A DNA stretch of 64,000 bases, taken from assembly GCA_000388065.2 (NCBI GenBank), contig KB932201.1; one strand, written 5' to 3'. This DNA comes from Fonticula alba ATCC 38817 (taxonomy: Eukaryota; Protista; Nucleariida). Positions 1-64,000 of the stretch are shown here, piece after piece (position 1 is the first letter of the stretch; each line of letters begins with the position of its first letter). A program made the position numbers and the translations under genes. Below the pieces are notes generated by a model that saw only the letters and a list, made by a program, of their open reading frames with translations, was not told where the DNA came from and did not search any database.

Positions 1-18
1 CCCCGCCTCGGACAGCAG

Positions 19-1956
19 ATGACCCCGCCGCCTCCGCCGCCCGCGTCGGCCAAGAAGCGCGCTCTGCTCTACTCCGTCCCCACGGTCCCCACGCATGATG
101 AGGAGCCCGATGCTGGGCTGTCCGATTCCGAGGACCGGCACCAGCCGCTCGGGGTCTCGCTCAATGCCGACCCGGCCATTCCGGTGGACGCTGGCGATGA
201 GGCCTCCCCGGCCTCCGACACCCTCATGGACATGTACCTGCGCCACCAGAGCACCGCGCCGGTGAAGCACCCGCACGCGTATGCGCTGGACATGTGGGAG
301 GGCCGGGTGAGCCGCACCGAGATCGGTCTCTTCCTCGGCCGGGCGTACGTTCCGCCCCCCCCTCTATGCCTCCTCCCCTGCGTGTCTCGGCGATTGTGTA
401 ACACCCTTCGGTCGTGCTTTCCTCTTTCTTGTCGCCCCTCCTCTGCTCTCTCTCTCTCTCTCTCCTCCCTCTTCCTCCTCACAGGAAGGACTATAATTCG
501 CTGGTGCTGCTGCACTACACGGAGTTCTTCGACTTCTCGTCGCTCTCGCTGGACCAGGCCCTCCGGTACGTGAACATGCTCACTCATCCTCTGGCCTGGT
601 CTTGCTCTTTCCTTTTTCCCTTTTGCCAGTCCTCCTGGAACTTCGTCCCGGCCTCCGGGTATAGCTCCTCTCACTCTCTCGCTCTCTCGCTCGCTCTCTC
701 TCCCTCTCTCCCTCTCTCGCTCGCTCTCTCTCCCTCTCTCCCTCTCTCTCCCTCTCTCCCTCTCTCTTGCTTCTCCTCTAACATTCGCAATCATCGCTGG
801 GCACAGTCTTTTCCTCAGCAAATTCCGCCTGGCCGGAGAGTCGCAAGAGATCGACCGTGTCATGGCCGCATTCTCATACCAGTATTTCAAGCAGGCCGGA
901 AAGGCCCAGGGTTGGCAGTCTTCCGGTACGCGCAGCCACTCCCTTTGTTCCTTCTTTCGTCCTCCTTTTTTTCCCCTCCCTTCCGACCCATCCTCGCTCA
1001 CCTCGTCTTCTTTGCTGACCGTGTATGTTGCTCCTCCCTCTCCCCTTCTCCGCTCTTTCCCTCCCCCCTGAAAACAATGCTAGACACCGTGCACACTGTG
1101 GTCAGCTCACTGCTGCTGTTGAATACCGATCTGCACAACAAGATTGTCGACAAGAAGATGACCAGTCGGCAGTTTGTCGACAACACCCTGGTGGCCCTGC
1201 GTCTGTCATCGACTCCCACGCAGAAGGCCGGCGTGGCCGGGCTGGCAGCCCTGTCCCGGATGCCCGACCGCCGGTCACAGAAGTCCACCGATGACCTCCT
1301 TTCGCGGCCCATCACCGACGAGGAGAAGTCCCAGGGCATCCAGGGCGTCACGGGGTCCATGCTGAAGGTGCGTTACCCACGAGTCGCCGGCCATCCCCCT
1401 GCCCTCGACCATTCGCCATGTGCCTATGCTGGGTTGGCCGACCGCCCTGTGCGCCCCCACGCCTTGTCGCGCCTCCTCACCGCTGTCCACTCTCTTCCTC
1501 TACCCTGTCCCCTTCGGTCCTCCCCTCCCTCCCCCCATCACCCGCCCCCGGCTCCCTCCGCACGTATTGGCTGTCTGCAGGAGCTCTACAAGTCCATTAA
1601 GAGCAATCAGATCAAGGTGGTTAGCGACTCGCCGCCCCCGTCGTCCCCCTCGTCGGCGCAGTCGACCCTGAGCAAGAAGTCCGGCGCGGCGGCCGCCGGG
1701 GCCGCTGTCCCTGACGATCGGTCATCCATCCACTCGACGCAAAGCCGGCGCGGAGGCACCAGCAAGCGCATGAGTCTCTTCTCGGCTTTCAGTGCCCCGA
1801 CGCCGGAGGAGGAGGACCCGGCCGCTCCGCCGCGGGTGCTCCTATCGCGCAAGGTGCGTGGCCCCTGCTTCTCTTCGGTGTCCCTGTGGCCTGCTTGGCT
1901 CGACTGACTCTTCCCCTGCCCGCCTTTGTGCTCCATCTTCCTCCCTCTTTTTTCCC

Positions 1957-1989
<33 letters not shown>

Positions 1990-3585
1990 CCTTTTTCAGT
2001 CTACCATCCGCAAGGCCCTGGAGAACATTTCTGAAGTCCCGATCGTGCGTTGGCCCTCCCTCCCCCCGTCCCCATACGACGCGCGACATGTCCCGTGACT
2101 GCCCTCCTTTTCGTCCCCTCTGACACCACGCTCGGCCATGCACATGCGGTCCTCGTCCCGTAGTACTCCGATCCGCCCATCATCGAGGGGCTGCTCTTGA
2201 TGAAGCCCGTCCTCTCGGGCCCGGGGGTCCGCGCGGCCAACCGCCAATGGCGCACGGTCTTTGTTCGCGTCATCGGTTTTGTGGTATACATCTTCCGCGC
2301 CCATGGGATCACCATCCAGGAAAACAACTCCGGCGATCTGGTACGCCCACGCCCACGCCCACGCACACGCACACGCACACGCACACGCACACGCACACGC
2401 ACACGCACACGCACACGCACACGCACACGCACACGCACTTCATGCAGACAAATGCACACAGTGCAGTGGTCGCTCGCATTGGTCTCCAGCACACTGACCC
2501 TGCTGTTGCTGCCTCGCCCCCGGCGCCTACAGAGCTCGCGCCTCTTCACCGAGATGCTCACCCTTCACAGCTTGAGCCGGCCCATCAAGTACAAGACCTA
2601 TGAGCACATCTTCGAGTTTGCCACTGCCGATGGCCAGGTGCACTACTTCGATGTGCGTGCCCGGCTCTCCTCCCCTCCCCAGGCTCCTCCCCTTTGCCTT
2701 CCTCCCGGACGCTGACCGTGCTTCTTCCCCCCATCCGGCCTATCCACACTCCGGCAGACCGCCGATCGGCACTCCCTCACCATGTGGGTCCTCTGCCTGA
2801 ACCGCATGGCGGCCCAGTACTCGGCACAGCCACTCCCGCCGCCGGTGGGGTCGGAAGCCGGCCAGTACCATCCGCCGCTTTTGCCGATGACCCTGTCGCC
2901 GCATGCCAAGCGCCGGCCGGACCAGGTCAAGTACCTGGCCACCATCTGCAGTGGAGCGCGCGGGCACTTGCGCCGGGCCGAGGACCAGTGGCGTACCCTG
3001 GTCAAGGAGGCCGGCGGGGACATCCCGGTGTCCAGCGCGCCGGAGGCTCTGCTGTTGCCGAGTCCCCGGGCTCTCGGCGTTTCGGCCATCTACCCGGCCC
3101 CCGCGTCGGGGTCGGACCCGGCTCCGGGCGTGGCCGCGGGCCCCTATTCGCCGGGGAGCTCGCCGGCGGCCGGCGGCTCGGCCAAGCCCGAGCGTGGGAG
3201 CGCCGAGTCCGGCCTCCTTGAAGCCCCAACGGCCCTGTTCCCCCCGATGGCCAATGGCAGCGCCGAGCCGCTGCGATTCCACTACGACCACCAGTCGCTG
3301 GATGTCGATGGCGATCCACTTTTCACGATGGAGCACGCGTTCACCGGCCTGCCGCCCAAAGTGCAGGAGGCCATCGACCCGCGTGTGTTCCGCCATCATC
3401 AGGCCCGGTGGCTGGATCGGCGCCGCGAGTCCGACAAGTACTTCATCTACCTGGAGTCCTTGACCGCCCCGCTGCGCGTGACGGCCCAGCTGGCCAGCGG
3501 CGCGGGCTCCCCCGCGGCTGGCAACTCCTCGCCGGCGGTGTCCAGCCCCTCGGCCACGGATTCCCTGTCGTCGGTCGGCAACTAG
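19..3585 (+). CDS. PSD: EFA6/PSD-type Arf6 guanine-nucleotide exchange factor (Sec7 + PH + C-terminal coil), about 750 aa, possibly 5'-incomplete
   Basis: Exons 19-344, 485-565, 807-925, 1084-1367, 1581-1853, 2000-2044, 2164-2340, 2533-2652, 2758-3585, all GT-AG and in phase. Sec7 motifs FLSKFRLAGESQEIDRVM (Glu finger intact) and LLLLNTDLHN..KKMT..FVDN. PH domain ends in WVLCLNRMAAQYSAQPLPPPVGS..YHPPLLP, the EFA6/PSD signature. The frame is open to base 1, so the true start may lie upstream. Confidence 0.88.
2344..2438 (+). repeat. (GCCCAC)n grading into (GCACAC)n hexamer microsatellite in intron 7 of the Arf-GEF
   Basis: Directly visible; begins at the GTACGC donor at 2341. Confidence 0.95.
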
Positions 3586-3621
3586 CATGTCACGTTTCCC
3601 GTTGCCATCCCTCGCCCTCCC

Positions 3622-3657
<36 letters not shown>

Positions 3658-3737
3658 GCCTTCTCTCCGTCCTTCGCGCACGGCCACCATTGGTTCGGCA
3701 TTTGTTCTCGTGCGCCGTGCATATGCCGCCTTCGGGG

Positions 3738-3776
<39 letters not shown>

Positions 3777-4427
3777 GAAAAGATGCATTCGGAGCGGAGA
3801 CAGGCGAGCGGCGCCCTGGTGTTCCTTGCGTGCATGCACAGCCGTTCCTCTTGCGCGCCCCCTTCTGCTCGATCATCCTCCCTGGGGTGTCCCGGAGGGG
3901 GGGCTATTCCTTGAGAATCAATACACAGCCACTTCTTGTACAGCGCCACACACACACACACACGCACGCACACTGCTAGAGCGCCTGCCCCGTGCCTTTC
4001 TCGACAGCATCCCCGCAGGATGCCGTCGCCTGAAGAGGCCCTGGCCCCACCACGAACACACATTGCGAGCGAGGAGCCGGAACAAGGGCCAGGGAGGACG
4101 CGGGAGAGCCGTGCATGTTATGAGCACCGGCAGTCGCGATTGTCTCCGATCAGTGCCAACTCACTGCCCACTTCGGGGGCGGGGGGGGGACCGGGCCATT
4201 GCAGGCCCGGGCGACTGTGTGCCCCGCTCGCGGGGCACCATTATTGGAGGGGCTCGTGGGCAAGCGCCGCCAGCGCATGTGCCCGTCGGCCTGCCGGATC
4301 GCCACTTTTCGGAAGGTCACACCCGGTTCCTGAACCCGACGGCAGACCCACACCCGCGCCTCCCCCCCCCCCAATCTCCCTGTTCCGCTTCCTTCTAAGA
4401 TTCACCTCTGCCGATTGGGCTGGCACG

Positions 4428-4444
4428 ACAGCAGCGGCGGCGAC

Positions 4445-4484
<40 letters not shown>

Positions 4485-4581
4485 CCACCAGACCACCACC
4501 AGACCACCACCACACCACCACCACACCACCACCACACCACCACCACACCACCACCAGACCACCACCACACCACCACCAGAC
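4428..4581 (+). repeat. Compound (GCA)n plus imperfect CAC/CCA-rich repeat upstream of CDIN1
   Basis: Directly visible: a gcagca run followed by repeated ACCACCACCA(C/G)-like units. Confidence 0.9.
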
Positions 4582-4599
4582 CAGGCAAGCCAGTGAAGC

Positions 4600-5847
4600 A
4601 TGTCCCCCCCGCCGCCGGCCGCCCCTGCCGGGACACTGGCTCCGCGGGTCGTCATTGACGCCGCCTACTTGGCCGAGCATGTCACCCCAAATCTGGGCGA
4701 CCGTTTGGCCATTCAGCCCCTGAGCGTCAAGTCCGGGTGTGTCTCGTTCTCTCTGGTACTCCAGGTGCTCGGGCCTGCTTCTGACCCTCCTTCCGCCTTC
4801 CTTACCCCCCCCCCCTCTCGAATTTCCGTTGCCGACTGGCCGCTGTCCCCTTCCGACCGGCCGGAGTGGCGCAGGATCCCCCTTGATGCGCTGATCAGCC
4901 ACGCAACCAAGGTGGCACAGGACCGCATGCGGGATGCCCCCGGCTCGGGATCGATCCACCCCAAGCGCCTGGCCGCGGCGCTGGTGCCGGCCGTGGATGA
5001 GTACTTCCGAACAGTGGCCGGGATTTGCCTGGCCGCCGGGTGTGGGTGCCTGCTGCCTGCCAGCGCGCGTCGAGACGTCCTGCCTGGGGGGCCCGGCGGT
5101 GCCTCCCCCCGACGGGGCCCCCAAACACCGGGACCCGGTGTCCCGGGAGGTGGGGTCCCGTCGGACTGGGGGCCGGGTACGCCCGGCACGCCGGCCAGCT
5201 GGTGGGCCGGCGTCGAACTGCCAGACTCGACCCCCGGCACGCCGAGCTTCAGGAGCGCCCGGAGCCCCAGCCCCGACCTGATGTCTCTCGGCGGAGACTC
5301 ATGCTCGGCGGTTGTCGGCGCCCGTTGGCTCTTCACCCAGCTGGGGATGCACCTGCAGGTGGCGCCGGGGCGCCTGCACCGGGTTCTCTTCTCGGCCTGG
5401 CGTTCGAGCACCGGCGCCGCTCGGCATGCCCTGTCCGAGGCCAAGGCCACGGCAGCTGCCCTCTCCGATGAGCAAGTCCTGCTGCTGGCCTGCCAGGCTC
5501 TCTGGCGCATCAGCCAATACTGTGCCAGCTTGGTGGACCAGTCGCTGAATCTCCCGCGCTTGGAGTTCCTCCGCCTGCGGGTGGGCGAGAGCTATGAATT
5601 TTTTCTCCGGCAGCAGCTTGCCGCTCTGGGCATCCCCTTCATTGGTGCGTACTCCGCTGGTCGTGCCATTCTTCTCCCCCTTGCTGTCTCTCTCTCTCTC
5701 CCCCCTCTCTCTCTTTATCTTTGCAGCTCTATGCCGCCCAGACTCTTTCGTATATCCTCGTCCACCTGTCCGCGCATGTGCGCTTGCAGATCCTGACATA
5801 TATCTATTTATTGCTTTTTTTGCATATACACACACACACTCACCCAC

Positions 5848-5940
<93 letters not shown>

Positions 5941-6635
5941 CGCATACTGGATCAGATGAGTTTCGCATGCGCGACCTTGGCTACCCCAAGACCCCGGACA
6001 TACGCCTCTCGGTGCCGATCAGTGCGCATATGCTTCTCCTCCTTCCTCCCCGTCGATTGTGCCTGCCCCTGGTCACCAGCATGCACTTCCCTCGGGAACT
6101 TACCTCCCCCTCTCCCTCGGCATGCCACTTGCGGTGAACCTCCTGCTCGCCCCCCCCCCGCGCGCGCCCCATTTGCCCAGTGGTCGGCCCTTGCACCGTC
6201 AACTGGATCGAGTCAAAAGCCATCTTCGGCTCGCAGGATGCCCACAACCGCATCATGGCCGAGCAACTCCGGCCCTATCTCTCGCGCTTTGGCCCGGGAA
6301 TGGTCATCTATTGGAAGGGAGTGGCCGACGACGTCCTCGCAGGAGGGCCCCTCGGCCCACCGCCTGCCTCGAAACCCCCGGCCCCGGAACTCCAGCTGCA
6401 AGAGCAAGTACAGCAGCAGCCGCAGCAGCCGCAGCCACAACAACAGCAGCAGCAGCAGCAGCAGCAGCACCAACAACATCCAGCCGGGGCCGGCCTCTCG
6501 GCTGCCCTGGACGCCGGCCTCACACATTGCTACTACGACCTGGAGAGCATCCTGGTGCTGGATTACTTCCCGCGGGAGTTTGTCCGGTGCCTCATGCCGG
6601 CCCGACACGAGAGCGACCCCCCCGTCACAATATAG
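4600..6635 (+). CDS. CDIN1: CDAN1-interacting nuclease 1 (C15orf41-like, TPD-domain PD-(D/E)XK nuclease), about 521 aa
   Basis: Exons 4600-5644, 5956-6021, 6181-6635. Spliced protein GESYEFFLRQQLAALGIPFI/DEFRMRDLGYPKTPDIRLSVPI/MVGPCTVNWIESKAIFG..QLRPYLSRFGPGMVIYWKG matches the family motifs GYDKTPD, HWIESKASFG and RFGPGLVIYW. The start codon is uncertain. Confidence 0.85.
5850..5938 (+). repeat. Long (AC)n dinucleotide microsatellite in CDIN1 intron 1
   Basis: Directly visible. Confidence 0.97.
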
Positions 6636-6748
6636 ACCACATGGAGCCACAGCCAACCATCTATTGCAGTGGGTGGGGATGGCGGCCGGGAGGCGAGCCA
6701 GTCGAGTACAAGTGGGAATCAAGCGCGACGGGGCCCGGATAAAAAGCC

Positions 6749-9700
6749 TCACCGGCCGCCCGGCGGAGCCGGCGGCTGACCCGAGTGGTGGTTGTGATGG
6801 TGCTGCAGAGGCGTCTCCAGCTGGCGGAAGATCCCCCCACGAGGGGGCGGCGGTGAGGAAAGGGCGATCACCGCTTGGATCATGCGCGGGGGAACAAACC
6901 CCGGCGACGCGGGGTGGCTCGGGGGCGAGAGGTCCGGGTCATCGGCAGGCCCGCCACCGCCGCCGCCGCCGCCGCCGCTGTTGTGGGCTGCCAGCAGGGC
7001 ATCCAGCTGCTGGGCCGAGGGGGACCGTACGGGCCGGCCGGCCCCGGAGCCCGGGGCCCCGGGCACCAGCCCCGGCGGGCTGCCCAGCCGATGCAAAGGC
7101 ACCCCCCCGGTGAAGGGCGAGTGCGCCAGGCCAACAATGTTCCCGGCGGGTGAACTGAAGGCCGACACCGAGCCGGAGGACATCCCGGAGGAGGGCGCCG
7201 GCGAGGTGGGACCACCGCCCGGGCCCGCCGGGCCGCCATCATACCCCGACGTCGAGCCGCCGCGCTCGCCGCCGTGGCTGGCTGCCTCGCCGGCGGGTCC
7301 GGCCCCGCGGCCGGACTGCGGCGACCCCGGGGCCGGGGGATAGGCCAAGCCCGGCCGGCCGGCCGATGGGTGATGCATGCCCCCGGCGCTGGGCCCGGAG
7401 CCAGGACTGCCACCGGCCCCGGGGCTGCCGCCAGCCAGCTGGTAGCCCGGCGCATCAGGCGGGAAGATGCCGGAGGCCCCGGCGGCGGCCGCTGCCATGG
7501 CTGCGGCGGAGGCCCGCCGCGCGTGGCCCCCCCGCCCGGCTCCCGCCGTGACCAGGGTCGGCTGCGTGGAGGATGCATAGAAGGCGTAAATGGTCCGCGA
7601 GAGATCGTCATCGGCGGCTCCCCCGGCCCCGGCCAGCGAGCCGGGCGGAGTGCCAGCCCCGCCGAGCGAGCCGCCGGCCCCGGTGGCCCCGGCCGCCACG
7701 GCCGCAGCCTGGGCCACAGCCACGGCCACGGCCGGGCCGGCCGCCGGGGTGGCCGGCCGACCGGCCGACCCGGCCCCGGAAGCCCCGGCCCCCGAGGTGC
7801 CGGGCCCGGCTGCTCCGGAGACCCCGGCCCCGCTGGCCACCGTGGACCCGGCGGCCGCCGCACTGGCCGCCAGCATGGATGTCGCGCTGGCGGAGGGGGA
7901 AAACTCCGGGTGTCCCCAGGTGAGCTGCTCAAACCCCGGAGCCGGGACCGCAGTCACACCGGCCATCAGGCTCTGCAGGGCAATCTGGAAGCGCGGCCAG
8001 GTGGCCGCCTGCTCGGCCTCGAAGAAGGGATCCGCCTCCGGCTCGTCGGTATCGCCAAAGGTATTGTCAGCCTCCATCTCGATGATTGGCAGGTACAGCT
8101 GCAGCAGGGCCAGCTGGGCCGCCGAGTGGGCCGCCGACAGGGCCAACCGCGCGGGGCTCGTTTCGCCGGCCAGCGCCGCCAGCGGCAAGAAGGAATTCGA
8201 CGCCGACTGGAGACGCTGCATGCCGGAAAAGTGCAGGGGCGCCAGGATGTGCCCGCAGCGGCTGGGCTTGTGGATGACCGTCAGCTGGTCCAACGACCGG
8301 CGGGAGAAGAGCACACCCGTGTGATCGTAGAGGATCAACTGCTGGGCCCCCAGACGCGAGACATTCAGCTCGGCCCCCGGGGAGTCGCCAGCCCCCGGGG
8401 CCGGGGAGGCGGCCGCCAGCTCGGCCACCGGGCGCATGGTCAGGCGGATGCCCGCATGGGCACAGACAGCCGAGCCGGAAGCCGGCGCCGGCCAGTGTGC
8501 GGCCCCCGGATCGGGGCCCGGCTCGGCGTCGGGATCACCCGCATCAGGACCAGGACCCACAAGCCCGGCACACTCGGAGCATGCGCCGGCTTCCGGGTCG
8601 AAGGGCGCCGACCAGGCGATCGGCAGCGGGGATGTCCACAGGGAGGCCGGCGCGCCAGACAGAGCCTCCACAGCCCGGACCGGGTCCAGGCCCTTCTGGA
8701 GACGCTGTCGCAGCGAGGCCGCCGGGCCGGCTTCCTCGGCACCTGCCCCCTCGACCGGTGCCTGCTCCGGCCCTGCTTCCGCCTCGGCCTCGGCCTCGGC
8801 CTCGGCCTCGGCCTCATCCAGGCCGGGTGCTCGGTCGAAGTGGGGGAGGAAAAACTCGTCATCCGAGTCCACGGTCTCCGAGTAGAGCCCATCGTCCGAG
8901 GAGAAGCCCCCGAACTCCTCCCAGTCCAGCAGGGTGGCCAGGACCTCGGCGTCGGCCGGCTGCTCGGCCTCCAGCCGCACCCGACTGAGAGGGTGCGCCG
9001 ATGCCCGCTGATCCGGCAGGCAGGCATACCGGTGGTGCTCGCGCGAGCGCTCCATCAGCTGGTGAAAGGCCGCCTGCGCGCCGAACCGGAAGCGAATCTC
9101 CTGGGCCGCGTGCGTCCAGGCATCGGCTCGACTGGGGACCGGGCACACCAGGGCCGGGCTCAGCGGCGGCGACCCGGGCAGGCGGATGGCATTGGCCGGG
9201 GTGACCAGGTGCTCAGCATACAGCCCCAGGTGTCGGTTGTAGTGCAGGACATTCAGGTCCGACATGTAGAAGGAGGTGTCCTGTGCAAAAAGGTGATTCT
9301 GCAGCAGCGACGGGATCCCGTGGAGGCCGCCCAGAGGCGCCGGGGCTGGGGTCGGCATGGCAGCCGGCCCCGGCCCTCGGTCCGCCCCACGCGAGGCCAC
9401 AATCGATTTGAGCGAGTGGAACTGGTCCACGCTGAAGGCCCGGCTCAGGCTGGCTGCCAGGTCGGGCAGCTGCTCTTGCGCGATGGCGCGCTGCATTTCC
9501 GCGTGAGAGGGCGGGAGGGCGAAGAGAAGAGAAGGATAGATAGATGGGAAGGAAGAGAGAGAGAGAGAGAGAGGCGGAGAGAGGCGGAGAGAGGCGGAGA
9601 GAGGCGGAGAGAGACGGAGAGAGACGGAGAGAGGCGGAGAGAGGCGGAGAGATCCAAGTCAGCAGGGAGATCAAACGAGGAGCTGCGGTATCCCGCGGAA

Positions 9701-10855
9701 GGAGGGACAAAAAAGGAGGCAGCACAATGGCCGGCAGGAACTGGGGCATGGCAGGACACGCACCACATAGTTCAGGCTGTCCGGCTCGTAAACCGACGCC
9801 GGCTGCAGGATAACCGCCAGAGCCAGGAGGCGATCCGGTGCCAGGGCTTGACTGCGCCGATCGCCCGGATTCACATCCACCACCAGCCAGTAAATCCCGG
9901 CGTAGGCTCCAGCCGCCGGGGTGGCCGGTGGGCAAAGGTACAGATACTCCGGGTTGAGGATGCGCAGGGGCGGCCGGTCGGCCGGGTAGCGTGACAGCTG
10001 GGCATTCGGGCTGAAGACCGACGGCCGGAAGCCGGACGGGGTGGTCACGGCCGGTGGAGACGCATAGAAGTCCTTCTCCGAAGTGGGCGCCCCGGCCATC
10101 GCCTCGGACGACGGGTACAGGCCAAGCTGCATGCGATCCTGTGCATCGAGGAAGACAAACTGCAGATCCTCGAACAGGGGCGCTCGAGGCCCGGAATGCT
10201 GGCAGGGGAAGGAGGAGGGCAGATAGGGACAGCGAGAAAGGATGGGAGTCAGCGGGGGGGAGGGGGGGGGGGGGAAGGCACAATGGCAAGAGAGGGCACA
10301 GTGTTGAGAGAGGGCACTGTGGCAAAAGGAGGCGGATGGCACTTGAACAGGGGGCCAAGGGGGAAGGAGGGGGGGGGGGGGGAAACGCACCGAGTCAGAG
10401 GCCGCCAGCGCGGCCCCCTGCGGAATTAGATGCGACAGGAGGCTGGTCAGGGAGGGGGTCATCCGGCCGGATAGGAGCTGTCCTGGGGAGTAGCGATGCG
10501 AGGCGGCAAAGACACCGGCCCCGGGGGAAGTAGACGCCGCAAGCGCCACATCCGGCGAAAGAGACGTCGCCATCGGGCAGTTGGCCTGGCCCTGCTGGCC
10601 GTACAGCCGCGGAAGCAGGGAGGCCGGGTCGTCTGGCCGGAAGCCCGGCGGATTGGTCGGCGTACGCTCCACCAAAAAGAGCGCCGCCGAGAGGTTCCCC
10701 CGCTCAGAGAGGATTGTCTCGATCAGGGAGTTCGACCGAAGAAGAACGCCCGGGGGGATCTGCACAAGAAGGAAGGAGTGGACCGCATATTGGAGGGGGG
10801 GGGGGAGAGAGAGGGGGGGGGGTCAGCCGAAGGGCGGCACTGGCAGTGGTGGTGA

Positions 10856-10900
<45 letters not shown>

Positions 10901-12120
10901 GGAGGGACCCGGGAAAAGAGCAGCCCCGTGGCAATGGACCCCGTGTGGGGTACCGCAGCCGGCGGGGCGGCAGGGAGGATGGATCCAGGAGCGCACCGTG
11001 TCTGGCGAAACCTTGATGGTGGCACCGTCGCCGAGGACCGGGAACACCGAGCCCGATAGGGTCTGGAGGATGGGCACAGCCGTGGTGCTGAGGGTCCGAC
11101 GAAGGGCATCCCGGAAGGCCTCATTGGAGGTGGGCCACTTGTCGCGCTTGCGCGAATGGTACTTGGTCACGATATCCAGCTCCTCGGCCGAGAGGGGCGG
11201 ACTGGAGGAGGAGGAGGAGGAGATATCGGCCTCGGGGAGGGCGGCCGCTCCGCCGGCGGAGGCGGCCTCCTCCGGCTGCCGATCAAACTCATCGAAGAGC
11301 CCCTCCACGCGCAGGCCACACAGCCGGCGCAGGTGGTTCAGCGGCCCGACCGCAAAGCGCAGAGCCGTCAAGATCCGGTGAAGCTCCGTGCGCAGGGTGG
11401 CGGCCACCGACTCGATCGGCGCACCATGGTGCTGGCCCACCAGCACCGCCACCAGCTGCGTGTCCAGGACCGGCTCCATCTCGGCCTCGGCGTGCACGGT
11501 CGGCGGGGCCGGCGGCCCGAGCAGCTGCTGCAAGCAAATCTGCCGCCCGACGTCCGTCTGCTTGGCCGGGCCCCGGGGCGGGGTGGCCTGCTCGCGATCC
11601 AGGAAGGCCGTGTCAAAGTCCCCGAGCTTGCGCATCACCACACAGTCACTGCTCATGGCCATGTGATCCAGATTGGAGCTGGCCAGGAAGTAGCCCACCG
11701 CGTCGAGGCCGCTCACCAGGCCGGCCAGCAGGAGCTGATCCTGGTTGGTGAGGTACTGCGAAAGGGGGGGGGGGGGGGAGAGAGACAGGGAGGTCAGAGT
11801 GGCGCCGAGGGCTTGCATGGAGGGAGGGAGGCCCGAGGGAGAGGTAGCGAGAGGGGGGGGGGAGAGAGAGGCGGGCGGAAGGCCGCGCGCGTGAAGGGGC
11901 TCACCTCGTTCGGCCAGGCGAAGATGATCTGCTGCTCGAACACCTGCGCCGGAGTGAGACGGTCGTTGGCCGCCGGCACCGGGTCGAAGATGACCAACAG
12001 CCGCCGGCCGTCCGGCACCAGACTGGACCAGGGGCCGCCGGGGCCGCTCGGCCCGGGGAGGGCCGTCAGCGCGGCCTCCGCATCCAGAGCCAGCGAGGGG
12101 GTCTTGACCGCCTGCTCCAT
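6749..12120 (-). CDS. HPS4: HPS4-like tri-longin protein (BLOC-3 / CCZ1-INTU-HPS4 family) with long low-complexity insertions, about 1506 aa
   Basis: Exons 12120-11905, 11755-10997, 10759-10391, 10198-9764, 9490-6749, all phase 0 and GT-AG. Blocks resemble human HPS4: IIFAWPNEYLTNQDQLLLAGLVSGL ([24 protein letters not shown]), LRFAVGPL (FNFYNGPV), IPPGVLLRSNSLIETI (VEPLLLLKAARILQT), LSGRMTPSLTSLL (VSTQLPPSLTAKV), LNVLHYNR (YNFTHYDR). Confidence 0.68.
9555..9651 (+). repeat. (GA)n plus GAGAGGCGGA decamer tandem repeat in the last HPS4-like intron
   Basis: Directly visible tandem copies of gagaggcgga / gagagacgga. Confidence 0.9.
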
Positions 12121-13110
12121 GGCGGGGGGAGGAGGGCCTGGTGCGGCTGGTGCGGCTGGTGCGGCTGCGCCAGAGGGAGAGGAGGCGCGAGAAAGCCGGA
12201 GGGGGGAGGGGGGGGGCAAGCGAAGGGCAAGTGAGGGGAGGGAGGAGATGGCAGGGGGGGGGGGGGCGACAGGGCAGGAAGGGGAAGATAGTGCGACAGG
12301 GCTGGTGAGGGGTGCTCGCGCCTGAGCACCCCCCAGGCGCAGCCATGCCGGGTCCGAAAAAGCGCCGGGCGCGGGGGCGAGAGCCCTGCCCCCGGCCCCC
12401 GGCCTCTGGCCCCGCAGAAACAAACAATAACATGCTGCCCCCCCCCTTCCCACCCTCCCCGTTCGGGTCATTTTCCGTTAGAGACCCGAGTCGCCAGGAA
12501 ACAGCCAGCGGCACATGAGGCCGACAACCGCGCCCCGGCAAAAGGCACTCCGAGGCCAGCGCGCATCATCGGCTGGCGGCTCGCCGACCCCCGCGGCCTC
12601 TGTCGAACGTCTTTCCCTCCTTGGTGGCCCCGAATGCACGGAGCGCAGTGGCCCTGCACCCAGGGCCGGCCGCGAAGGACGGCGGCCGGGCCCCCCAACC
12701 CCACCCTGTCCGCTGGGACCCGCGCATTCATTGGCACCATACCGAGAAGCCCGTGATCGGCCCAAGTCAGCCGAGTGATCGGCGCTTGCGCGTGCGCCCA
12801 ACGCGGTGGCCACCCCCCGGCGGCCCGGAGGGTCCGGCTTTTAAAGGGACCCCGCGATGGCCGGGGGCTTCGCCGCCTCTCCCCCAGGCGGGTGCAGATC
12901 CTCCCTCCCCCCACAATACCCCTCTCGTTGCTTTCCGCGTCCCGCCGTCGCCGCTGCCGCCGCCGCCGCTGCCCCACCTTCGCGCACGCGCGCCGCGCCA
13001 GGATGACATCCCACCCCCCGCATCCTCCCTACTGGGAGCCCCTTTGCCAGTTTGTCCGAGCCCGCGGAGGAGCCGCCTGTGCGTGAGACCGCGATCCCGG
13101 ATCGGCACAC

Positions 13111-15675
13111 ATGTCGGCCCGCGAGCCACCGGCGCCCCCCGCCGGCCGACTACCCGGTCGCCCNNNNNNNNNNNNNNNNNNNNNNNNNNNNNNNNNNNNN
13201 NNNNNNNNNNNNNNNNNNNNNNNNNNNNNNNNNNNNNNNNNNNNNNNNNNNNNNNNNNNNNNNNNNNNNNNNNNNNNNNNNNNNNNNNNNNNNNNNNNNN
13301 NNNNNNNNNNNCTGACGCCCCCGCTCTCACTCTCACCCCCGCCCTCGCCCTCCCCCCTCGGCCCCCCTCCCCATCCACTGCCACTTTGATGCGCCGCTTC
13401 GCCGCACGTGGCAGCCCTCCAGCCGTACAGCGATCCGGAGACAGGGGTCCGCGGGTTGGCCTTCGCCGATGACGCCCCATCGCCGCGGGAGATCGTCCGC
13501 TTGACCCCCCGGCTGCTTGTCACCCCGCAGCTGGCCCGGAGTATGATGGCCAGCTGGCTTGCCGGGGCTCCGGAGCTCGGCCCACCCGGTGCCGTGGCTC
13601 TTCTCCCCGCGCTGACCGGCACCCAGGCCTTGGTGCTGTGGGTGCTGCTGCTACACTGGCTCCCGGGCTCGGGCGAGCCCGGCACCGCGGGGCCTCCACG
13701 CGGGGCCGAGTGGCAGCACTACCTGGCCTCGCTGCCGAGCAGCGAGTCGTTTCTCTCCCACCCGGCACACCCCCAGGTGTTCCCGCAGGCCCGGCGGCGC
13801 TTGCCGCTCGGGGCCCGGCGTTTGGTGGCCGGTGTTCACCAGCGCCTGCAGCAGGATCTCGCGCGGCTCTCGGCTGTGTGGACTGTGCGTGCCATTTGCC
13901 CCCCCCCCCCCCTCCCCCCGCTCCCCCTCGCTTCCTCGCAACTCTCGACCCCTTTTCCCTCTGGCTGCTGTCGCCGGCCCGGGGAAGACACATGGCGGCG
14001 ATCTAACCAAAGTGCGTTCGCCTGTGCTCGCAGCGGCCCGAGCTGCCGGACGACCTCTTTGCGTGGGCCTGGTTTTGCGTCAACACCCGATGTGTGTTCT
14101 ACTCACGGCAAAGCGCAGGTGCGCATGCGGACGCCCGCACAGGCCCGCCCTCCTGGTCCTGCCACATGGGCCCCTGTGTCATGGCCCCGTCCTCTTCCGC
14201 CTCCCTGCCCTCTGTCCCTTGTGCTGCCGGATTTCCTTCTCCCTCTCTGCTCCTCTCCCCCTCCTTCTCACACGCGCACGCACGCACGCACGCACGCACG
14301 AGGGCAGCCCTTCACCGCCACGGCCCGCCCTCGGAGGAGTGCCAGGCGCTGGCCCCGGTGCTGGACTGGCTCAACCATCATCCGCTGGCGCACTTGACCA
14401 CCACCACGCACATTGAGCCACGCGGCGGGGCGCTGACCATTCGGACGACGACCACCACCACCACCACCACCGGCGGGACACCGGAGCCCGGGCTCCCGGA
14501 TCCCGGGGCCCTCCACCGGCCGGAGGTGTTCATCTCGTACGGACCGCACTCGGATGGCTTCCTCCTGGCTGAGTATGGGTTTGTGCCGCCGTCATCGGTG
14601 GCCGCTTGGGCCGGCGATGCCTTGGTCCCCACCACCGGGACTGGCAGGCCCCGTCACAACGCCGATCCCCTGCGGCGGTCCTTCAATCCCCATGACAATA
14701 TCGACCTCCGGGTGGACTTGGCTGCCGGGCGCGATGCCGTGATCGAGGCCCTCCAACGGGCCGCAGCCGCCTGCCCTGCTGGGTCCCCGGGGGAGCGGCA
14801 CTTCACCACACTCGGTGCCTTCCTGTCATCAGCCCTTTCGGATGTCGGTGCGTCCGGGCATCATGCCCTGCCTTCTCCTTCTCTGCCGGGCCTCCTGCCC
14901 TCGAGAGTCACCTGTGCGGGCCGTCTCCTGTGTTCGCTAACTTCCTCCACCCCCTCCGCCCCCTTCCACACACACACACACACACACACATACACACACA
15001 CGGATCTCCCATTCCATCTTTCCTCGGCCTTCCTTCTTCGATGCGTCCGCTCGGCCAGATCACTCTCCCTGCCCGTTGGACTTTGGCCAGTACCTCTTCG
15101 AAAGCCCGGACTCAAGCCTGGAAGCCCTGTGGCAGCAGGATTACCTGCCGGCGAGGCTTTGCTCGGCCCTGGGAACGCTCGGATTGCTGGCTGTCCCGGG
15201 CTCCGCCGGGCCCGTCCTGCAGCCGTGGCTCGAGCCACCGAGTGACAAGCCCGGAGGCGGTACCTCGGCCCCGGTAACACAGCATCTCGAGCGTGCCGGG
15301 CGCCTCTACTCGCTGGACCTGTCGCCGGCGGCGGCGGCGGCGGCGGCGGGCTTCAACACCGGCCAGGGGGCTGCCGCCCCCTCGTCGAAGCGCCCGCGTC
15401 TGGATGCCGCTGCCGCCTCGGCAAGCGTCGATCCTGCCCGGCACCTGGATGCCGCCCGGCTATGGCTTCGGTGGATCTGCCACCGGCACCTGGCCCCGGC
15501 CGATGATGCCTCCACCGAGGGACACCCTGAGCAACCGGCCGGGGGGACGGCGCGGCACGGGGCCCTCCACCCGTACGTTGGCGCCTGCGCCACGCACCTC
15601 CAGAACCAGTCAGATCTCCTGTTCCAATCGTTGGCAGTATCTATCTCTCAGGCATTGTCACGTGCCTCGTCTTAG
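13111..15675 (+). CDS. SETD4: SET-domain protein-lysine methyltransferase, SETD4/RKM2/LSMT-like
   Basis: Exons about 13415 (or 13423)-13884, 14034-14118, 14308-14847, 15059-15675. The first exon probably starts at ATG 13111 and runs into the N gap 13164-13311, so the 5' end is uncertain. Motifs: GVRGL, WQHYLASLP, FAWAWFCVNTRCVF, ALAPVLDWLNH, EVFISYGPHSDGFLLAEYGFV, NPHDNI. Confidence 0.75.
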
Positions 15676-15836
15676 TTAAGCCCAGGCGATTGGTTGCAAT
15701 CAACCCACAATTGAGCGTGCGCGCGCGCGCGCCATCCCCGGCCGTGGGCATGTGTGAGAACAAGGCAGAGAGGACGAGAGGGGGGGCGGGGCGGGGCGGG
15801 GCGGGGCGGGGGGGCACAAAGAATGTCCGGGTGGCA

Positions 15837-15882
<46 letters not shown>

Positions 15883-17571
15883 AAGAATGTCCGGGTGGCA
15901 GGAGGCGCAAATGCGCCTGGAATAGGGCGAAAAGGGGGGTGGGGGGGCAGGTGGGCGGCGAGCTTGGCTTATGGTCCATGTTGGGGGGCCAGCTTTGAGG
16001 GGGCGGGGGGCGGGGGCGCTGAGTGCGCTCCCCCCTCGTCGGACCCTATGTCGCCTTGTCGGGCTGTGGGCAGAATTAGATCGAGGGCCCCTCCTTCGAG
16101 GGTGGAATACGGGCGCCCGCCGGGCGAGGGAGAGGGGTAACGGCGCGCCTCCCTTCCGGCCCCTCATGGCGGCAGGCTCGCCCTATCGGGTGCGGTCAAT
16201 GATAGATGGCCGCGGGCATCACCCTTGCCATGGGTGCCGGGGGTGTCGAGGTACGTGCGTGGCCATGCGCGCGAGGGTGCCGCACTTTCCACGGGTCCAT
16301 TTGGCCGCCGGCCTATCGGGCCCGCATTACACCCTCGGCATGCGCTCGCGCAGGTCGATAAGTGCGCGGGTAGCGCGACGGCCGCGCACGTGCGGCGCTT
16401 CTGATTCCGGGGCGCAAGCGCCCGGCCGCATGGCCGGCATCGGGGCCGGCCCAACAAGCCCGGCCCTTGCATCACATCAGCCCCCGGAGTACGATGGCCC
16501 GGCTCCCGGGTGAGGTCACCTTGGCCCGGGGCCCGAGTCACCGGCCGCCCAATCGGGGGTTTTGTCCACGGCCGGCAGGCTGCGGGTCCCCGGCGTCCCA
16601 CTGCCTGGCAGGCGGGGGCACCGAGGGGAGACCGGGCCCATGGTGGCCGGGGCTCCGGGAAGGCCGGCAGGGCGACGGTGCAGCCGCGGCGAGGGGCAGG
16701 CCGGAGCGCACCGGCCGGCCGCTGCTGGGCGGCCCCCTGCCGCCGCCGGCAAGGCGCAAGGGGGGAGCACGCACACCCCACTCCAGGCGACCGCAGGAGC
16801 GTTGGGCCAATGTGCATGTCCGGCGGGAGGGGGGGGGGGAGGGGGCGGGGCGGGAGGGCGGGGGGGGCGCACAAAGCGACACGGACATTCCTTTCTCATG
16901 CCTGGGCGGGGGAGGGGGGCTTCTACTGCGCAGCCGCGGGGGAGGGGCGGGAGGGGGTGAATTTTCCGCTCTTTCCAGTGCCGCTGGCTGCCGGCGGGCG
17001 GGTGACCCCCTTCCTGTTGGCGAGTTGATGGGGGGCAGCGGGGGGGAGCGGGGGAAGGACACCGACCCGGCGGGCGCGGCCCGCCCCAGGGAGCGATCCA
17101 TGCGGGCCGGCCCTGCAAGCGAGCAGCCATAGCCATGGCCGGGGGACATGCCGGCGGGCCGGCTTGGGCATCCGGTCGGGGGACAAGCCCGGCCGGCGTC
17201 CCGAGGAGCTCCCGGGGCCCGGGCCGGTGGGATCGTCGGGGGGCGCGCATGCGCGCCGGTGCGTGTGTGCGTGTTTGTGTGTGCCTGTGTATTTGCTCCT
17301 GGCCCGGCGTCTGTCCACAGCCGGGCACCAGCCGCATCACCGCCTCCTTTCGGGCGAGTGCCGCGTCCAGCCACCCACCCCTGGTGTCCGCCGCCGGGCC
17401 GCCGATCCTGCCCTGTCGCTGGGGCCTGGCCGCCTGGCGCGTGCCGCGGTGCTGCGCCCCCCGGCCACACGGTCCACCCTGCACGGCATCCCAAGCTCGT
17501 CAGAGCCACACCACGGATGTCATCTGGCCCGTGCGCGCGCGCCCACTCGCGCCGGCGCCCCAGGCGGCAGG

Positions 17572-17578
17572 TATAAAA
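17572..17578 (+). promoter_or_regulatory. Candidate TATA box of the Cys-rich surface-protein gene
   Basis: TATAAAA in a very GC-rich context about 150 nt upstream of ATG 17727, which has a CCACC-ATG context. Confidence 0.55.
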
Positions 17579-17726
17579 GACTCACCCCCCCCGGCCGACA
17601 CCCAGGACGCCACCCACATAGCACCAAATCCCCCTCCCCACACTCCAAGCGCCGGCAACCATCTTGTCTGCTCGGTACTACCACCGCCCTTCGCGCCTCC
17701 CGCCCCACCCCGGAACCCGATCCACC

Positions 17727-18782
17727 ATGCGTGCCTTCGTCGTCGCTGCTCTTCTGGCTGTCCTCGCCATCGGCGCTTCCCGCGGTACGCACCCCCCCCC
17801 CCCCCCCGCCCGCCCGCCCGCCCGATGCCTCCCTCGCCCCTTTCGCCCAGCGCCTGTTGTTTCTCGCCCGCGCCCCCGGCCAGCGGCTGCACACCCGCCG
17901 ATGCCCTTGCGCTGACATGGTGAGCAAAATAACACCCGCCCCCTCCCGACCCCTGCCGGCACAGCCGCCGTCGAGGGGGTCGACATCACCGGCGCCAAGT
18001 TCAGCGTCAACCCGCTGACCGACTGCGGCACCGCCGACATGGAGAACATCGAGCGCCATGTGTCCGAGTGTAACTCCTCCACGCTGGCGGTCCAGTGCCA
18101 GGAGTCCTGCTTCGAGTGGCGCTACCGCCACGACGTCTGCACCCGCCTGCGTGTCAGCAACACCTCGATCAGCCTGAACCAGGCCTGCACCAACTTCTTC
18201 AACGCCGAGAAGACCCGCTGCAGCAGCCTCGTCGACTCCTATGTCTGGACCACCGACCTCAACTGCGAGTATGGCTGCCCGCTGAACTACAACTACGTCG
18301 CCGGCAACAACGCCTCCAACAACAGCAACAGCTTCAACTGCTCGGCCACCGCCAGCCAGGTCAGCCCCTCGTGGGCCCCCTGCCAGACCTACCTGGCCAA
18401 CTCCAACTGGAACGAGTACTGCACCACCACCTGCATTGAGGCGCACTACCGCCATGCCCTGTGCCGCGTGTACTCCCTCTTCGAGACCAACCAGGCCTTC
18501 TGCGTCAACGAGATCCAGGCCCACATCACCCAGTGTGCCAACTTCGCGGCCGTCAGCAGCCTCAACGCCAACAACTACTCCTGCACCCGCCAGTACAACC
18601 CCAACGTCAGCCTGGTCGGCTGCGGCAGCGGCACCCCCACCCCGACCCCGACCCCGACCCCGACCGTCGGCCCGACCCCGTGGCCCATCAACAGCGCCGC
18701 TGCCCTGAGCACGTCGACCACCGCCACCGCGGTGGTGGCCGGTGCCGCCGCCGCCGTCGCCGCCCTGGCCGCCACTCTCTAA
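17727..18782 (+). CDS. Secreted, probably GPI-anchored Cys-rich surface glycoprotein with two internal repeats, 291 aa, family unknown
   Basis: Exons 17727-17784 and 17965-18782 (GTACGC..CAG, phase 1). Signal peptide MRAFVVAALLAVLAIGASRA, 18 cysteines, many N-x-S/T sequons, a (PT)n stalk and a hydrophobic tail AVVAGAAAAVAALAATL-stop. Strongly C-ending codons. Confidence 0.85.
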
Positions 18783-18819
18783 GGGCCGCCGTAGCCGTCG
18801 CTGCTCCGTCCCGGCCTTT

Positions 18820-18851
<32 letters not shown>

Positions 18852-19153
18852 CGCCACAACTCCAACCACAATGACCATCGCTACCACCACCACCACCACC
18901 ACCACTACCACGGCTCTGCCTCCGCCTCCTCCTCCTCTTGCCGAAGCGTGGCGCGTTTGAGTGTGGCGCGTCAGCCCGCCGGGCTCCCCCGGGGCCGGGG
19001 CGACCGCAAAGAAAAACACCACATTCGCCGTACGGCCGGAAGCCGGATGATGCGCGCATGCCTCCATCCGCGCACCACCACCGAGGGCGGAGAGGAGAAA
19101 AGAGCCAGCTCAAGCGAGCTAGGGAGACGGCAAGAGAGAGAGAGAGAAAGAGA

Positions 19154-19197
<44 letters not shown>

Positions 19198-20452
19198 CAG
19201 AGCGAGAACACGGGAAAGCAGGGAGAGCGAGCTGTCGAGTGACAGTGTGTCGAGAGAATCCGAGAAACCTGACCCCGAGCCCGCCACCCGCAGGGGGATC
19301 TAGCCCCTTTTGTGCAGCACAGCCGGACAGCGCGTTTCGACATGTTCGGTAGTCTGCCTCCACACCGGCCCGCACATCCGGCGGGCGTGCCTTCGCGCCC
19401 CCCCCCCTCTCCACGCACAGCGAGCCTGGCCACACCGGGGCCACGGTGCGCGGCAGGGGGGGGGGCCTTGGCGAGGCGCGGCCCGCCAGTGAATGCGGTC
19501 GCCGAGGCGGGAGGCCCTTTGGTCGCCGCATGGTCTTTTTCCGGGTCTGCCCCTGCTCGGGGAGGACGCGGCTGAGGCCAGGCCAGGGTGGGGGGGCGGC
19601 CAGTTCGGCGCGCTGTGGACACGGCTCGGCGCAATTGAGTGCGCGCTCGCGCTCGCGAGCGACCGTGCGTGCCCTTGTTTGTCTGTGCATGTCTGTCCGC
19701 GCCCGAGTCAATCCGCCCCCTCGTGTATTTTTCGCGCGTATTTGCATGTTTGTTTGTGTGTATGTGACCGTGAACGGACACACAAATGTGGTTTCCTGCC
19801 GGGGCCATCGCCCGGGCGTGCGTTTGTACATGCCAGAGCGGGCCCATCGCCGCGGCAGAGTCAGACAGGGAGAGAGGGAGAGAGACATTCCGAAAGGAAG
19901 AACCCGGCAGCCGCGCGCACGGAGGAGAGGAGCATGCCCATTGCATGGTCAGCACACATCATCCTCCACGCGTGTTGGATGGGGCCCCTGAAAAGGGGCG
20001 CGCCATCGGTGCCGCGAGCGGCCGCTGTGCCCTTAGGTTCTCCTTGCTTTGGAAAGTCACTCCTTCTCTCCATGCCCCCACGCGCACACCCACACAAATG
20101 CACATACACATACCACGCTCCGGCGATACCTCGGCGGGGAGACACACCGAACTTTGCACATCCCCCTCCCCCGATCCGTGCCTCCGTCTCCCCCCATATA
20201 CCAACCATTTTTAATACACAGACACAGAGTTATATCTCGGGACCGCTTTCCACGTCCATTGTAGGGTGCCAGAGTCCGGGTTCCGGAGCGGCGGTGGGGC
20301 ACGGCCGCAGACACCCTTCGGAAGCACCTGCTTTCCTTGCCACGGTGAGGGGGGGGGGGGGGGCGGGGCAGCGCCCGGGGTGCGATGGGGCGCGCCAGCC
20401 ATCGCGCTCGAGGCCGGACGAATTGGGGTGCGACACGATCTTGCCGGGATCG

Positions 20453-20485
<33 letters not shown>

Positions 20486-23400
20486 CCCCCCCGCCGGACC
20501 GGCCGAGGCGGGCGGCGGCGGGAGCGAGCGGGGGGGGGGGAGGGGGGGGGGGGGGGGGGAGGAGGGGCGGGGGGGGGGGGGGCAGGGCGCGAGCGGGGGG
20601 GGGGGGGGCGGGGCCGGGGGGGGGGGGGGGGGGCGGCGGGGGGGGGGGGGGGGGGCTGCGCCACCGCAGCGGAGGGCGGGGGAGTTGGGTGTGGGGAGAC
20701 GGGGCGGGGAACTCTGCCCCCCCCCCCCCCCCCCCGAATGGCGGAGCGCGCATGGAGGAAGTGTTGAGAGAGCATCGAGCCCAGACAGTGGGCGAGGGAG
20801 AGGCCCAGGGGCATCCATGGCTGAGTGCACGCCCGTACGAGTGTGGACACGCAGCCATGGTCGTGAAAGTGCCTCGCACCAGGAGGGCCGGGCGGCTCGC
20901 GTGACCAAGAAGGGGCCTTCTCCGGGTCGGCCCCGGCACGCCGTGTCGCATCGGGAAGATGCCGCATCGCGATCAGGAATCGTGCAGGCGGCTCGCTCAA
21001 GGCAGGGGCAAAGAGGGAGGGCAGGGGGGCGGGGGGGGGGGGGGGGGAGACATGTGGCCAGGGGCTAAAGCCAACCACGGGAGCGGGGATGCAAAAGGCC
21101 GAGACATGCACTTCCGTCGCAGGCGAAGGGGAAAGCACCCGTAGGGGACAGCGGGAAAGGGGGTGGGCAGAATAAATAAATAAAAAAGGGGAGAAAACCG
21201 CCCATCCGCACAGTGCTCCTGGGCTGGCTCGCTTTCGTGCGGCTCGAGGGGGGCCGGGCAAAAGACGGGCCGCGGGGCCCGGGCGGGGGATTGTGGACCA
21301 TCACCGGCGGGGGGACACTGTGGGTTATGAATGCCCTGACCCTGATGAACCCTCGGCCGCGGCGTGATCGTGTAATGGCATTCCGAGAAGCACGAACAGC
21401 GAAGCATTGGAGGCTAAGCTGCCTGTTTTGTGGTCCATTCCGCGCCCACAATTGTCGGCCTGGTCGGTCCCCGGGGGCCCGGGGCGGGGAACTCTGTCTT
21501 CTCATTCCCCCCCAGCCCCGAGCGGTGCCCGGCTGCCGTGCCGGGGGGTCCGCGAGCCCTTTGCCGGGACGCCCCGCCGTCCTTTCCCCCGTGCCAATCG
21601 GTGTTCCTTTGAATTTGACCATCATCCAGAAACAGCTCGAGGGGTGTGCTTCGCGTGCTTCCAACGCGGACCTCGGAGATGTCAATCCGGTGAGTGTCTG
21701 CGCATCAAACCGAGCCGTCCCCCTCCACATGCACATCCGCACATACACAATCCACACATGCACATTGCCACCACCAACACCGCTATCGGCTCCGGACGGC
21801 GGGCGCTGTGCTTGAAAGGTGTCCTCTTTGGCAGTTGAGCCAATCTCGGGTGCGGGCTTGCGCCCGCCGGGTGCCCGAGTGGCCCCCTGAAACGCAAGCG
21901 GTGGCGCCGCATCCGGATGATAAAGCCTGCACATGGGGGCGCCCTGGCCCAGGGTGAATTTACACGCGGCCTGGACCCCTCGGGCCCCAGAGCCCCGGGA
22001 AGCACCGAGCTCAAGACAGTGGGCCGGTTGTCCTCAGCTGGCTGGTATGCTACACAGCCCGGAGGGCCGACGGAGGCGTGCACGAAGATTGAGGGGGCAC
22101 GCGTGCCCGCGCGCGCGCGCGCACGGGCGCGCATGCACATGCAGCGACTGCGACGGGCGCCCCCCCCCCCCCGCGGGTCGCACTGTCGGCCAAGCCCCGT
22201 TTCGCCGGAAGGCCCATTTGGCCGGCAATATGCAATGGCTTCCAATCATTTGTTTATGGCCAGCATCTGGGGCCGACCGGCCAGGGGCCCCCCTAGGACC
22301 CCTCGGGATGCGCCTGCCGGTGCTGGCGGCTGTCGACCAGCTTTTGGGCGCGTGTTCGCCGCAGGGGTGGATCGCCAGGTGTGTGCCGGAACCGGCCCCG
22401 GGACTTACGCGAGCCCCGTCGCTCCGGGGCTGTGTAGCGTGGCCCCTGGGGTCGACTGGGGCACGCCTCCGGGCCCCCGGGAGGCAGGTGTGTCCGGGGC
22501 CCATGTCCCTTGGCTAAATTAAAGCGCCCGTGCTCATCGGCACGGGGGCGCGTGCTGGCCGGGGGCGGGGTGGCGGGGAGGCCCCCGGGAGCGCCGTATT
22601 CCGGGCGCCGGCCACTGGGCTTTTCCGTCAACGCGTACACGCCCCCCCCCCCCTCCACCCGGGTCGGTCTGTATGGTGCACCGGGACATGCCCCAGGACG
22701 CTGGCCCCCGTGGCGGCCGCCAGCTGGGCGCCGCTCGCTCGCTTGGGGCCGGCCTGGAGCGTGGGGAGGCTGGGCCTTCCGGCCAGGTCGGCTGGCCCCC
22801 CCCCCCGCCGGCGCCGCCGACGCCGCACGGTAGCGGCGCCGCCAGTCGGCGCCAGGCACATGCTCTTAACCATGCCCTGAGGGGAGGCGTGGGGGGGGGG
22901 GACGAGTCTGGCTGTGTGCGGCATTCCCTCGAGCGCGGCCTCGAGCGTGACCGGTCGTTTGTTGGTGCGCGCCTGACACGAGCGGGGGCCGTGGGCGCGG
23001 TGGCCAGGCTGACCCCGGGGCCTGTGCGCGCGAGCACGCATCCGCACACACACGCACACATGTGCATATACATACACACATCTCCACACGCCCGATCAGG
23101 CGCGGTCGCGCAACGCTTGTCCCTGATTCCGGCGCGGATGAGAGGGGGGCGGGGGCGCGCCAAATGCCGTCTGCTTCGGCCCCACGGCGAGGAGGTGAAA
23201 CCCATCCGTCCGTGGCTGAGGCTCATCATGGCGGAGTCAGCTCGCCGAGCTGGTAGCCGGACATTTCCCAGGGACCTTTCCGGCGCCCCTTGGCGCTGAC
23301 AAGGGCCTACGCCGACCTCGGCGCTGGACAACACAGACCCTCCTGCTAAGCGGGCGGGACAGGAAAGGCGCCGGGGAGGGGGAGGGCACAGAAGGGAGCG

Positions 23401-23644
23401 CCCCGCGCGTTGTGGGCCAGGCCGGGCGTCTTCCTGTCCAGGCCTCCACCCCTCGGCCCCGCGCCCGGGCCCCGGGGCCCCAGCATCAATGTGGCACCCG
23501 GCAAATGAGTTGCCCCCCTCCCTGCGGTCGCCGCCCCCCTGGCCGCGGACGCGGCTAGGAGCAGGGTAACTGCGCCTTCTATTGGCCCCCAGGGTCCAGC
23601 CGGCAGGCAATGGGAGGGGGGCGGGGGGGGGGGGGGGGGGGGGG

Positions 23645-24234
23645 NNNNNNNNNNNNNNNNNNNNNNNNNNNNNNNNNNNNNNNNNNNNNNNNNNNNNNNN
23701 NNNNNNNNNNNNNNNNNNNNNNNNNNNNNNNNNNNNNNNNNNNNNNNNNNNNNNNNNNNNNNNNNNNNNNNNNNNNNNNNNNNNNNNNNNNNNNNNNNNN
23801 NNNNNNNNNNNNNNNNNNNNNNNNNNNNNNNNNNNNNNNNNNNNNNNNNNNNNNNNNNNNNNNNNNNNNNNNNNNNNNNNNNNNNNNNNNNNNNNNNNNN
23901 NNNNNNNNNNNNNNNNNNNNNNNNNNNNNNNNNNNNNNNNNNNNNNNNNNNNNNNNNNNNNNNNNNNNNNNNNNNNNNNNNNNNNNNNNNNNNNNNNNNN
24001 NNNNNNNNNNNNNNNNNNNNNNNNNNNNNNNNNNNNNNNNNNNNNNNNNNNNNNNNNNNNNNNNNNNNNNNNNNNNNNNNNNNNNNNNNNNNNNNNNNNN
24101 NNNNNNNNNNNNNNNNNNNNNNNNNNNNNNNNNNNNNNNNNNNNNNNNNNNNNNNNNNNNNNNNNNNNNNNNNNNNNNNNNNNNNNNNNNNNNNNNNNNN
24201 NNNNNNNNNNNNNNNNNNNNNNNNNNNNNNNNNN
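23645..24234. other. Assembly gap (N run) flanked by poly-G; other gaps at 13164-13311, 35547-35570, 46081-46547, 50088-50244, 53438-53447, 57310-57484, 58652-58702, 61054-61063, 62193-62227
   Basis: N runs in the sequence, most adjoining G/C homopolymers. Confidence 0.99.
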
Positions 24235-25442
24235 GCCCTTGTGCTGGAAACGCCCGGCGCCAGCCGGCCGCAACGGCAACGACACCACCCTCCTGGCCAC
24301 ATGCCCACGGCACGCCGGCCCGGGAGGTAGGTGGCGCAAGACACGCGGCATGCTGGCCCGGGACAGGCACCGGCATGCTGGCAGGCGCCCCGGGCGGAGA
24401 ATGCCACCGGCCGGCTGCCCAAAGGGGATCGGCCGCGCGGCGCCGCCCCGTGCGGTGGCCCGTCTGTCCCGCTCGCCGCAGGCCGGGCCAGTGCCCCCCC
24501 CCCCCTCCCCGAAGGTCCAGTGTCGGCTACGGCCGCACACAATGCCTGGCCGAGCGTAGGGAAGCGCGCGGAGGCGGTGGCGGCGGCCTGCCCGGGCAGA
24601 GCCACGGCCATGGCACTCGGCAGACTGTGGATGCCGGGCCCGGCGCCCCGGCAGCGCCGAGTACTTCGCGCCGGCGCTGGTGCTGCAGAAATGGACAGTC
24701 ACCTACGGCACACCCATACACACACACACACATACATATATACACACACACACCGCGTGCTGCTCAGGCCCCTGGGCCCGCGGCGGCGTGCCCCGCCTCC
24801 GGAGGACACTACCCCTCTGCCTGGAGAGGGTGGAGTCCTGCCTAAGGACCCCAGCCCTGGCCATGCCCCTTGCGCCGGGCCGCGATACTCCTGCGCCCCC
24901 GGCCCCCTGGCGCGGAGGGGCCTGGATGGGTGCCGCCGGGCACGGGTCCGAGGCCGCGAGGCTGCAGCCGGCCCCAGCCAGGTGGCAGTTCGGCCAGCCG
25001 CACAGCCAGTGTCCTTGGCTGTTGGGCCTGCTGGCGCGAGGGTCTCCTGCCGAGGCTCCACCCGGGAGACGGGGGCGCGAGAGAGGTGCGGCCGGGGGAA
25101 TGCTCCAGCGCACCCGCTGTAGCGCCCCTCGACAGGGGTCAGGCCGAGGAGGAGGGGCGCGGGGGGGAGGGGGGGTGGGGGGGGGGGGCAGTGGCGCTGG
25201 CGGCATCGGCGGTCGCGGTGGTGGCAGGCGCGAGGCCAATCCACCCTCCTTTGCCTCGGGCGTCGGATGCAGGTTGAAGTCCGACCGCCTTGGATTCCGG
25301 AAATGCTGAGCCCCGGCCACTGCCGTTGCACTAGCACACACCTCTCCCCGCCTCCTGCCCTCTGCCTGCCACATTATACACACATACATACACGCGACGA
25401 CGCCCCTGCGCACAGCCTGCCCCTCCCCTCTGCTGCCACCCA

Positions 25443-25483
<41 letters not shown>

Positions 25484-25732
25484 TACATACAAACAAACAA
25501 ACAAACAAACAAACACACGGGCATCCCCCCTCGTAGAGACTCTCGGTACGTTTTACACACCGGCATCTGCTTGATGCTTGCGCCTTCACCTTATCCCAGG
25601 GTCGGCCCTGCTTGTGAGTCCCCTCGAAGACTATCCGCCCACACGCCCTCACACCCGCGCGCCTGCACGCCGCCCACCCCCCCATCCGGCCCTCGCTGAC
25701 CACCCTTTGCTTGGACCACCAGCCCAAACAGC

Positions 25733-28700
25733 ATGACCATGGCTCCTGCCCCTGCGCGCTGCCACGGCGGCCGGCGCACCGGCGCGCTGCTGGCCACACT
25801 GGCCCTCAGCGCCATGGCGGCCTCGGTGGCCGCGGCACAGAACATCGGCTCGGGCTCGGCCGCCGGCCCGGTGGACCCCATCGACCAGCCCCCCCGGCCG
25901 CCGGCCAGCCTCATCCCGCCCGACCGCCAGATCGACCCGACCAAGTACTTCCAAACCGGCATCTACCGCTTCGGCTCGCAGTCGGTGTCCGTTTGGGCCG
26001 TGGACCCGACCAGTGGCCTGTTTGCCCGGCCCCCGGCCGGCAACAACAACAACAACAACAACAACAACCAGGCCGCGCCCGAGCCCACCGAGGCCCTGAG
26101 CTCCGGCATCCCGCTGCCCCCCTGCCCGGTGGGGACCGAGGGGCCCAGCTCCGAGACCGGCCCCTGCATCGCGGCCAACCGCACCCCCGAGCTGGACTAC
26201 GTCCGGCCGAGCCTCGTGCACCTGGGCGACAGCGGGGCCAGCATCCCGCACGTCGTGGCCCAACACCTGCCGGACTACTACAACAGCCGGGGCTACACCT
26301 CGGCCGACCTGGCCAAGCTCCTGCTGCCGGGGTCCATCGAGCACTTGGACCAAAGCACCATGCGCCAAATCCGCGACGGCACCTTCGACGCCACAAGCAC
26401 CCTACTGGGAGCCAACCCGGCGGCCATCACCACCGGCACCATGCCCGACGGCCAGACAACCCTGGTGTTCGTGGGCCTGCGTAACATCGGCGCCGTGGCC
26501 ATCTACACGGTCGAGGAGAATGTGCCCTTCCCGTTGACCCGCGGCGAGGCCGAGGCGGCCGCCATGCGGCCCCGGGCAGCCGACGAAAATGCCGGCGACA
26601 GTGCCGGCGGGTCCGGCAGCGTCAGCGGGCCCGGCAATGCCAGTGCCCCGGGCAGCGAGGCCCCCGGTGACGCCGCCGCCGCCGCCGCCGGGCCCGGCAC
26701 CCCGGTCAGCCTGCGCTTCTGGAGCATCCACAAGGCCAATTTCGGCCACTTGGAGCCGGCGCACTTGCTCTTTGTCCCGAGCCCCGAGCCCCGGGTGCCG
26801 GCCCGGCTGGTGGTCGGCTTCAGCCAAAGCAGCACCCTGGTGTCGTACGACATTGAGCCCCTCTATCCGGAGGGCGAGGCGCCGGACCCGGCCACCGGCG
26901 GCCCGGCCCGGCTGATGAATGGGGTGAACCTGCGCGAGGCGGGGACCTTCGCCGCGTCGACCCCGGCCGAGGTGGCCGGCTCCGGCAGCGGTGTGCAGGA
27001 GGTCGATGACCCGGACAATCCGGCCCACCTGCCGACCCTCTTCGAGCCCATGCAGACCGGCATCGATGGGTTTGTCGATGGCCTCCATGACCCGGTGACC
27101 GAGCGGCTCTTCTTCATCAACAGCCTGCAGCAGGCGCTGTATGTGTTCGACGCGGCCACCGGGCTGGCCGGCAAGCCGCGCAGCACGCTGGACCTGCGCC
27201 TGTACGGCTACCCCACGGCCCTGGCCCTGCATGATGGCGTGCTGCTGGTGACCATTGCCTCGTGTCGGTCGGGGACTCGGTCGCGCCGCTGTCACGATGA
27301 GGCGGCCCACAACCGCGGCCAGCTGGCCATGCTGGAGGCGGCGTCGCTGCGGCGCCTCGGTGTCGTCCGGGTGGGCTACCACCCGACCGATGTCGAGGTG
27401 TCGGCCGACGGCCGGTACATCGTCGTCACCAATGCCGGGTATGCCAATGACGACCGCGACGGAGCGGCCGAGGCCAAACCCTACGACCCGGAGCAGGCCT
27501 CCAGCAACGAGGGCGAGCTGGCCGGCGGCAGTGACGCCTCCGGCGACTCGGGCTCCCTGCCCTTTCCCTACCCCTTCGAGTCGGACTCCGGCGATGTGCC
27601 GGCCTTCCCCAACGGCACGGACGACCTGTCGCCGATGCCCGAGGTGGCCGGCCGCCTGGCCCCCAGCTCGGCCATCCCCATGCCCACCATCCCGCCGCCC
27701 AACAGCACCGTCATCGACCCGCCCGGCAGTGTGTCGGTCATCGTGGTCCAGGAGAACGGCATCTTCCACCAGAAGATTCCCAGCCTCAATGACTTCGATG
27801 TCACGGATCTGGATTTCTCCGAGGGGCTCGACGATTCCATCATCCTCTATGACTCGAAGAGGCTCGACTTGGAGGTGTGTTTGGCGCTCCTCCCGCCTGC
27901 GCGCGCGCCCCTATGCCCCTCCTTTGCCACGTGTGTGAGAAGGCCTTTCTGCGGGCGGATGTGGGCCCGGGGGACAGGGGGGGGGGGGGGAGCCTGCCAG
28001 GGAAGGCCGGGCCTCCCCGCGCTCCGTGTCCCCCGCCTTCCCGCGGCCCCGCCCGCTCATCTTGCACACGCACACACATGCACGCTTGGACAAAAGTCAC
28101 TGACGCACCTCTCCCACACGACCCGCGCCCCCCCGCCCCCTTCCTGCGCTTGCGCCGTAGCTCGAGCCCAACCGTGTGGCCTTCACCTCCGACCCCAGCG
28201 TGGCCATCATTACCATGCAAACCAACAACGCCTGGGCCATGCTGGACCTGACTCGGCTGGAGCTCGTCAACTCCGGCACCTTCGGCAGCCTGGACCACAA
28301 TGACCCGGCGGCAGATGTCCCGGTCGACAGCAGCTCGGTCGATGGGATCCGCATGCAGCGGCTTCCCATCAAGTCCATGCGCATGCCCGGCGCCATGGCC
28401 CCCCTGCGGCTGAACAGCGGCCACACGGTGTTCGTGTCGGCCGATGGCGGGCGCATCCGCCGGCCCGGCCGCCATGCCTCCCGCCTGTCGGAGCTCACCT
28501 ACGACCCGCGAGCCTTCCCCGGGGTGGATCTCGAGGGCTTGAAGGACCCCCGCATGGCCGGCGATCTGGTGGTGGCCAACTGGGCCTCCTTCGACAGCCT
28601 GTCGCCGGTCGACGGGGATGAGGACTACACCAGCCCCATTTTCATCGACAGTGGCAATGCCGCCGCCCCCGGGGCCGCTCGCGCGGCTGCCGGCCTCCTC

Positions 28701-28763
28701 GGCTCCGGGGTGGCTTCGATAGCCGCCATGCTCACCGCCGCTGCGGTCATGCTGGTCCTTTAG
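25733..28763 (+). CDS. Secreted, probably GPI-anchored beta-propeller protein of the choice-of-anchor I / MSP130 (alkaline-phosphatase-associated) family, circularly permuted, 914 aa
   Basis: Exons 25733-27874 and 28161-28763. N-terminal signal peptide (ALLATLALSAMAASVAAA) and C-terminal hydrophobic tail (GVASIAAMLTAAAVMLVL-stop). Family-like blocks: YRFGSQSVSVW, LVFVGLRNIGAVAIY, DPVTERLFFIN, VGYHPTDVEVSADGRYIVVTNAG, DPPGSVSVI, LEPNRVAF..ITMQTNNAWAMLDL, DPRAFP, DGDEDY. Confidence 0.8.
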
Positions 28764-30945
28764 GGGAACCCCTACGTGTGCGCACTCGCGCGCACACACA
28801 CACACACACACACTCTCACAGACAAAACGCTCAAAAAGAAAACCACGCATCCCTCCCCCGGCCCTGAATGGAGACATGGCGAAGGAGGAGGGAGGCCCGT
28901 GCTCATGCGTCTACTCACATGGAAAGAGGTGTGGCAATGCTGTGCCCGCATTCAGGCTGTGGCGCGAGGCGCGCAAGAGGCATCCCGCGTGAGAGGGTGA
29001 AACCGGGTAATACGCAAGTGCAAGTTGCCTTTCCCCCGCCCCCCCCCCCCTCTCACTTCTTCACCATCTCTCGGTGTCTTTGTCTCCCATCCCGGCCATA
29101 GAGCCGTCGAGGAAAAAAAAGCACGCGAAAGCGACCGAAGGGAAAAAGTGAGACACCAAGACCAGTGAATAAGTTCTCGCTCTCTCCCTCTCTCCTTTCC
29201 TGTCTCTCTCTCTCTTGCACTATGGGCAGACATATTCCCGACCCGCCCCCCCCCCCGTGAGTCCGCCTCCGGCCGCCATGGGTGCCCCTCCGCAGAGCCG
29301 CCTGGCATGCGCTCCCCTCATCACACGCATTTATACATATTTACTCCAATATGTATACAGGGCCCCTCACACCTCGTGGGGCCCCGTGAGAGGAGAAGGT
29401 CGCTCGCTTGGTGGCACACCATGTGTGTGTACACCCCACTCTCGCTCCCGCTCCGCCCCCCCTCCTCCATTAGAAGCCATATAGATTTCCCCGTATCCCT
29501 TCGTTGCCGGTTGCGTGTACACCCCCTCTCGCGCCCACTCGCATGGCGCGCACAGCATAGCTCCTCTGGGGATGATGAAGAGGAGAGGGGTCATCCTTTC
29601 AGCTGAATGCATGCCCCTTCTACCAGCTGGTGGCCACCTCCCCTCGGGAGGGATTCGTGCGAGGGAGAGAGGGGAACAAAGAAAGATGGTGGGAGGAGCA
29701 GGGAGGGCTCTTCGTCGCCTAGTTGTAGCTGTGAGCTCGAGAGATGGATGACGGAATCGGTCCAGGGGCATCCCCATCTGAGTGTGGTAATATGGCTCCC
29801 TGCGTGCTCTATGCACAAGCTGCGCACGTCCGACAGCACCAGTCCCCACCGTGTCGCTGTGCTATCTGCACCGCGGCCGGAAGGCGGGGGCTTGCTTTTA
29901 GATAGTGACCGGGGTGTCCTGTGCCCTTTGTCACCGCCGCCACCCTCACGATGACCTCGACCACCACCATACAGGAACAGGCCAAGGAGGAGCATGGCCA
30001 ATGGGGAGGCCAGCACAGGCGCCCGGCGCATTTCCCCATCTCCCACCAACACACCCAATTACAGCATACTCCCTCCTACTCCAGGTGAGGTGTGTGTGAG
30101 GTATGGGCGTGCGTGTCGCGTGCTACGAGCGGGCTTCGCCCTACTTTTTGCGGACGACAATAGAACGACGAAGGACCAAGGGCGCGTCCAAAACGCATGG
30201 GCGCCAGGTGGGGGGGGGGGGGGCGGTAGGAACCTCGCCATCTTTTTCTTGCTCGGCTCTGGACGATCCACGGACAACAGAAGGGGGGGGGGGCGGGGCG
30301 GGGGGGGAGGGTGCGATTGCGGGCTGTGGGACCAGGGCCGTGTGCGTGATCCTCTGTCTGCTGCCCGCGTGACAATGTCGCGTGACCAGCGACGGCCTTC
30401 TCTGGTCGGCATACCCCCCAAGAGTGGCCCACCCGCCGGCGCCCGCCAGCCGCCCGGTGAGAGGATCCGTCAGGGCCTGGGAACTGGCCCAAGGCCCGAT
30501 TGGAAGTTGGGCTTGGCCCCCCCCCCCCCATCCGAGCCAGGCCATGGGCGCCTGGGGGGCCAGAGAACTTGGGCTTTCCCTGGCCAGGGCACGTTCTCCG
30601 GGACGGGCATCTCTCTCTCTCTCTCTCTCTTTCTGGGCAGGGCCTGTTGGCGGTGTCCGCGACCGGCCCGGGGTACGGGAGGGAATGCTTGAATGATCTT
30701 CACTCGCCCCCCGTCCCCATCCGGACTTCTCGTCTTCTGTCAGATGCCGTCGACCGGAGATGTCCGTCCTGGACGCGGGCGCCTTTTTCCGGCCCCACAC
30801 CCCGGCCCATGGCCCGGAGTCGGGGGCACCCATCGCCTTCCCTCTCTCCCCCCCCCCCTTGCTCCTCTCCCATCCCTCGCGCCCCCTCCTCCGTGCCTCA
30901 CTCTCACTTCCAGGCAACCGGCAATCGGCCCGTGACAAGCAAGAT

Positions 30946-33902
30946 ATGGTGCTCGTCGACGCCTTTCGTCGCTACTTTGGCGACATGATCAAGGAGCCCG
31001 GCTTGAAGACCTTGATCCTGGACGAGGAGACCGTACGAACAGTCGCCACCACAACCGGAGCATCCTCGCTGGAGCCTGTAGTGTCTATCGAAGCTGACCT
31101 CCCCCCCCCCCCTCACACACACACACACACACACACACACTCCCCAATCCTCTTTCTCTTCCTGGCAACCGGACACCCCAGTCGGCCATGACCTCCCTGG
31201 TGTTCAGCCAGACGCAGCTGCTCCAGTCGGACATTTTCCTGAATGAGCGCCTGTCCGACTCTGGCCTGACCACCATCAACATCGGCAGCAACAACCCGGT
31301 GTCCAGCTCGTCGATGGCCTCCTTCAAGTGCATTGTCTTCATCCGCCCGAGCACCAACTCCATCTCCAACCTGTGCACCGAGCTGCGCAACCCGAAGTAC
31401 GGCTCGTACTACCTGCGTACGTCCCTCGACCCCCTTGCCCCTGGTGGTGCTATCTTGTCCGGGCACCGGCGCATGATTGCTCACCCGCCTCGCTCCCACT
31501 CCTTCGGCATTGGCGGACGCAGACTTCTCCAACATCGTTTCCCAGGAGGACATCAATCGCCTGGCCAACGCCGACAAGTATGGCCTGGTGCAGAAATTCT
31601 TCGAGGTCTTCGCGGACTTCTATCCCCTGGAGCGGAACATGTTCTCCAGCGATGTCAAGAAGCTGTACATCAACGACCCGGAGTCCTGGAATGAGCTGGC
31701 CCTGCGCCGGTCGGCCGACTCCCTCTCCTCGGTCCTGCTGTCTCTGCGTCTGCGCTGCCAGATTCGCTTCGATGTCACCAGCCCCATGGCCCGGTCCTTG
31801 GCCACGCTGATGCGCGTACGTGGTCGCATCTCTGGCCCGTCCCCCCTGCCCGGACCCGTAACTGACCTCGCATTCCGGCCTCTGCTCCGCCCTTTTCCAT
31901 GTCCGCTCGAACACACGGTCATATGCAATCCCATGTGTGTGTGTGTGTGTATGTGTATGTGTGCACATCCATATGGACACACAACCAAACACACGCACTC
32001 ACAGGACCGCATCCAGCAAGAGAAGGCCCTGTTCGACTTCAACTCGCCGGCCACTCAGCTCATCATCCTCGATCGCCGGTCGGATCCCATTACTCCGCTG
32101 CTCCACCAGTGGACCTACCAGGCCATGGTGCACGACCTGATCGGGATCAACAACAACATTCTCAAGCTCAATGACAACAAGTCCGAGGTGACCGTGCGTG
32201 CCGCTTCCCTTCCGGAGAGCCTCCCTTTTCCTGCGGTCCTCAACACACGACGCCCCCGGCCTTTTGTCGGCTGCCTCTTCCCCCCCCCCCCCCCCTGTCC
32301 AGGAGCCTCACACCCTCTTTCCCCGCCACCGCCACCATCCCCACAACCGCAGGATTACGTGTTCAGCGAGATCCAGGACCCCTTCCTGCGCGAGATCATG
32401 TTCACCAACTACGGCGACCTGGGTGATGTCATCAAGCAGCATGTGGCCAAGCTCCAGGCCAAGACCGGCAACAATGCCCGCCTGGACAACATCCAGGACA
32501 TGAAGCGCTTCATGGAGCAGTTCCCGGAGTTCCGTCGGCTGTCCGGCAATGTGGGCATGCATGTGTCCGTCTCGACCACCATCAGCAACATGACCGACAA
32601 CAATAAGCTCCTCCAGGCGTCCGAGGTGGAGCAGCTCCTCGCCACCGAGGACGAGCAGAGCTCATATGTCAAGGTGCGCACCGGACCCCCGGGCCTGCGT
32701 GCACGTTGCAAAGTGGGCTGGGTTTGGGTTGGGGCCTTTTTCGCTCGTTCTCCCCGCTGACGGTCCATTCGCCCGGGGATGCGCCCTCGCCTGCCTGCCT
32801 GCCTGCCTGCCTGGTGATCCCCTTCCCCCTCGGCCACTTCAGATGGTTGCCGGCCTGATTGAGAAGATGAGCCACTCCATCACTGGCATGCGCCTGACCC
32901 TGCGCTCGGTCATCATCTACGGCCTGCGCTATGGCAACTCGCCACAGAGCGCGGCCAACTACAACTCCCTCATTCAGACCTGGTTCGACTTCGCCATCCG
33001 TCTGGGTTACCCTGATGTGGATCGCGTCAAGCGGGTGCGTGCCTTTCTTTCCTCCCACCATCGCCACTGCCACCGCCTCCGCCATGTGGGACGAGCAGGG
33101 GGGGGGGGGGGGGGGGGGGGGGGCGGGGGGGCGCCCTGCTCGTAGCCCGCAGACACGCTACGCGACAACCTTCTCCGGCCCATGGCAAGCATCGCTAACT
33201 GCCCCGCACAATGCCTGCCTCCGCATGGGGCTTTTTGTCCGTTTGCGTGCTTGGCGGCTGTAGCTCCTTACCCGCATCCACGATATCACCGGCATCACTC
33301 GGAGACAGAAGGCCGGCATCACGCCTGCCCACCTGGACATCACCAACAGCAAGAAGCGCTTCACCGGTTTCGCCGGCGAGGACAACATGTTCACCAGCCA
33401 TCAGCCGTACTTCCTCAAGGGCCTGGACAAGGTCCTGGAGGGAAGCCCCTTCAATGAGTGGGCCTTCATCGATGGCACCCCGACGCAGTGCGTGACGCCC
33501 ACTGGCATGACGCCCTGGCATCCCCATTCTCCTGCGATGTGTTTGCACGACAAAAAGACATCCTAACATCCATATGGCCTCACCATCACCACGCGCGCGC
33601 GCGCTCGCATACACACGCACACACACACACACGCACACGCGCACGCACACTGGCCCAGGCTCGCCCCCGCTCGCAACGTCATTATCTTCTTCATTAATGG
33701 CGCCACTTACGAGGAGTTCCACTTTGCGGCGCAAATCAACAAGCGCGCCTCCATGGCCAAGCCAGACATCCCGGGCCAACACAACTACCGCCCGGGCAAT
33801 GTGACCAACCCGGCACCCGGTACCCGGGTCATCCTCGGTGGCACGCATATCACCCGTGCCTCGGATTTCATGGACTACCTCCTGGAACAGGTTCGCCTTT
33901 GA
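30946..33902 (+). CDS. VPS45: Sec1/Munc18-family vacuolar protein sorting protein 45, about 592 aa
   Basis: Exons 30946-31032, 31182-31416, 31523-31815, 32005-32187, 32353-32673, 32843-33034, 33264-33487, 33659-33902. Motifs: KTLILDEET, CIVFIRPS..ELRNPKYGSYYLHFSN, LIILDRRSDPITPLLHQWTYQAMVHDLIGI, ENMFT-like GEDNMFTSHQP, IIFFINGATYEE, RVILGGT. Confidence 0.95.
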
Positions 33903-34059
33903 ATGCGACTCACCGCGCATCCATGGGGGACCCCCTGATGCACCTCCTCCTCCTTCTCTCGCTTCAATCAAATACACAGCGGTGTTCCTTCGAAGAGGTT
34001 GTTCCCTTTCCCCTGTTCACTGAGCTCTGTACATTCGACGTCGTGGGGAAAAGAGGGGC

Positions 34060-34107
<48 letters not shown>

Positions 34108-34828
34108 CTTTCCCCACAAATGTCCGGAAAAATACATCCCACAATGCAGGCCCCCCCCCCCCTCTCACCTGGCGCCTGCCACAGGGTATCCGCCCCCGGC
34201 AAAAGGAGGGCCTACAAAGGATGTGCGCAAACGGCAGCCGCCGCCTCTTGAGTGACAACATTATGTATTGGATGATTGAGGGAGGGGGGGTTGGAGAAGC
34301 CGCCGTCCTCCCGGCAAAAAAAGGGGGGCGAAGGACAGGCGTATATGCGGCGCACGGTGGTGGCGGAGGGGAACAGTATATGCTCGCACTGCCCTCCGCA
34401 GACATCCCTACCCCGAAAAGGGCGAGGAGAAGGGATCGAGAGGGAGATATATATATATATATATATATATCGCTGGCGAGACACATGGACACACACAGAC
34501 ATACACACACGCCGGGCCACACCCACGAAGGGAGAGGGAGAGGGCAGAGGAGTCGGGACACGCATGCGCCTCCTCGGTATGGCTATCTCCTCCCTTTCTG
34601 ACACACGCACACACATCCACCTGTACACAACGCCTGTTTTACAGGGGGGGGGGGGGGGAGGAGGGGAACACGGGAGCAGAAAAGGGGGAAAGAGGAGCAG
34701 AAAGAAGGAGAACGAGAGCGGGAGAGCGAGATAGACAGGGAAGAAGAAGCCTCAGCCCTCATTCGCATATGCGCCTCCTCGCGCGCTGCCCTCTCCTCCG
34801 ATCGCCTTGGCCTGTGGCTCCGCCACTC

Positions 34829-37800
34829 TTAAACCTTGCGGCTGGACTCCTTCAGGCCGACGGTCCGGTTGAAGACCGGAGTGGCGGTGCCCGAGCCAAC
34901 GGGGGCCGACTCGCGGTCCAGGCAGAAGAAGCCCACACGCTCGAACTGGAACTTGTCCTCGGGCTGGGCACCGGCGATGGAAATGTCCGCCAGGGCACCC
35001 TTGACCACCTGCAGGGAGTCGGGGTTCAGATCGGCCAGGAAACCCTCAGGGTTGTCCTCCGGGTTGGAGGTCTGGAAGAGCGGGCTGTACAGATGGGCAT
35101 CGATGGTGATGGGCGACCCGCGAGCCGGGCAGTCGGCCACCCAGTGGATGTAGGCCTTGGGGCGCTCGGCGCGGGGGAAGTCCGCAGACAGGGAGTTGGG
35201 CTTGTACGAGCACTCGATGTGCTGGATGTCCCCGGTCTCCGGGCAGTGGACCACCTTGTCGCAGGTGATGACATACGCGCGCTGCAGGCCGACCGACCCG
35301 CCGGGGGTCAGACGGAAGAAGTTGGCCTGCTCCTCGGGCGAGCTGAAGGTCTCGCGGAAGTCCGACCGATCGATGAAGAGGGTCCGGCAGAAGGGAACCA
35401 CATTCATGCCGGCCGACTCGTCGTGCGGGAGCTTGGGGTAGGAGATGTCCTCGATCTTGCCCTCCTCATAGTTGGTGATGATGACCTTGATGGGGTCGAG
35501 AACGACTGGCGGTCGCAAGGGCAGGGCCGGGGGGGGGGGGGGGGGGNNNNNNNNNNNNNNNNNNNNNNNNGGGGGGGGGGGAGAGAAAGACAGGAAGGGC
35601 AATGGTGAGTGTGTGTGTGTGTGAGTGTGTGAGTGAGAGAGAGAGAGAGAGAGAGAGAGATAGCCACCAGATGGATCTGGCCCGCCGCAGGGCAAAAGAT
35701 AGACACATAGTTGAAGATGCCCACAACATGGAGAGGCTCCCCCATGCATGCAGCGCGCGCGCGCGCGCGCGCCATTGCAAGAGCGGGCAAATAGGGGGGA
35801 GGGGCAGGCAAAGAAAGGGAGAAAGGAAAGGACGAAAGAAAGAAAAAAAACAACGACATACCCTTCGCGCGAGTGGCGTGCTTGTTCAGGTCGTCACGGA
35901 CGACATTCTCCAGGAGGGCCATCTCGACGATGGTGTTGGAGGTGGTGATGCCGAGCAGCTCGCAGAAGTTGTTGATGGCATCCGGGGTGTAGCCACGGCG
36001 GCGCATGCCCTCGATGGTCAGCAGCCGGGGGTCATCCCAGCCATTGACAAAGCCACCATCCACCAGGCGGTTGAGCTTGCGCTTGGACATGATCATATGG
36101 GTGATGTTCAGGCGGCCGTACTCCCACTGAACCGGCTTGTAAACCTCCACCGCGTCGCACACCCAGTAGTAGGACTCGCGGGCGGTCTGGAACTCCACGG
36201 TGCAGAAGGAGTGGGAGATGTTCTCGATGGAGTCGATCAGGCAGTGGGAGAAGTCATAGGTGGGGTAGACGATCCACTTGGTGCCGGTGCGCACGTGCGG
36301 CCGGGTGTGCAGCACGCGGTAGGCCACCGGGTCCCAGAGGTAGGGGTTGCCGCTGTTCATGTCCATCTTCAGGCGCAGGGTGGCCTCGCCGGGGGCGAAC
36401 TTGCCGTCGCGCATGTCGTGGAAGAGCTTGAGGCTCTCCTCGATGGGGCGGTTGCGCCAGGGGGACTCCGTGCGGGGGCCCTTGTTGTCGGCGCCACCGC
36501 GCGACTGGTGGATCTCCTCGGCGGTCTGGTGGCAAATGTAGGCCTTGTCGTTCTTGATGGCGCGGATGGCCAGGTCCCACAGCTCATCGAAGTAGTCCGA
36601 GGTGGCGGTCACCTTGTAGGGCTGGAAGCCGAGCCAGTTGACGCACTTCTCGATGGACTCGAAGTAGATGGGCTCCTCGGCATCGGGGTTGGTGTCATCG
36701 AAGCGCAGGTAGCAATTGCCACCGTGGAGCTCGGCGTAGCGGAAGTTGAAGTTCATGGCCTTGGCGTGGCCAATGTGCAGGAAACCGTTGGGCTCCGGGG
36801 GGAAACGAGTGAAGACCTTGCCCTTGGTGAAGGCGAGGTGCTGCTCCATGAGCTGCATCGAGCGAGAAGGGGGGGCCGCGGCCGGCCGGCCGGCCGGAGG
36901 AGGAGGGGGGACACTGTGAGAAAGGGCGAACTCGGGCCAAGTGTGGGCAATGATCGGCCCCGGATGACGAGGGCGCACCTTCGGGTCGATCTGGGGGTTC
37001 TCACCGGGCTTGTGCAGCTTCAGGACGTCACCGGTGAAGGTGCGCATCTTGGGGGAGTCGGCCTCGGCGGCCTTCTCGACCGGCTGCTTGGGCTTCTTGA
37101 CCTTGGCCTGCTTCTTGGGCTCGGCCAGATCGGCCTCGGTCTTGGGGCCGAGCATCTCCAGGAGCTGCTTGTTGAGCTCGGCGGTCACCAGGTCCATGTT
37201 GGCCCAGCGGATCTTGGTCAGGATCTGGGAGATCAACAGACCGGCGGGCACGCGGTAGCGGCGCTCATCGAGCTGCTTCTTGTTGGCGTTCAGAACGGCG
37301 GCCACGGCGGCCTCGATCTGGTTCGGGGTGATGACGACGCCTGTGGGCGAGGGGGGGGGGGGGGTGAGGACCGAGGAGGGAGCGAGGGGGAAGAGAGGAA
37401 CAACGCAGAGTCAGTCGGTGACCGCGCGCAGCATGCGTGAGGGGGGAAGAGGAGAAAGAGAGAAAGACAAAAGGAAGGGGATGGGGCGCACCAACACCGC
37501 AAGCGAGGTCGAAGCCGTCCAGGTCGATAACCGCATCGACGGCCTGGGTGGCCATGAACTCGAACGCGGCATCCAGCTGCTGCGAAGTCTTGAGCTTGCC
37601 GGTGACAATGTAGTTGACGAAGAGGTCCTGGTGACGGGCAAGGTCCTTGGACACGCGAGTGGCGGCCTTGTAGATGAGCTTGCCGAGGTCCTTTTTGTTG
37701 TTTTTGTTTTGGTTTGTTGGGTGGGGGGGGGGGGTTGGGAGGGGGCGGGGGGGAGCGGGGGGAGTGAGCAAACGCCATGTGGCAGACGGGATGGTCAGTC

Positions 37801-37938
37801 GAGGAGGGCAGGACACACCTTGAAGATCATGTCCTTCAGGCAGGCCGAGAGCTGGGGGTTCTTGGTGGTCTCGAGGGCCTTGGTGTCATCAAGGCCGATG
37901 CGCGAGAAGAGCTTCGCCATGTCGGAGTCGGTGGTCAT
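34829..37938 (-). CDS. QARS1: Eukaryotic glutaminyl-tRNA synthetase with N-terminal tRNA-binding extension, about 782 aa
   Basis: Exons 37938-37819, 37690-37492, 37340-36979, 36852-35862, 35505-34829. TRFPPEPNGFLHIGHAK (HIGH), LRFDDTNP, YPTYDFSHCLIDS, QWEYGRLN..MSKRK (KMSKS equivalent), FQFERVGFF, FNRTVGLKE. Confidence 0.98.
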
Positions 37939-38817
37939 GTTTGCGGGGGGGGTTGTCTGGCGGCAGTGCTCCTGCTCGGCACGGAGAGGGGAGAGAGAGA
38001 GAGAGAGAGAAGGAGACACAGCGTGAGCGGGGGAGGGGAGGAAGACGGCGGCCAGCACAAGGAAGAGAAAAGGGAAAGGGAGTGGTAGGTACGATGCGGG
38101 GATCGAGACGCGGAGGGGGGAAACAACTGCGAAACACTCAGATGCCGGGGACGCCCCCTGTCGAGGGCACCCGGCGCCATGATCGTCCCCCAAATAACGC
38201 GGCGTCCCGCGACGAGGGGGGACATCTAGCAGGAATGGACCCCAGGAGGAGGGGAGGGGGACAGAGGGTCGTCTCCCTCCTCACCCCGGTCTTGGTGCGA
38301 CGGAGGCGCGCTGTGCCGGCACCCGGGCGCCGCGCGCCGCGCGCGCGCGACAGCATCAATCCCCCGGGGCCGCGCTCCCCGCAACCCTGCGCCACCACCG
38401 CCGCCACCGCAGGGTCCTTCCCCCCAGCCCGAGGGGCCAACATCCCTGGCTCCCGTTGGCCCCCCCCCCCCCCCCCGAACCGACCCATACCGCTCAGGAG
38501 TACTGGAGAGAGGCGTGCCCCCACAACCATGTGCCACTCTCCCTCCCTGGCCATCGCCCGTCTTTGGGGATTTAATCCAGCTCCCAGGTGTCTTTGACCC
38601 CCCCCCCCTCTCCCCCCCCGCACGGCCTCCGAGAGAAGGAGGCATGAGGCGCCGGAGGAACATACGCAGAACCTGGCGGGACAGTTGTGCACCCGCCCTG
38701 GCCGGGGGGTGGGGGGATGCCAGGAGAAACCGCGCAGGAAATGCCCGATCAAGCCCTCGCCCAGAGCATGCACTCGCTCACGTCCCCACGCGGACGCGCA
38801 TCCGTGAATACACACAT

Positions 38818-38857
<40 letters not shown>

Positions 38858-39819
38858 TCTTACACCTGCTGCCTTGTTGCCAAAAAAAAAACTCCACAAG
38901 GCACACTCCCTGACGCAAGCGCGCTGCCAGGGCACTCTCTCACCCGCGGCAAGAGCCTCATGGTCGATGGAGAGATCTTACCTACAGCCTGCACCTCCCA
39001 CCCCCCGGGGGGGCGGGGGCGGGGGGGGGGGGGGGGGGGATCGAAAAGCACGCCCTCACGCCAAGACCAAGGTAGAAAATGTCGCCCCCCGCCGGTCTGC
39101 AAATGTCGGCTGGCCAGCTAATGCCGGCGGCACCCGGTGCCAGACAAGCACCAGGGCGGGAGGAGTGTAGTCAAAAATCCGACCACGAAGAGAGTAGTCT
39201 GCCCGGATCCTTGCCGGATGCCCGGCCCCGCCGCTGTGCGCCAACGCATGCGCACACCGGACGCCGCGCCCTGGGGCTGCTCCGGCCCCGGCGACACCCG
39301 CAAAAGGAGCAGGGCAGGGCGGTGCCTATCGACGCGCGCAAGAGGGCCATGGCAGGGCTCGGAATGGTGTTGCTGCTGATCACCCGATACGAATGGATGC
39401 CAATAGTACGGATGCAATCGGCGGCAGCTGGGCTGCCTTCCGTCCGGGCTGAAAATGGCCCACCGATCCGGGACCAACTATGGCCGGTGCCTGCGCGTTG
39501 TGGCAACGGCTCGGGGAGCAAGCACACCGGAAGGGGGGACCGAACCAGGGGGGCGGATCTTCGTGACGGACCGCGGAGAAGGGGCGGGGGGCCGCTCGCC
39601 CAAGGGCGAGAGCCAACAACCGAGCCACGCGCCAGGGATCAAAGCCCACCCCTCTCGAGGTCGTGGCAGGTTGTCCGGTCAGAATTACCTCCCCACCTTC
39701 GATCGCCATCACCAATTCGCTTTCTTCCCTGTCCCTGCATCACACATACCCGTCCTCAGGAAGCCCCTGCTCCCACGGCCGCATACACGCACTGCTGCCC
39801 ACCCGCATCCCCCGCCACC

Positions 39820-41380
39820 ATGGAGTACGATCGACTTGGCCATGTCCCCCTTGGGAGGGCCTTTCAAGCTCACTGACCAGCGCTCGCACACACACACACA
39901 CACACATGGACGTACACGGGCGTACGTGCTTGCACGGCGAGCAGGCACATGCGAAAGGGCCGAAAGATGGCCGAGCGGTCATTGGCGCTGGCCCGCCTGG
40001 CCGGCGACTCGTCCAGCTGGCATGACCACCACAAGGGATCGGCATACATCCACATTGGCGGCCTGCATCCGGGCCTCACCGAGGGGGATGTCATTTGCGT
40101 CCTGTCGCAGTTCGGCGAGCCGGTGGACATCCACCTAGTCCGCGACCATAAGACTGGCGTCAGCCGGGGCTTCGGCTTTGTGGCCTTCGAGGACCAGCGG
40201 TCCACCAACCTGGCCGTGGACAACCTCAACGGCGTGGAGCTGCTCGGGCGCACGCTTTCCGTGTCGCACGCCAACTATCAGCCCCGGCCGAAGATGGAGA
40301 AGGGCGAGGATGGCCGATGGCGCGAGCGCGATCTGACCGAGGAGGAGCTTGCCGAGGAGGCACGCAAACGCAAGGCGCTGTCTTTGCATCCGGAAGGTGC
40401 ATGCCTGCCCCCTGTGCAGCTGGCCAGGGCATCTCTTTTTTTTTTCTCCTCTTGCCCCACTTCCCTGCTGATTTGTTCGGCCGGGGTTCCTTTCCTTCTT
40501 TTTCTCCTTTCCTCCTCCTTGCCATGCAGTCATGACTGATGTTTGTCCTCCTTCGCTCTCTGGCACAGACATCCGGGATAACATCGCCACCCTGGGTTTG
40601 ACATTGGTCCGGGCGCCGGTGTCCACATCCCGGATCCTGGTTGAGCAGGCATTCACCGGTGGGCCTGCATCGGGTGCGGCGCCGGCCACGACGGCCGAGG
40701 ATGACGCGGATGTCGATCCCTTCGCGGCCGGTGGCACAATGGACGACATTTCGGCCCAGCTGGATGCCGAGATCGCGGCCATCATCCAGCAAACATCCCA
40801 GGGCCCGGAGGAAAAGCGCCGAAAGAAGAGGCGCACCAAGACCCCCTCGGAGCCGCCGGCCAGTGAGATCCCCGCCGGGGATGGCCATTTGCCTGCATCC
40901 GGCGCTGAGTCTCCCACAGGGCGGGCCTCTCGCGACCGGAGCCGGAGCCCGGGTCGCGGCGACCGTAGCCGTAGCCCCGACCGGCGTCGGGCCCGGTCGG
41001 TTGATCGATCGCCCAGGCGACACAGCCGTAGCCCCTCTCCCCTTCAGCCGGCCCGCGGCCCGGTTGACGCCGACCAGGAGCATGGGCGTGGGCCTGGCCG
41101 TGATCGTGGCCGCGATCGTGATCGCAGTTACAGCCCTCCCCGCCAGCGATGGCGGAGTCGCAGTCGTAGCCGCAGCCCCGGTGGGCGGTCCGACCGCGCC
41201 CCCGATGGACATCGTCGCCGGAGTCGCAGTCCCCCCTCCTACCGTGATCGGAGTCACAGCCCGGATGCTCGCCGTGGTCGTAGCCCGGACGCTCGCCGTG
41301 GTCGTAGCCCGGATGCTCGCCGTGGTCGTAGCCCCTCCCGGTGGCAAGATCACTCTCGGAATGACTCTCGGCGGTACTGA
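39820..41380 (+). CDS. RBMX2: RES-complex RRM protein RBMX2/Snu17/Ist3 with RS-rich tail, about 422 aa
   Basis: Exons 39820-39824 (ATGGA), 39945-40396, 40569-41380. SWHDHHKGSAYIHIGGL...LTEGDVICVLSQFGE...RD..TG.SRGFGFVAFEDQRSTNLAVDNLNG is diagnostic. The C-terminus contains RSRSP repeats. Confidence 0.93.
41261..41333 (+). repeat. Three tandem 24-bp coding repeats (PDARRGRS) in the RBMX2 RS domain
   Basis: ccgga(t/c)gctcgccgtggtcgtagc three times, directly visible. Confidence 0.92.
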
Positions 41381-41728
41381 TGGCGGGATTAGACTGCTCC
41401 ATGTCCGGTGCATTGGAATCCACGCCAAGTGCATCTCCTCCTCTCTCCCCCAAACACATACACACATACATACATTAAACTGCATGCACACCTGCGTAAT
41501 GCTCCTGGACAGTATGGGTGTGCTCATGCCTTGGTCCCAGGCCATGCGCACATACACTCAGGCTGGAGCTTCTTTTTCTCTGTGTGCGTAGGTGTGACGG
41601 CGAAGCGTCGAATACACACGCATCACACACTCACACACACACGCACACACACACACACACATGGGACCGGGCGCGACTAAGGGAAACATGAAACTACGAA
41701 GGCATGTCCATTGAGAGGGGGGAGGCGA

Positions 41729-44570
<2,842 letters not shown>

Positions 44571-47500
44571 GGCTCATCCCCCAGGGGGCGAGGGCCGACG
44601 GAGGGGGAGGGGGGACGGGGGCGAGAGCAGGAGCAGGAGGCTGGGCTACCAGGAGGACGCGTGTCTAGCCAAGAGGGGGGAGGCAGATGATCAGCAAGAG
44701 GGAGCCGTATGCGGGGTATGCCCATGTGTCGGCGCATGCCATGGGCTATGGGGAGCTGGGCTGGGTAGGAGGGGGAGGGCACATGGGCGCGCACCTATAT
44801 GCAGGCAGGGGGCACTGTGCCGGCCGGGGGGGGGGGGGATGTCTTGCTGGGAGGGGAGGGAGGGGCAAGGGGGAGGAGGGGAGGAGGGACACGGGGAAGA
44901 GGCAGACAAGAGGGCGGGGTGGGCAAGGGGACAGCAACAGCAGATAGGGAGGGAGAAAGTAGGGGAGGGGAGGTCCTTGCCTGGGGGAACCGTTCCCCCC
45001 TGAAAGCGAGGGTGGTTCAAGTCCTTCGCCCCGGGCCAGCTCGACAATCGTGTGGGGGAGGCCCTTGTGCAGGGGGAGCTCGGGAGTGGGCAGGGAGGGG
45101 GGGTTGGGTGCGCTGCAGCACCCGGGGGGTGGGGCGAAGGCCGCCACTGGCGCGTGGATCGGCTAGGCCGGAGGGCGCGCGGCGCCCAGGGGGTCCGTGG
45201 TGCCCGGGGCCTCAGGATCGGGGGCCGAATTCCTTTGTCCGAGCCGCGTCGGCGCGGGGGGGGGGGGGGGGGGCATGGGCGCGGCTGATCGGCATGCCAC
45301 GGCCTGACACATCACGCACACCTGGCGCGCGGGGAAGGATGACCTCGCCATTCGCCAGTTCTCTTTCCCTGACGGACGGGGCCACAGTGTGCCCGGAGGG
45401 ACACGCCTGGCCGCGCAATAACCGCAGCCGTCTGCGAGGTTGGGCAGATCTATAAGGCGCGTCCTGGGGGGGGGGGACAGGGGAGACAGGCGGGACAGAG
45501 CAGGGAAGCGCTGCCAGTGTCGGAGATGTGTGCCGCCATAGGTGGCCAGTCATGTGCGCACGTACCCTCAGTCCCAGAGCAAGGCAGAGAGAGGGCGAGG
45601 CCTTGTGCGCTCAGGGCGCCAGATCGAGCCAACGACGAGGGGCGCGGCAGAGGCGCACGACGGGGCACGACGGCATCACCTGCCCGGCCCCAAAGCGCGA
45701 GATTAGTGACGACGATGTCCCCCCCCCCCCCCCCCCCATGGCCAGGCCGGAAAACGAGCGCCCAGAGCCGAGATGGGTGCGGCCGTGGTCTTAACGCCGG
45801 ACAGGCGGGAGAGCCGTACTGGCATATTCCGGCCCTCCCCCGACCAGCGCGGAGGAATGCCGCAGAGGGTCGAACGGGAAATGGGGGGGGGGGGGGGGGG
45901 GGGCGGGGGGGGGGGCGGGGGGGGGGGGGGGGGGGGGGGGGCGAGGAGGGGGGGGGGGGGGGGGGGGGGGGGGGCGGGAGGAAGGCGGGGGCAAGAGGGC
46001 GAGGAGGGGGAGGGGGGGAAGGGGGGCACGGCCCGCGGCGCAGGGCGCGAGGGCCGACGGAGGGGGAGGGGGGACGGGGGNNNNNNNNNNNNNNNNNNNN
46101 NNNNNNNNNNNNNNNNNNNNNNNNNNNNNNNNNNNNNNNNNNNNNNNNNNNNNNNNNNNNNNNNNNNNNNNNNNNNNNNNNNNNNNNNNNNNNNNNNNNN
46201 NNNNNNNNNNNNNNNNNNNNNNNNNNNNNNNNNNNNNNNNNNNNNNNNNNNNNNNNNNNNNNNNNNNNNNNNNNNNNNNNNNNNNNNNNNNNNNNNNNNN
46301 NNNNNNNNNNNNNNNNNNNNNNNNNNNNNNNNNNNNNNNNNNNNNNNNNNNNNNNNNNNNNNNNNNNNNNNNNNNNNNNNNNNNNNNNNNNNNNNNNNNN
46401 NNNNNNNNNNNNNNNNNNNNNNNNNNNNNNNNNNNNNNNNNNNNNNNNNNNNNNNNNNNNNNNNNNNNNNNNNNNNNNNNNNNNNNNNNNNNNNNNNNNN
46501 NNNNNNNNNNNNNNNNNNNNNNNNNNNNNNNNNNNNNNNNNNNNNNCCCCCCCCGCCTCCGCCTCTCGCCTTGGGCCCCCTCCTCCCGCCGCCGCCGCCC
46601 CCGTCCAGCCGGCCGCCCGGAGCGGGAGCCACAAACCGCGGTCCAGGCGGCCAATAGGTGGCAGTTGGTTGGCCAGGGTCGACCGCCGGGGCTTAGATGC
46701 GCGAATGGGCGCGGGCCCGGGACGCCGGCCTCGCTCCGCCCCCGGGCTGTGGCAGGGCCTCGGACCCGGCATCGGGGCAGGGGGTCTGGGGGAGGGGGGA
46801 GACAGAGCAGGCACATGCATGTTTGTGTGCATCATGCACACATGGATGGGTGGGCTTGGGCTTGGGCGTGTGTGTGCGTGTGTGTGTGTGTGTGTGTGTA
46901 CATACGGCCGGGCGGCGGGCCGAGGGGGGCGGATAAATAGGGCGATGTGCGTGTGCCACATCCCTGTCCCCGCCGGACGCCGAGGACCAAAGGGGAAAAG
47001 TGGCGATAACTCCACAATAATATAAAATAAAATGAAAAAAGATTGACAATAATATGGACAATTCTTGGGGGATATTAATAGTGCCGCCGGTGCTGTCCCC
47101 CTGGCCCCCCGGCCCGGCCCCGGTCTCTGTCCCCCCCGCCCCGCATGTGCATGTGCGTGCGTACGTGTGTTATGGGCGTGCATCTTCTCGCCCTCATTGT
47201 TTCTCCGTCCCCATGGGTTCGGAGCGCCTGCACCCACCCTGGCGCGGTCTTCGCGCCCCGCTCTGTCCCGAGGGACGATGTTGTGATTCTTGCGGGGCCT
47301 TCGCCCCGCCCTCGCCCCTCGAGCCCTGGCTTTCCGGCGCGGCCAGCCGCTCGGCCCGCCTTCGCTCCCCCCCCCCACGGGGTCCCCCGCGAGGCGGCGG
47401 GGGAGCGAGGAAGGCCTAGTCGCCGGGCAACGCCACCGGCGCTCGGGGACACCGCCGAGCCTGTTCCGGGGAAATCTCCACGCCCATTTCCTCCACTGAA

Positions 47501-50346
47501 GGCGGCCAGGTGGCGACCGGCCTCAGGACTGGCACGTGCACATACACACTGACACACACACACACACACACACAACACACACAAGGGTGCGCCGATGTGC
47601 CCGGGGGGGGGGGGGACGGCGATGTGTCCGCAGGAATGCAACCCCATTCCTTGCAAGTGCACCCCCGCCAGCGGGAGCGCGCCCGACCTGTGTTGCGGCC
47701 GGAGCATTGTTTTTTCTCGGCGCCCTGGGCCCGCCTGCCCACCCCCGCCAGAGAGAGGGGGTGGCCGCATCGGGGGAGAGGCTCGGGGCGGAGAGCCCGG
47801 TGCCGGGGGGGGGGGGGGGGGGCGCAGCGGGGGGTCAGGGCCGTGTTTGCGCTTTGCCGCGCCGGCCGGGGGCAGGGCATGCTCGAGAAAGGCGCACCCG
47901 AGCGGGGCCGGTGCCCTGGTGCCCCGGCCGGGCCGAGCAGCAGGTGCGACCAAACGCCGGCCTGCCGACCGGCCTAAACACGTTGGGAGGCAAGTAACGC
48001 GCGCACAAGCCCCGGCGGTGCCGGCCAGCGGGCAGAGGGGCGGAGGCGCGGGGTCCGCCAGCCTGCGGCGCCGTCGCTTTGAAGGTCAGTCGTCTTTAGC
48101 CCTGTGGGGAGGGAGGGGGGGGGGGCGGCAGGGCGCTCGCGCGGAAGGTCGACCGCCATGCGGCTCCGCGTCTATTCCCCACTATCAACATTAATTCGGC
48201 CCCCCCCCCCCGGCGTTCCACTAACGTGGCGAGCGGTGGGTGCCCGGTGGCGTGCGCTTATCGTGTGTCCTGGTGAGTGTTTTTACCTTGCCTTCCGGGG
48301 AGCGCATCCGGGCGGAGTCGAGGCCAGGAGTGACCTGTTCCCAAAGGGCCTTCAGAGAGGGAGGTGCGGGGGAGGGGGGCGCGAGTTACATGAGCTTCTT
48401 TCCACGAGGCTGACGTGTGCACGGGCGCGAGTGCGAGAGGCCTGCGTTGAATTTCGCAGCCATGCGCGGCCGCCTACTTGGAAGGGCGTCTACGCGGGGC
48501 TCACCCCGCTCCCCCCCCCCCCCCCCTACGGACCACCCCCGGCCCGCCGCCCTCGCGAGTCTACTGGCAAGCGGGGAGGGGGGAGGGCCGGGGGGCGGGA
48601 GCGGGAGCGTCCCACCCGGGGCCGGTCAATGCCGGCCCTCGCCCAGTTGGGCCCCGCCGCCTGACCCTCGCCTCTGCGTGTGTGTGTGTGTGTGTATTTT
48701 GTGTGAACGGCGAATATAGCGCCCAGCCCCGGACAAATAGATCCACGCGTGCTGGGGCCGAGCGACTGCATGCGCGGGCCGCTGTTGCGGGCGCACCGAC
48801 ATCTGAGCGTACCAGAGCCCAGGTGTGCGCGGGCGTATCGCCCCCTCCCCCCCCCCGGGGAGGGGGGGGGCGGGGCCGGGGCAGGGGCCTCCACGGCAGA
48901 GCGGGCTGGCCGAGGAATGTGATTGGAGGGCGAGCGGCCGCGCCAGCCGGACACAGGGGGGCGGGGCGGGCGGGTGTGCCTGGCTCCTCGCCCGAGGCGC
49001 CCCCCCCCCCCCCCAGGGCTTGGTGGCGGATGCGCGCCACACCATGGCGAGGCCCGGCCCGCCAAGTAGTCGTGCCGCGCCCCGGCCCGGGGCAGGACAT
49101 CGTTGAGCTTGCCGGCTCTCCTGCCCGCCAGCGGAGAGCCCCGCCCCGGCAATCACAGGGGCACATTCCGTTCCAGGGTTGCGGGGATCTCCAGTCCGGG
49201 CGGCGATCCGCCCGTTTGCCCTTCCTGCGCCGGGCCGCCCCCGCCTGTGGCCCTTTCCTCCCGGCTGCCCACGCACATCCTCCCGAAGCCGTGTGTTCCC
49301 AACAAGAACACACACAGCCAGCCGCGCAGGGCCTTTGTGAAGGACCACCACGAGGAGGGACACCGCGGCCCAAGGCACCGCGCGTATCGGTCACCGGCCG
49401 CTGCCGGTTCCCCCAGGGCCCGGCCGAGACACCCCTCTCAGGATGAGCCGGGGGTTAACACACACACACACACACACACACGCGCACATAGGCTCCCTTC
49501 TTCCTGCATGTCTCTGTCCGGCAAGCAGGCCAGCCGATGGAGGGGGGGGGGCGCCAGAGAGGCGCCCGCCACTTCGCCGCATCACCCGCCCGAAGCCCAG
49601 ACACAAGGGCTTTTCTGAGAGTTCCCACCCGGTGACCCCACCCCCCTTCCTCCGGCCCCTTCGTGTGTGTGTGTGTTTAACACCGCACGCCTGCTGCCGT
49701 CCCACCCTTGCCGGCAGTTTGGGGCGCGCCCCGACCCCCACCCCCTCCCGTGTTCGCCCTCCCTCCGGCGCTCGGCGAATCACCCAACCACCATCGCTGG
49801 TGGTTTTGGGCGCGCCCGGGATCCGGTGGGAGATGCGCTGCCGTGGCTTGATGCGTGGGCACCTCGTTACCCACCCAACCCCGCCGAAGGCCCAGGGAGG
49901 GGGGGGGGGAGGGCAGCGGCGTTCCCCACATCCGGCCAAGTGTCCCTCGCTCCCGCCGCGGCGGAGGGGAACACCGGCACCCGGGCGCGCATCGGCCGGG
50001 AATCCGGCACCAAACGCCGCAAACTCGTGCGCTGCCGACCAACAAGAAGAATAGCGAGCCCCACCACACCCACAGTCACAGCCCCCCNNNNNNNNNNNNN
50101 NNNNNNNNNNNNNNNNNNNNNNNNNNNNNNNNNNNNNNNNNNNNNNNNNNNNNNNNNNNNNNNNNNNNNNNNNNNNNNNNNNNNNNNNNNNNNNNNNNNN
50201 NNNNNNNNNNNNNNNNNNNNNNNNNNNNNNNNNNNNNNNNNNNNCCCCCGCATCCCCCCCCGCCCCCCGAGCATGCACACAGCAAACAGAGCCGATCCAG
50301 GCGATCTATACGGAGGAGGGGGGCGCGGCCCACGCACGGCATCGCA

Positions 50347-53300
50347 TCACACGCCGACAACACCCGCGGCACGCTCCATGGCCTCGACAGCGGCACGCAT
50401 GACGGCCAGGCGATCCGCCGATTGGCGCGTTGCCCGGCTGACGGTTTCACCAAGCACCGGAGACCAGCGGAGGTAAAATTCGGCCCACAGCCGCAAGCGC
50501 CGGGCCGCGGTCGAGGGACGGAGAACCCCCGGCACCAGGGCATACACCGGGTTCCGGAAGCGCTCCAAGCCCTCACGCGTGCCAAGCACATACGACCACA
50601 GGGAGCACGTTTGCCGGAAGACACCATGCTCATGGCGCTCGCGGTCGCAATTGAAGAGAAAGTCCCCGAACCGACAGGCCAGCGCCTCGTCGGCCAGGAA
50701 GACCAGCAATTCAATCCGAAACTCGAAGGCCGCCGGGAACTGCACCAGCAGCTGGTGCACCGAGTCCAGGAACTGCAGGAAAATCGGCGAGCGCTCATTG
50801 CTCTGCGTGCGATTGGCATAGCCCAGCCGGTGGGCGAACTTGTGCCCGGCGCCGGTCCACTCCTTGGCCACGAGCCGCGCGAACCCCTGAATGGTCCGGT
50901 ACTCCGGGTCCAGCAGCAACATGGACAGGGCGCACAATTGCGATGTCCGGTCCCACCCGTCGGAGCAATGGACCAGCACCGGGTACGCGTCGCGATTCAG
51001 GTGATCGGCAATGGTCACCGCCGAGGCCAGCAGCAATTGCACGTAGTCCAGCCACCGGGTGGCCTCGACTCGCGAGTGGAAGTCCAACCGCGAGCGGCGG
51101 AACTCCGGCCCGAAGTGCCCGCCGCCCGGCAGCGCGGCCGCCGACACACCCGGCGGGGCATTGCCCACCACCAGATGCTCGCCCGGCTCCAGGGGGGTGT
51201 CTGTCGGCGCCGGTGGCCCGGCCACCGGAGCCTCGCCACCGCCCCCGGGGCCGATGCCCGGCTCCATGGCATCCGATGACCGAGCGGCAAGCACACCGCC
51301 ACTTGTCTGCCACACGGCCGCCCCCTCGAGCACCGAATCGAAGGGGAAGCACAAATTCAACATCCGCCGAATGGACCCAGACATGACATGGATATTGTCG
51401 ATGCCCAGAAACACCAGCCGCGCTGACCGATAGAAGCTGACTCGCTCATAGCCAGCACCCTTGGCCTGGTTGGCGATGGCATTCAACTGCGGCCTGGCAT
51501 CCATGATCATCAGGGGCACATCCGGCACCGGGGTGGCTCCTGCGGCATTATTCCCACCGGCCAAGCCGGCCATCATGGCATCGGCCTCGGCTGACCCACC
51601 GGTCCGGGTGATCATGGAGGAAAGCATGTCCGACAGGTCCTCCATCCCCGAGAAGGAGGCACTGGCCGTCAGGGAACTGGTCACCGGGGACGCTTCGCTG
51701 GCAGGCAGCGAGAAGGCGCCCGAGTCGACCGACAGTGCCTCCTGGGTGGCGACCGGCGGATTGGTCACCGGCGCACGCGGCCGCCCGGTCGCCTGCTGCA
51801 TCAGCCGGTGCTCATACTGGGTGGCCAGATTCCCATGGGCACAGGCGGCCAGCTCGCCGAGCAAATTCAAGTACGTCTCATCATCGGGATGCATGTTCCC
51901 CAGGAGCCCGACATTCGGCTGGCTGCACCGGGTCAGCGAGGCCCCATTGAGCGGATGGAGCCAAGAAAGGATCGGCACCCGGGACTTCGACCGGAAGCTG
52001 GCCGCCCGGGCCAGCTGCTCGTCATCAATGGCCGCCGGCACCCCGAGGCGCGTGCAATATGTCCCGCAGATGGCATGCTCCGGCTCGGCATTGGCCGTCG
52101 AAATGCGCCACGCGCCGTTCGGCTGGTGTGCCGGGAGATGCGCGCGGACCAGGGGCGATCGCTCGGCCGATCGGGCTACCGCCACTCGAGGATCCGTGCC
52201 GAGCACGCGCTCGAGATCCCGCTCGCCGGAATACCGCCGCCAATCGTCCGGGTTCTGGTAGGCCGGCTGGAAGCGGAAGGCAAAGAGAGCCCGTGGCTGG
52301 TAGGCCCCGGTCCCGGGCCCGGTGGAGCTGGACACCGCCGGGGCAGAGGGGGCCGCCGTGCCCTGCCCTGGCCCGGTGGCGGGGGCCCCGGCGCCGCCAG
52401 CGCCGCCTGGCCCGGATGACCCTGCCGTAAGCGGGAAGCCACATCGAAGGACATGTTCGTAAAATTGCCACGGCACCAGGCGAAACTCATGGACCCGGAA
52501 ATCGGCGCAGCGCAGGGAAAACCCCACTTTTTCCGGACGCCCAAGCGGCGCGCGGCCGCTGGAGCCCGAGTTGGCGGACGGCATTGCCGCCAGGGCCGCC
52601 GGATCGCCGCTTGTCGGGCCGACCAGCACCACTTCCTCGAGGCCCGTGTGGATGGACTCGGTCCAGAAGGTGCCATTGCCCATGTCATCGGCCGAGCTGC
52701 CATCCTCATCCGCCGGGAGCAGGTAGAAGTGCGATGTGTGCAGGCCGGTTGGCAGGGGCCCGGCCTCGGCGGCCGCCGCCAGCACCGGGGCCAGCCCCGA
52801 CCCCGGGGTTGGAGCCAGCGAGATCTTCTGCACGACGCCATAGGGAATCTCCGGGCCGGGAATCGGGCAGGTGACCGTGGAAAAGCCATGGCCCTTCCAC
52901 TGGGGAAGGGGGATTGGACGTGCACAAGGGCAGTAGGCAGAGGGGGGAGAGGCGGTGGCAGCGACAAAGGCCGAGGGTCAGTCATTGGGCAGCCGGCAAA
53001 TGCCGAGGTCCGCCATCCTTACGAGCAGTGCTTGCCAGGTTCGGCCATTCAGGGGGCGCACGTCGAAGTACTTGCGCCCATGGGGCGAGGTGTCCGACGC
53101 ATTGCAGAAGATCATCCGAAAGCAGGTTTGGAAGAGCGTCCCCCCGATCGGGCCGTCATACGGGCAAAGATGCACCACGCGGAAGGCAATCGACAACAGC
53201 CGCTCGCCGGGGTACAGCCCGAGAATGTCCTCCAGCCGCGCCAGAGGGAGGCCGCTGGCCGGCTGGTCGTCTAGCTCGGCGAAAAGGCCGCGGCCGGCGC

Positions 53301-53358
53301 CAGGATGGAGCCGAGGATCGCCCCGACTCGCGTGCATGCCCATGCTACTGGTCATCAT
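50347..53358 (-). CDS. Catalytically intact myotubularin-family PI3P/PI(3,5)P2 phosphatase (PH-GRAM + PTP), about 938 aa
   Basis: Exons 53358-53023 and 52827-50347. Motifs: WRISTAN..ICGTY, ASFRSKSRVPILSWLHP, LTRCSQP, IMDARPQLNAIANQAKGAGYE, FLGIDNIHVM, VLVHCSDGWDRTSQL, KEWTGAGHKF, RSPIFLQFLD..HQL..QFPAAFEF. Paralogue not assignable. Confidence 0.95.
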
Positions 53359-54334
53359 ACATGTCGTGCATGAGATGGGTTGAGGGACGATGAGGAGCGA
53401 GGAGGAGGAGGAGAGCGAGAGGAGAGCGGGGGGGGGGNNNNNNNNNNGGGGGGGGGGGGGGGGGAAGCGGGAGGAGAGAGAACGCTCAGACGGGGTGATC
53501 TTGACGGTCCCCCCTCCGGCGGGGGCAAGGGATCCCCGACAAGAGGCCTTTTCACTGCTTCGCTCCTCTCGAAGGGCTGAGAGACTCCTGCCACCGGGCA
53601 ATATGGGAAGGAACGCGCACACACACACACACACACACGTACACGCACATGTACGCGTACACGTACACACACACACACACAAACATACACACGCCCGGCC
53701 GTGGGGGAAGCCTTCTCTCCGGGCATGTGTGTCCCCCCGGCCTTGCCCACACCATATTATTGAACACACACTCGCGCTCGCCGCGTTCAACAACAATCCG
53801 TCTGGGTGTTTGAGTGACAGGCGGGGATCATGTGGGAGAGAATCACGCCACGCTCACGCCCATCGTGCGTGGCCAGCGTCCATATCCCAATGCATACTGC
53901 CCAGGCAGCATCTGGTCTTCGCAAAGGACCGTCATTCCGCGGCTCGTCGCCCCTCGCGAGGGGCTCAAAGGCCCAACCCCCCCCGGTCCGCCCCGCCTGG
54001 GGTGTGGTGGTTGTCGGGGTCTGATTCCCCCCCCCCCCCCTCCTGGCTTGCTGGGCCTTTGCCGCGCGTCCCCTTCTTCGTGGTGTCCTTCCTCGGGGTG
54101 CAGGCGAGCCCATTCAACGCGAGGCGAGATCGGAGTCGGCTACCCAGCACGATCCGCAGCAATACTCCCCTCCAAGCCCTCTTTCTGCATTTTCTTCGGC
54201 CCCTCTCCGCTCGCCGCCCTTCTCTCTCTCTCTCTCCCTCCACCTCCCCGCTTGGCAGTCCGCTTGGAGTCTTTCCCCGTGTGTGTGTGTGTGTATTCCC
54301 TCCATCTTGAGGAGCATCGCGACTCCCTGACGCC

Positions 54335-54991
54335 ATGATGCTCGCACGTTCTGCGTCCCGCATGCTGGTGGTCGGCCCGGCCCGGTCGGCACCGGTCCGC
54401 GGGCTTGCCTCCGTCGCCACTGCCGCCACCAACACCGATGCATCGGCTCCCAAAGCCACCCCCGAGATCAGCCCCGAGGTGGTGGCCGAGACCGTCCCCG
54501 ACGCCGCGGCCGATCCGGCGGTCTTGCAAAAGCGCTCGCTCGAGGTCTATCGCAAGGTTCAGCGCTTGGCGCGTGAGTGCTCGGTCGAGCATAACCGCGA
54601 GGGTCGAAACCTGCGGGACTACTTGATCGATGAGATTCCGGTTCTGGCGCGCGACGCGGCCGCCGCCGTCCGGGCGCCACCCTCAGCCAACCCGCCGACC
54701 GCCGAGCATGTGCTCAGCTCGGCTGAGCGGGAGGCTGCCGCTCTCGAGCGCCTGGTCTCCAATCACTACCAGCAGATGGTGCGCCGCTTTCCCTCTCCTT
54801 CGCCTTTCTCCGGCGTTTGTGTGCCGCCATCGCCGCCGCCTCTGGATGCCAATGCTCTTCCCCTGCCTCTCCCTGACTTTTGTTCGCCACTTTGCCGGCG
54901 CAGTTCACGCGCGACCCCATGTGCGAGGTGTACAACCTTCGCAGTTCCACTCGGAGCTTCGTACGTCCCCCCGGACTTTCGTCGATCACCT

Positions 54992-55033
<42 letters not shown>

Positions 55034-55368
55034 CACACCCTCACTCTCGCTCTCGCTCTGGTTTCTCCCACAAACTGACTCACATCCTTTCTCATCTTTC
55101 TCCCCCTCTCGCTCCCTCCCTTCCTCTCCGTCCATCATCAATGACCCTCAAGCTCCTCAACAACGACTTCATCAAGGAGTTCGATGAGAGCCCGCCCGGC
55201 TTCATCGACCGCACCCTCGGTCATTACCGGACGAAGCGGAAGTTCGAGCAGCTGCGGGCCCTGCGTGCGCGCAACATCGAGATTCTTCGCAAGGCTGAGG
55301 CTGACGGCGAGGATACCATCGCCGTGGCGACCCGCCTCCTCCAGGAGGCCAGGATGACGGACAAGTGA
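54335..55368 (+). CDS. UQCC2: Mitochondrial cytochrome b translation/assembly factor UQCC2/Cbp6-like, about 238 aa
   Basis: Exons 54335-54778, 54904-54960, 55153-55368. Presequence-like N-terminus (MLARSASRMLVVGPARSAPVRGLAS). YRKVQRLARECSVEHNREGRNLRDYL resembles UQCC2 [26 protein letters not shown], and ALERLVSNHYQQMFTR resembles SLARLHSNYYKHKYPR. Confidence 0.72.
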
Positions 55369-55769
55369 AGGCACCCCCAGGCGGACGCATGTGTATGCGT
55401 GTATGCATGTACACCTGGGGCACATTCCGTCTCGTGGTTGCATGTTTTCACTCTTCATCTCACTTTCTCCTTCTCCCTCTCTCTCTCTCCTGTTCTTCCG
55501 CAACTTTCCTCCCCTCCCTTCACCACCACCACCACCCTTTGATAGACTCTCCCTTTTTTTCTTCCCTCCCCTTGTTCTGGGTGCTCTTTGCGCAATGCTA
55601 CTCGCTTCGTGGGTCAGTGTGACATCCCCTCCATTCTTTCCCCTCCCCTTGTTGACAGAGGAAATGAGTGCCCGGCGGGCGGCTTGTGGACGAATGTGTT
55701 TTTGGTTTGTATTTTTCCCCCCTGGCACTGCCGGGGTGCAGGTGCTATGCACAGCCTGCTGGGGTCGAT

Positions 55770-57004
55770 TTACGTGCTCGGAGCGGCGCCGGCCCCCGAG
55801 GCCACCTGGCTTGCTTGCCAATTGGAAAAAAGGCTGTTAGCCAGGTCCACCTGAGGTTGGTCGAAGCGGGGGGAAGTCGCATTTGCATTTTTGGATGTGC
55901 GTGCATGTGTGTGCATGCCCCCGGAGGGAGAGATGAGATTAGTGGATCAAGGAAGAAGAGTTTGTGCCATCAAGCACCCGATGGACCGGGGAGGGGACAC
56001 TGGCGGAAGAGGGGGCTGCCCGGGCTATGGCGTACCAGACTCGTGTAGCGGTCGAGTGAGGCCAGAATCGCCTGGTCAAGCGCCTGTGTGGTCTCGCGCA
56101 GGAAGGCGACATTGTGTGCCAGCTCCTCTACTTCGAGATGCTGCTGGCAGATGGCTGGAGGTGGTTTGTCAGCGAGGAGCTTTCGAGGCCAAGCGAGCAG
56201 CGGGGGAAGGAGGCAAGGCAGGGGGGGGGGGGGGGAGGGGAGAGAGAGAATTCTGGATAGGCGCGTGTGCGTACCAAGCGGCGCCGCGGCATCCATCACC
56301 GCATCCGAGTGCTTGGCCACTTCGGCCAAACCCTCAACAACACGATCCAGATCGGAGACCGGGCCCCCCGGACCGGCCGCATCGCGTGGCAGGATGAATG
56401 AGTCAACTAGCGTTCGCTGGACGCGTGCAGGTGGCTGGCTTCCGTCGGTCTCAGTCCGCAGCTCGAGCAGTTGATCGACCGTGCTCGCTGTCGGGCGAAC
56501 AGAGGGGGCATGTGTGTGTGTGCGTGTGCGTGTGCGTGTGCGTGTGCGTGTGTGCGCGCGCGCACGAGGGAGGAAAGAGAACAGGTAAGAAAGAGGAGGC
56601 CCAGGAAGGGAGGGAGATCAAGCGGCCCATTCACTGGAAGCAGGTAGGAGGACAGAAAAGGGACATACAGGCAATCTTCAGTCGGTGACAGGTATCCGAA
56701 AGTCCGGGGCCCGAGGCGTCCAGACTCTTGACGAGACTCTCGAGGCGCTGTTCAACATTGTCCAGTCGGCTTACGAAGGCGGTTTGTTCTTCATCGCCGA
56801 GGCGGAATTCTGCACGGGGAGGGGAGCAGGGGGGGGGGGGGGGGGCGAGAATCCCCAGAGGGTCAGCGAGCGAGGCATAGGGTTGGATGGGACTGGCGCC
56901 AGGCGAGACGCACGGTCAACAAGCTGCTCCAACTGGAGAACCCGGGCTTCGGGATCTGACGAGAGAACTGGCTGAGCAGGAGCAAAGCCACCGATCGCCG
57001 GCAT
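55770..57004 (-). CDS. DCTN3: Dynactin subunit 3 (p22/p24), 214 aa, split into five short exons
   Basis: Exons 57004-56914, 56809-56669, 56487-56275, 56154-56036, 55850-55770, all in phase and ending in TAA. EARVLQLEQLV resembles QARVEELERWV, DSFIL resembles LQFIL, and SLDRYTSLVDLANSLFSNW resembles LLEEYNKTTMLLSKQFVQW of human DCTN3. Confidence 0.72.
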
Positions 57005-57274
57005 GTTTGTGGGGCAAAGGAGAAAAGCGGGAGGGGGCAGCCACAGGGGACAAAGACGGGAGGCAGAGGCGAAGTGGGCGAGAGGGAGAAGAGGAGGGAG
57101 GGGAGGGGAGGCGACAGAGCGTTGCCAGGAGGTCGAGCGACGGGGCTACCGGGACGACATGCCAAAAAAATACCACAGACTCGGACCCGGAGTCAGACCC
57201 TCATCCCCTAGAGGACACGGCGATCTGCCACCCCCCCCGAGGAGCGAGGAGGAGGAGGAGAGCGAGAGGAGAGC

Positions 57275-57305
<31 letters not shown>

Positions 57306-58137
57306 CACGNNNNNNNNNNNNNNNNNNNNNNNNNNNNNNNNNNNNNNNNNNNNNNNNNNNNNNNNNNNNNNNNNNNNNNNNNNNNNNNNNNNNNNNNNNN
57401 NNNNNNNNNNNNNNNNNNNNNNNNNNNNNNNNNNNNNNNNNNNNNNNNNNNNNNNNNNNNNNNNNNNNNNNNNNNNNNNNNNNNCTCGCATGCCGGGACG
57501 TGTTTACTGCTCCTGGCCGAAGAGGCCCCGAGAACGCCAGCACCGAGGAGAACAGGGAGTAGTGGCCGAGGAAACGGCGGGAGGAGGAACTGCCACCGGA
57601 TAGGGCTGTGTCTGGTCAGGTGACCTGGCGGACGCGACCGAACGATCTACCAACTCGGTTCTCCCGACGCTTTGACCCCTGTGTTTCTTCGATCCCTCCT
57701 GCGCCCCCCCCCCCGCCCCACCGCCCTCCTTCTGTTGTTGCTTTAGGTCTCCTCTACAGTGCAGGAAAGGGCTGGGCCGATCCGCACGAACAGTGTCTCG
57801 GAGTTGAGGAGAGGAAGCAGATACCCACAAGAGAACGCGGTAATGTGAAATGATATTGACAGAGCACGGGGGGCACGCGCGCGGGGCTGGACGATGGCGC
57901 CGCGGGGCCGGCCGGGGACAGCCTGCTGAAACTGCACAGCAGCGGCGCTGAGAGGGAAAACGAAAGGGAAGGAGAAAGGGGGCTGGAGGAGGAAGCTCGC
58001 AGAGAGGGGGGGGGGGAAGGGGTGCGTGCTCGCGTCCGCAGAAGCCCGGGTGCCTAGCGGACTCTTGCACAAACTGCACCGGCTGGTGTGCACATGCACT
58101 TAGATACACACACACACACACACATCCCTGTGTCCCA

Positions 58138-61100
58138 TTATGCGGAGACGATCTTAACAAATTCCACCACCGGGTCGAGAATCTGCTTGGCAAAGTTGTC
58201 CACCGAAGGCCCTGGCGTGAAGAGTTGATAGCCAATGGCATGCTGGCAGAAGCTGGAGAACATGGCCTCGCGCTTCTCGCTGACCAGGGCCATGAGCGGA
58301 TTGGCCCGCTTGGAGGACAGCTGCGAGCGCAGAGAGAACTCCCAGAAGGGCGGCGGGTCATCGTACGGGGACTCCGGGGTTTGCTGTGCCAGGAAGTGCA
58401 GGCGGGCCACAATCTCCCCGGAGACATCAGTCTGCGAGCGAATCATGCGACTGGCCAGCTGGGTGGAGGGGTTGAAGATGAGCGCGTTGCAGAAGGTGGC
58501 CAGATTGTGCGGGAGTTCGTGCAGCAACGGGGCCACCGACATCAAGTGCATCTCATTGCTCTGGAGGCTGTAGCGCATGGAGAAGGTGATGAAAACATGA
58601 CTGGAGTGTGACAGGTGTGCCAAGGGCAGCCAGTGTTAGCTGGGGGGGGGGNNNNNNNNNNNNNNNNNNNNNNNNNNNNNNNNNNNNNNNNNNNNNNNNN
58701 NNGGTGGGCATGTGCGTGCGTGTGTGTGTGTGTGTGCAGCGGGGGGAGGGGAAGAGGGGAGAGGGGGGGGCATCCGCAAGATGAAACATGGCCAAATAAC
58801 AGCAGCAGAAGCAACGTACGACAGGGTAGCCATGCCAAGAGTCAGGTCCGGCGAGAGGGTGACACTCGGGTCGATCAGGCCATAGCCCACCGGATCAGCC
58901 AGAGCCGGGCCGATGAAGTAGTGACACATCAGGCTGTACACATAGTCCAGCGGCTGGAACTGCGGGGGGGTGGCCCCGCCGGCCGACATGGCCGTGTGCT
59001 GCTGCTCCGCATGGGCATTGTACAGGATGAGGCAAATCTGCCGGATGGGGATTGAGCAGTACTGCACCGACTCCGACAGGGCAGTGACAATGTCCCGAAC
59101 CAGATTGGACACGGTCATGGAGTTGTTATGGGCAACTTCCTGGCCGACGGCGGCGGGGTCAAGCTGGCACCCGAAAGACACGCAATTAGAAGGGCAGAGA
59201 ATCAGTAAGAGTGCGTGCGTGCGTGCGTGCGTGCGTGTGTGTGTGTGTGTGCAGCCATGAGTCAAGGCCGAGGCGAAGGACTGTAGGCAGAAACCGGAGA
59301 AGGCATGTATGGGGGTATGTTGCCAAGTACCTGCAGGCTGTTGGGCGGGAAGGCCATAATACGTGAGATAATGGGATTGAAGGCCAGCGCCAGCCACTGA
59401 GAGCCATACTGGCGGATAAACAGCTGGAGCATCTGCTGACCGAGGGGATGCTTGCTAAAGAGGCCGCTGTTGAGCGACAGGCTCAGCGACTGACCGCTGA
59501 GGACGTCCGAGCGGATGAGGTCGTACATGAGCGGGACAAAGCGGTCATGCTCATGGAGCAGCTGGACCGTCATAGTCAGGATGTCGGTGGGGTTGGCCTC
59601 GTGGCGGGAGTTGAGGACCGAGCTGACCGCCAAGAGGTTGGGGTTGGCGAGGAGCTGGGTGGTGGCGGTGGCGGTGGCGGTGGCAGGGGGGGGAGACGCA
59701 GCGGGAAACATTCGAGTTAGGAGCTCATGATGCTGGAGAGAGACAAAGGCAGAGGCGGAGAGAGAGAGAGAGATGGAGAAAGGAGCAGGGAGGGAGGGAG
59801 GAAGGGAGACGGAAAAGGACGGGCCACACATACATCGACAAAGTGCGTATATGTCTTGGCGGCGTCGAGCTCCTCCTTGGTCAGGGCTGGCAGACCGACC
59901 GGACCCAGAGAATCGGAGGTCGGCGACCGGGACATGGATGCGACCGCCAGTGCCGCGCCATCATCAAGCGCAGCGCCCAGCTGATTGAGCGAGCCAAACA
60001 CCCCGCCGGAAGCGGGCGAGTGCGGCCGCGAGGGGTTCGGCGAAGAGGCCGACTGCGGCGAAGGGTTGATGCCATCCGCCGCCAGGAGGGCCAAGTCATT
60101 GGCCGAGCGCGAGGAAGAGAGCGCCGCGGCTGCCGACCCCGGAGGGTGGTGGTGATCGATGGAGCTGGGAACGGCGATGGATGCGCGCATGGCGGCCATT
60201 CCGGGACCAGAAGCGCCGCCGACCGTCTGGTGATCGCCAGCCCGCGCGGCGGCCGGGTGCGAGTCGAACCCGGTCTCGGACACGCTGCGTGTGGGGGTGG
60301 TGGTGGCCGAAGCCGAGCCCGAAGTCGCGAGGCCGGCCGCCGAGGCGACACTGCCCGGCAGCTGGGGCAGGGCCACATCCGCCTGGCGGTAGATATTGGA
60401 AATGTCATCATTCAGGCGCCGGGCCACCTCCTGCAGGGAGGAGGAGAAGTCCCCGATGTTGAGCGCGTGTGGCAGTAATGCGGCGGGGCTCTCGGCCCCA
60501 GAGCCGCTAGATGCCCCGGCAGGCGAGGAGAGAGCACGCAGCCGGCTGCGGAAGGCGTCCGGCGTCTCGACCGCCGGATCGCACAGCATCTGGCAACACT
60601 GGATCAGCATCTTGTCCAGGCGGGCCTGCGATGCGGTGGTCTCGATTTGCAACTGCTGGATGCGACTGACCTCCGGCCGGTGCTTGTTCTTGGTGGCGAA
60701 CATGCGCGTGACCGAATCCGTGTACGCATCGCGGGCATTGACCAGATCGATGATGACCTGGTTGAGGCTGGACAGATCGTGCGCCTTGTGGTTCTGCACC
60801 GTCGGGTCCAGCAATGTGCGCTTGGTGAAGCGGTTGATCTCGGTCATGTGGGCGGAGAACCGGCCAAGCACCTTGCCGAGGATGATAAAGTCCGCGCGCA
60901 TCGGCGACAGCGGAGACGAGCTGGAGATGGTGCTGCTGACCTCCATGCAGCTCTTTTTCGATGTCCGCCCAAGGCCAAGGGAGGGGGAAGAAACGGGGGG
61001 AAAGGGGGGAGATGTGAGTGGGGAGGCAATGCCCAGATGCGAGGGAGAGGGCGNNNNNNNNNNGAGGGGCATCGCACCGAGATGACCGGGATAGTCAGGT

Positions 61101-61649
61101 TGGAGAAGCTTTCCAAATTCTTGTAGATGGCCTGCAACGAATCGTGCGTCTTTTCGGAGAAGGTGCGGATGCGAAGGAGGTCCTATATGCGTGGATGGGG
61201 GAATGTCAGGACGGGGAACTGGATCTGTGAACAGGCCGATGCTGTTGGCGTGCGTGCGTGTGCGTGTGCGTATGCGTGGGCAGAGAGAGAGAGAGAGAGA
61301 AAGGGAACAGGGTATGGATGGAGCGGAGAGGGGAAGGCAGAGGGGGGGCCGTGTAAACCACGGCCAAAACTTGGCGAACAAGGAGGAGAGGAATGAGGGC
61401 GGTGGAAGGATGCGCGAGGCAGCGGTGTACCTTGCAATAGGACGTCAACATGTCGCAGTCCAGGAGACGCGACGTGCCGCCTGGCTGGGCGGTGATGTAG
61501 GAGACAACCTCCGCTTCGAGAGGCTTGTCATTGGAGCCGAATAGCTCCGCCGTGTAGGGGGTCACCTGTGGGGTGGGGGTGGGGACAGGGGCTTTCCCGG
61601 GGACCGCCATGGATAGGGCCCGGCCCGGGAGCTTCGAGGCAGACGACAT
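58138..61649 (-). CDS. BAR-like coiled-coil plus degenerate RasGAP-domain protein, about 883 aa
   Basis: Exons 61649-61431, 61182-61078, 60952-59834, 59732-59331, 59163-58820, 58600-58138, in phase; the 3' end could splice further. RasGAP-fold blocks: MLQLFIRQYGSQWLALAFNPII, LQ/LDP..NN, SVQYCSIPIRQIC, YFIGPALADP..YGLI. The N-terminal helical region resembles APPL/ACAP-type BAR domains. Confidence 0.68.
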
Positions 61650-64000
61650 CGGCGGCGGGTGGGACTGGGGGAGGAGCAGACGGGAGGGCGGGGGAGGTGG
61701 AGTATGCGTCTGGGTCTGTGTGTGCGTATGTGAAGCGAATAGCTAGAGAGGATAGACGGTAGGAGGGGGAGGGGAAGGGGGGGGGGGGGCGGGAGGAAGG
61801 GAAGCGTGTGCCTGCGGTTCCGCCAGCACGGGGGGTCAGTCCTGCGGCGCTTCAATGCGTGGGGGCCAACATGCATGGTCTGGCGGGTGGGATGTGCCGG
61901 CCGGTGTCAGGCCGCCCAGGCGAGCGAGGTGCCGGCCGTGTGTCGGTGCGCGTTCTCCCGCGGGCTGGGGGCGCAGTGGAGCAGGGCGAGGGAAGAGCCC
62001 CGAAGCCATGGTGACCCCACACAACCGTCCGGGCCCTCCCAATCATCACCCGGTCAGTCCCTCGGTTGGGGATCGGCGGCCGCACCGAGGGGTGATGCTT
62101 TCATGGAAGATTGTTGTGAGAGCGCGAGCCGGCCCAAACACCTGTACATGGCTGCCCCTTTGCCGTGCGAGGGCGGGGGCGGCGGGGCGCTGNNNNNNNN
62201 NNNNNNNNNNNNNNNNNNNNNNNNNNNGGGGGGGGGGGGCAGCACGTCCGGTGAAGGGCTCCCCCCGCTCTGTCGCTGCGCCCGCCTGGAGCCGTCTTCG
62301 GGTCCCTCCTTCCTGTGCGGCCGGCGTGCGACCGGACCGGGGTACGATCATCTGGTCGCGCGCCTAAAACACATCAACACAATGTACACATTCCCTCGGG
62401 AGTCTCCTCGAGCGTCATCAAATCGGGCAGCCCTGCGGGCCGGGGGAAAAAACAGTCGCTCCAACACGTTCCGCCCCCTGCCGCCACCGCCGGCGCCGGC
62501 GCCAGTGCCGCCGCCGGTGGTTCCCCCCTGGACCCCTTCCCCCAAAGAGCCCCCGGCCGAAATCAATAAGCTCGGCCTCTTCTCCCCGTACACATACTTC
62601 TGAGACCCTTCCGTATGGCGGTCTCTCCGCCCGCTGGAGTATCCTCCTCGCACAGCAAGGTCGCCCCGTGCTCCCCCGCCCCCGCTCGCTCACCCACCCG
62701 CCCCGTTGGATCAAACAAAGGCGGTCCCCGGCCGGCGCCCCTTCCTGCGGAAAAGCACACACGTCCAGCGCCGTGGCGCAGCAGCCAGCACCCCCGCTCG
62801 CCCCCTGTATTTACGAGGCGTTGATGCATTCCACACGCCATCAAGCCGGTGTCTTGTCCGGGTGAGGGCCCCGGTAGCTCGCTTCTTCCCTCAGATCTCC
62901 GGAATCAGGCTGGCTGCCCTTCCTCTCGCGCTCTGGCCAGCCGCGCTCCACCCTGCCCACCCTTCCCTACAGAGAGGTCGAGGACCACTCCCCCGCGGCC
63001 GCCCCCCCCCCTCGAGTGCAGAGCGGTGTTTCGTCCCCCACCCCGGCCGGCGCCCCCCTCTCGCGCAGACTCGGTTCTTGATCCAACCACCGACGCCGGG
63101 GCCAGCGGGAGGAAAGGGGTAAATACCGATGGGGCGGTGGTCACGGGATGGGTCATGTGCCTTCCGGCTCGAGGCATGACGTGTCGATCACGGACCCCTG
63201 AGACAAGGCCCTTTTCGCCAAGCCCCGTCCATCAACCCCGGCCCTCACAGGTAACCCCGGGGGAGGGGGGGGGATATACATGCGCGCTTTCCCAGAGTCC
63301 CGCCTGTGCCAGCCATCGACGACGCGTGTGCTCAGGACCGGGGAAAAAATAATAGTGCACCGCGAACTCCCTGGAGCCGTCTGCGCCCTGCTGTGGTGTG
63401 GCAAAAATTGGGCCGCGCACTCGTCAGGCTTCGGAAAAAATGACCGGTCCGCCGTCGCCGGGCCCCTGCCGGTGGTCCTTGCTCGTCCGTCCCCCAACTC
63501 AGGATCGGCCTGCGCGTTTTCTTCTTCTTTTTTTTTCAGCGCCCGGCCACCAGGCCCGTGCCGGGACCATCCTCTGGGGGGGGGGATGCGGTGGGCCACT
63601 GTGATGGTGCGAACGGCGAGGGGGGTGGGGTGGCCCGAGGTGTGGGCAGATCCATCGAGTGTGCACGCCCTCCGTCGGGCTGCCTGCTCGCCCACCCGGG
63701 TCCCCGAGTCTTTTGCCAAGGTAACACCGCCGCGCTTGATAAGACCGCATTCTTTCGCCGGAGCCCGACCTCTGGCGGAATGTCTCGACCGCCACAAACT
63801 CCAGGCGGAGGGCCGGGGGGGAGGGGCACACGACAAAAAACGCCTCTTGCTTACAAAGAGCTGGGCACTCAGGGGGGCGCGGCTGGCAGTCGGGTGTGTG
63901 CGTGTGTGTGTGTGTGCACGCCCGTCTCACCGACGAACGTCAGGTCACCCTTCCAGAGGGGGGAGGTAGAGGGGCATGGGGCGGCACGCCGCCGAAAGGA

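What the first reader, a model, noticed from the sequence alone, without database searches (positions are those of the whole stretch)
25733..28763. Circularly permuted choice-of-anchor-I / MSP130-like beta-propeller on a protist cell surface
Seen: motif order is IYRFGSQSVSVW (25961), HLGDSG, ANPAAITTG..LVFVGLRNIGAVAIY (26462), HLEPAHLLFV..LVVGFSQSSTLVSYDI (26747-26854), a roughly 75-aa linker, DPVTERLFFIN (27083), VGYHPTDVEVSADGRYIVVTNAG (27365), DPPGSVSVI (27716), LEPNRVAF..QTNNA (28161), MPGAM..VFVSADGG, DPRAFP, VDGDEDY (28608), then the GPI-type tail. Recalled family order in bacterial choice-of-anchor I domains and echinoderm MSP130: DP.T.RLFVVN, VGALPDM..DG..VLVANEGE, DPEGSVSII, DLEPEY..QENNA, MY.PD..TANEGD, LDP..FP, DGDGDYD.LY.FGARSFSIW, DSG, GPEPEG..FIGLERIG, LGPEGL..LVVGNEVSGT..Y. 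The canonical C-terminal third therefore sits at the N-terminus, with the cut falling inside the single motif DGDGDYD|xLYxFG. Inference: a bacterial-type domain, possibly horizontally acquired as reported for MSP130, was permuted (for example by tandem duplication and trimming), gained a signal peptide, a GPI-type tail and an intron, and is displayed on the cell surface. I know of no described permuted member.
Basis: partly seen in the sequence, partly recalled or inferred. Interest (0 to 1): 0.85.

Follow-up and report, generated by a model that had tools for sequence, protein, structure and literature searches.

The report
Circularly permuted MSP130-like surface propeller
This Fonticula alba gene encodes a secreted, probably lipid-anchored seven-bladed propeller of the bacterial choice-of-anchor I / sea-urchin MSP130 family whose last third has moved to the front, a rearrangement also found in a stonewort alga and one unidentified eukaryote.

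Summary
The gene is Fonticula alba H696_00433 (914 aa). It has two exons, 25733-27874 and 28161-28763, and an RNA-derived contig shows the GT..AG splice.

A profile built from 49 canonical single-domain choice-of-anchor I (COA-I) proteins hits the protein in swapped order. Residues 77-379 match profile 377-532, and residues 452-855 match profile 59-364. The two parts are complementary, and the cut falls between the 'DGDGD' loop and the 'Y.FGARSFSIW' strand. Moving the N-terminal part behind the C-terminal part in silico restores colinear hits.

An AlphaFold model (pLDDT 70, pTM 0.72) aligns to whole single seven-bladed propellers across residues 81-812 (Z 27-30). Its best family matches are COA-I proteins and MSP130.

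This did not arise in Fonticula alone. Three Chara braunii paralogues and one unidentified eukaryote share the same cut, the same layout (signal peptide, permuted domain, hydrophobic tail) and a common tree position. None of the other proteins examined, including a chytrid one, has this cut; all but one are colinear.

The permuted group keeps only about 30% of the family's conserved charged residues, against 92% in canonical members. I therefore think it binds rather than catalyses.

Verdict: a real, undescribed permuted subfamily, and a new variant of a known kind. Bacterial origin and function remain open.

The parts
25733..27874 (+). Exon 1 (codons 1-714) of H696_00433
   Evidence: One open frame from the ATG at 25733. 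It is identical to P0001 residues 1-714.
27875..28160 (+). Intron, 286 nt, phase 0, GTGTGT...AG
   Evidence: Read from the sequence. A contig of RNA run X1 joins the flanks, skipping 286 nt with GT..AG ends.
28161..28763 (+). Exon 2 (codons 715-914 plus stop)
   Evidence: tblastn of P0001 is 100% identical here. COA-I profile positions 175-311 / 189-333 match this exon.
25733..25837 (+). Probable signal peptide (residues 1-35)
   Evidence: Basic start, then a hydrophobic stretch at residues 16-35 (KD 2.0) ending in AAA|Q. Predicted helix 17-33. Inferred only; no SignalP was available.
25961..26869 (+). N-terminal segment (residues 77-379), equivalent to the canonical C-terminal third (HMM 377-532). 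It carries two low-complexity inserts (residues 91-160 and 263-324).
   Evidence: By itself it resembles COA-I in language-model features (0.91) and in structure (TM 0.45-0.47).
26870..27085 (+). 72-residue linker (residues 380-451) joining the old C- and N-termini. It includes a confident strand at 398-407.
   Evidence: No HMM match. pLDDT is about 88 for residues 398-407. The motif 'RLxNG' is shared with Chara.
27086..27457 (+). Residues 452-575, equivalent to the canonical start of the domain (HMM 59-171)
   Evidence: 54 bits. NCBIfam profile positions 6-126.
27458..27700 (+). Pro/Ser-rich disordered insert (residues 576-656)
   Evidence: pLDDT 31-47. Composition.
27701..28583 (+). Residues 657-855 (interrupted by the intron), equivalent to canonical HMM 169-364
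   Evidence: 101 bits. Foldseek aligns q446-870 to the first ~310 residues of COA-I proteins.
28608..28628 (+). 'VDGDEDY' (residues 864-870): the half of the cut motif that stayed at the C-terminus
   Evidence: After in-silico re-permutation it aligns to 'dgdGd', immediately before 'fdelysyGaRSfSiw'.
28647..28760 (+). GPI-type tail (residues 877-914): small residues S-G-N-A-A-A, a spacer, then a hydrophobic end
   Evidence: The hydrophobic window 896-914 runs to the last residue (KD 2.4). Predicted helix 898-913. Inferred only; no NetGPI was available.

Best explanation
The gene encodes one secreted seven-bladed beta-propeller of the choice-of-anchor I / MSP130 family in circularly permuted order. 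The layout is: signal peptide, canonical C-terminal third, 72-residue linker closing the old termini, canonical first two thirds, GPI-type tail.

The new termini lie in the loop between the 'DGDGD' motif and the 'Y.FGARSFSIW' strand. The two segments are complementary and are predicted to close into a single ring.

The gene belongs to a small eukaryotic subfamily with the same cut and the same overall layout. Its members are Fonticula alba, three Chara braunii paralogues and one unidentified eukaryote, most simply explained by one ancestral permutation.

The likeliest route (inferred) is a tandem two-domain protein, a type common in this family, trimmed at both ends.

The subfamily has replaced most of the family's conserved acidic and basic residues. 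I therefore infer that it no longer carries out the canonical metal- or phosphoester-linked chemistry. It more likely acts as a surface binding or adhesion module.
For: Shown:
- Swapped, complementary HMM coordinates. Colinearity is restored by in-silico re-permutation, with one hit crossing the junction.
- Shuffle control for the N-terminal segment: 32.6 bits against a maximum of 2.1 in 2000 shuffles.
- Independent placement by MAFFT and by 123 of 149 pairwise phmmer comparisons.
- There is no other COA-I piece anywhere in the 64-kb window, and one open frame spans both segments. An assembly join or a larger tandem array is therefore unlikely.
- The splice is seen in RNA.

Predicted:
- The model has pLDDT 70.3 and pTM 0.72, with both segments above 85-95.
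- Complete single seven-bladed propellers (1l0q_A 10-300, 3ow8_A 5-295, G-beta 41-333) align across model residues 81/157-812 at Z 27-30 and rmsd 2.4-3.0.
- COA-I proteins align only to q446-870, using their first ~310 residues. The top Swiss-Prot hit is MSP130, 85-574.

Subfamily:
- The same cut (hmm 366 | 368-373) occurs in Chara P0019, P0163 and P0164 and in contig L001 (hmm 364-537, then 62-362).
- Signal peptide, immediate 'Y..LY..G.RS.S' start and hydrophobic tail are shared.
- The permuted rows group together in whole-domain and half-domain trees. With the long-branch row P0119 and either Fonticula or L001 removed, support is 96-97 SH-aLRT.
- Of 268 COA-I proteins checked, only these have this order.

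Site loss:
- The permuted proteins keep 10-12 of 34-38 alignable positions, out of the 40 charged positions that are at least 80% conserved. The canonical mean is 92%, and the chytrid protein keeps 35 of 40.

Tandem raw material:
- 11 adjacent domain pairs occur among the top hits, some with linkers of only a few residues.
Against: - No experimental structure exists, and no model coordinates were available. Ring closure rests on an AlphaFold model.
- That model's alignment I assembled from split and junction-spanning rows, which could favour a closed propeller.
- The curated NCBIfam model detects the N-terminal segment only weakly (E 0.03-0.04), and Pfam alone misses it.
- The permuted sequences are long branches. 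Support for the five-row clade alone is weak (SH-aLRT 71; UFBoot 84 / SH-aLRT 0), so long-branch attraction is not excluded.
- The biochemical role of the conserved charged residues in the canonical family is not established. 'Loss of activity' is therefore an inference.
- The signal peptide and GPI anchor are unverified.
Confidence: 0.8

Rival explanations
1. The permutation arose independently in Fonticula (with the L001 organism) and in Chara, each from its own tandem-domain ancestor. The shared cut reflects a structurally permissive loop.
For: Support for the five-row clade is weak and all the permuted rows are long branches. The family tolerates another cut: P0145 has two units ordered hmm 189-528 then 40-199. 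Tandem domains are common. The exact ends differ slightly: Fonticula keeps 'DGDEDY' at its C-terminus, while Chara and L001 start with '..YD.LY'.
Against: The cut is the same within a few HMM positions. The groups share a linker motif and many identical substitutions at conserved sites. Both halves cluster together. With P0119 left out, support is 96-97 when either long branch is also removed. The signal-peptide and tail layout is the same.
Confidence: 0.12
2. It is not a working single propeller. It is the decayed remnant of a two-domain protein, in which part of domain 1 and part of domain 2 survive without forming one ring.
For: Tandem COA-I proteins naturally contain the order C-third, then N-part across their domain boundary. 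The N-terminal segment is much more diverged (20 bits) than the C-terminal segment (155 bits).
Against: The two retained parts are complementary (hmm 59-364 plus 377-532) with no overlap and no missing blade, in three lineages. The model is confident for both parts, pTM is 0.72, and whole seven-bladed propellers align across both. Partial propellers are not expected to fold alone (general knowledge). The gene is spliced and present in RNA.
Confidence: 0.04
3. The permuted protein keeps the canonical family function (metal-dependent phosphoester or calcium handling, as suggested for bacterial members and MSP130). The permutation is functionally neutral.
For: Several conserved positions survive: D174, D279, S281, N248, D397-S398, R383/S384, N415, G-P scaffolds, and E227 in Fonticula. 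The fold is preserved. Chara braunii is a calcifying alga (my own knowledge), and MSP130 is linked to calcification (PMC11878542).
Against: 18 of the 40 most conserved charged positions are replaced (or, at two, not aligned) in all five permuted proteins. These include D148, E164, E166, R214, E229, E246, D301, R426, K430, E433, E435, E453, R454 and E517. Canonical rows keep 92% on average.
Confidence: 0.15
4. The order is an assembly or annotation artefact.
For: The window has many N gaps, one of them 1.5 kb upstream at 23645-24234.
Against: There is no gap inside the gene. One 714-codon open frame carries both segments. The same order is found in four other genes from two other organisms. The splice is confirmed in RNA.
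Confidence: 0.01

Closest known systems
Choice-of-anchor I domain (Pfam PF22494, NCBIfam NF038117), bacterial cell-surface proteins
   Same: Homologous over the whole domain. Predicted seven-bladed propeller. Best structural neighbours in AlphaFold DB and the ESM Atlas. Secreted and surface-anchored layout.
   Different: The sequence order is circularly permuted. About 70% of the conserved charged positions are replaced. The score is below the NCBIfam cut-off (43 and 47 bits for the two exon pieces scanned separately, against 300). The tail is a eukaryotic GPI type rather than PEP-CTERM, LPXTG or T9SS. The bacterial members are often fused to or next to 5'-nucleotidase, metallophosphatase, phytase-like or PhoX proteins, which this gene is not.
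MSP130 (sea urchin P08472) and metazoan relatives
   Same: Top reviewed structural match. Same plan of signal peptide, COA-I propeller and GPI anchor (PMC11878542). Patchy eukaryotic distribution.
   Different: MSP130 aligns only through its residues 85-574 to query residues 446-853, which fits a canonical order in MSP130. Fonticula is not known to calcify. Identity is only 16%. The published surveys did not report the family in the unicellular relatives of animals and fungi, or in streptophytes (PMC11878542).
Chara braunii CBR_g36799, CBR_g36800 and CBR_g46848, and the gene on metagenome contig L001/L002
   Same: Same permutation cut, same start directly after the signal peptide, hydrophobic C-terminal tail and the same lost charged residues. 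L001 is the nearest relative: 34% identity over 412 columns, with 38-40% in the N-terminal segment.
   Different: The Chara proteins carry about 600 extra residues of unknown fold before the tail. Fonticula has long low-complexity inserts. All are annotated only as hypothetical proteins.
Natural circular permutation by duplication and trimming; 'Velcro' closure of beta-propellers (general knowledge; e.g. PMC8458387 on propeller permutants)
   Same: A ring-shaped repeat fold tolerates new termini. Tandem copies of the domain exist in the family.
   Different: No intermediate (tandem copy with partly decayed ends) was found for this clade. The mechanism is inferred.

Membership tests
Choice-of-anchor I domain (PF22494 / NF038117) | Score above the curated family threshold | tested here: inconclusive
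   Pfam: the whole protein scores 56.2 bits against a cut-off of 32, so it passes. NCBIfam: the two exon pieces, scanned separately, score 42.6 and 46.9 bits against a cut-off of 300, so it fails.
Choice-of-anchor I domain (PF22494 / NF038117) | One colinear match over the whole profile | tested here: not met
   Hits run hmm 377-532, then 59-364. They become colinear only after in-silico re-permutation.
Choice-of-anchor I domain (PF22494 / NF038117) | Seven-bladed beta-propeller fold | tested here: met
   In a predicted model only: Z 27-30 to whole seven-bladed propellers over residues 81-812. COA-I proteins are the best AFDB and Atlas matches.
Choice-of-anchor I domain (PF22494 / NF038117) | Conserved charged motifs (ANEGE, EPE, QENNA, PD..ANEGD, GPEPEG, LER, PEG, NE.S) | tested here: not met
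   12 of 36 alignable conserved charged positions are kept. The canonical mean is 92%.
MSP130 family | Signal peptide plus C-terminal GPI anchor flanking a COA-I domain | tested here: inconclusive
   Hydrophobic N- and C-terminal signals with small residues before the tail. No SignalP or NetGPI was available, and there is no biochemical test.
MSP130 family | Reciprocal BLAST E < 1e-20 to sea-urchin MSP130 (the criterion of PMC11878542) | not tested
There is only a structural match to P08472 (E 1e-9, 16% identity).
Circular permutant of a known domain | Two segments homologous to complementary parts of the parent domain, in swapped order, without overlap or gap | tested here: met
Circular permutant of a known domain | The segments fold into one domain with the parent's three-dimensional arrangement | tested here: inconclusive
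   Supported by the AlphaFold model (pTM 0.72) and by the alignment ranges. No coordinates, no non-sequential superposition and no experimental structure were available.

The most novel reading that the evidence does not exclude
A single ancient circular permutation founded a eukaryote-only family of GPI-anchored, catalytically silent COA-I propellers. The family is now scattered across very distant lineages (a relative of fungi, a calcifying streptophyte alga, an unknown protist) through eukaryote-to-eukaryote transfer or massive loss. In Fonticula the protein would serve cell-cell, cell-matrix or prey adhesion during aggregative development.
Probability: 0.2. Interest if true: 0.7.

Novelty: new variant of a known kind. 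Interest (0 to 1): 0.55.

Why it matters
MSP130 / COA-I is a textbook candidate for bacterium-to-animal gene transfer. Its published eukaryotic distribution (PMC11878542) lists only three chytrids among fungi, none of about 40 genomes of unicellular eukaryotes closest to animals and fungi, and no streptophytes.

The permuted genes show the family is also present in Fonticula, on the lineage sister to fungi, and in Chara, a calcifying streptophyte. BLAST-based and colinear-HMM surveys would under-score this form. Distribution-based arguments about transfer and about the link to calcification should therefore be redone with permutation-aware searches.

It is also a clean natural case of propeller permutation coupled to wholesale loss of the conserved charged residues. 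That makes it useful for asking which residues the fold needs and which the function needs.

Tried and rejected
- The first word-based homologue search with exon 1 found only the protein itself, probably because low-complexity words filled the candidate list.
- A PDB sequence search found nothing.
- Single-sequence AlphaFold was useless (pLDDT 35).
- Pfam alone does not see the N-terminal segment.
- RNA runs X2, X9 and X10 carry another organism's label and laid essentially nothing. Only X1 was informative, and it covers little of the gene.
- The search for a relic of the duplicated segment in the C-terminal tail ('IFIDSG' against 'vfDSG') and for a canonical N-terminal strand in the linker found no HMM support.
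- The metagenome scan with the subfamily motif returned only L002, which is identical DNA to L001. An earlier attempt with the full alignment had no conserved stretch.
- P0119 groups beside the permuted clade and looks eukaryotic (folate-receptor, COA-I, Kelch and transmembrane domains). I tested it as a possible canonical-order sister, but its nearest relatives are bacterial at 30-36% identity. Its placement may be long-branch attraction.
- The ranking of tandem-domain proteins as 'closest' hits was rejected as evidence, because full-sequence scores add up several domains.
- The organism of L001 could not be identified.
- The supplement of PMC11878542 is not held.
Full report
**What is there.**
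The window is Fonticula alba DNA. The finding is gene H696_00433, whose database product P0001 (914 aa) is already labelled 'choice-of-anchor I domain-containing'.
- Exon 1 runs from the ATG at 25733 to 27874. A 286-nt phase-0 intron (GTGTGT...AG) follows. Exon 2 runs from 28161 to the stop at 28761-28763.
- A 233-nt contig from a small 2012 RNA library joins the two exons at exactly this junction. The rest of the gene is barely covered by available RNA.
- No N gap lies inside the gene, and no other COA-I-like piece exists in any frame of the 64-kb window.
- The long antisense ORFs are typical of 70% G+C DNA and match no family.
- The only neighbouring ORF with a family match is an ordinary eukaryotic gene, a Sec1-family gene at 31477-32757.

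**The permutation at sequence level.**
- Curated models place residues 452-586 on profile positions 6-126 and exon 2 on 175-311. Residues 214-262 fall weakly (E 0.03-0.04) on 366-412.
- An exhaustive phmmer search of 1.84 billion representatives gave 568 relatives and no close one; the best has 28% identity.
- I re-ran the comparison locally against the 149 best hits. In 123 targets a stretch of the query N-terminus (mostly 214-262, also 74-120, 165-186 and 337-377) aligns after the stretch that matches query 655-870.
- A 565-position HMM built from 49 canonical single-domain members gives: residues 77-90 = hmm 377-390, 165-186 = 396-417, 216-379 = 421-532, 452-575 = 59-171, and 657-855 = 169-364.
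- The two blocks are complementary, and the cut lies between hmm 364 and 377.
- Residues 60-400 alone score 32.6 bits. None of 2000 shuffles exceeds 2.1 bits.
- I placed residues 440-875 in front of residues 60-400 in a sandbox sequence. The hits became colinear, and one hit then ran from hmm 169 to 390 straight through the artificial joint. It aligned '...PVDGDEDY' and 'IYRFGSQSVSVW' to the family's 'dgdGd ... fdelysyGaRSfSiw'.
- MAFFT was given canonical N-parts and C-thirds as separate rows. It put the C-thirds on the query's N-terminus and the N-parts on its C-terminal segment.

**The fold.**
- The alignment contained the permuted relatives, 11 natural stretches that span the boundary of tandem domains, and 64 canonical proteins split at the cut.
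- With it, AlphaFold2 gives pLDDT 70.3 and pTM 0.72. The strands of both segments mostly lie between 85 and 96. About 290 residues of low-complexity inserts are disordered.
- VIA-align places complete single seven-bladed propellers across model residues 81/157-812 at Z 27-30 and rmsd 2.4-3.0. Examples are the YVTN propeller 1l0q_A 10-300, WDR61 3ow8_A 5-295 and G-beta 41-333. The N-terminal and C-terminal segments are therefore modelled as one ring.
- Foldseek aligns in sequence order. It matches COA-I proteins only over query 446-870 and the first ~310 residues of the hit, for example 15-321 of a 489-residue protein at rmsd 2.8. That is what a permutation predicts.
- The best reviewed protein is sea-urchin MSP130. 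All ESM Atlas neighbours are COA-I. The N-terminal segment by itself also resembles COA-I.
- 28 strands lie between residues 161 and 809. The strands at 84-90 and 851-853 flank the 'DGDGD' loop in the canonical order. From this I infer that the new termini sit at the tip of a hairpin-like excursion between blades. I could not check this without coordinates.

**It is a subfamily, not a one-off.**
- Chara braunii P0019 has hmm 373-530 at residues 80-261 and hmm 110-366 at residues 383-657. Its paralogues P0163 and P0164 have the same arrangement.
- P0093 is an ORF fragment on an intron-rich eukaryotic contig from a bioreactor metagenome. The contig also carries HSF, Bap31, RTE1 and split tRNA-synthetase exons. 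P0093 belongs to a gene ordered hmm 364-537, then 62-362.
- That gene starts with a clear signal peptide followed directly by '..YDALYFYGARSVSLW'. It ends in a hydrophobic tail.
- The Chara proteins also have hydrophobic C-terminal tails. After an N-terminal hydrophobic stretch, their conserved part begins with the same strand.
- All members align colinearly with the Fonticula protein, including a shared 'RLxNG' motif in the linker.
- Of 268 COA-I proteins retrieved in three searches, only these have this order. A chytrid protein is canonical, and so are all the others except P0145.
- In trees on HMM columns the five permuted rows form one group in the whole-domain and C-third trees. In the N-part tree they sit in a well-supported set that also includes P0119. 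Fonticula plus L001 is well supported (99; 100/97). The five-row clade itself is weak (71; 84/0), because a very long eukaryote-like row, P0119, floats beside it.
- Without P0119, and with either Fonticula or L001 removed, the remaining one still joins Chara at 96-97.
- Long-branch attraction cannot be excluded. The shared cut is an independent character that points the same way.
- A motif-based scan of metagenome contigs found only a second copy of the same contig.

**Function.**
- In the canonical set, 117 columns are at least 80% conserved, and 40 of them are charged.
- Canonical rows keep 92% of the charged ones, and the chytrid protein keeps 35 of 40. The permuted proteins keep 10-12 of 34-38 alignable positions.
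- 18 are replaced (or, at two, not aligned) in all five permuted proteins, including the Glu and Asp of ANEGE, EPE, QENNA, PD, GPEPEG, LER and NE.S. In contrast, 64-77% of the non-charged conserved positions survive.
- In bacteria the domain is very often fused to 5'-nucleotidase or metallophosphatase or phytase-like modules. In one case it sits beside a PhoX phosphatase gene.
- Chess et al. predict conserved calcium sites on blades 4 and 5 of MSP130 proteins (PMC11878542).
- I therefore think the canonical charged ring binds metal and/or phosphoester ligands, and that the permuted subfamily has given this up. That leaves a surface scaffold for binding or adhesion. This step is inference; the role of those residues has not been tested in any member.
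- The signal peptide and GPI-type tail are read from hydrophobicity and small-residue patterns only.

**Origin.**
- Tandem COA-I domains with short linkers are common, with 11 adjacent pairs among the top hits. Two-barrel MSP130s are reported in animals (PMC11878542). Duplication followed by trimming is therefore a ready route, but I found no intermediate.
- Fonticula keeps 'DGDEDY' at its C-terminus, whereas Chara and L001 begin with '..YD.LY'. This would fit slightly different trimming of an overlapping ancestor, but it is thin evidence.
- The gene has host-like G+C, a spliced intron and a eukaryotic neighbour, so it is not contamination.
- The trees do not resolve whether the clade came from bacteria.

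**Literature.**
Full-text searches for choice-of-anchor I, and for MSP130 together with 'circular' or with Chara, found no description of a permuted member. This holds only within the library searched.

**Verdict.**
The observation and its main interpretation are right. The thing is a real, expressed, circularly permuted member of a known family. It belongs to a small, undescribed eukaryotic subfamily that has also lost the family's conserved charged residues. I rate it a new variant of a known kind, of moderate interest.

Noticed in passing
L003:2759-8260 (protein P0145): A complete bacterial-type lipoprotein with two COA-I units that are 72% identical to each other. Each unit is permuted at a different site (hmm 189-529 followed by hmm 40-199) and they are separated by a 5'-nucleotidase C domain. 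The gene sits next to a PhoX phosphatase gene. The family has therefore been circularly permuted at least twice.
   Followed up: partly
Proteins P0019, P0163, P0164 (Chara braunii CBR_g36799, CBR_g46848, CBR_g36800): Three permuted paralogues, two of them with consecutive locus tags on the same scaffold. Each carries about 600 further residues with no family match between the propeller and the hydrophobic tail. Chara is a calcifying streptophyte (my own knowledge), whereas PMC11878542 lists streptophytes as lacking msp130.
   Followed up: partly
L001:5715-8085 (same DNA as L002): The nearest relative of the Fonticula gene lies on an 83-kb intron-rich contig of an unidentified eukaryote, found in two bioreactor metagenome assemblies. 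The locus examined is 54% G+C. The organism could not be named.
   Followed up: partly
window 27875-27880: The intron's donor is GTGTGT (T at +4). The junction is nevertheless seen in RNA.
   Followed up: partly
Protein P0119 (1199 aa, on a 4.1-kb contig): A eukaryote-looking membrane protein combining a folate-receptor domain, a canonical-order COA-I domain that has also lost most conserved charged residues, a Kelch propeller and a transmembrane helix. Its nearest relatives are bacterial at 30-36% identity.
   Followed up: partly
window about 25270-25570 and 28776-28830: (CA)n/(TG)n-type dinucleotide runs, read as HTHTHT / CVCVCV in ORF translations, flank the gene on both sides.
   Followed up: no
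window 23645-24234 and nine other N runs: The window is interrupted by ten assembly gaps. The one 1.5 kb upstream of the gene means an extra 5' exon cannot be formally excluded, although the signal peptide argues against it.
   Followed up: no
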